Of a DNA stretch of 64,000 nucleotides, positions 1 through 64,000 are shown piece after piece (position 1 is the stretch's first letter; each line of letters opens with the position of its first letter). The translations under genes and the position numbers were made by a program. This DNA comes from Bacteroidota bacterium (GTDB taxonomy: Bacteria > Bacteroidota > Rhodothermia > Balneolales > HLUCCA01): positions 5,165 to 69,164 of the forward strand of contig JAFIEZ010000003.1 of the NCBI GenBank assembly GCA_020832235.1, given 5' to 3'. The notes beneath the pieces are model-generated. The model saw nothing but the letters and a program-made list of their open reading frames with translations, had not been told where the DNA came from and made no database searches.

Positions 1-1022
1 TTGTATACATCATCGCTGTCGAGCTGAATGGCATACTTACCGCAAAATTCACTATGAACAGCTACATTCCAGCATCCACCTATGCCCAGATCTTTACGTT
101 CGGGAACGAGTACTTTGAGGCGAGCATCTGTTGCTGCAATTTCCTTCAACGCTTCGTATGTACCATCTGTTGAGAAGTTGTCTACTACAATAAGGTTGAA
201 ATCGAAGTCTGCTTTCTGGGTTAATACGGAATTAACTGCATCACGAATAGTGCGAATTCGGTTGCGCACTGGAATGACTACAGCGGCTTCAACAGGGAAG
301 TTTTCACCAGTTTCCTGAACGTCTTTAAATTCTGGCTTGAGGTACGCGCCAATAGCCTTCAGGTGTTCCGTGAAGGCTTTTTCCATTTCAATTTGTACTT
401 CGCGGTTTTTTGGATCTACATAATCAAACATTTTTTCGCCAGACTTACGCAGATCGGTTTCAACCGTGCTGTATAAGAATTCGCTCACACGTACCAGATC
501 ATTATTTTGAGAAATTCTCAAGCGTAGATCGTAGAGGCCGGCGTGTTTGTAATTCGATTCGAAGGCGGCTACAGCTTCTTTCAGTGCGGCAGTTTTGAAT
601 ATCAAAAGTGGTCCAAAATCGAAATCGTCTCGGACGCTGCCAAACTGGTAATCGTTAACAGGATGGTTTGAACGGCTATCACCTTTGATTTCAATAAAGT
701 CGGAGTAGGTTAACCCGGCTGCGGTATCTGCCGCAACTTGTAAATAGCGCTCTAGTGCAAACTGACCTAGATCTATGAGGGTGTCTTTTGTTAAAAAGGC
801 AGTGTATTCTGTCTTAGTAATTTCTGCAATTTTTTGAAATGTTTCTGTTCCCAGTGGTGTGCTGACTACCAAGTCATTTGTTTGAGGTTTGTTGACATTA
901 CTAGGCTCATTACTCATTAGGTAAACGGCTTCAACCTGACCGGTAGCCAAAAAAGCATCAATTGTCTGGAGGGTGAAGTCGTTATTATGGTAGGGGAGAA
1001 ATACGGTAATTTTTTTTGACAT
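1..1022 (-). CDS. Family 2 glycosyltransferase (3' end runs off the window; missing from the ORF track)
   Basis: Manual translation from ATG at 1022: MSKKITVFLPYHNNDF...GSVRDDFDFGPLL...VVIPVRNRIRTIRDAVNSVLTQ...IVVDNFSTDGT...GIGGCWN...QLDSDDVY. These are GT2 motifs including DSDD. Confidence 0.85.
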   Translation of the reverse strand, partial: MSKKITVFLPYHNNDFTLQTIDAFLATGQVEAVYLMSNEPSNVNKPQTNDLVVSTPLGTETFQKIAEITKTEYTAFLTKDTLIDLGQFALERYLQVAADTAAGLTYSDFIEIKGDSRSNHPVNDYQFGSVRDDFDFGPLLIFKTAALKEAVAAFESNYKHAGLYDLRLRISQNNDLVRVSEFLYSTVETDLRKSGEKMFDYVDPKNREVQIEMEKAFTEHLKAIGAYLKPEFKDVQETGENFPVEAAVVIPVRNRIRTIRDAVNSVLTQKADFDFNLIVVDNFSTDGTYEALKEIAATDARLKVLVPERKDLGIGGCWNVAVHSEFCGKYAIQLDSDDVY

Positions 1023-1178
1023 GGGTGCAAATATTATGATGATAAATAAGGGTATTGTCGCTGTGCGATTGCGCTGTTTGATTGGTTCTGGCGCAGCAGA
1101 TGATGTTCTTTGTTTACTAGAGAATATATTGAAATACAGTGTGTTTTCCCGACAGAAAACACACTGTATGTACGTCTG

Positions 1179-3092
1179 TTATTCAGTTTCTTCCGGAATT
1201 TGCTCTTCTTCTTTCTTTTTGCCGAACTCGGGATCGATGTCAACGAAAGCGGCAATTATAAAGGCTGGTATTGTTGCTATTAGAACCCATACAAAGAAGT
1301 GTTGATAGCCAATAATTTCCTGAATCCAACCGCTGAACATTCCCGGAATCATCATGCCAAGCGCCATGAATCCGGTAGTTATGGCAAAGTGTGCCGTTTT
1401 ATGTTCGCCTTCCGAAACATAAATCATGTAGAGCATATAAGCTGTAAAGCCGAAGCCGTAGCCGAATTGCTCAACCAGAACAGCGAGGTTAATAATCACG
1501 AAGCTGTCGGGTAAGGCGTAGGCGAGGTAAATATATACCGCATTGGGAACATTGATGGCAATAACCATAGGCCATAGCCAGTAGCGCAGACCGTGACGGG
1601 ACGCAAGAATACCTCCAATAATTCCACCTGCTGTTAGGGCCAGAATACCAACAGTACCATATACGAAGCCAACCTCCCCGGTAGTAAGTGCAAGTCCCCC
1701 GGCTTCCTGTGCATCCAGCAGGAAAGGGGACGCCAGTTTAACAAGCTGGGCCTCACCAAACCGGTAGAACAGCAGGAATAATAATACGATACCAATCTGT
1801 TTCTTTTTAAAGAACAAAGCAAATGTGCGGAAAAATTCTGAAAATATGCTTTGATCGGGTTGCCGGACTGCAGGTTTGTCGGAGTCTGCACGAGGAAGGA
1901 TTACTCGGTGATACAGGAAGAAGAAAATAAACATACCTGTTAGCAGCATGAACGTTATAGACCACGCGAGTGGAATATTTCCTGCTCTTCCGCGGAAAGT
2001 TGCTTCCGTAGCAAAATCCAGTTTACTGTCGAGCTGAATGACGGCCATGGCCGGTACATTCCAGTTCTCAGCGGTGAACACGAAGCGGTCACCTTCTACC
2101 AGCGAGATACTGTTGTCTCCGGCTTCCCTGCCAAAATTCAATACGATCTCTTCACCTGGAGCGGGTGAACCTGAAAGGTACACATATACTACTCCCACGT
2201 TGCCTGTCATTCCGTCGTCACGCAGTGGCTCGGTTTCCGGCGCAAAGTTCTGCAGGAAGCTTTCTAATGGCGCGACTACGAGCCGGCTCCACCAGCCTTG
2301 TCGGGCGGCTTCGGTAACTTCCTGAAGAGCATCAGGCGAGGAATCGTTAGCCTCCATCCCGTCAATTACATAAAAGTTACTCCTCACATTCCAGTTTCTC
2401 GCCACATCCCTTATAGAGTCGGCAGCAGCAACGGGAATTCTGTTAACGCTTATTTCCAGGTTTTCAGGGTATGTGAGGAATCGAAGCGGACCATCTTGTT
2501 CAGCTACCTGAATTTCAGAAGGGTGACGTTGCTGAACAATTTCGGTTTGAGACGCCTTAACCTGCATTTCAATGGTATCCAGACCAGTAGTAGACTCTAT
2601 GTAGCCAGCGAATATGATGAGCAAACCCTGACCGGTGATCATGGCAATCCGATAGAACGTGCTCCTTACTCCTACAAACCAGGCCTGTTTGTGTTTCGAG
2701 AGTGCTAGCATGTAAAGTCCGTCAGCAGCAATATCATGGGTTGCTGAACTAAATGCAAGCAGCCACATAAAAGCCAATGTCCACTGAAAGAAATTAGGTG
2801 CCGGTATGGTAAAAGCTATGCCCGCAAGACCAGCCCCAACCAGCAATTGCATGGTAACTACCCACCATCGTTTAGTTTTTACCAGATCAACCAGCGGACT
2901 CCATAGAGGCTTGATTACCCAGGGCAAATATAACCAGCTTGTGTAAAGGGCTATTTCGGCATTTGAAATACCCAACCTCTTGTACATAATGACAGAAACG
3001 AGCATTACGACAACGTAGGGGATTCCCTGGGCGAAGTATAGAGTTGGAATCCATGCCCATGGATTTGTAGTCTTTTTGTTCTGTTCAGACAT
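1179..3092 (-). CDS. ampG: AmpG-like MFS muropeptide permease with a ~200 aa soluble insertion
   Basis: PTLYFAQGIPY, YLPWVIKPLWSPLVD and FSSATHDIAADG motifs; 12-TM-like pattern interrupted by a hydrophilic segment. Confidence 0.85.
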   Translation of the reverse strand: MSEQNKKTTNPWAWIPTLYFAQGIPYVVVMLVSVIMYKRLGISNAEIALYTSWLYLPWVIKPLWSPLVDLVKTKRWWVVTMQLLVGAGLAGIAFTIPAPNFFQWTLAFMWLLAFSSATHDIAADGLYMLALSKHKQAWFVGVRSTFYRIAMITGQGLLIIFAGYIESTTGLDTIEMQVKASQTEIVQQRHPSEIQVAEQDGPLRFLTYPENLEISVNRIPVAAADSIRDVARNWNVRSNFYVIDGMEANDSSPDALQEVTEAARQGWWSRLVVAPLESFLQNFAPETEPLRDDGMTGNVGVVYVYLSGSPAPGEEIVLNFGREAGDNSISLVEGDRFVFTAENWNVPAMAVIQLDSKLDFATEATFRGRAGNIPLAWSITFMLLTGMFIFFFLYHRVILPRADSDKPAVRQPDQSIFSEFFRTFALFFKKKQIGIVLLFLLFYRFGEAQLVKLASPFLLDAQEAGGLALTTGEVGFVYGTVGILALTAGGIIGGILASRHGLRYWLWPMVIAINVPNAVYIYLAYALPDSFVIINLAVLVEQFGYGFGFTAYMLYMIYVSEGEHKTAHFAITTGFMALGMMIPGMFSGWIQEIIGYQHFFVWVLIATIPAFIIAAFVDIDPEFGKKKEEEQIPEETE

Positions 3093-3168
3093 AGTGGATT
3101 AGTTTTTGATCGCCAAGTTTGGCAAGGCGCTTAGGTTACATACAGATCATGCTTAGCATCAAGTAAAC

Positions 3169-3211
3169 AAAAAGCCTGACGAAGAGTCAATGGAATCTTC
3201 ATCAGGCTTTT
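3169..3211 (-). terminator. Intrinsic terminator-like hairpin after namZ
   Basis: AAAGCCTGA...TCAGGCTTT inverted repeat flanked by A/T runs. Confidence 0.6.
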
Positions 3212-3215
3212 GATG

Positions 3216-4463
3216 TCAAGGATATAAAAGGTACGGTTTGGATAGCTCCCGGAATGCCTCTATATCTTTGTTGAGAAATTCTTCGATATCAGCGTATCTG
3301 AAATTCTGTGAAAACAGCTCACGAACGGTGCTGGACCCCATCACGCGATCGAACATGCGTATGCGGGCTGGTGTGGTATCAAATGGGTTCTTGTCGGGAT
3401 GTAGAATGTGATGTTCCTGCATGAACAAAAACTGAATACTCATAATGTTCAGATTGAAAAAATCGTCAATATAAAGTTGAACTCCATGCAGTACTTCTCC
3501 CTGGTGGCGTCCATAGTAGGGTCTCCAGGTTTTCGGTCGGAATCGAATTCCTTCTAACCCAAGGTTATTCATTCGATCGGCCATAACCTGGGCATCTATC
3601 CAGGGTGCACCCAGAAGTTCAAAAGGCATAGTGTAACCAACACCTTCGCTTAAGGTGTGCAATTCACCGATGATGCCGGTAGCTGTGTAGAATATAGCGC
3701 TGTGACGATGTGGAATATGAGGGGAAGTAGGAACCCAGGGTAAACCGGTATCTTCAAAGGTCATGTTGCGGTTCCAACCTTGGATAGGAATTACAGTGAG
3801 ATCAACTTGTACTCCGTTTGTTAACATGCGCTCGCCATTTAGCATTTTTGCAAGCTCTCCGGATGTGAGGCCGTATACATAGGGAATTGCGAATTGACTT
3901 ACAAACGATATGTAGTCGGGCTCAGTGATATTTCCCTCAATCTTTCCACCTAGCGGATTGGGTCGGTCGAGCACCATAAAGGCAATTCCTTTTTCTGCGG
4001 CAGCCTCCATAGCAAGTCCCATGGTAGATATAAATGTGTAAGAACGTGATCCTACATCCTGAATATCATATATCAGGATATCGATTCCCTCCAGCATCTC
4101 CTGGGTTGGTTTGCGAGTTGATCCATATACAGAGAAAACAGTAATTCCGGTTCTTTCGTCAACATAGGTTTCAACATAGTCGCCTGCATTAATGTCGCCG
4201 CGAACACCATGTTCGGGACCAAAAAGGGCAACCAGGTCTACATTTTCGGCTTCATGCAGCAGGTCGATATTGGAGATAAGATGCTTATTTACTCCGGTTG
4301 CATTGGTAATTAAACCGACACGCAAACCTTCAAGCTGTGCGAAGTTGTTTTGTTCTAATACATCCAGGCCGTTCAGCACAGATGGTGGGTTTTGACTAGT
4401 ACTGTTTTGTGTGCATGCCCCCATAAAAATGGTCATCATGGCAATAAGATATAGTAATTTCAT
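3216..4463 (-). CDS. namZ: Exo-beta-N-acetylmuramidase NamZ (DUF1343/YbbC), probable lipoprotein
   Basis: GLITNATG, LFGPEHGVRG, YDIQDVGSRSYTF, VLDRPNPLGG and WVPTSPHIP motifs. Start moved to MKLLYLIAMM...FMGAC (lipobox-like); the ORF-track start at 4550 runs into a terminator. Confidence 0.9.
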   Translation of the reverse strand: MKLLYLIAMMTIFMGACTQNSTSQNPPSVLNGLDVLEQNNFAQLEGLRVGLITNATGVNKHLISNIDLLHEAENVDLVALFGPEHGVRGDINAGDYVETYVDERTGITVFSVYGSTRKPTQEMLEGIDILIYDIQDVGSRSYTFISTMGLAMEAAAEKGIAFMVLDRPNPLGGKIEGNITEPDYISFVSQFAIPYVYGLTSGELAKMLNGERMLTNGVQVDLTVIPIQGWNRNMTFEDTGLPWVPTSPHIPHRHSAIFYTATGIIGELHTLSEGVGYTMPFELLGAPWIDAQVMADRMNNLGLEGIRFRPKTWRPYYGRHQGEVLHGVQLYIDDFFNLNIMSIQFLFMQEHHILHPDKNPFDTTPARIRMFDRVMGSSTVRELFSQNFRYADIEEFLNKDIEAFRELSKPYLLYP

Positions 4464-4539
4464 AGAGGTGATTTCCGTAGATGATAATTGTCGATAAATG
4501 ATTGCTTTAAAATAGGTGGCTCCGTAACTGAAAACAAAC

Positions 4540-4573
4540 AAAAAAGGCATCCCGCTTTTTTTGCAGGATGCCT
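4540..4573 (-). terminator. Intrinsic terminator after secreted protein gene
   Basis: GGCATCC...GGATGCC stem with a poly-U tail on the minus strand. Confidence 0.6.
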
Positions 4574-4595
4574 GATAAACGAGAGTAAAAAAAAA

Positions 4596-5906
4596 TTATT
4601 TTAGTAGGGTCATTCGCATACTGCTGGTAAAATTTCCGGCTTGCATGCGGTAAATATACACGCCGGATGAAAGGTTTGATCCGTTGAATTGTACAGTATG
4701 TGAACCTGCGGGGCGTGCCTCGTCAATGAGGGTATATACCTGTTGGCCGAGCATGTTATGTACGGTGATTCGCACATGTTCTGAATGAGGTAAGGTGAAA
4801 TGTATACGGGTTGCCGGGTTAAACGGGTTCGGGAAATTTTGCTCTAGCGTGAATGCTCGCGGTTGATCGATATCTTCAACACTAACTGCAATTTGCATTG
4901 AACTAGTTAAATCAAATGCAGCCAAGCCTATATTTGTAGCCAGCACATAAGCAACCTTATTTTCGCGGTCTATTGTCACGCCTCCGACTCTGAATAAGTT
5001 CTCCCCCAGCCCAATGTTTCCTGATTCTGCGAGAATTTGAGGATTACTCACGTCAGTTATGTCAATGAGGTAGAAGGTATTCTCTTCAATACCCGGAACG
5101 CCGGTAACTAAATATTCGCGACCATCAGCTGCAATGTAGTCCATATCTCCAACGGACGTGGAAATAATTTGGTCATTTACTGAAGCAATGCGTGCTCCTG
5201 TTTCAAGATTAATTTTTCGGATAAATTCATCGCGTCCGTTAATCCATCCGTAGGGAGTACCCGCTATGGGAACAATATTCGCATTGGCAGCGTTTTGAGG
5301 GATCTCAATTACTCGAGGAGTTGAATTCAAAACCGTTCCATCAAAGCTGAAAACCGCAATATTTGAGTTGAATGTACCGGATACAAATAGCTCGATATCG
5401 TCACCAACACCGCGAACTCCAATACCGTCGCCATAACGATCGTTAGGGGTAGGTTTTCCTTCATAAAGTGGCTGAGGGGTAGCGTCTTCATCCTCCCAAT
5501 ACCATATAATAAAATCAATACCACTTTCTAGAATCAGATTAATGGCGAAAATTTGGCCGTCTTCCGTTACAGCTATTCTATTTATAGGCAGTAATCCCCC
5601 CGCGATTCCTGTGGTATTCATAGTTCCTATAGATTCACCTGTGGATGTATTTATCCGCTCGATTCTGATACCGTCTGCCCTCGATGGAACTAGTAAGTTG
5701 CCGGTTGCTGGGTTGAATGCAACTCCACGTACCTGGTTTCCCGCATTCGAAAGCCATGGTACGCTGCCAGCAGGTACAGACCACATTGGTTCCCCAAATG
5801 TTGGTAAATCCTGAGCTTGAATTTTTGAAGTCAAGCTCATAGTTACAATGATGGCGACTATTGTAGCCGAGAAGTATTTTGTTAGATGTTGTATGAGTTT
5901 GCTCAT
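4596..5906 (-). CDS. Secreted beta-propeller-like (DUF4623-like) protein with T9SS-type C-terminal sorting domain
   Basis: Signal peptide; RGVAFNPATGNL...YVLATN domain; CTD LEQNFPNPFNP...LSSGVYIYRM...MTLLK. Confidence 0.8.
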   Translation of the reverse strand: MSKLIQHLTKYFSATIVAIIVTMSLTSKIQAQDLPTFGEPMWSVPAGSVPWLSNAGNQVRGVAFNPATGNLLVPSRADGIRIERINTSTGESIGTMNTTGIAGGLLPINRIAVTEDGQIFAINLILESGIDFIIWYWEDEDATPQPLYEGKPTPNDRYGDGIGVRGVGDDIELFVSGTFNSNIAVFSFDGTVLNSTPRVIEIPQNAANANIVPIAGTPYGWINGRDEFIRKINLETGARIASVNDQIISTSVGDMDYIAADGREYLVTGVPGIEENTFYLIDITDVSNPQILAESGNIGLGENLFRVGGVTIDRENKVAYVLATNIGLAAFDLTSSMQIAVSVEDIDQPRAFTLEQNFPNPFNPATRIHFTLPHSEHVRITVHNMLGQQVYTLIDEARPAGSHTVQFNGSNLSSGVYIYRMQAGNFTSSMRMTLLK

Positions 5907-6008
5907 AGGATTTTAGATAAGGTATGTTCTTGTAGATGTTGTGCAGGTTTGCTTCCTCACGATGTGACAACATACTTAACCCAACTTGTTCCTGCAAACA
6001 AAAAAAGA

Positions 6009-7865
6009 TTACTTTATCAACATCATCCGTGTGCTAGCTGTTAAGCCTTCTGCCTGAATGTGTGCCACATAAATCCCAGATGAAAGCCCCATCGCGTTAA
6101 AATTAACCTCGTGCCTACCAGCGTTGAGCTGTCCCTCAACCAGTGTAGCTACCTTCTGACCTAAAACATTATGAACTGTAAGCCGCGTATATAAATCTTC
6201 AGGCAGATAAAATCGTATTAGGGTATTTGGGTTAAACGGGTTCGGGAAATTTTGCTCTAGCATAAATTTTTGGATTTGCTCGTCCGGTTCAAATGCTGAA
6301 ACATCCGTCAAGTCTGAAATATTGATATTGTCTAGGCGTAACATATCTCTGGCGCCACTGTCTTCGCTGAGTCGTTCACCAGTAAAGTAGTATCTGAACA
6401 TCAGTTGAACATACTCCTCACCAAGCATTTCAGAGGGTAGATCCAGACGAATAAAGTTTGTGTAATGACCATCCTCTCGTCTCAAATACTCAATTGGTTC
6501 TCCCATTGGGAGTGTTATATCGCTCCAATCTCCAAAACTGGATTCGTTCCCTTCTCCAGCTACTTGAACCACCCTGTATTGAGCTCGAATAGCATAGACT
6601 CGCGAATTTGCGATTTCCGTACCGGCAGTAAAGCTGAAAGATGCTCTGTTTATGTTTCTTGTATCCAACGCAACTACAGCGCCACCAAGATCTCTTCCTC
6701 TGCCTGTATTTATGAAGCTGAATCCTCGTTCGCCAAGACCGTTTATTCGTGTTCTTGAATTGTTTCTGTATGGAAATCCTACATTAATCAGGTCTGCATC
6801 AGCATAATCACCAACTGGGATGTTATATGCGAACAGGAGGGCGTCATCAAGGCCGGGGTCATTCATGTCAGACTGCAGGAAAATCATATTAGCCGGATAA
6901 CTCAATGCCGGTGAATCCTGGCTCCAGCTGGTAAAGTTGAACTCGCCGGAACTGAGGCTGTGCGGGTCAGGATAAACCAAAACCCGGATAGCAGCGCTCA
7001 CTTCCTGACCGGTAATATCTCTTGCGCTCAAGGTAAGAAGTGCCTCGCCGCTTCTGGTGCCTGTAAGCGTAAGGAACGGATCATTCTCACCGGAGGCCTC
7101 CGATATGCTGAAATGTATCTCAGATGTTGATGATGCAGAAAATATCAGTTCATCATTTTCAGGGTCTTCAAAAATTTGCGTGCCGAGTGTGATCAAATTT
7201 AGCTCTTCACCAACGATGACTTCCAGCAAATCTCTTGGGTTTGCAACAAAAGGAGGGAGGTTGGTTTCGTCTAGGGCAAGGCCTTCTACTACAACATTAT
7301 CAAATCTATTATTTCCTGCAAGATTTGGTGGGTTGTTTGAATCATTGAATTCAACGCGGACGGCAAAATCGGGGTTGTCTGAAACGGCATCAATTTCAGA
7401 AAAATCCAACAAAATTACGGCTGGCGTTGTTGTTACTTCCAATACTTTGAGGGGGAAATAGGTAGATCCATCAACAGTGTACGTGATATACTGTGTGTCG
7501 GCTCCGCTGTTGGAACGACGGGTCTCGTAGGAAAATAAAATATTCTCGAAGCCGGTTGTAGGTACGCGGAATGTAAGACTCGAACCCACGGGGTTATTGA
7601 ATCGCAAATGTGCACCTGCCTCTTCGCCGTTGCGCGCATTTTCAGCAGAAAAATCTTGTCCAGTCCCCGTCAAAAGCTCCGTTGTGCCCACAATATCAGC
7701 GATCAACTCACCGCCAGCTAAGCTAATATCTGGAGTTGTAAACGCAGCTTCATTGTTGAACGACCAGTAGTGCATGAGAAATAAATCCTGCTGCGTATCA
7801 TTCGCATAGATGATTGAAGAAAGTGTTGACAATAAAAAAGTAAGAACAAGAATTCTGGCCTTCAT
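6009..7865 (-). CDS. Secreted multidomain beta-sandwich protein with T9SS-type CTD
   Basis: Signal peptide; two jelly-roll-like segments (ending RFDNVVVEG and RLDNINIS) flanking an Ig/cadherin-like segment; CTD LEQNFPNPFNP...MMLIK. Confidence 0.75.
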   Translation of the reverse strand: MKARILVLTFLLSTLSSIIYANDTQQDLFLMHYWSFNNEAAFTTPDISLAGGELIADIVGTTELLTGTGQDFSAENARNGEEAGAHLRFNNPVGSSLTFRVPTTGFENILFSYETRRSNSGADTQYITYTVDGSTYFPLKVLEVTTTPAVILLDFSEIDAVSDNPDFAVRVEFNDSNNPPNLAGNNRFDNVVVEGLALDETNLPPFVANPRDLLEVIVGEELNLITLGTQIFEDPENDELIFSASSTSEIHFSISEASGENDPFLTLTGTRSGEALLTLSARDITGQEVSAAIRVLVYPDPHSLSSGEFNFTSWSQDSPALSYPANMIFLQSDMNDPGLDDALLFAYNIPVGDYADADLINVGFPYRNNSRTRINGLGERGFSFINTGRGRDLGGAVVALDTRNINRASFSFTAGTEIANSRVYAIRAQYRVVQVAGEGNESSFGDWSDITLPMGEPIEYLRREDGHYTNFIRLDLPSEMLGEEYVQLMFRYYFTGERLSEDSGARDMLRLDNINISDLTDVSAFEPDEQIQKFMLEQNFPNPFNPNTLIRFYLPEDLYTRLTVHNVLGQKVATLVEGQLNAGRHEVNFNAMGLSSGIYVAHIQAEGLTASTRMMLIK

Positions 7866-8074
7866 GGCGATGGTTGTTGCTTTAGGTGTTTTCGTGTTTT
7901 ACAAAATAAACGTTTTACAGCTGCTTTGCGTTGATTGTGAAATCATATAGACAAAAACTTGTAAAACCTTATCAATATAATGGTTGGCTTACTACCTCTA
8001 ATCTAGGATTGGTTCAAAATTTGTATTTTGCTATGAAGTTTAATAAGAGGAATTTATCCAACCGTTCTAAGCGT

Positions 8075-9748
8075 ATGAAGAAGTTTTTGACAATTCGGTG
8101 GATTATGATGGCAATGGCGCTGGTTGCTATTCTCAGTCTTACCGGAATGAATGTGTATTCACTATATGCTTTACATGAGTCTACCATATCATCTGCATCC
8201 GACAGACAGAAGACCCAGTTATCAGATTTTGCTTACACAACACGTAATCGTTTCAGAGCGCCTGTGGAGGGTATATGGAAACTGAATATGGAACAGCTCC
8301 ACGATGAAGTAGAAGCAGGTGATTTATCGAATCCGCTGCTGGCAGAGATACTGGCAGCAGCATTGGCCGACCCTCTTTTTGATGCCATATATTTTGCCCG
8401 CCCAGACTTTTCGGATTGTTCAGATGGGATTTCTGTTTATACATTCAGCCCGGCAAATTTCACCTTTACCAACACCATGTCGGCACCGTTACTGGCCTGT
8501 GATGGAATTAGTCTTACGAGGACAAGGATGAAGGTGTTGCTCAACGATTATCGCTGGAACACAAAAGTAGTATTTGATACGCACCGAACGATGAATGTTG
8601 CTATGATAAATCCACGTGGCGCCGAAATTGTGGGGTATCTGGCATTTTCTATAAATAAAGATTATCTGATTAACGATTTCTTCGCCGTGCAGCTCAATGA
8701 AGCTTTCGGGCCGCGTGATCAGAGTGGTATGACTATCTGGCTGCACGATTGGTTGCTTAACGAGGTGTTGGCAACCAACGACACGGAATTGGCATACAGT
8801 CGTCGTGACGTTGAATACATTCAACGCTTTCCCGATTTGCTGGATAACTGGAATTTGAAGGTGAGGTTTGATGATAACCCTGCCGTCTTGGCATCTTTGG
8901 GCAATTTGCAGCGTAATATGTTTGTAATGGGCGGCGTTCTGGTATTGTTGCTCGGTAGTCTTGGCATTATGTTTATTATTGCTCAAAAAGAGCGTAGCCT
9001 CATGGAAAGGCAGGCTGGCTTTCTTGCTAACGTTACTCATGAGTTGAAGACGCCCCTTGCTGTTATGCAGGCTGCCGGTGAGAATCTTGCTGACGGCAGA
9101 GTTACCAATCCTGACAGACTTAAAACCTATGGTGAGCATATTCACACCGAGTCTCTACGCTTACGGCGTATGATAGAGAAGTTGCTGGATGTTGCCAAAA
9201 ACGACGCTGGACAACTTATTGTGAAGCCTCAGCCATATAACCTGGGTTCTTTAGTTCGGTCCTATATTGCAGAGCACATGGCATTGTTCACGCAATCTGG
9301 ATTTGACCCCCATCTCGAAATTCCGGATAGTCTGCCAAGTGTTTTGGTTGACAAGGATAGTTTTGAAACCATTCTCGGTAACCTGGTTGAGAATGCCATG
9401 AAATACAGCGGAGACTCCAAGTATGTTGCTATACGCTTGAAACATGATCAACAACGTGTCATTCTTCAGGTTGAGGATAAAGGACTTGGTATACCCGGTG
9501 CAGCTCGAAAGCATATTTTTGATAAGTTTTACAGGGTTGAAGACACGCTAACTGCCCGTACAAAAGGGCATGGTTTAGGTTTGTCTATTGTGAAAAATCT
9601 TGTAGAACTAAATAATGCTACTGTTAGCGTAGAATCTACCTATCGGAAAGGTTCTGTTTTTTCAGTAACATTCCCTATACATGTTGCGCCGGCGATCGCG
9701 CAAACAGAAACGTTAAACCCTAAGGCCAAGATAGAGTATGCCAGCTAA
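8075..9748 (+). CDS. Membrane sensor histidine kinase (HisKA + HATPase)
   Basis: Two TM segments around an extracytoplasmic domain; NVTHELKTPL H-box, NLVENAMKYS N-box, EDKGLGI G1, GHGLGLSI G2. Start placed at MKKFLTIRW. Confidence 0.9.
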   Translation: MKKFLTIRWIMMAMALVAILSLTGMNVYSLYALHESTISSASDRQKTQLSDFAYTTRNRFRAPVEGIWKLNMEQLHDEVEAGDLSNPLLAEILAAALADPLFDAIYFARPDFSDCSDGISVYTFSPANFTFTNTMSAPLLACDGISLTRTRMKVLLNDYRWNTKVVFDTHRTMNVAMINPRGAEIVGYLAFSINKDYLINDFFAVQLNEAFGPRDQSGMTIWLHDWLLNEVLATNDTELAYSRRDVEYIQRFPDLLDNWNLKVRFDDNPAVLASLGNLQRNMFVMGGVLVLLLGSLGIMFIIAQKERSLMERQAGFLANVTHELKTPLAVMQAAGENLADGRVTNPDRLKTYGEHIHTESLRLRRMIEKLLDVAKNDAGQLIVKPQPYNLGSLVRSYIAEHMALFTQSGFDPHLEIPDSLPSVLVDKDSFETILGNLVENAMKYSGDSKYVAIRLKHDQQRVILQVEDKGLGIPGAARKHIFDKFYRVEDTLTARTKGHGLGLSIVKNLVELNNATVSVESTYRKGSVFSVTFPIHVAPAIAQTETLNPKAKIEYAS

Positions 9749-10439
9749 GACAAAAAAAATTCTTGTAGTGGAAGATGAACCAAGTCTGGTTTTTACACTG
9801 CAAGATACCCTGGAAAACGAGGGCTACGAAGTTCATATTTCTGAAACAGGCAGCGACGCTGTACAGCTGGTCCATGACATCAAACCGGATTTGATGATAC
9901 TGGATGTCATGCTTCCGGGAACCAGTGGTTTCGAAATATGTAAGCGCGTTCGTGAAGATAAGTTTACTTTCCCTATTATCATGCTTACCGCACGCGACCA
10001 GGAAATTGATAAGGTTACCGGTTTAAATATCGGTGCCGATGATTATATGACAAAGCCATTTGGTGTTAAGGAACTTTTGGCACGTATACAGGCCCGGTTG
10101 AGAAGAGCTAACTCGTACTCGAAAACAGGTCCTATGGATGTTATAACTCTTGGGCCTGCCAGAATAGAGTTAAACGAATCACTTGTAGTTCGCCCCGACG
10201 GGGAGTTTGAATTGACAACCAGAGAAGTAGAGTTAATCCGTTTTTTGGTGGCACAAGCTAATGAACCCGTCTCACGCGACACCTTACTTGAGCATGTATG
10301 GAGATACGAATACTCAACGAACACCCGAACGGTAGATGTTCATATTTCTAAGTTACGCTCGAAAATTGAAATGCAACCTGATGATCCCCGCTACCTGGTA
10401 ACACTGCATGGTGTTGGGTATATGCTAAAATTAAACTAA
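9738..10439 (+). CDS. OmpR/PhoB-family response regulator
   Basis: VVEDE, LDVMLPG, GADDYMTKPF and winged-helix TRTVDVHISKLR motifs; overlaps the kinase stop. Confidence 0.93.
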   Translation: MPAKTKKILVVEDEPSLVFTLQDTLENEGYEVHISETGSDAVQLVHDIKPDLMILDVMLPGTSGFEICKRVREDKFTFPIIMLTARDQEIDKVTGLNIGADDYMTKPFGVKELLARIQARLRRANSYSKTGPMDVITLGPARIELNESLVVRPDGEFELTTREVELIRFLVAQANEPVSRDTLLEHVWRYEYSTNTRTVDVHISKLRSKIEMQPDDPRYLVTLHGVGYMLKLN

Positions 10440-10440
10440 C

Positions 10441-10470
10441 AAAAAGGCAGCTGTTGAGGCTGCCTTTTTT
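10441..10470. terminator. Bidirectional intrinsic terminator
   Basis: AAAAAGGCAGC...GCTGCCTTTTTT between convergent genes. Confidence 0.75.
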
Positions 10471-10529
10471 GTTTATACCTGTCTTTAGTGGTTAGCCGGC
10501 TATCTCAGGCTTTCCTTGAGCGCGCTCTT

Positions 10530-11402
10530 CTAGTGATGGTCATGCTCCACAACACGATCAACAAGTAACATGTGAGGCATTGTAAGCAGGCTGATACCAA
10601 TGAGTACGTACATGACAGTACCCGGCTCGGCCAGTGACTGCCTGAACAGCACAATGATGCCTGCAATCCCTACCAAAGCCATAATCGTAAAGGGCATGGC
10701 ATTTAAAATGAGACTTTTCCAATCAGGTAGTTTTAAATACGAATTCAGCAGCTTTAGGTGATCCCAGCTGTGCCATAATGCGAAATAAAGACCAAAACTC
10801 AACAAGGGTGGCAGAAATGTAAACATCAATCCTGTGACGAATGTGTCGACAACATCAGAGAATGTTATTTTGGTAGTACCGATGAGTAATATGATAATAT
10901 GCTGGGCAACGAGTATCGCAATCAGATAGAAATACCAGTCGCCTGCGAACTGTAAGTAGCGTCCGACATCTGTGATAGGCTGAAGAATTGTCGCTACTTT
11001 TTCGTATTGACCAACGATCATAAGCCCAAGGAGAAAAACTCCGCGACTTAGGTATAAGACCTTATTCCAGGGCGCCCGTGCAATATCATGCATGTCCAGT
11101 TGCCCGAAATGATAACACGACATTAAAATAAACACACTAAGCCCTAAAAGTGGCGAAATAAGCCAAACTAAACCATATGCTGCTATAATCCCCATATATC
11201 CGGCCAGGAATAAAAACCACTTGCGCTTAGTGTCTTCCATATTAAAGTGCCGAAAGGCGGTAATATGGTCCAGGCCGCCGTGGAGCATGCCGATGCTAAT
11301 AATCGATAATACAAATAAGGGCAGCGCCAAGGCATCAACCAGGGCAGGAAATAACACCCATATAAACAACAGAAGACCTACTATTTGAATACGTATCGCC
11401 AT
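10530..11402 (-). CDS. blh: Brp/Blh beta-carotene 15,15'-dioxygenase
   Basis: Multi-TM protein with His motifs GMLHGGLDH, YHFGQ, WHSWDH and LTMPHM; adjacent to lycopene cyclase. Confidence 0.88.
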   Translation of the reverse strand: MAIRIQIVGLLLFIWVLFPALVDALALPLFVLSIISIGMLHGGLDHITAFRHFNMEDTKRKWFLFLAGYMGIIAAYGLVWLISPLLGLSVFILMSCYHFGQLDMHDIARAPWNKVLYLSRGVFLLGLMIVGQYEKVATILQPITDVGRYLQFAGDWYFYLIAILVAQHIIILLIGTTKITFSDVVDTFVTGLMFTFLPPLLSFGLYFALWHSWDHLKLLNSYLKLPDWKSLILNAMPFTIMALVGIAGIIVLFRQSLAEPGTVMYVLIGISLLTMPHMLLVDRVVEHDHH

Positions 11403-12529
11403 AATGCTTTTAGAAACGGTGATTTTGGTAGTTTCATAAATATGCCTGCCTCCGCTTGTAAGCTCGTATTTTCTCTCAAAAATTCAAATACGGTGTCTGG
11501 ATGAACCCGATTGAACAATTGATGAAATATTGGTATAGCAATGTGTGGATCGTTTTTCAGGATGTCTAAAAGCAGATCGTCATAAAACTTAAACCTAGGG
11601 TGTGTTTCCGGATATGCTGCAAGGCTACCACCCGACAGAATTTGCGAAAGATAAAACTCGGCCTGTTTATGCATTTTGAAAAAAGCATATCCGGTACTAG
11701 GCTTTACCATGCCTGAAACAGTACCGAGCGTAAACGTTTTTGGATTTAATTGGCGTTTGTATGGCCGTGTATCCATGGGTATAAGCCCTTCTTCCGTGTC
11801 ATATATCGTATACGATGTGTTGTGATTTTTAGCTAACCTGTTGAGATAGTCAAGGAACATCGTGTTATAATGCTCAGAAGAATATAGCGTTGGTGTAAAA
11901 GCAGTAATTTCAATTAATGCATCGCTACTGCTGTTGGGTAAGGTATAAGCGAAATGTACGGCAGATTCGACTTGAGGAACGTCGAAGTCCATCAGCATGA
12001 TTTCATTGGAATCAAAAATAGGTTTATCAAATCTTACCCATCCACCAGCAAATTGCTGATAAAAATCTGGCTTCCACGTGTCAGACCTGTCAATCTTTGC
12101 ACTACTAAAACAGTAATCTGCTATAATTATGCCATGATTAGTTGTGCTTATGTTAACTTTATCTGCAGTGGTATCGTAATTGATATCAGCCGCTGTGTCT
12201 TGGATACAGTTCACGTTTGGATGTCCGCTCATTTCAGCCCAAACCTGCTCTTGAAAACTTCGTCCCTTAACGCAGCGATAATTCAAGTTCTTCAAAGGTC
12301 TGTTTAATAAAACGTCGTTGTGCTGAACATTTATAGTGTCCCACAGCATATCGTGCTTAACAGTTGAGAGCTCGTCGGGTTTTCCCCAGAAGCACCACGT
12401 TTTACTAAAGGCAGACTCCGGATTTGGATCAATAATGGTTATAGTCCACTTTTTTAGCGGACTGTTCAGAAGCTGGTGCATGAAGGCTAATCCAGCGCCA
12501 CCTAACCCTATAAGAGCAATTGATACCAT
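11381..12529 (-). CDS. crtY: Lycopene beta-cyclase (CrtY family)
   Basis: GLGGAG FAD-binding start; KTWCFW, LMDFDVPQ, EEGLIPM and GMVKPSTGYAF motifs. Confidence 0.85.
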   Translation of the reverse strand: MVSIALIGLGGAGLAFMHQLLNSPLKKWTITIIDPNPESAFSKTWCFWGKPDELSTVKHDMLWDTINVQHNDVLLNRPLKNLNYRCVKGRSFQEQVWAEMSGHPNVNCIQDTAADINYDTTADKVNISTTNHGIIIADYCFSSAKIDRSDTWKPDFYQQFAGGWVRFDKPIFDSNEIMLMDFDVPQVESAVHFAYTLPNSSSDALIEITAFTPTLYSSEHYNTMFLDYLNRLAKNHNTSYTIYDTEEGLIPMDTRPYKRQLNPKTFTLGTVSGMVKPSTGYAFFKMHKQAEFYLSQILSGGSLAAYPETHPRFKFYDDLLLDILKNDPHIAIPIFHQLFNRVHPDTVFEFLRENTSLQAEAGIFMKLPKSPFLKALWRYVFK

Positions 12530-12585
12530 AAAGAAGTAAACTGAAAGGCATAACCGTTACGGCTAATCTGAATAGAATATACAGT

Positions 12586-13146
12586 TTAATCCAGATTTTG
12601 CTTAGGGAAGGTGTTGCCAACAAAGCTTATGAAATTTCGAACCTGTGATCGCAAAAGTTTTTCCTGCAATTCAGCATGCAGTCCTTTATCGTCAGAGAAT
12701 TGCTTGTGAAACTGTGCAATAAATACTCTTTCAGGGAATACATATGCATTGCGATAGCCTGCTACGTGCTGTGCTTGTTCCACGGCTCTTAAGGCTCCGA
12801 AACTTCCATTTGCCAAACCTACAAATGCAACAGGCATGCCGGAAAACGACTCTGGAAAAGGAAGGTAGTCAATGAAAAGCTTAAAAATACCGGGAAAAGA
12901 TCCGTTGTACTCGGGAATAACAAAGACAATGCCATCGTTATTCAAAATTGAATCGTTAAAAGCTTTAACCTCAGGAATATCTTTACCGTACTTCCCACCA
13001 ATTACCTTTTCTATAGGGAAGTCCTGCAGACTGATAACATCGGCCTTCGCGCCGTTTGATTCATATAGTGGTTTAAGATAGTTGGCAAATCGAAGGGTGT
13101 TGGAACCAGGTCGGTCTGTAGTGGCAACAATAGCAATGCGTTTCAT
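12586..13146 (-). CDS. NAD(P)H-dependent FMN reductase
   Basis: RPGSNT and PEYNGSFPGIFKLFID flavodoxin-like motifs. Confidence 0.88.
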   Translation of the reverse strand: MKRIAIVATTDRPGSNTLRFANYLKPLYESNGAKADVISLQDFPIEKVIGGKYGKDIPEVKAFNDSILNNDGIVFVIPEYNGSFPGIFKLFIDYLPFPESFSGMPVAFVGLANGSFGALRAVEQAQHVAGYRNAYVFPERVFIAQFHKQFSDDKGLHAELQEKLLRSQVRNFISFVGNTFPKQNLD

Positions 13147-13331
13147 TAAAATGGGTTTTGGAATAGTGCGGGTTTCATGTTACGCAAATGCCAACAGCTA
13201 TGCATGGCATAAGGTTCCGTGAATAACTCCACAGACTAGTCCAAATAGTCCTCATGTACTTTTTGTTAGTTAAAAAAAATTACCTAAATAAAAAGCGCTT
13301 TTCTGCCATAAACACATAAAATTATTAGGTT

Positions 13332-13363
13332 TATATTTGTATATGATTAAAAAATAGTTGACA
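13332..13363 (+). promoter_or_regulatory. Candidate amtB promoter elements
   Basis: TATATTTG (Bacteroidota-type -7 element) at 13332-13339 and TTGACA at 13358-13363 in an AT-rich divergent intergenic region. Confidence 0.4.
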
Positions 13364-13417
13364 AATGATTTAAATAAGCTCAAATTTGTCGTGTTCACTT
13401 AAACTCAAAGGTCAATT

Positions 13418-14842
13418 ATGATAAAATACTTAAAAACGTTAGTCGCCTTCGTGCTGCTTGTCTTTGCAGCACAGTATGTAACTGGTCAGGAAACTGAATT
13501 GGTTTCCGGAGAAATTCAGGTAATTGAAGTTTCTGTAATGGATGCAGCTCTGGAAGATGGAGCCGAACCAGCAGGCTATGCCACACTCGAAGAGTTTCAG
13601 GCATCGCCAGATTATGCTAAGTTCATGATTGATAATCTCTGGATATTAATGGCTGCAGCATTGGTATTCATCATGCACCTGGGTTTTGCCACCGTGGAGA
13701 GCGGATTTACCCAGGCCAAAAACTCGGTGAATGTGATTTACAAGAATGTGTTCATTCTCGCCACAGGAATCATTACCTATGCCATTGTTGGATTTCAGAT
13801 CATGTATCCCGGTGATTTTAACGGGTTCTTCGGATTTGGTGGCTTTGGTATAGGCTACGACCCAACAGATCCTGTGGGAATGTTAACACCCGCTTACGGA
13901 GAAGAAATGACCATATGGAGTGATTTCATTTTTCAGGCCATGTTTGCCGCCACCGCTGCTACCATTGTATCAGGATGTGTAACAGGGCGAATTAAACTTC
14001 CTGCATTTATGATATTCGGAGCCTTGCTCGTTGCTATTTCTTACCCAATTACGGGCAGCTGGCTATGGGGCGGAGGATGGTTAGATTCACTCGGGTTTTA
14101 TGACTTTGCCGGATCTACCCTCGTTCATGCTGTAGGCGGATTTGCCGGACTGGCGTGCGTATTGCTCTTGGGTGCACGTGCAGGTAAATACGAAGATGGT
14201 AAAGTAAATACCATTCCCGGTCATAACATCCCACTGGCAACGGTTGGTATCTTCCTGCTATGGTTCGGATGGTTTGGGTTCAATGGTGGCTCCGTTCTCA
14301 GCGCTGATCCTGCCGGGGTATCGTTTGTATTCGTAAACACAGCACTGGCTGCTGCTGCTGGTGCACTTGCTGCCATGGTAGCTACTTATGTAACCATGCA
14401 CAAACTTGATGCACCCATGGCTTTGAACGGTATTCTTGCCGGACTCGTCGGTATTACAGCGGGCGCAGATGTTGTCTCACCTAATGCGGCGATGATGATT
14501 GGTTTGCTTGCCGGTGTGTTGGTCGTATTATCTATCACGATGTTCGACAAACTTCGTATCGATGATCCGGTTGGCGCCATTTCCGTCCACGGTATTTGCG
14601 GGGTCTGGGGTACACTTGCGGTAGGAATTTTTGCCACTGAGTTCAGTTTTGTTACGCAACTCATCGGTACGCTGTCCGTGGTAGGTTTTACATTCCTATT
14701 CTCGTTCATCGTATTTGCCATCCTCAAATTTACAATGGGTGTACGTGTGAGTCCTGAAGTGGAACTTGGCGGTCTTGACCTTGAGGAGCATGGAAATAAT
14801 GCATATCCAAGTTTTGCCGGTGTCGAACTATTGTCTAAGTAA
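13418..14842 (+). CDS. amtB: Ammonium transporter
   Basis: FQAMFAATAATIVSG, DFAGSTLVH, LWFGWFGFNGGS and DDPVGAISVHG motifs (twin His present). Confidence 0.95.
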   Translation: MIKYLKTLVAFVLLVFAAQYVTGQETELVSGEIQVIEVSVMDAALEDGAEPAGYATLEEFQASPDYAKFMIDNLWILMAAALVFIMHLGFATVESGFTQAKNSVNVIYKNVFILATGIITYAIVGFQIMYPGDFNGFFGFGGFGIGYDPTDPVGMLTPAYGEEMTIWSDFIFQAMFAATAATIVSGCVTGRIKLPAFMIFGALLVAISYPITGSWLWGGGWLDSLGFYDFAGSTLVHAVGGFAGLACVLLLGARAGKYEDGKVNTIPGHNIPLATVGIFLLWFGWFGFNGGSVLSADPAGVSFVFVNTALAAAAGALAAMVATYVTMHKLDAPMALNGILAGLVGITAGADVVSPNAAMMIGLLAGVLVVLSITMFDKLRIDDPVGAISVHGICGVWGTLAVGIFATEFSFVTQLIGTLSVVGFTFLFSFIVFAILKFTMGVRVSPEVELGGLDLEEHGNNAYPSFAGVELLSK

Positions 14843-14852
14843 AAGTAATTCG

Positions 14853-14886
14853 GGAGAGAGGTTGCCGTTGCCTCTCTCCACTTTTT
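14853..14886 (+). terminator. Hairpin/terminator between amtB and the barrel gene
   Basis: GGAGAGAGG...CCTCTCTCC 9-bp stem followed by ACTTTTT. Confidence 0.5.
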
Positions 14887-14922
14887 AGGGGTCTGGTCGG
14901 TAAACAATTAAATAACAAGGTT

Positions 14923-15594
14923 ATGAAAACAAAACAACGATTTGGTTTGGGACTGCTTGCGTTACTTACATTTGTAGCGTTGCCTGTTTATGCACAGGTT
15001 GATTTAGGGGTAGATATTAACAGCAGGTATGTGTGGAGGGGAACGGACTTTGGCTCATCACCATCCATTCAGCCTGAAATTAGTTATACCGTTGGGAATT
15101 TGACCATTGGTACATGGGCCGCATTCGCAACAAATGGAAACCCTGCCGGTAGTGAAATCGATTTCTTCGCATCCTACGAAATTGAAACAAAGGCTGGGAG
15201 CTTTGAGCTTATTGTTACGGATTACACCTTTCCAGAAGATCCATCCGGACAATACTTTTCAGTATCATCGCATTTCGTAGAGCTGGGTGTAGGATACTCC
15301 GGTACAGAAAGCCTGCCGCTTACCCTGTTTACTGGTGTGTTCGTAACCAACGACGATGATTACTCGATATACACCGAGCTTGGCTACAGTTTTTCGAATG
15401 TTGATTTATCGCTCGGTTTCACTCCTGGGGCCTCAGCCATGTATGGCACAAACAAAGCAGGAATTGTTTCAGCCGGGCTTGGAACTTCACGAGAGGTACA
15501 GCTCTCTGATTCTTTCAGTATCACACTAAGCGGACAGTTACTATTTAATCCCTATCAGGAGGACGCCTACTTCCTGTTTGGTTTCAGTTTCTGA
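14923..15594 (+). CDS. Outer-membrane beta-barrel protein (TorF/Gcw_chp-like)
   Basis: Signal peptide; SRYVWRG and SEIDF motifs; alternating beta pattern; C-terminal Phe. Confidence 0.75.
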   Translation: MKTKQRFGLGLLALLTFVALPVYAQVDLGVDINSRYVWRGTDFGSSPSIQPEISYTVGNLTIGTWAAFATNGNPAGSEIDFFASYEIETKAGSFELIVTDYTFPEDPSGQYFSVSSHFVELGVGYSGTESLPLTLFTGVFVTNDDDYSIYTELGYSFSNVDLSLGFTPGASAMYGTNKAGIVSAGLGTSREVQLSDSFSITLSGQLLFNPYQEDAYFLFGFSF

Positions 15595-15649
15595 TAAAGC
15601 GCACTTTTTTACTCTGGCGAAGACAGAGGCTGGTCGCAAGCCTCAACAT

Positions 15650-15685
15650 AAAGCCCCCTTGTTTGATCACTTGGGGGCTTTTTTT
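15650..15685. terminator. Bidirectional terminator
   Basis: AAAGCCCCC...GGGGGCTTTTTTT between convergent genes. Confidence 0.7.
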
Positions 15686-17042
15686 ATTTGCCAAAAGCTT
15701 CTTTGATTTTCATGAGACGATCCCATAAAGCCTTTTCTCTGCCCTGATCTCCCGGGTTAAACCACCTCTTCTGTTCAATGTCATCAGGAAGGTATTGTTG
15801 TTTGACCCAGTGATAAGGATGATCATGCGGGTATTTGTATGCTTTTGATGGGTTTTCTTGTCCGGTATAGCGCGATTGTTTCCCGCTGGCTGTTCTATCT
15901 CGCAGATGAGGCGGCACCGATGCTGTACCTCTCGACTTAACCTGCGAAACAACCTCGAATATGGCTTTTGTACTGTTACTTTTGGGCGCCATAGCCAGAT
16001 AAATACAAGCATGGGCCAGAAAGTATAATCCCTCCGGCATGCCCGTTCTTTCAAAGGCATCCTGAGCCGATACCGTGAAACTAAGCGCAAACGAATCGGC
16101 CATGCCGACATCTTCGGAAGCAAAAATGAGCATACGACGAAATATGAACATCGGGTCTTCGCCACCCTCCAGCATGGAAGCCATCCAATACAGGGCCGCA
16201 TCCACATCAGAACCGCGTAATGATTTAATAAAGGCTGAGGCATAATGGTAGTGTTCATCGCCGGTTCCGTCGTACCGCACTACCCGTTTTTGTATGGATT
16301 CCTGTGCAATTTCGATGGTAATATGGCGGTCGCCGTCTGGTGTTGGTCCCAGCGTTCTGGTAGCCATATCCAGGGCATTTAAGGCATTGCGGATGTCGCC
16401 GGAGGCGTAAGAAGCGAAGTGTTCCAGAGCATCTTCATCAATACGGACGTTGAAATGCCCCAGTCCCCGATCTTTGTCGTTGAGGGCACGTTGAAGCAAC
16501 AGTTTGATGTCGTCTGTGGTGAAAGGCTCGAGTTCGAAAATCTGACAGCGAGACAGCAACGGTCCTACCAGCGAATAATATGGATTCTCGGTTGTAGCTC
16601 CTATGAGAGTGAGCAAGCCAGACTCTATATGGGGTAGAAGGGCATCTTGCTGGGCTTTATTCCAGCGATGGATTTCATCTACGAATAATATTGTCGGTCG
16701 ATGGTGTAGCTTTTGGTGATGCTCGGCCTGAGCAACAGCCGTTCGGAGCTCCTTAACGCCATCTAGCACGGCATTGAGCGTCATGAAACGGGCATCCATC
16801 TCTCGTGAAATAACCAGCGCAAGGGTTGTTTTGCCGCTGCTCGGAGGACCATGAAAAATCATGGATCCAATCATTTTACTTTCAACAGCCCGCCGAAGCA
16901 GCTTGCCGGGACCAAGCAAATGCTGCTGACCAACATACTCTTCCACATTTTGCGGACGCATGCGGGTTGCAAGAGGCTCAAAGGCGCCGCTTTGTCCTGT
17001 TCCGGATTCTGGAGTGGGGGATGGGTCGTCGAACAAACTCAC
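15684..17042 (-). CDS. rarA: Replication-associated recombination protein A (RarA/MgsA AAA+ ATPase)
   Basis: PLATRMRP, Walker [42 protein letters not shown] and ASEDVG motifs. GTG start overlaps the upstream TAG (TAGTG). Confidence 0.93.
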
Positions 17043-18592
17043 TACAGTGGTAGGTTATCGTGTTTTTTACGTGGTACGGTATCTACCTTATGTTGAATCA
17101 CCTCCATAACCCGAATCAATTTCTTTCGTGTCTCATGAGGATAGATCACTTCATCAACGTATCCATGTGCCGCAGCGCGGTAGGGATTTGCAAAGGCTTC
17201 TTCGTAGCTGGCTTCCAGTTCGGCTTGTTTAGCGGCAGGGTCATCTGCCTGGGCAATCTCCTTACGGAAAATGATTTCGACGGCACCTTTGGTTCCCATC
17301 ACCGCAATTTCAGCGGTAGGCCAGGCTACGTTATAGTCGGCGCGGATGTGCTTAGAATTCATTACGTCATACGCTCCTCCGTAGGCTTTACGCGTGATAA
17401 TGGTAACCTTTGGCACCGTAGCCTCACAGAATGCGTATAGTAGCTTGGCGCCGTGTTTAATGATGCCTCCCCATTCCTGGTCGGTGCCGGGTAGAAATCC
17501 GGGAACATCTTCAAAAACAACCAAAGGAATGTTAAATGCATCGCAAAATCGCACAAACCGAGCTCCTTTGATGGATGCGTTAATATCGAGACAGCCTGCC
17601 AAAGATAGGGGCTGGTTGGCCACAATGCCTACAGAGCGACCATCCAACCGGGCGAATCCAACGACAATATTTTCGGCATACTGCTCGTGTACTTCCATGA
17701 ACGAATTGGCATCAACAATACCCTCAATTACATCTTTGATATCATACGGTTTATTGGCGTTATCGGGTACCAGCGAGTCGAGCGCTTCTGCTTTGGATGT
17801 CTCGGGTTCCGCCGGGCTGGCGGAAGGAGGTTTTTCCTCACAGTTCAATGGTAAATACGAGTACAGCCGTCTCAATTGCATCAGACATTCAGCATCATTA
17901 TCACTCGTGAAATGGCACACTCCCGACTTGGTACTGTGTGCAGAGGCTCCTCCAAGGTCTTCGCTGCTGACTTCCTCATGGGTTACTGTTTTTACTACAT
18001 TGGGACCGGTTACAAACATGAAACTGGTGTCCTGCACCATAAAGATGAAATCCGTAATAGCAGGGGAGTACACCGCACCACCGGCGCAAGGACCCATTAC
18101 CGCGCTGAGTTGTGGAATTACTCCAGAGGCCATGCTATTTCGCCAGAATACCTCGGCATAACCCCCGAGCGAGACCACACCTTCCTGAATCCGCGCACCA
18201 CCGGAGTCGTTTAGCCCAATCACAGGAATTCCGTTTTTTACAGCCAAATCCATAATCTTACATATTTTTTCGGCGTGGGTTTCCGACAGGGACCCTCCAA
18301 GGACGGTGAAATCCTGACTGTAAACATAAACCGGTCTTCCGTCGATTTTTCCAAAACCTGTCACTACGCCATCGCCGGGGAATTGCTGTTTATCCAACCC
18401 GAAATCTTTACTCCGATGCTGCACAAATGCTCCGATTTCCTCAAAAGATCCCTTATCCAACAGGATGTTTATTCTCTCACGGGCGGTAAGTTTGCCACTA
18501 TCATGTTGTTTTTTAACGCGCTCAGGACCGCCGCCCGCTTGCGATTTCATTCGCATTTCTTCGAGCGCATTGAATTTCTCTTGTAATGACAT
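17042..18592 (-). CDS. pccB: Acyl-CoA carboxylase carboxyltransferase beta subunit (PccB/MmdA type)
   Basis: [38 protein letters not shown] and [11 protein letters not shown] motifs. Confidence 0.88.
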
Positions 18593-18603
18593 AGGGATGT
18601 AAT

Positions 18604-20373
18604 TTATGCGTTTTTTTCTTCGAAATACTGCTGGAGGAGGTCTACAAACAATACAGCTTCACCTGAATACATATCAATTTCCAAGGGTATAAAAACCTCT
18701 CTGGTCAGGTATTGACCCGCCTGCCTCCAGTTCTCATGCGTCGCAATGGTATTCAATGTTTGGTAAAAGTGTTTTGTATCTGCCTTGAAAAGCACATCCA
18801 ATATGATATCTGCATGTGCATCCAGCCGGTTTACAAGTACTCTTGCTTCGGTGGTTAACACAGGGAAATCTGAAGATGGGGCACCAGGTCCCGTGTGATC
18901 AACTGAATCTCCTTCGGGCTCATACACAGTATCATCTGACTGATCTGCATTCAAAAATCGTTGCCAAATTGGCACAGAGTCGTTGTATTCTTCAGGATCC
19001 GTTTCTTCAGAAGCATCATCCTGGGATGTATCTGCAGTGCCGGTGGGGAAATCGTCGTCGGTTATTTCAGTTTGATGTGCGTAAGCTGCAAGGGGATCAT
19101 TAGAAGTATCCTCGATATCATCATCATCATCCGGTAAATCGAAAGGGTTCTTATAATCCGACTGACTGCTCGGCTCGTCCTCTGGCTGAGCATAAGTGTT
19201 TAATATACTCTCCGTATTTTCACGATCAATCTGCTCAGAAGCAGAATCATCTAATGGTAAATTGAAAGGATTATCATATTCATCTTCAACGGAGTCTTCC
19301 TTTAACACTGGATCTGTTTGCGGGTCGTCTTCGCTGGCAAGGGAAGCAAAAAAGTCTTCGCCGGTACGTCTGTCGTTTGGGAGTAACTCATCTTCTGACT
19401 CACTATTGTTGTCAGTTGGATTTTCTTGGGACTGAACAGAGGCAGCTTCCTCGTCGTGCGTAATGTCTGAAATGGCAGACGAGTGTTTCTGTTCTTCTGA
19501 CACAGGTTCAACTTGCTCGACATGCTGATCAAATATGGAAGTCTCTACACTCTCGCTATTGGGCTGGTCATATGCTGCGGCAGTAGTTTCCGGATTTTCT
19601 TTAATCGTATTTTTATCGCCTGTACTGAATGTGTCGGGCTCTTCGTCATCCCAGTTGAGGTCGGGCATGGATAAGTATTCAATGAGCCTGCTGCGGCTGA
19701 GTTCCTCGTCGGCATTATCTATACGATTGGCAATATCAGCCAGTCCTTTGTCTGCAAAATAGCGTGAAATCAGCGCTGACGGAACTAAAGGTCCCATTAG
19801 AATGTAGCAAACGTCCAGGGCTTGAGCCCACTTTAGCGGGGAATATCCGGCTGCCAGATGCTGGTCAATTTGACGGATGATGTTGGCCGCCTTTAAGCGT
19901 TTTATACCCTGCATATTTCTGCGTTGCATATAACGGATGATAGCATCAGCCAGGTGACCGTTAAGAACAATCCAGGGGCGGCGGGCATGCAGCTCCAGAA
20001 TGGAAACCTCGTCTTCATTTCGAAACAGGGTATCGAGCACGTAGCGCTCGGGCTCTGCCAGAAGTTCAAGAATATCTTCTACCGCATTTTCAACCACCGA
20101 TTGAAGATAGCTGTCGGGAATACGTGTTTCGGCATGGATAGCTTCCAGAAAATTATCCCATGCATCTTGAACCGGATCGGCCTGCATATCGGCCCAGTCG
20201 CTGTCTGGAAGGGTTACCGATTCGGCTAGATTTCGTTGGAGTTCTAGTTCGATACGTTTAACAACAAAATCAGGGAAGCCGGCATCCAGCAATTCTTGTG
20301 GGGTGTAGTGTAACTGCTGATCGGTTAAGCGTGTGAGCAGGCTGTGGGTAACGGAACGAATATATTGTTGCAT
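18604..20373 (-). CDS. Hypothetical protein with long acidic low-complexity central region
   Basis: 589 aa ORF co-oriented with pccB (11-nt gap); helical-looking N- and C-termini; D/E/P/S-rich middle. Confidence 0.75.
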
Positions 20374-20478
20374 AGTGTGATTTATTTTAGCTGAAATATA
20401 GGTTTAGCACACCCGCCAATCAAACGTAAAGGTGGCTAAAAAGATTTTGCATTGCCCAACGATTCCGTACTTTTGGTT

Positions 20479-21096
20479 ATGATTAAATTAACGGTTGCCG
20501 AACTTGGCAAACACTTCGGATTTCGATGGATCTTCCGCGACGTTTCCATCGCACAGGAGGGAGGAGTACTGGGTATTGCCGGACTCAATGGATCGGGGAA
20601 ATCTACTCTCATGAGGTGTCTTGCATCGCTCAATGCCCCCGATCGTGGCAGGGTTACCTGGTATGATGATGCCATCGAGCTGAAACGTTCAATGCTTCGA
20701 GACGTTTCGGGCTATGCCGCGCCCTATGTGCAGCTGTATGGTGAACTGACATGCGCTGAGAATCTGGATTTTATTTTAACCTCGAGGGGTTTGGAAAATA
20801 ATAGCGAGCGCATAACGTCTTTTATGCAGCGCGCCGGTATTTCAGCTAAACAGCACGCCTTGTATAAGTCACTATCCAGCGGACAACAGCAGCGATGTAA
20901 GCTGATTGCCTCTATGATTCACAAGCCACGCATCTTATTTCTGGACGAACCTGGAACGAACCTGGATACACCAGGTATTCAATTTATCCGTGAGCTGGTG
21001 GATGAACGCCGCACGGCGGACTTTACCGTTATTGCGAGTAACGATTCCCGCGAACTGGATCTATGTGATTCTGTATTTACGATTTTAACAAATTAA
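20479..21096 (+). CDS. ABC ATP-binding protein (CcmA-like)
   Basis: GLNGSGKST Walker A, LSSGQQQR signature, LFLDEP Walker B. Start placed at MIKLTV. Confidence 0.82.
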   Translation: MIKLTVAELGKHFGFRWIFRDVSIAQEGGVLGIAGLNGSGKSTLMRCLASLNAPDRGRVTWYDDAIELKRSMLRDVSGYAAPYVQLYGELTCAENLDFILTSRGLENNSERITSFMQRAGISAKQHALYKSLSSGQQQRCKLIASMIHKPRILFLDEPGTNLDTPGIQFIRELVDERRTADFTVIASNDSRELDLCDSVFTILTN

Positions 21097-21098
21097 AC

Positions 21099-22217
21099 AT
21101 GTACGCTGCTATGTATTCAACCAACGAAAAAAATCTGGCCAAAAAAATTCTGAATTACAGTGTGGAACTCAAAGCCGGTGAAAATGTGATGCTGCAGCTT
21201 GTAGGGTTAAATGGTGTAGGCCTGCTACGAGCAATGGTAGAGGAAGCCCGGCGATTGCAGGCACATCCTTTTGTTGATATTACAGATACGGAAATACAGC
21301 GTATGCTGGTAAGCAGCGGAGATATGGCTTTTTGGGAGCGACAGGCAACGGTTGATCAATTACCACTGATGAAGCAGATGGACGCCTATGTTGGTATTCG
21401 TGCTACCCAAAATATTTACGAAAGCTCTCAGGTGAGTGCCGATGCCAATAAGGCTTATGCAAAAGGCTTACTGGAACCTGTTCACTTCGAAGAGCGGGTG
21501 AATAATACACGCTGGTGCATTATGCGTTATCCGTCGGAAGCATTCGCTATGAACGCGAAAATGCCAACCCACGCATTTGAATCATTTTTCTATCAGGCCT
21601 GTCTGCTAGACTATGCCCGTCTTGCAGAGGCAATGAAACCACTGGAGGAGCGACTGCGGCAAACGCGGGAAGTGCACCTACAGGGCAACGGTACAGATAT
21701 TCGTTTCTCGGTTGAGGGTCAGAACTGGATACCTTGCACCGGTAAGCGGAATATTCCTGATGGTGAGTTATTCTCTTCTCCCATTCTGGAAAGCGTAAAC
21801 GGACATATTCGGTATGCACCCTCGGTGTATCAGGGGAAACCCTTTGAGTTTGTAGAGCTTCATGTAGAGCATGGTGTTGTGGTCAATTTTGATTCTTCGA
21901 ACAACAAAGCTCTTGAGGAAATACTATCTACCGATAAGGGGGCGAGCCGGTTCGGGGAATTCAGTTTTGGCACCAATCCCATCATTGAACGCCCGATGTA
22001 CGATATTCTCTTTGATGAGAAAATATATGGTTCTAATCACCTTACCCTTGGAAAGGATTATGAAATCGCCGCAAATGGGAATGACAGCTCCATTCACTGG
22101 GACCTTGTGTGTATCGGTCCTGATGTTTACCTGGACGGTCAGCTGGTAAGGAAGGGAAGACTATTCGTAACGGAAGATCTCGCGGTTTTGAATCCGGAGA
22201 ATTTGCTAAAATCGTAG
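21099..22217 (+). CDS. M29 family aminopeptidase (AmpS/aminopeptidase II-like)
   Basis: NIPDGELF, FGEFSFGTN, LFDEKIYGSNHLTLG and SSIHWDLV motifs. Confidence 0.88.
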   Translation: MYAAMYSTNEKNLAKKILNYSVELKAGENVMLQLVGLNGVGLLRAMVEEARRLQAHPFVDITDTEIQRMLVSSGDMAFWERQATVDQLPLMKQMDAYVGIRATQNIYESSQVSADANKAYAKGLLEPVHFEERVNNTRWCIMRYPSEAFAMNAKMPTHAFESFFYQACLLDYARLAEAMKPLEERLRQTREVHLQGNGTDIRFSVEGQNWIPCTGKRNIPDGELFSSPILESVNGHIRYAPSVYQGKPFEFVELHVEHGVVVNFDSSNNKALEEILSTDKGASRFGEFSFGTNPIIERPMYDILFDEKIYGSNHLTLGKDYEIAANGNDSSIHWDLVCIGPDVYLDGQLVRKGRLFVTEDLAVLNPENLLKS

Positions 22218-22303
22218 TGGTAATTGTGATTTACCGTTTATTATATTAGATTCTTACGATGAGACAATAAGGTCTCCAATTTCATCCAAAATAGATAGGT
22301 AAC

Positions 22304-22456
22304 GCGCCTAGGAGTCACACCCGCAAATGGCGCAGCAAGAGTGCACAGTGATGTGCAGTACAAAAATGTCAGGTTATTAAACTGACACGGCCGCGTTGTA
22401 TAAAACCGTGGGTTTTCTATAACGTGCTGAAACCATTGTTTTCGTAAGAAAACGGG
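22304..22456 (+). ncRNA. Candidate structured leader RNA (unassigned)
   Basis: Five consecutive stems, two capped by GNRA loops (GTGA, GTAA), upstream of a secreted-protein gene; see findings. Confidence 0.35.
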
Positions 22457-22479
22457 AAAAACACAATTAAAGAGGAAAT

Positions 22480-24612
22480 ATGATTAAGTCGTTACAGTCT
22501 TTTCAAAAGAAAGTGCTTGCAGGTATTCTGTTTGCAGGCTATATGAGTTTATCGCTTTTGTCAGGTACGCTCAGCGCTCAGGATGTTTTAAGTACAACTG
22601 TATGGAGCATACAGGCAGATCAAAACACCTGGTTCGCTAATGATGATAACACCAGGGGAGTTGCTTATAACAGGGCTACCGGTAATCTCATAGTCTTTAG
22701 CCGATCCGGAGGATTAAAACCTGTGGTGTTGAATGCAGCTACAGGCGATTCAATTGGTGTGCTTAGTGTTGCTGGTATATCCGGTGGAACATTCCCTGCT
22801 TCGCTCATAGATGTGTCGCCGGATGGTCGCATTTTTGCATCTAATTTAACGTTGAATGCAACAACTGGCGATTTTAAAATTTACAGCTGGGCCAATGAGT
22901 CGGCAGAACCCAAGTTAATTTACTCCGGTGATGTTAATGGAACTGCATTCCGTTTCGGAGATAGTTTCAGAGCCGACTTCACTGACGGGGCCAGTACACT
23001 TTTGGCTGGTGGGTCGGGGAATCCCAACCTGGCCCTCTTCACCTATGATGCCGCTCAGGATACCATATCAGCTGTAAATGTTCTGGCATTCGATCCGTCG
23101 GTAATGCGGGCTGTTCGTGGAATGGCTCCCATTGCCGGAGAGGACAGTCTCTGGGTGAACGAGTTTGAGTTTAACCTACGAAAAGTGAGCCTTAGTACAG
23201 GTCAATTTGGCACCGTGGTACCTGAAAGCGTATTCCCCACGAAAGAGTCACTCTGGGTTGATTATGCTGATGCCAATGGACGTAAACTGGCAGCAGTTTT
23301 TCCTTCCAGCCTAGGAGCAGCTGGTCAGAGCGCATCGATAATTGATTTGGCTACCGGAACGGAGATAGCCTACACGGATGTAGCATCGGGTGGGAATGCT
23401 AATGGTAACGGGTCTGGTGGTCCGATTCTTGATATTGCCAACGGCATGATGTATGTGCTTGCGACCAACAATCATATATCTGCTTACGACATTAGTGAAT
23501 ACATTCCGGCGCCTGTTACTATACGAGAATTCAATCTTTTGGGACCGGCTAACGGAGCCGCAGTTGACCTCGGTGCTGACCCTGCAACGGAAGTGGAAAT
23601 TACCTGGGAACAAGCCGTTTCGACCGTAGCCTGGTCACGTTCTGCGTTCAACTACGAGTTTGACAGCTTTGCTCATGGGGGTGAAGGAGCCAACGGAACC
23701 GGCGGGTATATCGGCAGCAGGTTAGGATCTGCAGCTACAGTGACATTACCCGTATTGGATTCGCCGGCGACAATTAGTATGTGGGCAGCAACATACAGCA
23801 ATGCAACTGTATTGTCGGTTGACATCCAAACATCTTCTGATAACACGAACTGGACTACCGTTGAAACGTTGGAAGCAGTGGCAGGAGGGACCGGTGATAT
23901 CAATGTTACCTGGAAGCAGGTTTCTGCCAACTTGAATGCAACCGGAGAGACATTCGTGCGTTTCCGCATTTACGGTGACAATATTGCCGGCGCTGCGTAT
24001 TTCGATGACGTTCGCGTTACCAATGCAACCGGAGTTGTAATTCTGGATGAAGACTTCGATGAATGGGAATCATTCCAGGAAGTAAGCTACACCTGGCATT
24101 TAGATGCGGTAAGCGGATCATTTGATCCACCAGCTCTGAGTATCCCTGCAGGTAATACTCCCGAGCTTACATTGACAATCGGTGCAATTTTAGCCGAAGC
24201 AGCCAGGCTGGAATTACCAGACGGGTTGTTCAACGGAGCATGGACGGTTACAGCTGAATTTGGTGATGAAGTTAAATTTGCTAACCAGATATGGACGGTA
24301 GATCTGGATGTTCCTGTGGGTACTTCTGTGGAAGATATAGAAAACCCATTCACTTTTGAGTTGGCTCAGAACTATCCGAATCCATTTAATCCCTCCACGC
24401 AGATTGCCTATAGTATTGCTGAAGTAGGTCATGTGGAGATTTCGGTTTACACGGTTACCGGTCAGCGAGTAGCAACGCTCGTTAACGAGACTATGCCGGC
24501 CGGCCGTCATGTTGTGAGCTTTGATGCGGCGCATCTTTCATCAGGTGTGTATATCTACAGGCTTACGAGTGGTGGTTTTACCAGCTCGCAAAAAATGCTG
24601 CTTGTGAAGTAA
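22480..24612 (+). CDS. Secreted DUF4623-like propeller + interrupted SusE-like domain + T9SS-type CTD
   Basis: Signal peptide; RGVAYNRATGNL...YVLATNN; CTD LAQNYPNPFNP...KMLLVK; AGAGG RBS. Confidence 0.8.
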   Translation: MIKSLQSFQKKVLAGILFAGYMSLSLLSGTLSAQDVLSTTVWSIQADQNTWFANDDNTRGVAYNRATGNLIVFSRSGGLKPVVLNAATGDSIGVLSVAGISGGTFPASLIDVSPDGRIFASNLTLNATTGDFKIYSWANESAEPKLIYSGDVNGTAFRFGDSFRADFTDGASTLLAGGSGNPNLALFTYDAAQDTISAVNVLAFDPSVMRAVRGMAPIAGEDSLWVNEFEFNLRKVSLSTGQFGTVVPESVFPTKESLWVDYADANGRKLAAVFPSSLGAAGQSASIIDLATGTEIAYTDVASGGNANGNGSGGPILDIANGMMYVLATNNHISAYDISEYIPAPVTIREFNLLGPANGAAVDLGADPATEVEITWEQAVSTVAWSRSAFNYEFDSFAHGGEGANGTGGYIGSRLGSAATVTLPVLDSPATISMWAATYSNATVLSVDIQTSSDNTNWTTVETLEAVAGGTGDINVTWKQVSANLNATGETFVRFRIYGDNIAGAAYFDDVRVTNATGVVILDEDFDEWESFQEVSYTWHLDAVSGSFDPPALSIPAGNTPELTLTIGAILAEAARLELPDGLFNGAWTVTAEFGDEVKFANQIWTVDLDVPVGTSVEDIENPFTFELAQNYPNPFNPSTQIAYSIAEVGHVEISVYTVTGQRVATLVNETMPAGRHVVSFDAAHLSSGVYIYRLTSGGFTSSQKMLLVK

Positions 24613-24638
24613 AAATCAGTTAAGTAGTTGCTACGTAT

Positions 24639-24674
24639 AAGGCGTACTCTCTTTATCGGGGGTGCGCCTTTTTT
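24639..24674 (+). terminator. Intrinsic terminator
   Basis: AAGGCGTACTC...GGGTGCGCCTTTTTT. Confidence 0.7.
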
Positions 24675-24840
24675 GTTAATGATATGTTCATTAAAAAAAG
24701 TGGAACATGTAGCATCTTTATGCTACATTGCAGTTGGATTTGTAGCGTTTCCGGTTTGGACTACGTCGCGTATCTACAAAAAAGATAACCCCGCATCGCA
24801 CCCATTTGCTTGGGTTATCGCATAACAAATCAACAAATAT

Positions 24841-27800
24841 ATGGAGTCGAATATGAGATTTGACCTACGATATTCCTTTTTAGGGATAACGATGATGGCG
24901 TTGCTATTGGGTTTTACATCCCTTGCATCTGCCCAATTTACAACAGATTGGCAGCGGTCGGTTGCCGGAGATAACCTGCCATCTTGGTTTGGAGGAAATA
25001 CAGAAAGAGGATTAGCGTACTTCCACTCTGGTGATGATACCTACCTACTTATAGCTTCCTCTGCTGCTTTTGCAACAACTGGAAGCGTTCGTGTTGTCAA
25101 TGCCGCTACTGGCGAAGATGTAGGTAGCTTAGACCTATCTGGCTACACAGGTACTGGTACTTTTGTAGTAAGTGACGTTGCCGTAACAGACGATGGAAAA
25201 ATCTTTGTATCCAATTTTGGGCAAAACAACTTTCATCCATTCCGAATTAACATGTTTGACGGAATTAATGATGACAGTCCGGTAGAGGTTCTTAATGACG
25301 GTATTAATGCAGGGGATACCTGGGAAGTTTCCCGCGCAATTTCTGTAACAGGAAGCTACACAGCCGGAACAGCCACAATCTATGCTATAAGTACTGGGGG
25401 TAACAACTCAGTTGCTATTTACAGTCAAACAGGTCCTGGCGAGCCTTTTTCTGATACCCCAAGAGTAGTAGCATTACAGACAGTAGGTGGAACACCTCAT
25501 GCTGCGGCAACAGGACCTGGTGAGTCAACTTTTTATGCTACAGGATCAGGACAGCCAGTTACCAAGTATGCTGCTGATGGTACTGTTATCGGGTCTATTC
25601 CTACCGAAGTAGTTGGTACAGGTGCCGGCAAAATTAAATTTCTAGGTTCTAGTATTTCTGGAGATGAGTTTTTAGCTATTTTCGACTTTCCTACTAGTAC
25701 TGCGCGGCTCGTTAATGTAGTTGGTGGTAATCCTGCAGATGCAGTGGCACTAGCTACATCTTCCCCTTTAGGCACGGCTGCTAATGCCAACGGGACTGGC
25801 GATATTACAGCCAGAAAAAATGCTGACGGCTCCGTTGATATTTATCTGCTTGCTACAAATAATGGTATCGCTCATTTCTCTAATGAAGCTACCATACTTG
25901 CCCCACCACCATCTATTGTGTCCTGGTCTTTCGACGGCACACCTAGCTCTGTCCTTGAGGGGCCGGTGACTGCCACGGATTCCAATCAGTTCCTCACTGG
26001 TACTGTTGATCGTGGACCTGGTTTAACGGGTACTTCGCTGCTTAATGGTTTTGCATCCAATGGATTTGATGCCGCTGATTTTGACGCTGCAGTTTCAGGT
26101 AATAAATACTATGACATTGTAGTAACAGCAGAAGGTGGTTATCAGTTTGGCATTGAAGCTATTGAATATAATTTCAGAAGAAGTGGTTCTGGTCCTAACG
26201 CTTTTCAATGGGCGTTCAGCACAGACGGCACTAATTTTGTCAATCTCGGTGATGTTATTTCTTATACGGAAAGTCCAACGAGTGGAACTGCATTCGGACC
26301 GTTTAGTACCTCTGCTATTGAGCAATTACAGGGTATAACAGAAGTTACCCTTAGAATGTATGCATGGGGCGCTTCAACTTCAGGCGGTACCGGTGCATTT
26401 GGTAGAATCTCAGGTGACGATATTGTCATTCGTGGATCTGTAATGGAAGATGAGAATTTTGTGCCACCAACAGCACCGTCTGAATTCGTTGCACAGCTCA
26501 GTGGCCTTACTGAAGTGCCAGCTAACCTGAGTGCAGGTACTGGTACCGTGAATGCAGTGCTTTCAGGTGATGAACTTGTTGTTACCGGTTCGTTTTCCGG
26601 TCTGGAAGGTGCCTACACCATGTCTCACATCCATACCGGTGTTGCCGGAACGAATGGCGATGTAGTGTTTACGTTGAATGCAGATGTTGACTCGCAGGGT
26701 AATGCCGCATATGTGGCTTCAAGTAACACCTTCACACTTACTGCTGAGCAGGTTACAGCCCTTGCTTCCGGTCAGTATTACATCAATGTACATTCAGATA
26801 AGTTCCCTGCAGGTGAAATTCGCGGTCAGCTTCTTGTTGATCCGAATACGGCTCCTACAGCCTCAGCTATAACTGCACCAGCAGATGCTGCTGAAATTAC
26901 GGTAGGAGGGTTTTCATCTACTCCGTTCGTTCCAACGTGGACGGCTGCTACTGATGCCGATGATGATCGCGTTGTCTATGTATGGCAACTTGCAGCTGAT
27001 GCTGATTTCGAGACCGTTCTACTTACGGTTAGCACAAATACCGCAACATCAGCAGAGCTCACTATGGGTGCTGTTGACGCACTTCTTGCAGAAAACGAAA
27101 TCGAAGTTGATGCTGTAAATACATTCTATCATAGAGTTGTAAGTACAGATGGCAGTGCGCTGACCTTTGGTGACGGCGCTTCCGTAGTCATTACCCGTGG
27201 TGTTGTATTTGATACATTCGACATCGCAGATGTATATGACCTTGAAAACGGTACCTTAGTAACAGTTCAGGGTATTGTTACAAGAGCGGTCGGTAATGAA
27301 ACAAGGCTGCAAGACGAAACAGCAGGGATTTCAACATTTGGTCCTTCCAGCTCACTGATTTCAGGACTGGTTGCTTCCGGAGAATTGGCTAAGGGTGATT
27401 CCGTTCGTATAACGGGTGAAAAGAGTTCCTTTGCCGGACTGACTCAAATAAATCAAATAGCAGAGGTGACGGTTTTATCTCGAGAAAATCCACTGCCTGC
27501 GCCATCTTTGGTAACGTTGGCAGAAATTCGAGACAATGGAGCCGATTACTTAAGTCAATTAGTTCGAGTTGAAGGACTTACCATAAACAGTACCGGTACA
27601 TTCAGTGTCAATACAACATATGAAATTACCGATGCTACGGAGCCTACACCAGGTGTTGTAGAATTCCGAACACCAAACAATCCAAATACGACGATTGGTA
27701 ACACAACAATTCCTGATCGGGCATTTAATTATGAGGGCGTAATTGCCGTTCGTAATGGTGTATTCAGACTGTATCCGCAAGAAGCAACTGATATTCAATT

Positions 27801-29550
27801 ACCCGCTTTGCCACTGGCTGGAGAGTATTTCATACCACAGGGCAGTAATAGCCGAGGCTTTGAAACACTCGGTGAAGCATTTGCGGTACTAAATGAAGCA
27901 GGAGTTTCGGGCGCTGTAACGTTGTATATCGCTGAAGACTTAGACGAGACGGAATCCGTACTCGCTCTTGTTAATGTTGCAACAAGCGAAAGTAACAGCA
28001 TTACAATCATGCCTGCACCAGAAATGACACCAACAATTACGGTAACTGGCAGCAATGTTGCCGCTACTGAGAGTGCGGGTGCTGGTATAGCTATATACAA
28101 TACCCCTTGGGTAACTTTTGACGGATCCAATGACGGTTCTGGTGATATCAACATGTCTATCGTATATGATGGTACCGCTGGTGCGAATGGCGTATTCAGT
28201 ATTATTGGCTCGTCAAGTAATGTGAGTGTTAAAAACATGAGCATTACCTACGAAAACGCGTCGGCTTCAGCTACTGGAATACGTGTACGTCGGGATAATG
28301 CTGCTACAACAGTACCCGTTGATTTACTATTCTACAATAATATAATCGGTTCATTTGAGAATCCGTTTAAAGATGGTGTTGCCTTGTTTGGAACGGGTAG
28401 CCCATTGTTAAGAGTGGAAGCCCATGTGATTGATAATGATATCTACGCTACACATCGTGGTATAACTACCTTCTTTGTAGACGAGAACATCTATCATGAC
28501 AACCTGATTATACTTACCGGTGAATTTGAAAATCCTGCCTGGTATGGTGGAATTTATATCGCTGGCGCTGGTGGACTCACAGAGGTCACAGCTAACCGTA
28601 TCTATACTGTTGGAGCGAACTTCACTACTAATGGAAGGTATGTCGCAGGTATAGTAGTTAATCTTAATGCCGATGAGGTATTAATTGCTAATAACTACAT
28701 CTCCACTTCTGAAGATTTTGAGAATCTGGGTAGCGCTACTGAATACGCTGTATTCGGTATAGCTTTCCAAAGAGGAGATGGTGTAGAAGATTACTACATC
28801 GTTCATAACTCTATTCTTACAACGGAAGAGGCAGCAGCAGATAACCGCAAAACCGCAAACATAGGTTATGTTGGTGCCGGTGGCTTTGGTGCCTTCCAGT
28901 ATCTTCGTAATAACATCTTTGTTAATGAAGCCGGTGGCAATCTCTACTGGCCTGTAACAAACGTACCAACACTTAATTCAAACTACAACAACTTCCTTTC
29001 AACAGGTAATTTGGCTGTAATTGGTGAAGATACGTTTGCTAATCTTGCTGCATGGCAAGCGCTAGGCCTGGATGCAAAATCTGTCAGCCATCCGGTTGAA
29101 TTTGTATCTGATGTGGACCTGGCCCTTACAGGTAGTTCACTTGGTGATGATATGTTACGTGGTAACTTTGTTGAATTCGTTCCTGAGGATATCAATGGAA
29201 CGATGCGAAATCCTGGTGCACCCTACATGGGCGCATTTGAATCGGAAGTTACACTGACTGATATCGAACATTCAGAGGAAATGCCGGTGGCCTTTGCGCT
29301 TAACCAAAACTTCCCCAACCCGTTCAACCCGACCACTACCATCAGCTATCAACTGCCGGTAGAAACGCAGGTTCAATTGAATGTATACACCGTAACAGGT
29401 CAGCTCGTTGCCACTTTGGTAAACGATGTACGTTCTGCTGGAACTCATCAGGTTAACTTCGATGCATCTCGTCTCGCCTCTGGCGTGTACGTGTACCGCA
29501 TCGTTGCCGGTGATTTCATTCAGACACAGAAAATGACACTGATTAAGTAA
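24841..29550 (+). CDS. Large secreted multidomain protein (DUF4623-like propeller, jelly-roll, CHRD, SusE-like, OB-fold-like, beta-helix-like, T9SS-type CTD)
   Basis: Signal peptide; ERGLAY...YLLATNNG; CHRD motif SHIHTG...YINVHSDKFPAGEIRGQ; VTVQGIVT OB-like segment; CTD LNQNFPNPFNP...KMTLIK. Confidence 0.82.
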   Translation: MESNMRFDLRYSFLGITMMALLLGFTSLASAQFTTDWQRSVAGDNLPSWFGGNTERGLAYFHSGDDTYLLIASSAAFATTGSVRVVNAATGEDVGSLDLSGYTGTGTFVVSDVAVTDDGKIFVSNFGQNNFHPFRINMFDGINDDSPVEVLNDGINAGDTWEVSRAISVTGSYTAGTATIYAISTGGNNSVAIYSQTGPGEPFSDTPRVVALQTVGGTPHAAATGPGESTFYATGSGQPVTKYAADGTVIGSIPTEVVGTGAGKIKFLGSSISGDEFLAIFDFPTSTARLVNVVGGNPADAVALATSSPLGTAANANGTGDITARKNADGSVDIYLLATNNGIAHFSNEATILAPPPSIVSWSFDGTPSSVLEGPVTATDSNQFLTGTVDRGPGLTGTSLLNGFASNGFDAADFDAAVSGNKYYDIVVTAEGGYQFGIEAIEYNFRRSGSGPNAFQWAFSTDGTNFVNLGDVISYTESPTSGTAFGPFSTSAIEQLQGITEVTLRMYAWGASTSGGTGAFGRISGDDIVIRGSVMEDENFVPPTAPSEFVAQLSGLTEVPANLSAGTGTVNAVLSGDELVVTGSFSGLEGAYTMSHIHTGVAGTNGDVVFTLNADVDSQGNAAYVASSNTFTLTAEQVTALASGQYYINVHSDKFPAGEIRGQLLVDPNTAPTASAITAPADAAEITVGGFSSTPFVPTWTAATDADDDRVVYVWQLAADADFETVLLTVSTNTATSAELTMGAVDALLAENEIEVDAVNTFYHRVVSTDGSALTFGDGASVVITRGVVFDTFDIADVYDLENGTLVTVQGIVTRAVGNETRLQDETAGISTFGPSSSLISGLVASGELAKGDSVRITGEKSSFAGLTQINQIAEVTVLSRENPLPAPSLVTLAEIRDNGADYLSQLVRVEGLTINSTGTFSVNTTYEITDATEPTPGVVEFRTPNNPNTTIGNTTIPDRAFNYEGVIAVRNGVFRLYPQEATDIQLPALPLAGEYFIPQGSNSRGFETLGEAFAVLNEAGVSGAVTLYIAEDLDETESVLALVNVATSESNSITIMPAPEMTPTITVTGSNVAATESAGAGIAIYNTPWVTFDGSNDGSGDINMSIVYDGTAGANGVFSIIGSSSNVSVKNMSITYENASASATGIRVRRDNAATTVPVDLLFYNNIIGSFENPFKDGVALFGTGSPLLRVEAHVIDNDIYATHRGITTFFVDENIYHDNLIILTGEFENPAWYGGIYIAGAGGLTEVTANRIYTVGANFTTNGRYVAGIVVNLNADEVLIANNYISTSEDFENLGSATEYAVFGIAFQRGDGVEDYYIVHNSILTTEEAAADNRKTANIGYVGAGGFGAFQYLRNNIFVNEAGGNLYWPVTNVPTLNSNYNNFLSTGNLAVIGEDTFANLAAWQALGLDAKSVSHPVEFVSDVDLALTGSSLGDDMLRGNFVEFVPEDINGTMRNPGAPYMGAFESEVTLTDIEHSEEMPVAFALNQNFPNPFNPTTTISYQLPVETQVQLNVYTVTGQLVATLVNDVRSAGTHQVNFDASRLASGVYVYRIVAGDFIQTQKMTLIK

Positions 29551-29573
29551 TTTTCTTGCTGAAATGTCATTTC

Positions 29574-29608
29574 AAAGGGCACTATCCGAAAGGGTAGTGC
29601 CCTTTTTT
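29574..29608 (+). terminator. Intrinsic terminator with GAAA tetraloop
   Basis: AAAGGGCACTATCC-GAAA-GGGTAGTGCCCTTTTTT. Confidence 0.85.
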
Positions 29609-29744
29609 AATTTCAAGGATAAATTCGTGCAACTTACTGCGAAAATGGCGTTCTTATAGCGTATAAGATGTTGGGAATTTCACAGATATCCGTATTGTTT
29701 AATCTCATATAAGATTAGTTTATTTACCAGACTCAGGGCGGCAC

Positions 29745-31985
29745 GTGGCAGATACCTTATCCATAAACTTCGATGAGCTCAAAAGCTATACTTTTGAACC
29801 CAAACAGCAACTCGAGCTTGACGAACTACTGCGTCAGTGCCACACGTATTTCGAAAAAACCGACGACGACCTCATTTACCGTGCATTTGCACTCAGCTAT
29901 CTGTCGCATAAAAATGGAACTCGCGCATCCGGTGAACCCTACTATCTCCATCCCCTCGAGGTAGCACATATCGTTATTAAGGAAATGTCACTGGATGATG
30001 TCTCCGTTGCTGCCGCTTTACTCCACGATACCGTAGAAGACACCTCCATCAGCCTGGATGAGATCCGACAGGAATTCGGTGATGTTGTAGCACACCTCAT
30101 CGACGGAATGACCAAAATTTCCGGTGTGCTCAAGAGTCGAGAGTCAAAGCAGGCCGAAACGTTCATGAAATTACTCATGAGCATGGCAGAAGACCTGCGT
30201 GTAGTGCTGATTAAATTCTCCGACAGGCTGCATAACATGCGAACCCTAAAGCATCTGCCGAAGGCCAAACAAATAAAAATTGCCACAGAAACATCGGAGC
30301 TTTATGCGCCACTGGCACATCGATTTGGGTTGTTTCGACTTAAAAGTGAGCTTGAAGACTTGTCTTTCCGAGCAATCGACTCTCAAGGGTACCGATTTAT
30401 CTCCAGGAAATTACGCGAGAAAAAAGATGCCCGCGAGAAGTTTATCGAAGAATTCATGCAGCCTATCCGCGATCAGCTTTATAAATCAGGATTCAATTTC
30501 GAAATAAAGGGAAGACCCAAGTCCATCTATTCCATATACCGAAAGATGGTCACGCAACAGAAGCCATTCGAAGACATCTATGACCTGTTCGCCATTCGTA
30601 TCATCCTGGATGAACCGCATGCCCGCGAAGACTGCTGGAGAGTATATTCTTACATTACCGATACCTATACCCCAATCCCCGAACGATTTCGCGATTTCTT
30701 GTCAGTACCTAAGGCAAATGGCTACCAATCGCTGCACACTACGGTGTTCTCCCGGACAGGCGTGAAAGTAGAAATTCAGATACGTACCCGCCAGATGGAT
30801 GAAATCGCAGAAAAAGGTCTCGCTGCCCACTGGAAGTACAAAGAAGGCTCAGATGGAAATAAATCCATCGATAGGTTTGTGCATTGGGTGCGGGATGTAC
30901 TCGACAATCCGCGTCCTGATGCTGCATCTGAATTCGTGCAGGACTTTACGCTCAATTTATTTCAGGATGAGATTTATATTTTCACTCCTAAAGGTCAGCT
31001 GATGACCCTCCCAAAAGGAGCAACGCCTATCGATTTCGCTTTTGAGGTACACAGCGAAGTAGGGGAACGTGCGCTCGCCGCCAAAGTGAATGGGAAAATG
31101 GTGCCCCTTCGACAAAAACTGCAAAGTGGCGATCAGGTTGAGATTATTACCGGAAAGAATTCGAATCTGAATCCCGACTGGATCAACGATGTGGTTACAC
31201 ATAAGGCTAAATCCCGCATCCGCCAGTTCATCAACATGAAGGAACGTAAGGGGATTGAAGAAGGGCGCGAAATATGGCAAAAGAAAGCCGGTAAACTCAA
31301 TCTCGAAATATCAGACCAGGACTTGGTGAAGGTGGCGAACAAGCTCAAATATCATAGTATGAACAAACTCTACTACGATATCTCACTTGGTGCTTTCGAT
31401 GTTAACAATCTTACAAAAGGAGTTAAAGACTTCCTGAGTAAAGGTAGAATAGAGGAGGAGAAGTCACGTCTAGAACGCATCAGTGACGAAGAAATGCATG
31501 ATCAGTACTACGACAGTGCGCGTACGGCAGGATCTATGCGAGGTCTATTGGTGAATGGTGACCTTACGGATGTAAAATATTCGTACTCGAAATGCTGCAA
31601 TCCCATACCCGGAGATGATGTTATTGGTTTTTTAAGCCGGAACGGAGATGTCAAAATTCATCGAACCAATTGCAATAATATTGGTTACCTGATTAAAAAT
31701 GATAGTGAGCGTGTTGTGGAAATCGGCTGGCCAAAAGCTATAACAGCACAGTTTATTGGCGCTGTAAGAATTATTGGTGAAGATCGGGTAGGTCTTGTAA
31801 ACGATATTACCAACCTCATCTCACAATCGCTTAAAACCAATATGAAAGGTATTAATGTGAATAGTGAAGAGGGGATGTTCGAAGGCACACTCATTATTTA
31901 TGTAGAAGATATTGCTCACCTTGAGCGGGTTATCAAAAGGATACTCAAAGTACCGGGTGTTAAACAGGCATATCGATTTGAATAA
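29745..31985 (+). CDS. relA: Bifunctional (p)ppGpp synthetase/hydrolase (RelA/SpoT homolog)
   Basis: RASGEPY, intact HD motif LLHDTVED, DRLHNMRT, GYQSLHT, EIQIRT, TGS domain, CCNPIPGD, C-terminal ACT domain. Confidence 0.93.
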   Translation: MADTLSINFDELKSYTFEPKQQLELDELLRQCHTYFEKTDDDLIYRAFALSYLSHKNGTRASGEPYYLHPLEVAHIVIKEMSLDDVSVAAALLHDTVEDTSISLDEIRQEFGDVVAHLIDGMTKISGVLKSRESKQAETFMKLLMSMAEDLRVVLIKFSDRLHNMRTLKHLPKAKQIKIATETSELYAPLAHRFGLFRLKSELEDLSFRAIDSQGYRFISRKLREKKDAREKFIEEFMQPIRDQLYKSGFNFEIKGRPKSIYSIYRKMVTQQKPFEDIYDLFAIRIILDEPHAREDCWRVYSYITDTYTPIPERFRDFLSVPKANGYQSLHTTVFSRTGVKVEIQIRTRQMDEIAEKGLAAHWKYKEGSDGNKSIDRFVHWVRDVLDNPRPDAASEFVQDFTLNLFQDEIYIFTPKGQLMTLPKGATPIDFAFEVHSEVGERALAAKVNGKMVPLRQKLQSGDQVEIITGKNSNLNPDWINDVVTHKAKSRIRQFINMKERKGIEEGREIWQKKAGKLNLEISDQDLVKVANKLKYHSMNKLYYDISLGAFDVNNLTKGVKDFLSKGRIEEEKSRLERISDEEMHDQYYDSARTAGSMRGLLVNGDLTDVKYSYSKCCNPIPGDDVIGFLSRNGDVKIHRTNCNNIGYLIKNDSERVVEIGWPKAITAQFIGAVRIIGEDRVGLVNDITNLISQSLKTNMKGINVNSEEGMFEGTLIIYVEDIAHLERVIKRILKVPGVKQAYRFE

Positions 31986-32175
31986 CAATTACAGTTTTTG
32001 ACTTTAGGTTAATTGAAACTTTGCCTAATTTTGAAAGCTAATAAAAACAGGCTATTACTTATTGAATAAAAGCTGGGCAGGGCACACGCAATTATGAGCT
32101 GATTCTTGTACTAAAAATCAGATCGTCTGCGTTTATACTATTATTGCCCAATCAAAGTTTACTTAAAGGAAAATT

Positions 32176-32496
32176 ATGACTTACACGAAACGCGATATTG
32201 TTCGCCGTATCTCCGAGCAGATGGAAGTACCTATGGTACAGGTAGAACCTTGGGTTGATGCTGTTATTACAAATCTAAGAGATACCATGATGGAAGCTAA
32301 CCCTACTTGCCGCATTGAAATACGGGATTTCGGGGTATTTGAAGTGAAATTGACTAAAGCTAAGCCTAAGGCTCGCAATCCTAAAACGAATGAAATTATT
32401 TATGTTCCTGAACACAGGAAGACACATTTCAAGCCAAGTAAATTGCTGAAAGAGTTTTTGCGCCAACCAATTGGTGAAAATGTTTCGCAGGAATGA
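32176..32496 (+). CDS. HU/IHF family DNA-binding protein
   Basis: IEIRDFGVF, ARNPKT and HFKPSK motifs. Confidence 0.9.
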   Translation: MTYTKRDIVRRISEQMEVPMVQVEPWVDAVITNLRDTMMEANPTCRIEIRDFGVFEVKLTKAKPKARNPKTNEIIYVPEHRKTHFKPSKLLKEFLRQPIGENVSQE

Positions 32497-32499
32497 CTT

Positions 32500-32919
32500 T
32501 TGATTTACACTAAACGTATCATAGGTGTTGATGTAGGAGTGAAACGGATCGGACTGGCACAGTCCGATCCAACCCGAACCATTGCCTCACCTGTGGGTAC
32601 TTTTTCAGAAGCGGATGTTTTAGTTCGTCTTAAAGAACAGAAACAGCAAATTGAACGTATTGTTGTAGGTTGGCCCATTTCAATGTTGGGACATGAGGGG
32701 AGCGCCACGCAGATGGTCGAAAAATTTCTTGTCAAACTAAAGAAATTAATTCCAGATATTCCTACAGAGCTGCTGGATGAACGATTTACATCCACACTGG
32801 CGAATCAATCCATCCGTGCCGCAGTTACGTCTAAAAAAAAACGTCAGAATAAAGGTCTTACCGATACCGTCGCTGCCGCCATTTTATTACAATCTTATTT
32901 AGATAAATCCAATCGTTAG
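32500..32919 (+). CDS. yqgF: YqgF/RuvX pre-16S rRNA nuclease
   Basis: GVDVGVKRIGLA, DERFTS and DTVAAAILLQSYL motifs. Confidence 0.9.
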   Translation: MIYTKRIIGVDVGVKRIGLAQSDPTRTIASPVGTFSEADVLVRLKEQKQQIERIVVGWPISMLGHEGSATQMVEKFLVKLKKLIPDIPTELLDERFTSTLANQSIRAAVTSKKKRQNKGLTDTVAAAILLQSYLDKSNR

Positions 32920-32922
32920 TCT

Positions 32923-33477
32923 ATGTCTGTGCTACCTATAGTTCTGTATAACGACCCGGTATTACGCGAAAAGGCAACACCGGTTAAATCAGACTCAAAA
33001 GAAATTCAAACACTCATCGACGATATGTTTGATACCATGTATGAGGCCAGTGGCGTTGGTTTGGCTGCTCCACAAATAGGCAAATCGCTGCGTTTATTCG
33101 TAGTTGATGCTGATATCATGGTTGAAGATACTGATGAGGACCCCTTTGGTCCTATGGTTTTTATTAATCCGGAAATCTTGGCAAGCGACGATAATAAAGT
33201 CGTTATTGAGGAAGGGTGTTTGAGCCTGCCCGAATTACGCGAAACGGTAGCACGTCCCGACGAAATAACCATCCGATTTTTGGATCGAGAATTTAAAGAA
33301 CACCAAAAAACATTTACAGGATGGATGTCTCGTGTTATTCAACATGAATACGATCATCTGGAGGGTATATTGTTTTTCGATTACCTTGGATCATTCAAAA
33401 AACGTCTAATTGCCCGTCGTCTCCAGCTCATTGATGAGGGTCAGGTTGAAACGGAATATCCGATACGAGAACGATAA
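32923..33477 (+). CDS. def: Peptide deformylase
   Basis: GVGLAAPQIG, EGCLS and QHEYDHLEG motifs. Confidence 0.95.
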   Translation: MSVLPIVLYNDPVLREKATPVKSDSKEIQTLIDDMFDTMYEASGVGLAAPQIGKSLRLFVVDADIMVEDTDEDPFGPMVFINPEILASDDNKVVIEEGCLSLPELRETVARPDEITIRFLDREFKEHQKTFTGWMSRVIQHEYDHLEGILFFDYLGSFKKRLIARRLQLIDEGQVETEYPIRER

Positions 33478-33489
33478 CCAAGGGACTGA

Positions 33490-34416
33490 ATGAGAATTGT
33501 TTTCATGGGAAGTCCGGATTTTGCCGTAAGCTCACTAGAGCTTCTGATGAAGTCTGGTCACGATATCGTTGCGGTGGTTACAGGACCTGATAAAAAAAGA
33601 GGGCGAGGCTCTTCGCTTTCTCCCACTCCTGTAAAGGCCTTCGCCCAGAAACACGATACTCATGTGATAGAAACAGACGACCTTCGCTCAGTTGATTTCA
33701 TAAAGGAGTTGAAGGATTTAAAGGCTGATCTTTTTGTCGTGGTTGCCTTCCGGGTTTTACCCGCAATTGTGCTCAAAATTCCGACGATTGGTTCGATTAA
33801 TCTGCATGCCTCATTGTTGCCAGCGTATCGCGGAGCAGCTCCTATTCATCGGGCTGTCATGAACGGAGAGTGCGAAACCGGATTAACGGTGTTCTTTCTG
33901 GATGAACGTGTGGATACCGGGAGGTATCTGATGCAAAAACGTATCCAAATCGGATCTGATGAAACTACCGGTGAACTCTACGAACGTATGATGGTTGCCG
34001 GAGCTGAAGTATTGGAAGAGTCAATACGTATAATAGCTACAGGAAACTACGCAACAATTCCTCAAGACGATAGCAAAGCGACGACAGCTCCCAAATTATT
34101 CCCGGAAGATTGTCGTATTGATTTCAGCAAACCTGCCGTTGATGTACACAATCAGATACGTGGTTTATCTCCATTTCCGTGTGCATTCACATTTGTAGAC
34201 AAAAAACGATTAAAGGTCTACCGTTCTGCACCCGGACCTTCCCTTGAATTACCCGACAATCAGCTGGTGCCCTATGAAGGAAAACTCCTTGTTTCTTGTA
34301 GAGATAAGACGACAGTGGAGTTGTTGGAAGTGCAAATGGAGGGGAAAAAGCCGGCTTCTGGTTATGCTTTCTGGAACGGATATCAGGGTCAGGGAAGAAT
34401 ATCTCAGGATTCTTAA
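33490..34416 (+). CDS. fmt: Methionyl-tRNA formyltransferase
   Basis: VFMGSPDFA and NLHASLLPAYRGAAPI motifs; follows def. Confidence 0.95.
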   Translation: MRIVFMGSPDFAVSSLELLMKSGHDIVAVVTGPDKKRGRGSSLSPTPVKAFAQKHDTHVIETDDLRSVDFIKELKDLKADLFVVVAFRVLPAIVLKIPTIGSINLHASLLPAYRGAAPIHRAVMNGECETGLTVFFLDERVDTGRYLMQKRIQIGSDETTGELYERMMVAGAEVLEESIRIIATGNYATIPQDDSKATTAPKLFPEDCRIDFSKPAVDVHNQIRGLSPFPCAFTFVDKKRLKVYRSAPGPSLELPDNQLVPYEGKLLVSCRDKTTVELLEVQMEGKKPASGYAFWNGYQGQGRISQDS

Positions 34417-34542
34417 AAATGGTTATTATGACCATTCGAAATTCTCTATATTTGTGCTCAATCTGATAAACTGAAAATGTGTCTGAACGGACGTTCAAGG
34501 TTTGTCTATGTAATCTGAACTGCGCATTCAACTCATTCTGAA

Positions 34543-35253
34543 ATGGAACTATCTGACTTTATACAAGCAGCATTTGACGGAAATCTTGAAGAGGTAAAGA
34601 GACTTCTGTCTGCTGGTGCAGATATCAACGAAACGGCCAAAAATGGTTCTACTGCACTGATTTTTGCTTCCCAAAACGATCATACAGAGGTTGTGAAATA
34701 CCTGGTGAATAATGGTGCGGATGTAAATCTGAAAAACAAAGTAGGCGGAACAGCACTCAATCGCGCAGCGGATAACGGCAATGTTGCACTGATGAAGTTT
34801 CTGTTGGAAAATGGATGTGAAATTGGTCCTTTAGTGCTCAATATCGCTGCAAGAGGTGGGGTATTGGCTGTTGTTAAGCTGCTCGTAGAGCATGGAGCTG
34901 ATGTCAATACCGCATCTAACTGGGGACATACTCCGCTAATGTTGGCGGCAAAAGAAGGGCATGCAGATATTGTACGATTTCTAATACACAAAGGGGCCGA
35001 TGTTCGCGCGCGAGACAAAAATGGCGACACCGCACTGAACCTTGCCAATGAGAATGATCAGCTTGAGGTTGCTATGCTGCTCAAAAGAGCGGGCGCTACC
35101 GAAGAAAAGGCAAAAAAGAAAGTTGTGGCTCCACCTCCGCCTGACGATGACGACGATGATGTTGATGATGATGTTGATGATGATGTTGATGATTCACAAG
35201 ACACCAGTGACAATATATCACCAGATGATCTTTCAGAAGAGGATATTAACTAA
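34543..35253 (+). CDS. Ankyrin-repeat protein with acidic tail
   Basis: About 5-6 ankyrin repeats (GxTAL/TPLxxA...GADVN); TATATTTG upstream at 34447-34454. Confidence 0.88.
   Translation: MELSDFIQAAFDGNLEEVKRLLSAGADINETAKNGSTALIFASQNDHTEVVKYLVNNGADVNLKNKVGGTALNRAADNGNVALMKFLLENGCEIGPLVLNIAARGGVLAVVKLLVEHGADVNTASNWGHTPLMLAAKEGHADIVRFLIHKGADVRARDKNGDTALNLANENDQLEVAMLLKRAGATEEKAKKKVVAPPPPDDDDDDVDDDVDDDVDDSQDTSDNISPDDLSEEDIN
35155..35193 (+). repeat. 12-bp coding tandem repeat (GATGATGTTGAT)x3
   Basis: Exact units at 35155, 35167 and 35179 encoding DDVD. Confidence 0.85.
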
Positions 35254-35255
35254 GG

Positions 35256-35286
35256 AAAAAGGAGGGGCAAAACCCCTCCTTTTTTT
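35256..35286. terminator. Bidirectional terminator
   Basis: AAAAAGGAGGGG...CCCCTCCTTTTTTT. Confidence 0.8.
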
Positions 35287-35288
35287 AT

Positions 35289-36890
35289 CTAGTTACTTTT
35301 ACTGTAGCTGAAACCCAGTACCTGTGTATCTCCATACAACGGTCTCTCGGTAAGTGATTTAGCTTGTAAAAAGCACAGCAGATAGTCGCGTCCACCCGCT
35401 TTTGAATCTGTACCGCTCAAATTGAATCCACCGAATGGTTGTGCTCCAACCAATGCACCGGTGTTTTTTCTGTTTATATACAGATTGCCAACATGAAACT
35501 CCCGCAAAGCCCGATCAATATGGGATTTATTTTTTGAAAAAAATCCACCAGTAAGCCCGAATTGGGTAGAATTTGCGATATCGAATGCATCGTCGAGGTC
35601 TTTCGCTTTTATGAAAGCTGTGACGGGTCCGAAAATTTCCTCCTGAGCAATTCGAGCGTCGCGGGGAACATCAGCAAATATAGTTGGCTCAATATAATAA
35701 CCATGTACTCCCGTTTCAGCGCGTTTACCACCCAGAACCAATCTGCCCTCTGATTTTCCAATCTCGATGTAGCCCATAATTTTATCAACCGCTTTCTGGT
35801 TAATAACAGGACCAATGGGGGCATTGGTTTTCACATCACCTACCTGGAGTGCAGACGCTAATTTCAAGGTTTTCTCAAGCAGCTCGTCATATACGGCTTC
35901 ATGTACAATTACACGGGAGGCTGCGGAGCATTTTTGCCCTTGAAAACCGAAGGCTCCTTTAACGATTTCGTTGGCTGCCTCATCAACGTTGGCGTCCTCA
36001 TCCACAACAATTGCATTTTTCCCACCTAATTCAGTGAACACTCGTTTAATGAACCTGTTACCGGGGTCACGTTTAGCTGCAATTTCGGTTATATGTTGAC
36101 CTACTCCCAATGATCCAGTGAAATTAATGAAACGTGTGTCTTTGGAGGCTGTCAAGGTTTCTCCGACTTCTAGATTATCGCCGGTTACAAAATTGAATAC
36201 ACCGGGTGGGAGTCCAGCTTCCTCAAATATTTCCGCAATAATCCAGCCCATCATCGGTGTGTCGGGCGCAGGTTTTGCAACAACAGTATTCCCGGCCACG
36301 ATCGGAGCTGCCGCCATACCCAAACAAATTGCGAACGGGAAATTCCAGGGAGAAATTGAAACACCAGCACCTAATGGAACATAAATGGTTCGGTTAACAT
36401 CGCCTCCTGTATTTTCAACAACATCCATTCCTTTGTCGTATCGCAGGGCTTCATGGGCGTAGTATTCAAGGAAGTCAATACCTTCGGCTGTATCCGCATC
36501 TGCCTCAGCAAAGTTCTTGCCTGCCTCAGATATCATCCATGCATTAATTTCAAGTCGTCTGCGACGCGCTATATCGGCTGCCTTAAACAGATATGCAGCT
36601 CGTTTCTCTGCCGATACATATTGCCATGACTCAAATGCCTGCCAGGCAGCATCCAAGGCTTCGAGAGCCTGAGCCTTACTGGCCGATTCAAAAATGCCTA
36701 CTACTTCATCTGTATTAGAAGGATTGATACTTGGAAACGATTCTTTTTCACCTTGAGTGCGTTTGCCGTTTATATATAATGGATACGAATTGCCGAATGC
36801 TTTTCTAACCGTATCTAAAGCGGCTTTTTGTGCTGTTTCGTACGTTGGATTGTTGAAGTCCAGATAACTTTCAATGGTATATGGTTTCAT
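35289..36890 (-). CDS. pruA: Delta-1-pyrroline-5-carboxylate (L-glutamate gamma-semialdehyde) dehydrogenase
   Basis: ALDH motifs ISPWNFP, FTGS, ELGGKN, GQKCSA and EEIFGP; GNLYINR...QPFGGFNLSGTDSKAGG typical of RocA/PruA. Confidence 0.88.
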   Translation of the reverse strand: MKPYTIESYLDFNNPTYETAQKAALDTVRKAFGNSYPLYINGKRTQGEKESFPSINPSNTDEVVGIFESASKAQALEALDAAWQAFESWQYVSAEKRAAYLFKAADIARRRRLEINAWMISEAGKNFAEADADTAEGIDFLEYYAHEALRYDKGMDVVENTGGDVNRTIYVPLGAGVSISPWNFPFAICLGMAAAPIVAGNTVVAKPAPDTPMMGWIIAEIFEEAGLPPGVFNFVTGDNLEVGETLTASKDTRFINFTGSLGVGQHITEIAAKRDPGNRFIKRVFTELGGKNAIVVDEDANVDEAANEIVKGAFGFQGQKCSAASRVIVHEAVYDELLEKTLKLASALQVGDVKTNAPIGPVINQKAVDKIMGYIEIGKSEGRLVLGGKRAETGVHGYYIEPTIFADVPRDARIAQEEIFGPVTAFIKAKDLDDAFDIANSTQFGLTGGFFSKNKSHIDRALREFHVGNLYINRKNTGALVGAQPFGGFNLSGTDSKAGGRDYLLCFLQAKSLTERPLYGDTQVLGFSYSKSN

Positions 36891-37050
36891 AATAAATCAT
36901 TTGTTAATAACTCACGCAAGAAGATACAAAAGGGAGGGCTTCCACACAGTTTAAACCTTGTAAGTCATCTAGTTTTTCTTGAAGATGGCCCGTATAAAGA
37001 GTAAATTATACAGTTACAAAAAAGGGTTATTCAAACCCGCTAACAGATAA

Positions 37051-38154
<1,104 letters not shown>

Positions 38155-38180
38155 TAAACCTCGTATTCAGCAGATATAGC

Positions 38181-38217
38181 AAAAAGGCAGCAGGAAATGA
38201 GTTCCTGGCTGCCTTTT
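38181..38217 (+). terminator. Intrinsic terminator after gap
   Basis: AAAAGGCAGCAGGAA...TTCCTGGCTGCCTTTT. Confidence 0.75.
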
Positions 38218-38332
38218 GCTTTTAAAATAAGGTATATTTGTGCCGATGGTTACTTGCGCAAGTATGAACCGAATGTAAGTGAAGGCTGCCGATTTCCCAA
38301 TAGCAGACCTTTTTTCATTCAATAAAATCCGT

Positions 38333-38716
38333 ATGAAAAAGCCTATATTTTTATTAGTAGAGGATATTTTAGTGAATAGATTGCTTTTGAAAAAGCTCAT
38401 CACTATGGAATATCCTGAAGCTGAAGTTCTTGAGGCCGAAAATGGTCAGCAGGCATTGGGTATGCTCGATTCTACTTTGCCGGATATGATATTCATGGAT
38501 ATTCAGATGCCAGTAATGGGTGGAGTTGAAGCAACTATTGAAATCAGAAAACGCACTAAGGCAGAAAAAGCACCTATAATCGCACTCACAGCTGGTATAC
38601 TTGCTGATGAGAGAAAAACAAGTTTAAACGCGGGTATGAATGACTACCTTGTCAAACCCGTATCGCAGCAAGATCTCAAAACTGTTTTTAAAAAGTATCT
38701 GAGCACAAATGATTAA
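38333..38716 (+). CDS. Stand-alone response regulator receiver (CheY-like)
   Basis: LLVED, FMDIQMP, IIALTA and YLVKP motifs; TATATTTG upstream at 38233-38240. Confidence 0.85.
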   Translation: MKKPIFLLVEDILVNRLLLKKLITMEYPEAEVLEAENGQQALGMLDSTLPDMIFMDIQMPVMGGVEATIEIRKRTKAEKAPIIALTAGILADERKTSLNAGMNDYLVKPVSQQDLKTVFKKYLSTND

Positions 38717-39056
38717 TTTTCAAAAATCGGACGGTCTTGTTCCAGTAATTGTTCAAGATGCTCAAAGTTTACAGGTTTTGATGTTAGGTTATGCTAACCG
38801 GGAAGCGTGGAATAAAACATTGGAAACCAGGCATGTTACTTTCTGGAGCCGGTCGCGCAAGGCATTATGGACAAAAGGTGAAACCTCCGGCAATTATCTT
38901 CATATGGTCGATTACTTTATTGACTGTGATAATGATACGGTGCTGATTCTGGCGAATCCTATAGGGCCAACCTGCCACCGTGGTACCCGTACTTGTTTTG
39001 ATGTAATTGGTGAGGAAGGTACCATTCTAAAAACACCACCGCACCAATCAGAATAG
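38709..39056 (+). CDS. hisI: Phosphoribosyl-AMP cyclohydrolase
   Basis: GLVPVIVQD, LWTKGETSGN, DCDNDT and PTCHRG motifs. Confidence 0.93.
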   Translation: MINFQKSDGLVPVIVQDAQSLQVLMLGYANREAWNKTLETRHVTFWSRSRKALWTKGETSGNYLHMVDYFIDCDNDTVLILANPIGPTCHRGTRTCFDVIGEEGTILKTPPHQSE

Positions 39057-39080
39057 ATTAATTAAATTTTCCCATACAAC

Positions 39081-39371
39081 ATGAATACAGAAAGAATTGG
39101 ATTTCTCAGTGAGCTTCAAGACGTACTCAATCAGCGTAAAGCCGATCGTCCTGAGGGTTCATATACCACTCGGTTATTTGATAAAGGAACCGATAAGATT
39201 GCTCAAAAGGTTGGAGAGGAGGCCGTTGAAACTGTAATCGCCGCCAAAAACAACAATGAAGAGCTCCGTTATGAGGCCTCTGACCTTCTCTTCCACCTGA
39301 TGGTACTACTCACCGATAAAGGAATGCGTATAGAGGATTTGGTTGAAGAGCTTAAATCCAGGCATAAATAA
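39081..39371 (+). CDS. hisE: Phosphoribosyl-ATP diphosphatase
   Basis: SYTTRLF, KVGEEAVE and EASDLLFH motifs. Confidence 0.93.
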   Translation: MNTERIGFLSELQDVLNQRKADRPEGSYTTRLFDKGTDKIAQKVGEEAVETVIAAKNNNEELRYEASDLLFHLMVLLTDKGMRIEDLVEELKSRHK

Positions 39372-39374
39372 CAC

Positions 39375-39415
39375 AAAAATAGCCCTGTACCTCTAAGGTG
39401 CAGGGCTATTTTTTT
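39375..39415. terminator. Bidirectional terminator
   Basis: AAAAATAGCCCTGTACC...GGTGCAGGGCTATTTTTTT. Confidence 0.8.
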
Positions 39416-39435
39416 GCAACCGTATGATGATTTAA

Positions 39436-42400
39436 TTAAGCGGCCTGCGGATCTTCCTCAGAAGATACCTTATCTGCGAGCTTATGAATTTCTTTTAGTG
39501 GCAGGTATTTTCTGAATCCTGTCTTTAGATCGTTCCAGCCATTCAGTATAGAATTGGCCCTGTTGCTGTTTGTTTTCTTCAGATAGTCTTCCAGGAGATC
39601 TTTAAGCTCGCGTTCATCTTCATCGTTAAGGGGTACTTGGTCAATGTAATTCTTATTTATATTCGCATCCTGATCGCCATAGATATATAATTTACCCCCG
39701 GTCATGCCCGCACCAATATTGCTGGACGTATTACCAAGAATCATAACCAGGCCGTTGGTCATATATTCACAAGCATGTAAACCTGTTCCCTCAACTATAG
39801 CAGTAGCACCGGAGTTTCTAACGGCGAACCGGTCACCGGCCAAACCGTTTACGTAGAGTTTACCACCAGTAGCACCATACATGGTACAGTTACCAATTAT
39901 GGCATTTTCTTCCGGTTTAAAAGTAGCGGCCTTGTTCGGACGTATAACCGCGAGTCCTCCCGACATGGCTTTACAAACCGAATCGTTTGCCTCTCCGTAG
40001 AGGGTAGTGCTAATACCTTCTACCATGAACACGCCAAAGCCTTGCCCTGCACTTCCGGTAAATTCGATATCAATCTTGCCGTCAAATCGGACATGCTCAT
40101 GCGACGGGTCACCAGCTTTGATTTTATCCAGCCGTTCTGTGTGGATTTTTCGTGCTATTTCTCCGGAGAGTGTTGCCAGTGCAGCGCGATCTGTGGTAAA
40201 TATTCTATGTTTAAGAGCAACCGAGCCTTGAGATATTATTGCGTCTTTACACTCATCAACCAGCGTTTTATTCAACTCATTTACACCTTCGAAATACAGG
40301 TTGGTACGCTCAGAGTTGTCTTGTGTACTTTCCCCAAGGAAGAAACTCAGGTCAAGATGGCGTGTCGATACCAGATCGCCGTGCTTATCATGAACTTTAA
40401 GCAGGTCTGTTCTGCCTCTGAGTTTATCCAGACTTTCAACACCAACTTTGGAAAGGTAACGCCGAACATCTTCGGCGATGTATTTCAAAGTGGTTACCAC
40501 ATGGTCTTTATGTCCTTTGTATTTTGCCTTAAACTTTGGATCGTGAGTTGCTATACCCGTAGGACATGTATTCTTTTCACAGATACGGGCCATAACGCAG
40601 CCTTCTGCTACAAGTAGCAATTTCCCAAACTCAAACTCTTCCGCTCCAAGTATCGCCGCCACAACAATATCTTTACCCGTATGTAGACCGCCGTCTGTAC
40701 GTAATTTTACATTCTTGCGCAGGTTATTTGCTATTAGAGCTTTATGCACTTCCACAAGACCGAACTCGAAAGGAAGACCAGCATGCTTCATTGAAGTGAG
40801 CGTAGCCGCTCCGGTACCTCCATCTCCGCCGGAAACATGTATTACATCAGCACCGGCTTTAGCAACACCTACAGCAATAGTACCAATATTGGCACCGGCA
40901 ACAAGCTTTACATTCACCTTAGCGTCAGGTTTCAGCTGTTTTAGCTCATAGATGAGTTCTTTGAGATCTTCAATTGAGTATATATCGTGCAGTGGAGGAG
41001 GGGATATGAGATCAACCCCGACATTGGCGTAACGTGCTTTGGCGATATCTTCATTTACCTTCACGCCCATAAGTTGCCCACCTTCTCCTGGCTTGGCGCC
41101 TTGAGCGATCTTTATCTGAAACTCATCACCGGAGACCAGGTACTCGGCTGTAACTCCGAATCGAGCCGAAGCCACTTGCTTGGCAGAAGCCGTAATACCC
41201 TCTGTAAAGTAATATGGATTTTCACCACCTTCACCACTGTTAGATCTCCCGCCAATTTCTTTCATTGCCAGGAAGATATCACGCTGCGACTCAGCACTGA
41301 TAGCTCCAAACGACATGGCGCCGCTTCCAAAGGTTTTCAGGATGTCGGCCTGACTTTGAACCGTCTCCAGTTCCAATGACTCAGTTGCCGGTTTCAAATC
41401 AAATAAATGTCGGATGTTAACCGGTGCATCATCCTCGCCTACCTTAAGATATTCATTGAACAGCTCCATCGATTTGAGGCTGAATCCTGTTTCTCTTACG
41501 AGTTCATGAATAATCTTGGATCGTGTGTTGGTCATAGCGTGCTTTTCGCCCTCCTTACCACGATTATGTTCTTTCCAGAAATAGGTTTTGATGACTTTGT
41601 CATCGGCGGCGGCAACTTTAGCAAGCTCCAGCTTTTTCACGATATCGTCTACAATATGCTCGAGCTCAATACCGCCAATTGGAGAATAAAGCCCAGGGAA
41701 AAAATCTGCGGTAATCTTCTTGCCAATGCCCACTGCTGTGAACAGTTTTGAACTTTGATAGCTTCTGACAACCGAAATACCCATCTTAGCCATAACTTTC
41801 AGCAAACCTGACTCGAAAGCTTTTATAAGATTCTTCTCTTTGTCGTCAGGATTCATATCACGAAGATTCCGGTCGTCTTCAAAGCGTGCGAGCTCAAGTG
41901 CTATATAAGGGCACACTGCTGATGCCCCAAATCCAATAAGCGCTGCCACGTGATGGGTTGATTTAATCTCACCGGAATGCACTAATATAGAGGCATTCAG
42001 ACGCTGCCCTGTTTCATTGAGACTGTTAACCAACGCGCGAAGCGCAAGTAGGCTTGGAATTGGAGCGCGATCAAAATCTGCACGCTCATCGCTCAACGCC
42101 AAAATAGTATAACCATTATTCACAGCTTCGCTTGCCTCCTCGGATAGTTTTTGTAATCTGGATTTCAGACCAACTACACCGTGAGTAACATCGAAGGTCA
42201 TGTCAAGGACCTTGGTTTTAATCCGCAGATGTTTATCTACTTCCCCGTCTAATGATCGTATGTAGTCCATTTCACCAAGACTGATAATCGGGCTCTTCAG
42301 CTCATAGGCTACAGCAGGGGGGATCAGCTCCTTTTTTTCGAAAATGTTAGGTTTTTTACCTAAATGCACACTCAGGTCGGTAACCATTTCTTCACGTATG

Positions 42401-43869
42401 TAATCGAGTGGTGGATTCGTAACCTGCGCAAAGTTCTGGTAGAAAAAATCGAAGAAAGAACGCGGTTCATCAGAGAGAATTGCTGGTCGAGCTGTATCTC
42501 CCATAGAACCAATGGGCTCTTTACCGTCTTGAATGATGGGAACGAGCATTCGTTTAACATCTTCATCGGAATAGCTGAAAATGTGTTTCTTGTGTAATAA
42601 TTGTGGCTCAATCGGAATGCTGTTCGCTCTGATTGGTGCAAGTCTTGGATCAAAGTTTGCATCATGGTTATCGCGGGATTTGCTGGGATCGCGAAAATGA
42701 ACTTCGCCTTTGTCGATGTCTACCTTTACACCAGTGCCCGCATGAAGCGTGCCTTTTTTAAGGATGGTTGATTCATCAATGTCAAATGAACCCGCTTCTG
42801 AAGACAAGAAAAAATGATCGTTTGTAAGAGCCCAGCGGCAGGGGCGGAACCCATTTCGGTCGAGGCGCGCACCGATAGAGCGTCCATCTGAGTAGGTTAC
42901 AAATGCAGGGCCGTCCCAAGGCTCCATTGCCCTGCTCCAGAATTTGTAGAAGGGGTTATTACCGTCGGCCGGGGGCATCATCAATGCCAGAATGTCCTCA
43001 ACATTTGGTATGGAACTACGATACATGAGCGCTTCAACCATCTCGTTAAACGAGCCTGAATCGCTGATACCTTCATGAGTGAGCAGTTCATCTTCACGAA
43101 GACCCAGATAGCGCTCTCGGGAGTAAGCCCATGAGCGGTTACCTGCTATGGTATTGATTTCACCATTATGACCGATAAGCCGGAAAGGCTGAACCTTGTC
43201 CCATGAAGTTTTAGTGTTTGTTGAAAATCTGCGATGGTACAGTACAAAGCGGGTTTTGAAAGATGGATTCTGCAGATCAAGATAGAACCGGTCCAGGTCT
43301 TTTGAACGGGTTAGCGCTTTGTAATTTATGCTATTGGCCGAAAGTGAGGTAAAGAAAAATTCCTTGATAATACCATTTTCTCGTTCCTTTGTGCGTGTGA
43401 GCTGCTTGGCTGCATGCAAGAGCTTATCAAAGGAAGAGTTGGTTCGACAGTGCTCCGGTCGCTGTATGATGGCGTGTAGTATGCCTGGCATAGCCTCCAG
43501 CGCTTCGGGACCAAGAACGCTGCTGTCTATTGGGACTTCGCGATACTCAATAACTTTCAGACCGAGAAATGAGAACGTTTCTTCGAATACTCGTAAGGCA
43601 ATTCTGCGGCGTTCGGGGTGCGTAGGCGTGAATAAAGAAGCTACGGCCACGGAGTCTTTTTCGTAACCAAACAACTCAAACGGGATATCGGTCATGATGC
43701 CGGCACCGTCGCCGGTAATCTGATCGGCAGCGCACGCTCCGCGGTGCTCCATGCAACGTAATGCGTGAAGTCCTTTCTGCAGATGACTGTGAGTGTGTTC
43801 ATTTTTTAAACTCGCAATAAAACCCACGCCACATGCGGACTTCTCGGTACTTGAGAATTCGTAGCTCAT
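39436..43869 (-). CDS. gltB: Glutamate synthase large subunit
   Basis: ACGVGF N-terminal Cys nucleophile, HNGEINT, FAQVTNPP, KIAQGAKPGEGGQL, [3Fe-4S] motif CVMARICEKNTC, C-terminal GXGXG domain. Start placed at MSYEFS. Confidence 0.93.
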   Translation of the reverse strand: MSYEFSSTEKSACGVGFIASLKNEHTHSHLQKGLHALRCMEHRGACAADQITGDGAGIMTDIPFELFGYEKDSVAVASLFTPTHPERRRIALRVFEETFSFLGLKVIEYREVPIDSSVLGPEALEAMPGILHAIIQRPEHCRTNSSFDKLLHAAKQLTRTKERENGIIKEFFFTSLSANSINYKALTRSKDLDRFYLDLQNPSFKTRFVLYHRRFSTNTKTSWDKVQPFRLIGHNGEINTIAGNRSWAYSRERYLGLREDELLTHEGISDSGSFNEMVEALMYRSSIPNVEDILALMMPPADGNNPFYKFWSRAMEPWDGPAFVTYSDGRSIGARLDRNGFRPCRWALTNDHFFLSSEAGSFDIDESTILKKGTLHAGTGVKVDIDKGEVHFRDPSKSRDNHDANFDPRLAPIRANSIPIEPQLLHKKHIFSYSDEDVKRMLVPIIQDGKEPIGSMGDTARPAILSDEPRSFFDFFYQNFAQVTNPPLDYIREEMVTDLSVHLGKKPNIFEKKELIPPAVAYELKSPIISLGEMDYIRSLDGEVDKHLRIKTKVLDMTFDVTHGVVGLKSRLQKLSEEASEAVNNGYTILALSDERADFDRAPIPSLLALRALVNSLNETGQRLNASILVHSGEIKSTHHVAALIGFGASAVCPYIALELARFEDDRNLRDMNPDDKEKNLIKAFESGLLKVMAKMGISVVRSYQSSKLFTAVGIGKKITADFFPGLYSPIGGIELEHIVDDIVKKLELAKVAAADDKVIKTYFWKEHNRGKEGEKHAMTNTRSKIIHELVRETGFSLKSMELFNEYLKVGEDDAPVNIRHLFDLKPATESLELETVQSQADILKTFGSGAMSFGAISAESQRDIFLAMKEIGGRSNSGEGGENPYYFTEGITASAKQVASARFGVTAEYLVSGDEFQIKIAQGAKPGEGGQLMGVKVNEDIAKARYANVGVDLISPPPLHDIYSIEDLKELIYELKQLKPDAKVNVKLVAGANIGTIAVGVAKAGADVIHVSGGDGGTGAATLTSMKHAGLPFEFGLVEVHKALIANNLRKNVKLRTDGGLHTGKDIVVAAILGAEEFEFGKLLLVAEGCVMARICEKNTCPTGIATHDPKFKAKYKGHKDHVVTTLKYIAEDVRRYLSKVGVESLDKLRGRTDLLKVHDKHGDLVSTRHLDLSFFLGESTQDNSERTNLYFEGVNELNKTLVDECKDAIISQGSVALKHRIFTTDRAALATLSGEIARKIHTERLDKIKAGDPSHEHVRFDGKIDIEFTGSAGQGFGVFMVEGISTTLYGEANDSVCKAMSGGLAVIRPNKAATFKPEENAIIGNCTMYGATGGKLYVNGLAGDRFAVRNSGATAIVEGTGLHACEYMTNGLVMILGNTSSNIGAGMTGGKLYIYGDQDANINKNYIDQVPLNDEDERELKDLLEDYLKKTNSNRANSILNGWNDLKTGFRKYLPLKEIHKLADKVSSEEDPQAA

Positions 43870-44300
43870 GATTACTCCTAACATTTAATAAAAACTGGCT
43901 GTTTAGACGAAGACGGTCTGAAAATAATAACGAAGAGATACTGTTGTAGAATTCCAGATAAACTTTTCCGTCTTTTAATAACCCAAAAAATAATGGTCTT
44001 GTCAAGGAGGCTATCTGATCGAAAGTGTGGTTTAAATGAAATAAATAATCATTTTTATTATGTGTATAGCTGTCTGGAAGGTGGATTAGCCAGGTGAAAT
44101 TACGGCAATCATTGGAGGTTGGAAAGAAGAAAAGCGCTTACATGAAAGTCGATGAAAGAAGACGGAAATCAGTCAGAAAATTGTTCATGCAATGTTTCTA
44201 ACCGTTTTTCGAATAGTTGTAAAATATTGTAATAAGTCGGTGAGTGCTCAAGAGCAACTGCTGTCTGCACGTGATCCTCAGGATGAGTATTGGTTTTTCG

Positions 44301-45059
44301 TTAATGCAAGCGGACAGGAATTCCAGCATGGTCCATTTCTCGCTTCAGGTCTGTTATTTCAATTTCTTTGAAATGGAAAATGGAAGCGGCTAAAACGGCA
44401 TCTGCTTTACCGTTGGTTATGGCTTCAATACAATGTTGAATGGTACCGGCCCCTCCACTGGCCACCAGGGGGATTGGAACGGCGCTGGAAACCTGAGCTA
44501 ATAAATCATTGTCGAAACCTGATTTGGTGCCGTCTTTATCCATGCTTGTGAGCAGAATTTCGCCGGCACCCCTTGTGTAGACTTCCCGTGCCCATTCCAG
44601 ACAGTCAATTCCCGTATCTTCTGTACCGGCCTTCACGAAAATATTCCAGCTTCCATTCGTACGTTTAGCGTCAAGTGCTGCAACTATGCACTGCGAACCA
44701 AAGCGGTTAGCCGCCCTTGAAATTAGATCGGGATCGCGAACAATACTGCTGTTCAGAGATACCTTATCAGCACCGGCATGCAACAAGTCAGCGATTTCAT
44801 CCACCGATTTTATCCCTCCGCCAACTGTGAACGGGATGCTGATTTCTCTGGAGATTTCACGAACCAGATCAATCAGTGTTTTTCTTCGTTCATTTGTTGC
44901 CGTTATGTCTAAAAAAACCAGTTCATCGGCTCCTTCCAGTGAATACCTTCTGGCCAGCTCAACGGGGTCGCCTGCATCCCTTAATCCTTCGAAATTAACG
45001 CCTTTTACAGTTCGGCCATTTTTGATGTCAAGACAGGGAATAATTCGGGTTGATAGCAT
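44301..45059 (-). CDS. hisF: Imidazole glycerol phosphate synthase cyclase subunit
   Basis: [25 protein letters not shown] and ASGGAG motifs. Confidence 0.95.
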
Positions 45060-45162
45060 GTAAGAAAGGGTGCAAAAGTAAGAATTAAGGTCATATTACC
45101 TTTTAGTGATGTGCAAAAGTACGAAAATTCCGCCTGCATATCCTTTTTTTGTATCTTATTCT

Positions 45163-45834
45163 ATGAGTGAGATACATCGAAATAAACTGTCTGAGTCACA
45201 AGAAGATTACCTGAAGAAAATATACGTCTTAGGTGAAGTTGAACCGCAGGTTAGTACGCAGGCTCTTGCAGACCATCTGAAGGTTAAACCAGCTTCTGTT
45301 ACCGGAATGCTCAAAAAGCTGTCGGAGCTCGGACTGGTATCTTATGAGCGTTATAAAGGTGTTCAACTAACTCCGGCAGGTGAGCGTATCGCCGTTGAAA
45401 TCCTGCGACATCATCGTCTTATTGAGATGTATCTTTCTCAGGTGCTGGGTTATTCATGGGATGAAATTCATGATGAGGCCGAACGGTTGGAACATCATAT
45501 CAGTGAGAAATTCGAGGCAAAAATTGCCGAAAAGCTTGGGCATCCGACTCATGACCCTCATGGCGACCCTATTCCTCTCGCAGACCTTACATTTCCCGAT
45601 CAGCCTGCATTGCAGGTGTTAATGGACATTCCTGCAAATACTAAGGTCGTTATAAAAAGGGTCAGAACTCAGGATAGTGATATACTCACCTTGATGAGTA
45701 AGTTAGGTCTGACACTTGAAAAAGAGCTCACCGTACTTTCGCGGGATGCGGATGGAGTACGTATACAATTAGGTAATGATAGGATGCTTGTGCCTGCAGA
45801 TATTGCGCAGAAGATAAACGTAGGTGTTTACTAG
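45163..45834 (+). CDS. mntR: DtxR/MntR-family metal-dependent repressor with C-terminal FeoA/SH3-like domain
   Basis: SQEDYLKKIY, RHHRLIEMYL, HDEAERLEHHIS and DPHGDPIP motifs. Start placed at MSEIHRNK. Confidence 0.85.
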   Translation: MSEIHRNKLSESQEDYLKKIYVLGEVEPQVSTQALADHLKVKPASVTGMLKKLSELGLVSYERYKGVQLTPAGERIAVEILRHHRLIEMYLSQVLGYSWDEIHDEAERLEHHISEKFEAKIAEKLGHPTHDPHGDPIPLADLTFPDQPALQVLMDIPANTKVVIKRVRTQDSDILTLMSKLGLTLEKELTVLSRDADGVRIQLGNDRMLVPADIAQKINVGVY

Positions 45835-45844
45835 TATTCTTGAG

Positions 45845-46549
45845 CTACTTTGTTCGGTGTGCAATACCAGCGGCTTGTTCAACCTCGAGCATAAAAGCAA
45901 TTCCTTTACCAGGCTCATTTAGTTGCGCACGTTCAACAATTGATTTAAGCACTTTTTCACTGATATCTCTTTCAACAAGCGTTAATATGATATCCTTCTC
46001 TGGTTCTATTGCCATCGAAAACAGGGAGCTGGTTTCGTGTATCCCAGAGCCCCTGCCGTGAATAATCGTGCCACCTTCTGCGCCGGCCTCACGCGACGCC
46101 TGCATGACCTCGTCACTGTGGCCGCTATTTACAATCGTTACGATTAAATCGTACAAAACTTCGTTTTCCATGGAATGATTCGTTACAGATTTTCTTGGGT
46201 TTTTTTGAATTTTGCGCCCTATATGCACGCATCCGGCCAATTGCAGTATATCAACAACCAGTGATATACCAGTGTCTGGTTTGTGCAGTTTCATAATGCG
46301 GCGGATGGCTGTGAATACACTTTCTACAACACTGCCACGTGCCATAATTAACACAATTTCCTTCTCAAGGCTCTGACCTAATCCCCATAACGAGAATGTG
46401 CCAGGTGGTGCAGTACCATGCCCTAGAAGGGTGGTTGCACCTTCTGCCCCTGCTTTTTTTGCCGCAGAGATGACTTTAAGCGCAGCACCCTTCTTTACCA
46501 CGGTAAAAATCAGCTTATGTCGCAAATCTGTTGTCGTCTCAGTACTCAT
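45845..46549 (-). CDS. Tandem two-domain PII-like protein
   Basis: Two repeats of AGAEG(A/G)T..(G)xG...EK(E/D)I...G(I/K)..; ATGA overlap with the upstream gene. Confidence 0.82.
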   Translation of the reverse strand: MSTETTTDLRHKLIFTVVKKGAALKVISAAKKAGAEGATTLLGHGTAPPGTFSLWGLGQSLEKEIVLIMARGSVVESVFTAIRRIMKLHKPDTGISLVVDILQLAGCVHIGRKIQKNPRKSVTNHSMENEVLYDLIVTIVNSGHSDEVMQASREAGAEGGTIIHGRGSGIHETSSLFSMAIEPEKDIILTLVERDISEKVLKSIVERAQLNEPGKGIAFMLEVEQAAGIAHRTK

Positions 46550-47280
46550 TGTGAAGATTTATTTTCTTTGAATTTATAGAGTACGCCTAAAGTAAGAACC
46601 GAAAGAATTGGCGCAAGTGCAACCAATGCAATCATTCCAAAACCATCGATGGCGCTTCGCCCGGAGTCTTCTGCACCGGCAATACCCAGAGACAGGGCTG
46701 TAATGAATGTTACTGTCATAGGACCGGTGGCAACACCTCCGGAGTCGAAGGCTATGGCCGTAAATGTTTCACTGGTAAACCATGCCATTACGATAACTAT
46801 GCCATATCCACCGATGACAAAATACATCAACGGTAAGTCATATATAACACGTGCCATACTCAGGGCAATTGAAAATCCCACTCCGATAGATAATGTAATA
46901 AGCATAAGACGCTGAGGAATGTAACCGGCGGTTACTTTATCCACTTCATAATTCAATATACGAACGGCCGGCTCTGCGAAAGTCGCTACAAATCCCAGTA
47001 CAAAGCCTACCGGAATGATAATCCATTTGTAAGGCAGAGCCGCAAATTTTTCACCCATAGCTTCACCAAAGGGAAGAAATCCCACATGAACTCCGTGCAG
47101 AAAAAGAATAAGCCCGAAAAATGTCAGAATCACCCCTTTAATGATGTCAATAATTTTTTGACGGGGGAGTTTGAGGAAAAAAATCTGAAAGAAGATGAAG
47201 AATAGCAGGAGGGGAGCTAGTGCAAAGCTTACTTCCATAACCACGTGATCCAGACCTTTAAGTAAATCAATTTCACTCAT
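46546..47280 (-). CDS. DUF1538 family membrane protein
   Basis: Multi-TM protein with FAEPAV, AFDSGGVATGP and GFGMIALVA motifs. Confidence 0.85.
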   Translation of the reverse strand: MSEIDLLKGLDHVVMEVSFALAPLLLFFIFFQIFFLKLPRQKIIDIIKGVILTFFGLILFLHGVHVGFLPFGEAMGEKFAALPYKWIIIPVGFVLGFVATFAEPAVRILNYEVDKVTAGYIPQRLMLITLSIGVGFSIALSMARVIYDLPLMYFVIGGYGIVIVMAWFTSETFTAIAFDSGGVATGPMTVTFITALSLGIAGAEDSGRSAIDGFGMIALVALAPILSVLTLGVLYKFKENKSSQ

Positions 47281-47969
47281 GAGAAGAACATCCCCAATAT
47301 TAAAACGGCGATGATGGGTCCAATGGAAGCGAGGGCAACCAGCCCGAATCCGTCACCCGATCCTGATTTACCTTTGAGTACAGAGGCTACACCTACACCT
47401 AGTGCAAGTATAAAAGGCACCGCCATAGGACCAGTGGTTACACCGCCAGAGTCGAAGGATATGGGCAGGAAGGTGGGCTCTGAAAACCAGGCCAGAATAA
47501 AAACAACCGCATAGCCGACTGTTAGAATATAGATGATGGGAATACTGAAGATGATTTTCAGCATTGATACGGCAACAAAAAACGCGAGTCCCAGCGCGAC
47601 GGCATATACCAGTATGTTTCGGTCTACAGCCCCTTCAGAGGCGGTATCCACATAAGATGCAAGTACACGCACATCGGGCTCCGCAACCGTTACAACAAAT
47701 CCGAGTATGAAGCTGAACAAGAGTATAAACCAGAGCTTACCGGTTCTGGGCAGTGCCGAACCAATGCGTTCACCAATAGGAAGGAGACCGACATGAACAC
47801 CGAGAAGGAAGAGTATCAGGCCCGTAACCACCATCAGCGTACCGGCAACAAACTGAATGAAAATTGGCCATTCAACCCATATGATGGTGAACTGAAGCAA
47901 GAATACAACTACCGTGATAGGCAGTACACCCATCACAACTTCGTGAACAGTTTCAGATAGATTTGCCAT
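47277..47969 (-). CDS. DUF1538 family membrane protein (paralog)
   Basis: VAEPDV, SFDSGGVTTGP and GFGLVALAS motifs; ATGA overlap with the next gene. Confidence 0.85.
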   Translation of the reverse strand: MANLSETVHEVVMGVLPITVVVFLLQFTIIWVEWPIFIQFVAGTLMVVTGLILFLLGVHVGLLPIGERIGSALPRTGKLWFILLFSFILGFVVTVAEPDVRVLASYVDTASEGAVDRNILVYAVALGLAFFVAVSMLKIIFSIPIIYILTVGYAVVFILAWFSEPTFLPISFDSGGVTTGPMAVPFILALGVGVASVLKGKSGSGDGFGLVALASIGPIIAVLILGMFFS

Positions 47970-47987
47970 AAACTCCGGTTTGGATAA

Positions 47988-48001
47988 TTAGGTATGCCAA
48001 T
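47988..48001. promoter_or_regulatory. Putative DtxR/MntR operator
   Basis: TTAGGTATGCCAAT matches 8 of the 10 fixed positions of TTAGG-N4-CCTAA. It lies 18 nt upstream of the DUF1538 start. Confidence 0.5.
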
Positions 48002-48135
48002 ATCTCACTTTATTAGCTAAGTTCCACACTTTTAATGGGGGGAGGGCTGGCTATGTTACAATTTAGCTGGGGTGATTTATATGAAACTCGTCTTAATCAT
48101 CCACTCTTCCGTGAAATCTCTTAAATGGGGGATAT

Positions 48136-48171
48136 AAAAAAACCGGCAAGCGCCAAGGCACTCCACCGGTT
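48136..48171 (-). terminator. Terminator after sucD
   Basis: AACCGG...CCGGTT stem with a poly-U tail on the minus strand. Confidence 0.5.
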
Positions 48172-48190
48172 CTTTTAAATGTGTTGGAAT

Positions 48191-49063
48191 TTATTTTCCA
48201 AGCAATGTCTTCATAGTCTCACCCATTACGGCAGGATTTTCACAAACCGTGATACCCGCAGCAGCAAGTGCTTTCATCTTATCGTCGGCAGTACCTTTAC
48301 CACCAGATACAATAGCACCTGCATGACCCATACGTCGGCCCGGAGGCGCCGTTCTGCCCGCGATGAAGGCTACAACGGGTTTCTTTACGTGCTCTTTGAT
48401 GTAAGCTGCCGCTTCTTCCTCCGCTGTACCACCGATTTCACCGATAAGCATAATCGCTTCGGTGTCCGGATCTTCATTCAAGAGTTTTACAGCATCGGTG
48501 TGCGTAGTACCAATAACCGGGTCGCCACCAATACCAATAGCTGTGGTTTGCCCCAGACCAACTTTGCTGAGCTGGTCAACCGCCTCGTAGGTTAATGTAC
48601 CTGATCGGGAGATAAGTCCGATAGGACCGGGAGTAAAGATGTTACCCGGCATAATACCCACTTTAGCTTCACCGGGGGTGATAACACCAGGACAGTTCGG
48701 GCCTATGAGTGTCGCACCCATACGCGTTACTACGTCTTTGGCCACAATCATATCTTTTACAGGAATGCCTTCAGTAATACAAATAATCACTTTAACTCCG
48801 GCTAGTGCCGATTCAATAATGGCATCTGAGGCAAATGCTGGAGGAACAAAAATTACAGATGTGTTTGCACCTTCTTCGCTTACTGCGTCAGCAACGGTAT
48901 TGAAAACCGGACGATCGAGGTGTTTGGTTCCTCCTTTTCCGGGTGTTACCCCGCCAATAACATTGGTTCCATAATCTATCATCTGCCCGGCATGGAAACT
49001 TCCTTCTTTACCGGTAAATCCCTGCACTACTAAGCGGGTGTCTTTTCCAACTAAAACGCTCAT
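48191..49063 (-). CDS. sucD: Succinyl-CoA synthetase alpha subunit
   Basis: [21 protein letters not shown] and RMGHAGA (phospho-His) motifs. Confidence 0.95.
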
Positions 49064-49206
49064 GCGTTGATCCTTTTGAGTTAATAATGGGTGGTTTACA
49101 TATTAAAAAAATAATAGCTCGAATATACCCACCACTATCGACTAATGAAAGTGAATCCATGTAATACTTCTGTAAGGTCTTCACCAAATCTGCTATCTTT
49201 GGTTTT

Positions 49207-51363
49207 ATGATACCCGATCACATCAAAGAAGAAGTTAAGGCGGCGGCGGACATCGTAGAAGTGGTGTCTGATTATGTTAAGTTGCGCAGAACAGGAAGTA
49301 ACTTTCAGGGACTGTGCCCTTTTCATAATGAAAAGTCGCCCTCGTTTAATGTCTCCCCGTCATTAGGTATTTATAAGTGTTTCGGGTGTGGAGAGTCTGG
49401 CGATGTTTTCAGTTTTGTTATGAAACAGGATGGAATCAGTTTTACGGAGGCCATTCGTACCATAGGAGCTCGGTTCGGCGTTGACGTTCCGGAGGAATCC
49501 AGACCCGAAAACGATGAACGGTTTCGTGAGAAGGAGGGGGTGTATCACGCCCTTGCCTTTGCGGGAAAGTTCTTTTATCGTCAGTTGGTCGATCTTCCGG
49601 AAGCACTAGAAGCACGGAAATATCTTGACAAACGGGGGTTTACAGGAGCAACCATCCGTAAGTACGGTGTTGGTTATGCTCCGTTGGCTTATGACGGCCT
49701 GATAAAAGCTTCTCAGAAAGCAGCGGTAAATGAACGGTATCTCGAGCAGGCCGGACTTATTAAATATGGCAGAAATGGTGAGTCGGCCTATGATGTATTT
49801 CGTGGCCGGATTATGTTCCCCATTTTCAATGCTTCAGGCAAGGTAATTGCCTTTGGCGGGCGTGTTCTGGATGGCGCTGCTCAATCAGACGGTCGGAAAG
49901 CACCTAAATACATCAACTCTCCTCAAACGCTGGTGTATAACAAAAGCGAAGTGCTTTATGGGATTCATGTTGCCAAAAATGAAATCCGTAAAAACAGTGA
50001 AGTCATTCTGGTTGAGGGCTATACCGACGTACTGTCTATGCACCAATCTGGTATTTTAAACGCGGTTGCTACCAGTGGTACTGCCATTACAGCCGAACAG
50101 CTGGCCATTATGCATCGTTACGGTGAAACATTGCTGATGATTTACGATAGTGATCTTGCCGGTCAGAATGCGATGAGCAGAGCTATTGATCTGGCGCTCA
50201 GAGAAGGGTTGGATGTACGCCTGCTTCAGCTGCCAGACGGAGAAGATCCCGACTCATTTGTCCGAAAATTCGGTAAAGATTCGTTCGTAAAATACAAAGA
50301 AGAGCATGCCAGTGATTTCGTAGCTTTTTTAATTGAGAAAACACGTCTGGCAGGTAAATGGGACGATCCGTTTCATCGAACGGCTACTATTACTACCATT
50401 TTACGATCTGTGGCTGAAATTCCCGATGAAATTGCCCAGCAGGCGTATGTGCAACGCCTCTCATCGCTAACAGGTATGGGCGACCGGGCTTTGTTTGAAC
50501 AACTTGGCGTTCAACGCGCCGAAATCGCAAGATCCCGCGAAAAAACTCGTCAACGTGAACGTCGTATTGGACAGCCCAATGTGAACAGGCCCGTACCTGC
50601 GCAGACTGCTGATCACAATCGCAAGGTGTCTTCCAACCATACGCCAGCAGGATCTCTTGATCCCGATTTACAAGATCGTTTCGGACCTCCTCCAACGGAA
50701 GATCCGCGGTTTGATAATCGGCCTCACAACGAGGCTCCGCCAGAGTGGATAACCGGAATGCCGGAATCAGCAGGCGATCAACGCACTTTCGATGCTCAGC
50801 CTTGGCCAGGTGAAAGAACATCTGATCCTTCAGTCACCAATCCAGCCGAAACACGTAGCTCCCAGCGTAAACCCGGATATGAGCGTGAATTGTTGAGACT
50901 AATGCTTCAACACGGACACCCCATGGTGGAGTACATCGGATCGCAATGCAATGAAGATCATTTCGAAGACGATGAGTATCGTATGCTATTTTCCGATATC
51001 ATACAACGCTATGAAAATGGGAAGCCGATTTCTGTGAGTGTATATACAGCAATGGCCGACCCTTTTCCGAGCCTGGTTGGAGAAGTCGTTATAGACCGGT
51101 ACACACCCAGTGCCCGTACCCAGGAAAAACTGGCGCTAAGTCGTAAGAAAGATGTGTATAAAATTGCCAAAGGGGAGCTTCGCTCTCTGAAACTGCACTA
51201 TCTCGACCGACTCAAACAAGCATTTCAGCAAGAATACACCAATGCCAACGAGCTCGAAGAAAAAAGAAATTTTCAACAACTTTTGATGGAGGTTTCCCGC
51301 GAACGCGTGCGTTACGAACAAGGGATGCTCGACCAGTTGTTCCCAAACCCCGAAGATATTTAA
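49207..51363 (+). CDS. dnaG: DNA primase
   Basis: CPFHNEKSPSF...CFGC zinc finger, FRGRIMFPI, KYINSP, TOPRIM VEGYTD/YDSD, DPD. Confidence 0.95.
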   Translation: MIPDHIKEEVKAAADIVEVVSDYVKLRRTGSNFQGLCPFHNEKSPSFNVSPSLGIYKCFGCGESGDVFSFVMKQDGISFTEAIRTIGARFGVDVPEESRPENDERFREKEGVYHALAFAGKFFYRQLVDLPEALEARKYLDKRGFTGATIRKYGVGYAPLAYDGLIKASQKAAVNERYLEQAGLIKYGRNGESAYDVFRGRIMFPIFNASGKVIAFGGRVLDGAAQSDGRKAPKYINSPQTLVYNKSEVLYGIHVAKNEIRKNSEVILVEGYTDVLSMHQSGILNAVATSGTAITAEQLAIMHRYGETLLMIYDSDLAGQNAMSRAIDLALREGLDVRLLQLPDGEDPDSFVRKFGKDSFVKYKEEHASDFVAFLIEKTRLAGKWDDPFHRTATITTILRSVAEIPDEIAQQAYVQRLSSLTGMGDRALFEQLGVQRAEIARSREKTRQRERRIGQPNVNRPVPAQTADHNRKVSSNHTPAGSLDPDLQDRFGPPPTEDPRFDNRPHNEAPPEWITGMPESAGDQRTFDAQPWPGERTSDPSVTNPAETRSSQRKPGYERELLRLMLQHGHPMVEYIGSQCNEDHFEDDEYRMLFSDIIQRYENGKPISVSVYTAMADPFPSLVGEVVIDRYTPSARTQEKLALSRKKDVYKIAKGELRSLKLHYLDRLKQAFQQEYTNANELEEKRNFQQLLMEVSRERVRYEQGMLDQLFPNPEDI

Positions 51364-51384
51364 ACCCCAAAACCGTAAAGTATT

Positions 51385-52203
51385 ATGCCTAGTCAGGAAT
51401 TGCAGACAGCCGTTGAAGCGGCCCGGGCCGGCGCTGCCATCATCGAAACCTATACCGAACGAAGTCGTGCTCAACGCTTCGAACTAAAGGGGCGGCACGA
51501 CCTGGTTACAGAGGCCGATGTTGCCAGCGAAAAGGCGATAAAGTCTGTCATCAGAAGAATGTTCCCGGAAGATATGATGCTGGCCGAGGAGTCGCACGAG
51601 GGCGCTGAGCTAACCGACGCCCGTACATGGATTATCGATCCCATCGACGGTACTACTAACTTCGCTCACGGGGTGCCGTTTTATGCCGTTTCCATCGCGT
51701 TGTGGATTAAGAAACAGCCGGAGGTTGCCCTCGTTTTAGGGGTGGCGCAGAATGAGCTCTTTACCGCAGAAAAGGGCATGGGCACCCAGCTAAATGCCCG
51801 ACCGGTACATGTGAGCGCCACGAAGGAGGCCTCCGGAGCACTCATTGGTACCGGATTTCCGTATCGTGACCTGAGCGTCTTAGAAGACTACATGAAAGTT
51901 TTTGATGTATTGATGCGTGAGACCCATGGTGTTCGTCGCCCCGGCTCGGCAGCATATGATATGGCTTATGTCGCTTGTGGACGTTACGATGGATTCTACG
52001 AGTATGCCCTGGCCCCTTGGGATGTTGCTGCGGGTGCGTTACTCATTCGTGAAGCAGGTGGTGTTGTAACCGACTGGCATGGCAGGGAAAACTGGCTTAC
52101 CGGTAAGAGAATTACAGCAGGAAATCCATCCATTCACACATATTTACAGGAAGTGATACAACGCGAAGTCCGCCCGGAATTGCTCTCCACTACTGAATCA
52201 TAA
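51385..52203 (+). CDS. suhB: Inositol monophosphatase family protein
   Basis: DLVTEAD, WIIDPIDGTTNF and PWDVAAG motifs. Confidence 0.88.
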   Translation: MPSQELQTAVEAARAGAAIIETYTERSRAQRFELKGRHDLVTEADVASEKAIKSVIRRMFPEDMMLAEESHEGAELTDARTWIIDPIDGTTNFAHGVPFYAVSIALWIKKQPEVALVLGVAQNELFTAEKGMGTQLNARPVHVSATKEASGALIGTGFPYRDLSVLEDYMKVFDVLMRETHGVRRPGSAAYDMAYVACGRYDGFYEYALAPWDVAAGALLIREAGGVVTDWHGRENWLTGKRITAGNPSIHTYLQEVIQREVRPELLSTTES

Positions 52204-52217
52204 CATCGTTTACATCT

Positions 52218-54167
52218 ATGGATCGTTCAAATTTCAGCAGATACGTCATTGCCGCAGTAACAGCTGTTTTTCTGCTGGCTGTATTTGCCTACCGCGTGTA
52301 TGAAAAGTCTCAACGTTTCGAAATGACGGGTGTGGTTGAGGGGTTTTACGGCAATCCCTGGTCGCATGATGCTCGTGTTGATATGATACGTTTTATGGGG
52401 GATGTTGGCCTTCAGCATTATTTTTACGCTCCCAAAGATGATCCTTTTCACCGTCAGCAATGGAGGGAACCCTATACGGGTGAACACCTCGATCGCTTTA
52501 AGACATACATCCGGGAAGCGGAGGATGCCGGTGTAACCTTATGGTATGCCATCAGTCCAGGGTTATCGATCGTGTATTCCAGTGAGGAAGACTACCAAGA
52601 CTTGCTGCGCAAACTCAACGACATGATTAACCTTGGGGTTGGGCATGTGGCACTTTTTCTGGATGATGTTCCCGAGCGTCTGCAACACGAAGGTGACAAG
52701 GCGCGTTTTGCAAATCTAGCCGAAGCCCATGTATATCTTATCAACAAGCTGCATGCTGACCTGAAATCAAGAGGCATTGAATTGGTCGTGTGTCCTACCA
52801 CCTACACCGCAGCCTGGGGCAATCGTGATTATGTTCGAATCTTGGGTGAGGGTATTGCACGTGAAATACCACTCTTCTGGACTGGCAATGATATTGCACC
52901 CGCCAGAATCACCCGTGAAGACGCCCGATACTGGGCGCAACTGCTAAATAGAAAGCCCCTTTTATGGGATAATTTCCCGGTTAATGATTTCGAAACCTGG
53001 AGACCCATCGTAGGTCCTTTAGATGGTCGGGATCCTGCCTTATCGCAAAACACCAGGGGCATCATTGCCAACCCTATGGACGCCCCCTATTTGTCGATGA
53101 TTCCACTTTATACCGTAGCAGAATATGCCCGAAGGCCGTTTTCATACGATCAGTCAGCAGCTTGGAGGAGAGCAATTGAGCATTTAGCCGGAAATGAAGG
53201 CTATCAGGTACTACGACCGTTATTACTGATGTACGCCGATTACGGGTGGACCGACAACGTATTTACGCCCTTGTTTACTCCCGGAAGGTCACTGAATATA
53301 CAGACCATCAGCGAAGCGCTGGACCTCTTTGATGATACGCTCGATGAGTTGCGTTCACCACGATTTAACGACAATGAATACATACAGAACATCATACCCG
53401 AACTGGAACCTTTTGCGCTGGCATCTCGTGCTCGATTTGATTTCATGATGGCTGATGGAATGTATAGAGTAGATCCGGAGGGATTCCTCGTTTTTCAACG
53501 GTCGATGGAAGAAATTGAAGCGGGTCACCAACCCGTGAATGTAGATGGAAGTCTAAATGAGTGGAGAGCAGAGGAGTTTCGTAAGCTCACACCTTCGATT
53601 GTACTGGAACCCGAGCGCGTGCAGGCTGCTTTCCGCTTCTATGACGACACCCTTTATGTAGCCATATCTGTGGAAACCAACGTGTTTATGCCGGAATACC
53701 CAGCCGGCTGGTCAGGAGGCGACCAGATTTTACTTATCCTCGATCAGACTCCGCGAAGGCCTGCAACCTGGGTAGAACCAACGGATTTCATGATGTTGAT
53801 TCGCCCCCCAGTTGGCTCTGAACCCGAATACCTCACCGGAAGTATGTATCTCACACCGTTCTCGCAACGAGGCATATCCGATATCACAATGCGTACAATT
53901 TCCGGTTTTTTTGAGCATTTTATGGGGGATATTCATCCAAACATAGCGCCTCTTAATCAAGGACTCCGTGTTGCTCAGGCACGTTCACAAACTGGCTACA
54001 CCACTGAAATCGCCATACCACTGGCAGGTCAGCAGGAGATTGCCGTTGGGCTTTCCGTTAACAGTGCATTCAGGCAGGATGATACCACGCGCAATGTGAA
54101 TTTCATGTTGCAGCATCGGCCTTACATCGGGAATGCACATACCTGGGTACCGTTGGTTTTACGTTGA
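52218..54167 (+). CDS. GH84 beta-N-acetylglucosaminidase (O-GlcNAcase-like) with N-terminal anchor and C-terminal sugar-binding-like domain
   Basis: GVVEGFYGNPWS, YAPKDDP, catalytic LFLDDV, WDNFPVND; C-terminal VDGSLNEW (CBM9/DOMON-like). Confidence 0.85.
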   Translation: MDRSNFSRYVIAAVTAVFLLAVFAYRVYEKSQRFEMTGVVEGFYGNPWSHDARVDMIRFMGDVGLQHYFYAPKDDPFHRQQWREPYTGEHLDRFKTYIREAEDAGVTLWYAISPGLSIVYSSEEDYQDLLRKLNDMINLGVGHVALFLDDVPERLQHEGDKARFANLAEAHVYLINKLHADLKSRGIELVVCPTTYTAAWGNRDYVRILGEGIAREIPLFWTGNDIAPARITREDARYWAQLLNRKPLLWDNFPVNDFETWRPIVGPLDGRDPALSQNTRGIIANPMDAPYLSMIPLYTVAEYARRPFSYDQSAAWRRAIEHLAGNEGYQVLRPLLLMYADYGWTDNVFTPLFTPGRSLNIQTISEALDLFDDTLDELRSPRFNDNEYIQNIIPELEPFALASRARFDFMMADGMYRVDPEGFLVFQRSMEEIEAGHQPVNVDGSLNEWRAEEFRKLTPSIVLEPERVQAAFRFYDDTLYVAISVETNVFMPEYPAGWSGGDQILLILDQTPRRPATWVEPTDFMMLIRPPVGSEPEYLTGSMYLTPFSQRGISDITMRTISGFFEHFMGDIHPNIAPLNQGLRVAQARSQTGYTTEIAIPLAGQQEIAVGLSVNSAFRQDDTTRNVNFMLQHRPYIGNAHTWVPLVLR

Positions 54168-54271
54168 TTTCAATGTTGTCTTTACGTACTATGCATGAGT
54201 TATCATCTATACTTGACTGTCCGGTTTAAAGCAATGCCGGGCATCGAGGTACCTACTAATTTATAATCGTC

Positions 54272-55441
54272 ATGACACCTAACCAACCGCTGGCTTCCAA
54301 GCGATTGTTATCGCTCGATACTTTCAGAGGAATCACCATTATGGGTATGATTCTGGTTAATAATCCCGGTACCTGGGGCGCAATGTATGGTCCATTACGA
54401 CACGCCGATTGGCATGGATGGACCGTCACGGATCTGATATTCCCATTTTTTCTGTTCATTGTAGGGGTGGCCATTGTGTTTGCATTCTCCGGTAAGCTTG
54501 AAAAAGGAGAGGCTAAGGGTCCGTTAACGCTTAAAGCCTTAAAACGCGCGGGTGTACTTTTTTTGTTAGGACTCATCATGGCCGGCTATCCGTTTTTTCA
54601 ATTGGAGCCTAGTTTCGGATTGCGAGATAACATTGAATTGATTCGCATTATGGGTGTTCTGCAGCGAATCGCCATCTGTTACTTTGTAGCGTCGGTCATC
54701 TTTCTGTATTTCAAACCAAAGGCTCAGCTATATTGGGCGGCGGGTTTTGTGCTTTTTTATTGGGCTGCTATGTTTTTAATACCCGTGCCAGGGCATGGTG
54801 CAGGTCTGATTGATGATAAAATCAATAACCTGGCGGCATTCATCGACCGGGCGATTCTTGGTCAAAACCTTTGGGTTGGAACCGGGCGGCAGTGGGACCC
54901 TGAGGGTCTTCTCAGCACAATCCCTGCCATTTCAACAACTTTAATTGGTGTTTGGGCCGGACACATTCTTCGCAATAAAGAAACCGATGAAACCCGTAAA
55001 ACAGCCGAATTGATGGTTGTCGGAAGTATTCTTGTTATTGTGGGATATGTTTGGGCATGGCATTTTCCGATCAATAAGCCTATCTGGAGCAGCTCCTATG
55101 CCGTGATGACGGGCGGTCAAGCGATGGTTGGCCTGGCCCTTTGCTATTGGTTCATCGATGTGAAAGGATACAAAGGCTGGACAGAACCATTTGTGGTTTA
55201 CGGTGTAAATGCAATTACCGTTTTCTTTATGAGTGGTATCATCGCACGTACGCTTGGACTATTCACGGTTACGATGGCGACTGGGGCAGAGGTGACGGTT
55301 CAGCAGTGGATATTCCGCACGTTTTTTGATTCCTGGATGACTACCATAAACGCATCCCTGGCGTATAGTATTATGTGGGTGTTTTTATGGTATCTAATTT
55401 TACTGTTTATGTACCGCAAGAAAATCGTCATCAAAGTGTAG
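54272..55441 (+). CDS. nagX: HGSNAT/NagX-like (DUF5009) membrane acyltransferase-family protein
   Basis: RLLSLDTFRG, LVNNPG, HADWHGWT.TDLIFPFFLF, GVLQRIA, DPEGLLST and PINKPIWSSSY motifs. Confidence 0.82.
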   Translation: MTPNQPLASKRLLSLDTFRGITIMGMILVNNPGTWGAMYGPLRHADWHGWTVTDLIFPFFLFIVGVAIVFAFSGKLEKGEAKGPLTLKALKRAGVLFLLGLIMAGYPFFQLEPSFGLRDNIELIRIMGVLQRIAICYFVASVIFLYFKPKAQLYWAAGFVLFYWAAMFLIPVPGHGAGLIDDKINNLAAFIDRAILGQNLWVGTGRQWDPEGLLSTIPAISTTLIGVWAGHILRNKETDETRKTAELMVVGSILVIVGYVWAWHFPINKPIWSSSYAVMTGGQAMVGLALCYWFIDVKGYKGWTEPFVVYGVNAITVFFMSGIIARTLGLFTVTMATGAEVTVQQWIFRTFFDSWMTTINASLAYSIMWVFLWYLILLFMYRKKIVIKV

Positions 55442-55528
55442 CGAGCAAATACTGCAGTGAAAGAACGTTATCACACTGTCTGAAACAGTGATGGCTTTTA
55501 ATGTAGATCCCATCAGCAATTAAAAATA

Positions 55529-55556
55529 TTGTACCGAGGCAATCACCTCGGTACAA
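55529..55556. repeat. Perfect 11-bp inverted repeat between convergent genes
   Basis: TTGTACCGAGG-CAATCA-CCTCGGTACAA; no clear U-tail. Confidence 0.7.
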
Positions 55557-55605
55557 CTGAACAATGTATAGCCTATGAATCCTGGCTTAGAGGTGAAACG
55601 GTCGG

Positions 55606-56349
55606 TTAGCGTACTTGTTTGTGGTTGAGCAGGAAGTCCAGAGCTGTTGCTGGAATCGGTCCTCCATGGTATAAAAACGGCTCCCCGTATTTGACCCCGA
55701 TCATGTGTCCAAAATGAGCCGATCGGGCACGCAAATTTTCAAAAAAACGATTTGAGCTGATGTAGGTTTCGGGTTCTTCACCGGGATTATCCACATTAAA
55801 CTGGGAGGAAAAAGCGAGGATGGCTTTTTCTTTTAGTTCAATTGTATCGCTAATGTCGAATACTATATTTGGCGTGAACGTACGATCTTGCATGTAATGT
55901 AGAATATGGCTGGGCCTCCATGTTTCTTGTGGCTTGCCATGCTCATCGGTCGTTTCAATCTTTTGCAGCCCACTGTAGAATAACGCATCGAGCGTTAGCC
56001 TGGCTGCATTTCCATGGTCGGGGTGCCTGTCGTCTGGACTGTTAATAAAGCACAGATCAGGCTGATAAGTTCTAACTGCCTGAACAATGGCTCTGCGATG
56101 CTCATCAGTGTTGGTAAGACCAGCATCGGGCAGACTCAGATTATGGCGCACTGCTAGCCCCAGAATTTCCGCGGCATCAGCCGCTTCTTGCAGTCGAGTC
56201 TCCGGGGTGCCACGAGTTCCCATTTCTCCGCGGGTTAGATCTAAAACACCAACGCGTTTTCCTTGTTTTACTAAAGCAGCCAGAGTTCCTGCACAGCTCA
56301 GTTCGGTATCGTCGGGGTGGGCTGCAATAGCCAGTACGTCTAATTTCAT
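55606..56349 (-). CDS. bshB1: Bacillithiol biosynthesis deacetylase BshB1 (PIG-L family)
   Basis: AAHPDDTEL, DLTRGEMGTRG and DRHPDH motifs. Confidence 0.82.
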   Translation of the reverse strand: MKLDVLAIAAHPDDTELSCAGTLAALVKQGKRVGVLDLTRGEMGTRGTPETRLQEAADAAEILGLAVRHNLSLPDAGLTNTDEHRRAIVQAVRTYQPDLCFINSPDDRHPDHGNAARLTLDALFYSGLQKIETTDEHGKPQETWRPSHILHYMQDRTFTPNIVFDISDTIELKEKAILAFSSQFNVDNPGEEPETYISSNRFFENLRARSAHFGHMIGVKYGEPFLYHGGPIPATALDFLLNHKQVR

Positions 56350-56353
56350 AAAG

Positions 56354-56947
56354 TTATGGTCTTACTTCTTGAGGGGTTTGTACTCCAGCTGTTCCACTCG
56401 TTAGCAGATGCATAAGTTCTTCAGGTGTTTTGGTTACAGAGATAAGTTGTTGCTGACCATCCTTAATGAACCCGCTTTTAACTGTGTGTTCGATAAATGA
56501 TAACAGAGGGGTGTAAAAACCCATCGTATTTAACATGTAAATTGGTTTGTTATGAATGCCGATTTGATTCCAGGTTACCATCTCAAATAACTCTTCGAGG
56601 GTTCCGAATCCGCCGGGCAGGGTTATGAGGGCATCTGCCATCTGAGCCATCAAAGCTTTGCGCTCGTGCATAGAGTCGACCACCAGCAAAGATGTAATAC
56701 CCTGGTGTGCAACTTCCCGTTTGAAGAGTCCGTGCGGGATAATGCCTGTAACCCTGCCTCCATGTTTCATAACGGCGTTGGCCAAAGCTCCCATTACGCC
56801 AATGGAAGCACCGCCATATACCAGCTGGATGTTATGCTCGGCAAGAAGTTTTCCGAGTTTTGTTGCTTCAGCTGAGAAAATAGGGTCATTGCCGGGCGAT
56901 GATCCACAGTATACGCAAACACTATTTATTGGAGATGATGTAGTCAT
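56354..56947 (-). CDS. LOG family nucleotide phosphoribohydrolase (TIGR00730)
   Basis: VYCGSS, LVYGG, MHERK and PGGFGTLEE motifs. Confidence 0.9.
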   Translation of the reverse strand: MTTSSPINSVCVYCGSSPGNDPIFSAEATKLGKLLAEHNIQLVYGGASIGVMGALANAVMKHGGRVTGIIPHGLFKREVAHQGITSLLVVDSMHERKALMAQMADALITLPGGFGTLEELFEMVTWNQIGIHNKPIYMLNTMGFYTPLLSFIEHTVKSGFIKDGQQQLISVTKTPEELMHLLTSGTAGVQTPQEVRP

Positions 56948-58110
56948 GTTCTGGTTGTCATCCGGCGCAAAATGGCCTCAGTTTTATCGATTATGTAGGT
57001 GATGTCATCCACCGTGTTGTATTTACTCAGGCTGAAACGGATGCTTGATTTGGCAACCGCATAAGGAATATCCATCGCAAGCAACACATGAGAGGCCTCA
57101 ATTGCTCCGGATGTACACGCGGACCCGTTTGAACAGTAAATTCCCTCAATATCCAGGTTTAACAGGAGCATTTCACCATCAATTGCGGGATGATCTGGAT
57201 AAATAAATGAGCAGTTCAGGATATTGTAAAGCCCTTCCTGCTGGTCTCCATTAAATTGAACGTGCTCCCCGAGCCGGTCTTTGAGACCTTGCATGAGACG
57301 CGCTTTCAGCGCCGAAATATGCGCTTGATTCTGTTGCATTTCTTCGGTGGCGAGTTGCAGGGCTTTGGCCATACCCACTATTCCGGCAACATTAAGAGTC
57401 CCGCCTCGGCGTTTTCGCTCCTGAGAACCACCTTCCATCCACGGCTTCCAGGATGCTCCACTACGCGCATACAGAGCACCAACCCCTTTGGGTCCATAAA
57501 GCTTGTGAGCGCTTATACTCAGAAAATCGACACCCAGATCGTCCACATCTACCGGGATTTTTCCAACGGTCTGTACGGTATCACTATGAAACAAAATGTT
57601 TTTATTTCTGCAGATTTCCCCGATTTCCTTGAGTGGATTTAATGTGGCAACCTCGTTATTTCCATGCATTAATGATACCAGTACGGTTTCGTTAGTTATT
57701 GCATCCGCTACCTGATCTGTAGTCACCCTACCTTGTGTATTTACGGGTAAAATTGTGTGTACTGCACCCCAATTTGCTGCGCTTTTTACAGGGTGGAGTA
57801 CCGCGTGATGTTCGGCGTTGGACGTTATGAGATGCCGTTTTTCACGAGCACTCAATACTCCATTAATGACGCTGTTATTGCTCTCGGTACCCCCGCTGGT
57901 AAAAATAATTTCAGCAGGCTCAGCGCCAATAACGCTGGCTACAAGTTCACGAGCCTCTTCCACGGCAACATGCGTTTTTCGTCCCGGTCGGTGAGGGGAA
58001 TTCGCATTTGCGTAATCTTCCCGGAGATATGGAATCATACTCTCCAGAACACGCTCGTCTAAACGTGTTGTAGCTGCATTATCAATGTAAACGTGTCTTG
58101 TTGTTGACAA
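56944..58110 (-). CDS. iscS: Cysteine desulfurase (IscS/NifS type)
   Basis: DNAATT, FTSGGTES, SAHKLYGPKG (PLP Lys) and SNGSAC (catalytic Cys); TTG start; TATATTTG on the minus strand at 58156-58149. Confidence 0.9.
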   Translation of the reverse strand: MSTTRHVYIDNAATTRLDERVLESMIPYLREDYANANSPHRPGRKTHVAVEEARELVASVIGAEPAEIIFTSGGTESNNSVINGVLSAREKRHLITSNAEHHAVLHPVKSAANWGAVHTILPVNTQGRVTTDQVADAITNETVLVSLMHGNNEVATLNPLKEIGEICRNKNILFHSDTVQTVGKIPVDVDDLGVDFLSISAHKLYGPKGVGALYARSGASWKPWMEGGSQERKRRGGTLNVAGIVGMAKALQLATEEMQQNQAHISALKARLMQGLKDRLGEHVQFNGDQQEGLYNILNCSFIYPDHPAIDGEMLLLNLDIEGIYCSNGSACTSGAIEASHVLLAMDIPYAVAKSSIRFSLSKYNTVDDITYIIDKTEAILRRMTTRT

Positions 58111-58299
58111 AATGTATTATGACTTGATTCGTTTCTTATTCAAACAAGCAAATATACGCATTAAATTCCCCCCGCTGGCCAAAATTGACCTCCGCCATTG
58201 TCTACCATGTTTGAGGGCAAAACTACGATAATGAACCCGTTTATTGCGTATATTTCGTCTTGCCCGATTTAATAATTAAGTATTTAAAAGAGTAAAACT

Positions 58300-59493
58300 A
58301 TGGCAAAACTGACAATCGAAGATCTGGATGTTAAGGGTAAAAATGTAGTCATGCGGGTAGACTTTAATGTACCTGTACAAGACGGGGTTATTACAGACGA
58401 TAACCGTATTGTTGCGGCCTTGCAAAGTATTAATTATGTGACTGGCAGGGGAGGAAAGGTTATCCTGTTATCGCACTTCGGCAGACCCAAAAGCGCCGAC
58501 GACAAAGAGTTTAGCTTGAAAATTGTAGCCGATTATCTGGCTACAAAAGTGGATGTTCCTGTACATTTTGCAGAAGACTGTATTGGCGATGTGGCCACTT
58601 CCGTTATTGAAGCTGCCGGTTTCGGTGAAATTGTGTTGCTTGAAAATGTGCGGTTTCACAAAGGAGAAACAAAAAACGATACAGCATTCTCTAAAGCTCT
58701 CGCCGCGCACGGGGATGTGTTTGTGAACGATGCTTTTGGCAGTTCTCACCGCGCTCATAGCTCAGTTGCGGGTATCACAGAATTTCTTCAACCAGCTGCT
58801 GCCGGATATCTCCTTGAAAAGGAAATCCGCTACTTAAGCGACAGTGTGAATGCGCCCAAAAGACCATTTGTTGCCGTACTCGGTGGAGCAAAAGTATCCG
58901 ACAAAATCCCTGTAATTGAAAATCTGATCAGTAAGGTTGACACGATTATTGTTGGCGGTGGAATGACCTACACATTCTATAAAGCGAAGGGACTACCCAT
59001 TGGTAACTCTAAACTCGAAGAAGATCGCGTTGAACTTGCCGGCGAACTCATGCGAAAGGCTGAGGCCAATGGCGTTCAGCTTCTCTTACCTGTAGATTCT
59101 GTGGTTTCACAACAGTTCAGCAACGATGGTGAAATCAAGACCGTTGGGGAAGATGGCATCGAAGATGGATGGATGGCTCTGGATATTGGTCCTGACTCGG
59201 TTAAAAAGTTCTCCGATGTGATTCGTGAAGCCGGTACGGTAATCTGGAACGGTCCTATGGGCGTTTTCGAGATGAGTAATTTCAGCAACGGAACATTTTC
59301 TGTGGCTCAGGCTTTGGCCGATGCAACCGATAAAGGGACCATTTCAATTATTGGTGGTGGGGATTCTGCGTCGGCGATTAAGAAAGCCGGTCTTGATGAT
59401 AAAGTGACACATGTTTCTACGGGAGGAGGTGCCAGCCTTGAGTATCTCGAAGGCAAGGAGCTTCCTGGAATTACGGCCCTTACGGAAAAGTAG
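58300..59493 (+). CDS. pgk: Phosphoglycerate kinase
   Basis: RVDFNVP, SHFGRP, NDAFG, GGAKVSDK, WNGPMG and HVSTGGGASLE motifs. Confidence 0.97.
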   Translation: MAKLTIEDLDVKGKNVVMRVDFNVPVQDGVITDDNRIVAALQSINYVTGRGGKVILLSHFGRPKSADDKEFSLKIVADYLATKVDVPVHFAEDCIGDVATSVIEAAGFGEIVLLENVRFHKGETKNDTAFSKALAAHGDVFVNDAFGSSHRAHSSVAGITEFLQPAAAGYLLEKEIRYLSDSVNAPKRPFVAVLGGAKVSDKIPVIENLISKVDTIIVGGGMTYTFYKAKGLPIGNSKLEEDRVELAGELMRKAEANGVQLLLPVDSVVSQQFSNDGEIKTVGEDGIEDGWMALDIGPDSVKKFSDVIREAGTVIWNGPMGVFEMSNFSNGTFSVAQALADATDKGTISIIGGGDSASAIKKAGLDDKVTHVSTGGGASLEYLEGKELPGITALTEK

Positions 59494-59520
59494 GGTAGGG
59501 CTAAACGTAATGCTAAGTAT

Positions 59521-59560
59521 AAAAAAGGCTGCCACTATTTTTCAGTGGGCAGCCTTTTTT
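59521..59560. terminator. Bidirectional terminator
   Basis: AAAAAAGGCTGCC...GGCAGCCTTTTTT. Confidence 0.8.
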
Positions 59561-59596
59561 GTAGGTTTTGATACAGACTTATGAGCCCGTAAAATC

Positions 59597-60028
59597 TTAT
59601 TTAATTTCAACAAGTTCGATGTCGAAATTCAAAGCCTGACCAGCCAGAGGATGATTGGCATCGAGTGTGATGTGCGTATCGGTTACCGTTTTAACCACTA
59701 CAGGCATGGGTTGTCCGTTAGGTTGCTGAACCTGCAATTGCATACCAACTTCCGGGGTGATGTCTGCAGGAAGCTTACTCCGTTCAACTTCAACAATCAT
59801 TTCTTCTCGAGCTTCACCGTAAGCTTCGTCAGCGGGTATGCGAACTTGGGTTGTATCACCAACTTTCATTCCGGTCACAGCTTTTTCAAATCCGGGGATT
59901 AACTGACCCTGACCCATAGTAAATTCGAGGGGTTCGTTACGCTCTCTTGAGCTGTCAAAAGTTACACCATCGTCGGTTGTTCCGGTGTAGTGTACACGTA
60001 CAGTATCGTTTTCTTTTACAGTAGACAA
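59597..60028 (-). CDS. FKBP-type peptidyl-prolyl isomerase (SlyD/SlpA-like, no His-rich tail)
   Basis: VHYTG, FDSS, LIPGFE, AYG and DANHPLAG motifs. Confidence 0.92.
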   Translation of the reverse strand: MSTVKENDTVRVHYTGTTDDGVTFDSSRERNEPLEFTMGQGQLIPGFEKAVTGMKVGDTTQVRIPADEAYGEAREEMIVEVERSKLPADITPEVGMQLQVQQPNGQPMPVVVKTVTDTHITLDANHPLAGQALNFDIELVEIK

Positions 60029-60265
60029 AATATTTTCCGATTGATTAAAAATTTACTGAATGGTTAAAGATAACTATCCTAAAAGAGAAGTGCTTAAAAA
60101 TCGGAAATTACCCGTAAAGAGGGCTTTACGAACGTATAAAAGAAATAAAAATGGCAGATAGATGTAGAATTTATTCGCCGGGGCTGCTTTTTTTTAAATG
60201 CATGACTGTCTCAAAATAATGTCATAATTTTCATGGCTACCTAAAAAACATGAAACCAAAACAAA

Positions 60266-61951
60266 ATGAAGTTTTTTGCATCCCAGCTAGCCTTTTTCGT
60301 GCAGAATCCAAAAGCTAAAACGAATATTGGTCGGCTGTTGAAATTTGGATTGGTACTATTGATAATTGTAATCGTATATGCTCTGATCTTTCATTGGCTT
60401 ATGATCAGAGAAGGTCAGGAACATAGTTTGCTTACTAGTCTCTACTGGACATTGACGGTAATGTCAACACTTGGCTTTGGTGATATTACATTTACGGGTG
60501 ACGTCGGTCGTTTATTTTCTATTATTGTGCTGATGTCGGGTATAGTGTTTTTACTTGTATTACTGCCCTTTACGTTTATACAATTCTTTTACGCTCCATG
60601 GTTGGAAGCACAAAACCGCAGTAAAGCACCTACTGAATTAGACAATGAAATAAAGGGGCATGTACTTCTTACAAATTATGATCCAATCTCGAGTTCTCTG
60701 ATTACTAAGCTCGAAAACTATGGCTACCAATACTATCTGATAGTTAATGACTTGCAGCAAGCAGTGAATTTTTATGATACTGGAATAAAAGTACTGCTTG
60801 GAGAGCTTGATGATCCTGCAACATTTAAAAAAGCACGCCTAAGTGAAGCTGCCATGCTTGTGGCCACTGGTAACGATATGATCAATACGAACGTGGTTTT
60901 TACAGCACGGGAGATTTGTCCATCTATTCCAATCGCCAGCCTAGCCCACCATGCCGATTCTGTTGATATTCTCAAGCTTGCGGGAAGTACTTCTGTTATC
61001 CAATTGGGTGTATTGATGGGGCAGTCTCTTGCCCGCCGTACTTTGGGGGGAAGCGCTAGGGTACATGTTATAGGACGGTTCGATCAGCTTGTTATCGGGG
61101 AAGCACCGGCAACAGGAACACCACTGGTCGGCAAATCAATTGCAGAGTCGCGCCTGCGAGAGATTATAGGGGTAAATATAATTGGTGTCTGGGAGCGCGG
61201 TGTTTTTGAAATAGCACAACCCGAAACTAAGATAACAGACTTATCCGTATTGGTATTAGCTGGCTCGGTGGACCAACTACGTAATTATGATGAATACTTT
61301 GGAATCTACAATGTAAAAGATGGTCCGGTAATAATAATTGGCGCTGGTAAGGTTGGGCGATCTACGGCAAAATCATTGGCAGACCGTAGAATGGACTTTA
61401 CAGTAGTAGAAAAAGATCCCGCTATGGCTCAATTATGCACTAATACTATTGTTGGTGATGCGGCCGACCGTGAAGTTTTGACCAAAGCTGGTATTGATAA
61501 TGCACATACCGTAATTATCACTACCCATAACGATGATGTTAATATTTACCTCACATTGTACTGTCGCAGGCTTCGACCAGACTTGCATATCATATCACGT
61601 TCTACGCTTGATCGAAACGTATCGACGTTGCACCGAGCCGGCGCCGATTTTGTAATGTCTTATTCTTCCATGGGCTCAAATGCATTTTTCAACGTTCTCG
61701 AGCGCGATGAAGTCCTCATGATTGCGGAGGGACTAAATGTTTTCAGGATGGAGATGCCGAAAATATTTTGTGGTAAAACGATTGCTGAATGTGGAATACG
61801 AAAACTAACAGGTTGCAGTATCATCGCTATTCAGGATGGCGATGATATGATTATTAACCCAGATCCTGACATAAAGTTAACCGCCGGCACTGAAGTCGTA
61901 TTAATCGGAGATTATGATTCGGAAAAAAAATTCGTTGATTTACTGGAATAA
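60266..61951 (+). CDS. 2-TM potassium channel with two RCK (TrkA-N/C) modules
   Basis: Pore TMSTLGFGD; second RCK with GAGKVG; TrkA-C segments. Confidence 0.87.
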   Translation: MKFFASQLAFFVQNPKAKTNIGRLLKFGLVLLIIVIVYALIFHWLMIREGQEHSLLTSLYWTLTVMSTLGFGDITFTGDVGRLFSIIVLMSGIVFLLVLLPFTFIQFFYAPWLEAQNRSKAPTELDNEIKGHVLLTNYDPISSSLITKLENYGYQYYLIVNDLQQAVNFYDTGIKVLLGELDDPATFKKARLSEAAMLVATGNDMINTNVVFTAREICPSIPIASLAHHADSVDILKLAGSTSVIQLGVLMGQSLARRTLGGSARVHVIGRFDQLVIGEAPATGTPLVGKSIAESRLREIIGVNIIGVWERGVFEIAQPETKITDLSVLVLAGSVDQLRNYDEYFGIYNVKDGPVIIIGAGKVGRSTAKSLADRRMDFTVVEKDPAMAQLCTNTIVGDAADREVLTKAGIDNAHTVIITTHNDDVNIYLTLYCRRLRPDLHIISRSTLDRNVSTLHRAGADFVMSYSSMGSNAFFNVLERDEVLMIAEGLNVFRMEMPKIFCGKTIAECGIRKLTGCSIIAIQDGDDMIINPDPDIKLTAGTEVVLIGDYDSEKKFVDLLE

Positions 61952-62148
61952 CGATAACGTCGATATTTTTTTTGGAAAGTACTTTAGAATCCCTTAATAA
62001 TTACTCCTTTTGTGTAAAAATCGCCGTTAAATTCATTTGAGGCAGGTTTATTAGAGAATCCTTATAAATAAGGGATTGGCACATACATTTCTTTCAGCTT
62101 CTTAAATTGGTTAAGAAATCGTGGTTCAAAAAATAAATAATTTTTTTT

Positions 62149-62177
62149 TGTAACAAATTGCCTCCGAAATACTCTTA
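62149..62177 (+). promoter_or_regulatory. Candidate ECF-sigma-type promoter
   Basis: T-tract then TGTAAC (62149-62154), 17-nt spacer, CTCTTA (62172-62177); GGAGG RBS before the ATG at 62207. Confidence 0.35.
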
Positions 62178-62206
62178 TAGGTACATAACCTAAATGGAGG
62201 AAAAAG

Positions 62207-62785
62207 ATGGTTACTTATTTGTTACAAACAGCGCGAGATCTGAAACTCGGCTTCTTTAAACAATATGTCAACATGTTAATTCAGCCTGTCATTTTTGATA
62301 GCAAAAAAAAGCGGAAAGAATCCAGCTCATACACCTGGAAGCCCGATGATAATACAACTTCATCTAGCCTTCAGAATGAGTCACCGGTTTCTGTGCGCTC
62401 TGAAATTTACATGCCCAAAACGCTACATGTTGAAGACAACGCCGAGATACGCTCAATAGTAAATTATTTTCTGCGCAAGCAATATGATATAAATTTTGCT
62501 GAGGACGGCTACAGTGCTCTAGACCTCGTTAAACAAGAAATTTTTGATATCATAATTATGGATATCAACCTTGGAGAGGGTATAGATGGCATCGAAACAG
62601 CACGTCAGATCAGGAAAATTGATAGCTACAAAGATGTGCCGATAATAGCTGTAACCGCGAACTTGTCATCACAGGTTCGTGATCATTGCTTGCAAGCTGG
62701 AATGGATGCTTTTTTACCCAAGCCATTTCGCCGGGAAGATCTCATTAATACAATTAATTTTGTGCTTGAGAGAAAAAGCGCCTGA
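62207..62785 (+). CDS. Response regulator receiver protein with ~68 aa N-terminal extension (alternative start 62411)
   Basis: LHVEDN, IMDINL, IIAVTA and FLPKPF motifs; strong RBS at the upstream ATG. Confidence 0.8.
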   Translation: MVTYLLQTARDLKLGFFKQYVNMLIQPVIFDSKKKRKESSSYTWKPDDNTTSSSLQNESPVSVRSEIYMPKTLHVEDNAEIRSIVNYFLRKQYDINFAEDGYSALDLVKQEIFDIIIMDINLGEGIDGIETARQIRKIDSYKDVPIIAVTANLSSQVRDHCLQAGMDAFLPKPFRREDLINTINFVLERKSA

Positions 62786-62841
62786 TTACGTGCAGCATTG
62801 CACCTTGCATGTACATTTCAATTTACTAAAAGAGTACTACC

Positions 62842-63609
62842 GTGGAAAGAAACGAACAACGTCTTGTTTTTGAAGAGAGAGTAGATCGTTACATCTCGAA
62901 TAAACTCACGCAAGATCAGATTAATGATTTGTGGGTCGAGGTAATTGAGGATAAGCGTAAGTATGAATACCTGAAGACAACGGTGGCGTTAACGAGGTAT
63001 TTTTCCGACTATAATGATGCTTCAGAAGATACATCAGCTACTGCAAAACAATCCTTGAAAAATAATGATCGCGTGAGAAAAGTCCGGAATATTGCAGCAG
63101 CAGCAGGTATCACACTTGCTATTGGGGTAGGTTCTGTATACATGTATTCAATCGACAGCCAAGGTCCACCTGCGCCATTAACATCACTTGATTACGCTGT
63201 GCTACGCGCCGCTGGTGATACCGAAGAAAGACTGACACAGGTAAGCCTTGATATACAGTCAGCCATTACGCTGGCACAAGGTGGAGAGTTTGACCTGGCT
63301 ATACACAGACTCAGAGAAATTTATGATAAACCCGACCTGAGTAATGTCGTAAAGTCTGAGGTGTTAATTAATCAAGGAATTATTGAATATAATAGTGGTG
63401 ATTTCTTTTCTTCTGCGCAATCATTTAGAAGGGTAATCCAAGATTATCCAGATGATATTCTACTAGTAGAGCGTTCAACCTGGTATCTCGCGCAGTCACA
63501 ACTTGCTGCTGGTGATGTTGCTTCAGCACGGGAAACACTCCAGCGTGTATCAGACTACGGCGGTGCTCACAGCAGAGCAGCTAATCGCTATCTGCGCTAT
63601 TTACGATAG
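62842..63609 (+). CDS. Single-TM protein with anti-sigma-like N-terminus and C-terminal TPR repeats
   Basis: EERVDRYISNKLTQDQ N-terminal helices; TM IAAAAGITLAIGVGSVYMY; TPR-like helices ending WYLAQSQL. Confidence 0.7.
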   Translation: MERNEQRLVFEERVDRYISNKLTQDQINDLWVEVIEDKRKYEYLKTTVALTRYFSDYNDASEDTSATAKQSLKNNDRVRKVRNIAAAAGITLAIGVGSVYMYSIDSQGPPAPLTSLDYAVLRAAGDTEERLTQVSLDIQSAITLAQGGEFDLAIHRLREIYDKPDLSNVVKSEVLINQGIIEYNSGDFFSSAQSFRRVIQDYPDDILLVERSTWYLAQSQLAAGDVASARETLQRVSDYGGAHSRAANRYLRYLR

Positions 63610-64000
63610 ATCCGAAATAGTGCCAAAGCTACAAGAAGAGTTATGGTGAGTAAAAGCGCACGCATCCATGGGAATGGAGTATACAGTGGGCCTGGATCAC
63701 CAAATAGGATGAGTGAACCCCAAACCGCGGGATTGCTGTTGGTACTGTTTAAAAAGTCTAGCTTGGCCTTGCGTAAGGCTTCGTCTTTGTTACCGGTTTT
63801 GCCAAGGTGCGAATAAAAGTCGGTCATCAGCGTAGCAGCTGCTTGATCTCGTATTGACCAAAGATTTAGAATCAGGCTTTTTGCCCCTGCATATTTGAGT
63901 GACCTTCCGAGTCCAATAATTCCGCTTCCTGATATAAATGAACCACTGCCTGAATCACATGAACTCAATACAACCAGTTCACTGCGGATGTCGTAGGCAA
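63597..64000 (-). CDS. CHAT domain (caspase-like) protein, C-terminal part, with C-terminal TM helix (5' end outside the window)
   Basis: ELVVLSSCDSGSG (catalytic-Cys motif), AGAKSLILNLWSI, EALRKAKL and PAVWGSLILFG motifs. Confidence 0.85.
   Translation of the reverse strand, partial: AYDIRSELVVLSSCDSGSGSFISGSGIIGLGRSLKYAGAKSLILNLWSIRDQAAATLMTDFYSHLGKTGNKDEALRKAKLDFLNSTNSNPAVWGSLILFGDPGPLYTPFPWMRALLLTITLLVALALFRIYRK

Follow-up and report, generated by a model that had tools for sequence, protein, structure and literature searches.

Organization of the locus

Within the window, meaning the whole stretch of 64,000 nucleotides that was analysed, two genes for DUF1538 membrane proteins and one for a PII-like protein form an operon, with a DtxR-family repressor gene converging on it (Table 1). 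The reading frames confirmed the predicted translational coupling of the three minus-strand genes: both gene junctions read TCAT on the plus strand, that is, an ATGA overlap on the minus strand. The coordinates likewise place the end of the DtxR-family gene 10 nt from the stop codon of the PII-like gene, the two genes lying tail to tail. The AEP and FDSGG motifs proposed for both DUF1538 proteins are present, the second in the form FD(S/A)GG. The palindrome-like site TTAGGTATGCCAAT, placed by the original prediction 18 nt ahead of the first ATG, was found at that distance from the start codon of subunit A. A terminator-like hairpin after sucD, a match to consensus only, suggests that the DUF1538 operon may have its own promoter; a promoter scan returned seven sites against nine expected, none of them useful.

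Table 1. Features of the DUF1538 locus, with positions numbered from the first letter of the window.
Feature	Position	Strand	Remark
DUF1538 subunit A, first gene, 230 aa	47277..47969	-	PF07556, 253.5 bits
DUF1538 subunit B, second gene, 244 aa	46546..47280	-	PF07556, 250.5 bits
Tandem two-domain non-canonical PII-like protein, third gene, 234 aa	45845..46549	-	PF00543 match in the second half
MntR-type DtxR-family repressor with HTH, metal-binding and FeoA domains; convergent, outside the operon	45163..45834	+	
14-bp site TTAGGTATGCCAAT, weak non-conserved likeness to an MntR operator	47988..48001		3 of 10 core positions broken
Terminator-like hairpin and T run 3' of sucD	48143..48163	-	

The DUF1538 pair and its relationship to UmpAB

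Both subunits belong to DUF1538 by their PF07556 scores (Table 1), the cut-off being 22.6 bits. With regard to NRAMP, ZIP or ABC permease families, PF07556 was the sole Pfam match of the pair and fold searches gave no clear match. The subunits share 38% mutual identity, and in many relatives they are naturally fused. Analysis of homologues revealed that E97, D99 and D173 are invariant among 43 first-subunit sequences and E103 and D179 among 55 homologues of subunit B, where M188 is conserved in 98%; no histidine or cysteine is invariant across the DUF1538 alignments. Among the best-scoring named homologues are those of Balneolales, Natronogracilivirga, Alkalihalophilus, Evansella and Anaerobacillus, hosts that we take to be salt or alkali dwellers, and many further homologues come from gut metagenomes rather than alkaline habitats. 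By the names of its homologues, the genome of this study belongs with bacteria of the Balneolales type.

The original prediction regarded DUF1538 as a family of no assigned function. This is incorrect, as the DUF1538 pair UmpAB of Halomonas zhaodongensis has been published as a two-component Na+(Li+,K+)/H+ antiporter (PMC5484666). According to the main text of that paper, both subunits are required to rescue antiporter-less E. coli, UmpA and UmpB co-precipitate as a heterodimer, Na+, K+ and Li+ are exchanged for H+ with an optimum at pH 9, and the exchange is saturable with K0.5 values of 0.26–0.46 mM (PMC5484666). UmpAB needs no PII protein for its activity in E. coli, and the words 'PII', 'P-II', 'manganese' and 'divalent' do not occur in the main text (PMC5484666). 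A search of titles and abstracts on DUF1538 and UmpAB found no second functional test. Several unrelated membrane families are also reported as Na+/H+ antiporters from E. coli screens of this kind; antiport may therefore be a side activity.

The only NCBIfam matches of the pair were the UmpA and UmpB models (NF041627/NF041628), with scores of 103–129 bits against equivalog cut-offs of 490 and 500, which makes the proteins relatives of UmpA/UmpB rather than UmpA/UmpB proper, and the substrate is thus extrapolated from one distant member. The locus resembles umpAB in having two adjacent, overlapping, paralogous DUF1538 genes of approximately 230–270 aa per product and roughly 40% mutual identity. 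It differs in that the pair falls in a distant sub-clade, for which antiport is only predicted, and in that a tandem PII-like gene is coupled to it, whereas PII is absent from the main text of the UmpAB paper. The prediction that the DUF1538 proteins form a heteromeric transporter is supported.

Structural model of the transporter

The structure of a fused A-B relative was modelled over 478 residues (pLDDT 87.8, pTM 0.87) and consists of two related helical halves, with helix breaks at residues 97, 180–184, 341 and 423–424. In each half of the model a helix is predicted to be broken at the invariant glutamic acid of AEP, and a predicted helix-loop-helix break occurs at FD(S/A)GGV(T/A)TGP beside the invariant aspartic acid. 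Ion-coupled secondary transporters typically have broken helices with carboxylates buried in them. We infer that E97 and D173 of subunit A and E103 and D179 of subunit B, together with D99 of subunit A, may constitute a cation/proton site.

Searches with the fused model and alignment gave no clear relative. The best Foldseek row had an E value of 0.019, none reaching 0.001 or below, and the best match of a wide structural aligner was a small helical bundle (Z 7.5, rmsd 2.8 over 88 residues), within the range of common arrangements; since the 478-residue model exceeds the recommended size of the tool, this indicates neither a new fold nor the absence of a relative. A PDB sequence search with the fused alignment returned zero matches, and a protein atlas search skipping PF07556 returned no usable match.

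The PII-like partner

The PF00543 profile matched the second domain only of the PII-like protein (46.4 bits, cut-off 25), and no NCBIfam model matched the protein at an E value of 0.01. The predicted structure (pLDDT 76.5) contains two beta-alpha-beta-beta-alpha-beta domains joined by a flexible linker. GlnK and GlnB were among its best Foldseek rows with TM scores of 0.6–0.75 by target length, a range in which unrelated ferredoxin-like folds score similarly. Fold and profile together place the protein in the PII superfamily. Canonical GlnB/GlnK proteins bind nucleotides through a B-loop GDGK/R motif and a C-terminal RxR motif. In the family found here the B-loop reads (P)G.GI(A/S)F and RxR is not conserved, which places the family outside canonical GlnB/GlnK.

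PII-like domains were found 3' of DUF1538 in all 24 DUF1538-bearing genomes of the phylum that were compared (19 of 19 and 4 of 4 relatives, and the genome of this study), encoded as a single tandem protein, by two separate genes or as a protein of three domains. This linkage and the two-domain model bear out the prediction of a dedicated PII-like partner with two domains. A redundant set of 89 further DUF1538 loci included 77 in which PII is encoded no more than 300 nt away on the same strand or is fused to DUF1538, as in locus L089; in another 11 the contig breaks off within 350 nt of DUF1538, and in one PII lies upstream on the other strand. The DUF1538-PII order was the same in the three annotated plasmid regions opened (nine records matched). 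DUF1538 transporters are almost always accompanied by a non-canonical PII protein. No paper on this pairing was found in titles and abstracts, the search lying mostly outside subscription journals.

The known PII-transporter pairs GlnK-AmtB and SbtB-SbtA control nutrient uptake. The DUF1538 module resembles them in that a PII-fold protein is encoded beside a transporter which it presumably regulates, the likeness here consisting of gene linkage and one fusion. In contrast, the sequence of the DUF1538 transporter is unrelated to those of the transporters in these pairs, no clear match to its fold was found, and unlike GlnK, the PII-like protein has two dissimilar domains with a divergent B-loop and C-terminus. 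A diadenylate cyclase gene is present in the genome; it is also present in 11 of 14 control genomes and so gives no evidence of c-di-AMP sensing.

The manganese-type repressor and its linkage to DUF1538

The best solved relative of the adjacent repressor is DR2539, the MntR of Deinococcus radiodurans (E value 7.7e-49), and its score with NF047407 was 288.7, below the cut-off of 350. All 14 Mn ligands named for DR2539, mapped by motif, are kept: the primary ligands D15, E107, E110 and H111, the ancillary ligands H84, E88, H103, D131, H133 and D135, and the tertiary ligands E79, H83, E115 and E118. By this sequence comparison the predicted Mn type of the repressor is supported. The likeness to DR2539 extends to the operator consensus (bioRxiv 10.1101/2024.02.12.579695, as far as the ligands and the operator are described there); the difference lies in the predicted targets, which in the genome of this study are the genes for a ZIP transporter and for a ZnuD-like TonB-dependent receptor instead of NRAMP, the DUF1538 operon not being among them.

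A total of 61 genomes were searched, of which 20 contained DUF1538 and 58 the DtxR metal-binding domain, and 5.7–16 kb around the 19 other DUF1538 loci were examined. A dtxR gene was near DUF1538 in two of these 19 loci, both from congeners. A phylum-wide DUF1538 search, positive in nine of 301 genomes, added four further genomes for examination, none with dtxR near DUF1538. Overall, mntR adjoins the DUF1538 operon in three of the 24 DUF1538-bearing phylum genomes, all of one genus, so that the predicted linkage is confined to that genus. In a sister genus (G003, G006) the order is hisF-dtxR-sucD with no DUF1538 genes between. In five genomes of two families where the module is mostly present (f4 and f6), dtxR heads a separate ABC metal-uptake operon, and in two genomes of a third (f7) it stands beside a long gene that we take from its motifs to be NRAMP-like.

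Unrelated DUF1538 loci (88) were screened for DtxR neighbours by HMM and grouped into 58 lineages at 85% identity, L073 being excluded as a duplicate of L032. In one gut lineage of the 58 (ten loci, 92–100% identical), PII is followed by a DtxR-family gene in convergent orientation. There, in L121 and L157, DtxR-type boxes were found between dtxR and feoA and none upstream of DUF1538.

Operators of the lineage and the predicted regulon

The palindrome TTTAG-N6-CTAAA was found upstream of Mn-type operons in the lineage. Twelve perfect copies occur in 39 loci. Each of them stands at a dtxR, ABC, NRAMP-like or receptor gene, and the 19 DUF1538 loci contain no perfect copy. The published DR2539 operator at dr1709 fits the same pattern (bioRxiv 10.1101/2024.02.12.579695, as given there for this site). 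Three exact copies flanked by A/T are present in the genome of this study. One lies 10 nt ahead of a ZIP transporter gene, another approximately 30 nt ahead of a ZnuD-like TonB-dependent receptor gene and the third 12 nt ahead of an uncharacterized 209-aa gene. For the ZIP and receptor genes the operator is present at all four orthologues of each: beyond the genome of this study, it precedes ZIP in G001, G003 and G004 and the receptor gene in G001, G002 and G003. The operator-bearing receptor is 40–44% identical to receptors beside MntR operons of other families. The exact pattern occurs genome-wide three times, as it does in the reversed control, and the operator claim consequently rests on position and conservation rather than on count. 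From these sites the repressor is predicted to control the ZIP transporter and the TonB-dependent receptor elsewhere in the genome. The conserved sites thus point to these two genes, not to the DUF1538 operon, as the targets of MntR, and mntR is likely a chance, unrelated neighbour of the operon because the conserved DNA sites of the repressor lie before other genes.

The candidate site at 47988–48001

Two matrices were used for scoring. The first was built from 13 training sites picked by a pattern derived by eye, which is circular, and was checked on seven family sites outside training and on the published DR2539 site; the second was built from the seven family sites. In the site ahead of subunit A, three of the ten core positions of TTTAG-N6-CTAAA are broken. 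It scored 1.8 bits with the first matrix, compared with 20–29 for the training sites, and 720 of 3,375,378 genome positions equal or beat it. With the second matrix it scored 6.7 bits compared with left-out scores of 18–29, at rank 177. With up to two mismatches allowed, the pattern of the original prediction is found 17 times in the window, whereas shuffled sequence gives an expectation of 25.2; the site is hence not above chance. Of 1286 genes with a gap of at least 100 nt, 149 carry an equally good site within 220 nt and 37 carry one within 60 nt. Aligned with the best operator of the genome, the site is identical at 12 of 16 bases.

Comparison with orthologous operons revealed that the site is missing before them. 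In both congeners no such site is found at this position and the upstream DNA does not align there; in G001 the best upstream score lies inside an inserted gene, 217 nt upstream. Across the 19 orthologous DUF1538 loci, the best upstream scores were at most 5.3 bits with the first matrix and 10.4 with the second. Two DNA sequencing runs of one study have the site unchanged and come from near-identical strains, which are uninformative on conservation. The DUF1538 operon therefore has neither an operator of consensus quality nor one conserved before its orthologues, as a member of the MntR regulon would. The sequence at 47988–48001 may at most be a weak, species-specific operator site, and nothing supports a conserved role for it.

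Genes near the module in other genomes

Neighbouring genes were scanned for 90 of 164 ORFs, as raw counts without background. Cation/proton antiporters were the most repeated neighbour class among the 90, and no recurring catabolic or nutrient gene was found among them. A CPA or NhaC antiporter gene lies near the module in six of 58 non-redundant lineages, in four of them on the same strand; antiporter genes are often multi-copy. Metal-related genes by the module are nearly always tail to tail with it. Eleven of the 19 relatives carry a gene for a ZnuD-like receptor, which in 10 of them is on the opposite strand, together with genes for His-rich lipoproteins; as all 11 receptor-bearing relatives belong to two families within a single order, they probably reflect one or two events. 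The other metal-related genes are mntP in one of 58 lineages (L127), dtxR-feoAB in the L121 lineage and, in L117, a gene of the CNNM/CorC type.

Interpretation of the DUF1538-PII module

The reading to which we give about an even chance is that the module is an antiporter related to UmpAB whose PII partner likely tunes it, with mntR likely an unrelated neighbour. The two DUF1538 proteins would form a heterodimeric Na+(K+,Li+)/H+ antiporter of the UmpAB type, the tandem PII-like protein would dock on the pair and adjust its activity according to adenine nucleotides, and the Mn repressor encoded next to them would be uninvolved, controlling the ZIP transporter and the TonB-dependent receptor elsewhere. 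The substrate is taken from one distant homologue, and PII binding and its ligand are inferred. The antiporter neighbours (6 of 58 lineages), compared with one mntP and one dtxR, lend this reading mild backing. The ZnuD-like receptors in 11 of 19 relatives, the distance to UmpAB and the many gut homologues were counted against it. It is unlikely, though a reading of some weight, that the pair is a PII-gated transporter of another solute (bicarbonate, another anion or a nutrient, possibly Na+-coupled), antiport by UmpAB being a side activity. The nutrient uptake governed by known PII-transporter pairs, the abundance of the module in gut bacteria, the unrelated families reported from the antiporter screen and the unreached UmpA/UmpB cut-offs all suit such a transporter, yet antiporters rather than catabolic or nutrient genes recur among the 90 neighbours scanned, and the saturable sub-millimolar K0.5 reported for UmpAB (PMC5484666) is against a side activity.

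Handling of a divalent metal (Zn, Mg or Mn) without MntR control through 47988–48001 appears improbable. The carboxylate-rich invariant residues, M188 of subunit B and the recurrence of ZnuD-like receptor, His-rich lipoprotein, mntP, dtxR-feoAB and CNNM/CorC genes are consistent with it; however, these neighbours lie mostly on the opposite strand, differ by lineage and have their own regulatory logic, as the boxes of L121 and L157 illustrate, and the receptor cases probably count as one or two events. The MntR-repressed Mn2+ importer of the original prediction is very improbable, even when limited to this species and to regulation through the weak site. The repressor is of true Mn type, the site has its 12 shared bases and, in the 16-base comparison, lies 15 nt from the start codon, a distance usual for real sites (10–30 nt), only 37 of 1286 genes have an equally good site within 60 nt, no NRAMP above cut-off, ZnuA/TroA or FeoB was found in the 97%-complete genome, and the congener G002 has no close ZIP orthologue and no NRAMP. 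Against these points stand the low scores of the site with both matrices, its absence at that position in both congeners, the ZIP transporter under a perfect and conserved operator in the same genome, and the complete MntR-led ABC operon that module-bearing relatives carry elsewhere. With a non-conserved site and an mntR linkage of one genus, the operon is not supported as an importer of Mn2+ repressed by MntR; the sole tested DUF1538 pair moves Na+, Li+ and K+ in the published account (PMC5484666), which speaks neither for nor against Mn2+.

Significance

As the Mn-importer claim fails, the locus is a further example of a common module, and the remaining interest is family-wide, in the DUF1538-PII pairing and in a transporter without a solved relative. 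The transporter family is already known, with one tested member, and the PII pairing seems to be undescribed in the literature searched. As a by-product, the analysis predicts for this bacterial family a small MntR regulon that can be tested and that consists of the genes for a ZIP transporter and a ZnuD-like receptor. Our tentative proposal, given somewhat less than an even chance, is that DUF1538 and PII-like proteins constitute a widespread transporter without a solved relative, in which a dedicated two-domain PII module switches ion exchange. If true, PII control would extend from nitrogen and carbon uptake to sodium and pH homeostasis, the switch possibly acting through an adenine nucleotide or c-di-AMP. 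If PII gates cation/proton exchange, the energy or second-messenger state of the cell would be tied directly to salt and pH homeostasis.

Variant DUF1538-PII loci

Several loci depart in architecture from the operon of the window (see table). Behind both fused variants of roughly 625 aa comes a PII-like protein with three domains (about 380 aa). Upstream of the in-frame subunit B-PII fusion, and on its strand, lies a CPA antiporter gene. At the archaeal locus, the strand opposite the DUF1538 pair carries both the PII gene, which lies upstream of the pair, and a gene for the RuBisCO large subunit, which lies downstream. In the gut-lineage loci, the gap between dtxR and feoA holds two TTAG-N6-CTAA boxes.

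Coordinates of the features (G000, genome of the window; C, its contigs; L, extracted loci)
Feature	Location	Remark
ZnuD-like TonB-dependent receptor	G000:C10:246778-249056 (= L070:5779-8057)	Best MntR-type operator of the genome
Second ZnuD-like receptor, G000	C13:170466-173425	
Second ZnuD-like receptor, relatives	L033, L034, L036-L039, L041, L042, L044, L046, L048	
ZIP/ZupT-family transporter	G000:C13:417938-418777 (= L164:1363-2202)	Perfect MntR-type operator 10 nt upstream
Third strong operator-like site	G000:C14:282087 (L071:5446-6107)	12 nt upstream of 209-aa protein
ABC metal permease with DtxR-type metal-binding domain in one protein	L060:8320-9648, L061:9163-10545, L062:6068-7453	
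Gut-lineage locus	L121:3893-8663 (also L157)	Fused DUF1538, tandem PII, convergent short DtxR-family gene, divergent feoAB
Fused DUF1538	L202:6783-9802, L203:6624-9643	Long linker
DUF1538 subunit B-PII in-frame fusion	L089:3964-5034	
Archaeal DUF1538 pair	L074:3439-7950	

Candidate metal-uptake genes and MntR-type operators

The operator preceding the C10 ZnuD-like receptor is kept in both congeners (G001, G002) and in the sister genus (G003), and related receptors adjoin the dtxR-ABC operons of families f4 and f6. Outer-membrane Mn uptake is a candidate role for this receptor. The MntR-led ABC operons of the same two families also contain the permease carrying a DtxR-type domain, a protein of about 440-460 aa. 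In 11 of the 19 relatives, the DUF1538-PII operon has a second ZnuD-like receptor gene a short way downstream (on the opposite strand in 10), usually accompanied by His-rich lipoproteins that gave no Pfam match; in the window's genome it lies on a different contig.

The third operator-like site precedes an unannotated, membrane-like protein for which no NCBIfam match was found at E 1e-10.

ZIP/ZupT orthologues with the operator kept upstream were found in G001, G003 and the related genome G004. Neither a close ZIP orthologue nor an NRAMP above cut-off was found in G002, which does have MntR and the operator-led receptor. A TonB-dependent receptor gene lies ~300 nt downstream of the G000 ZIP/ZupT gene. 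The ZIP/ZupT-family transporter is likely the inner-membrane Mn importer of the window's bacterial family.
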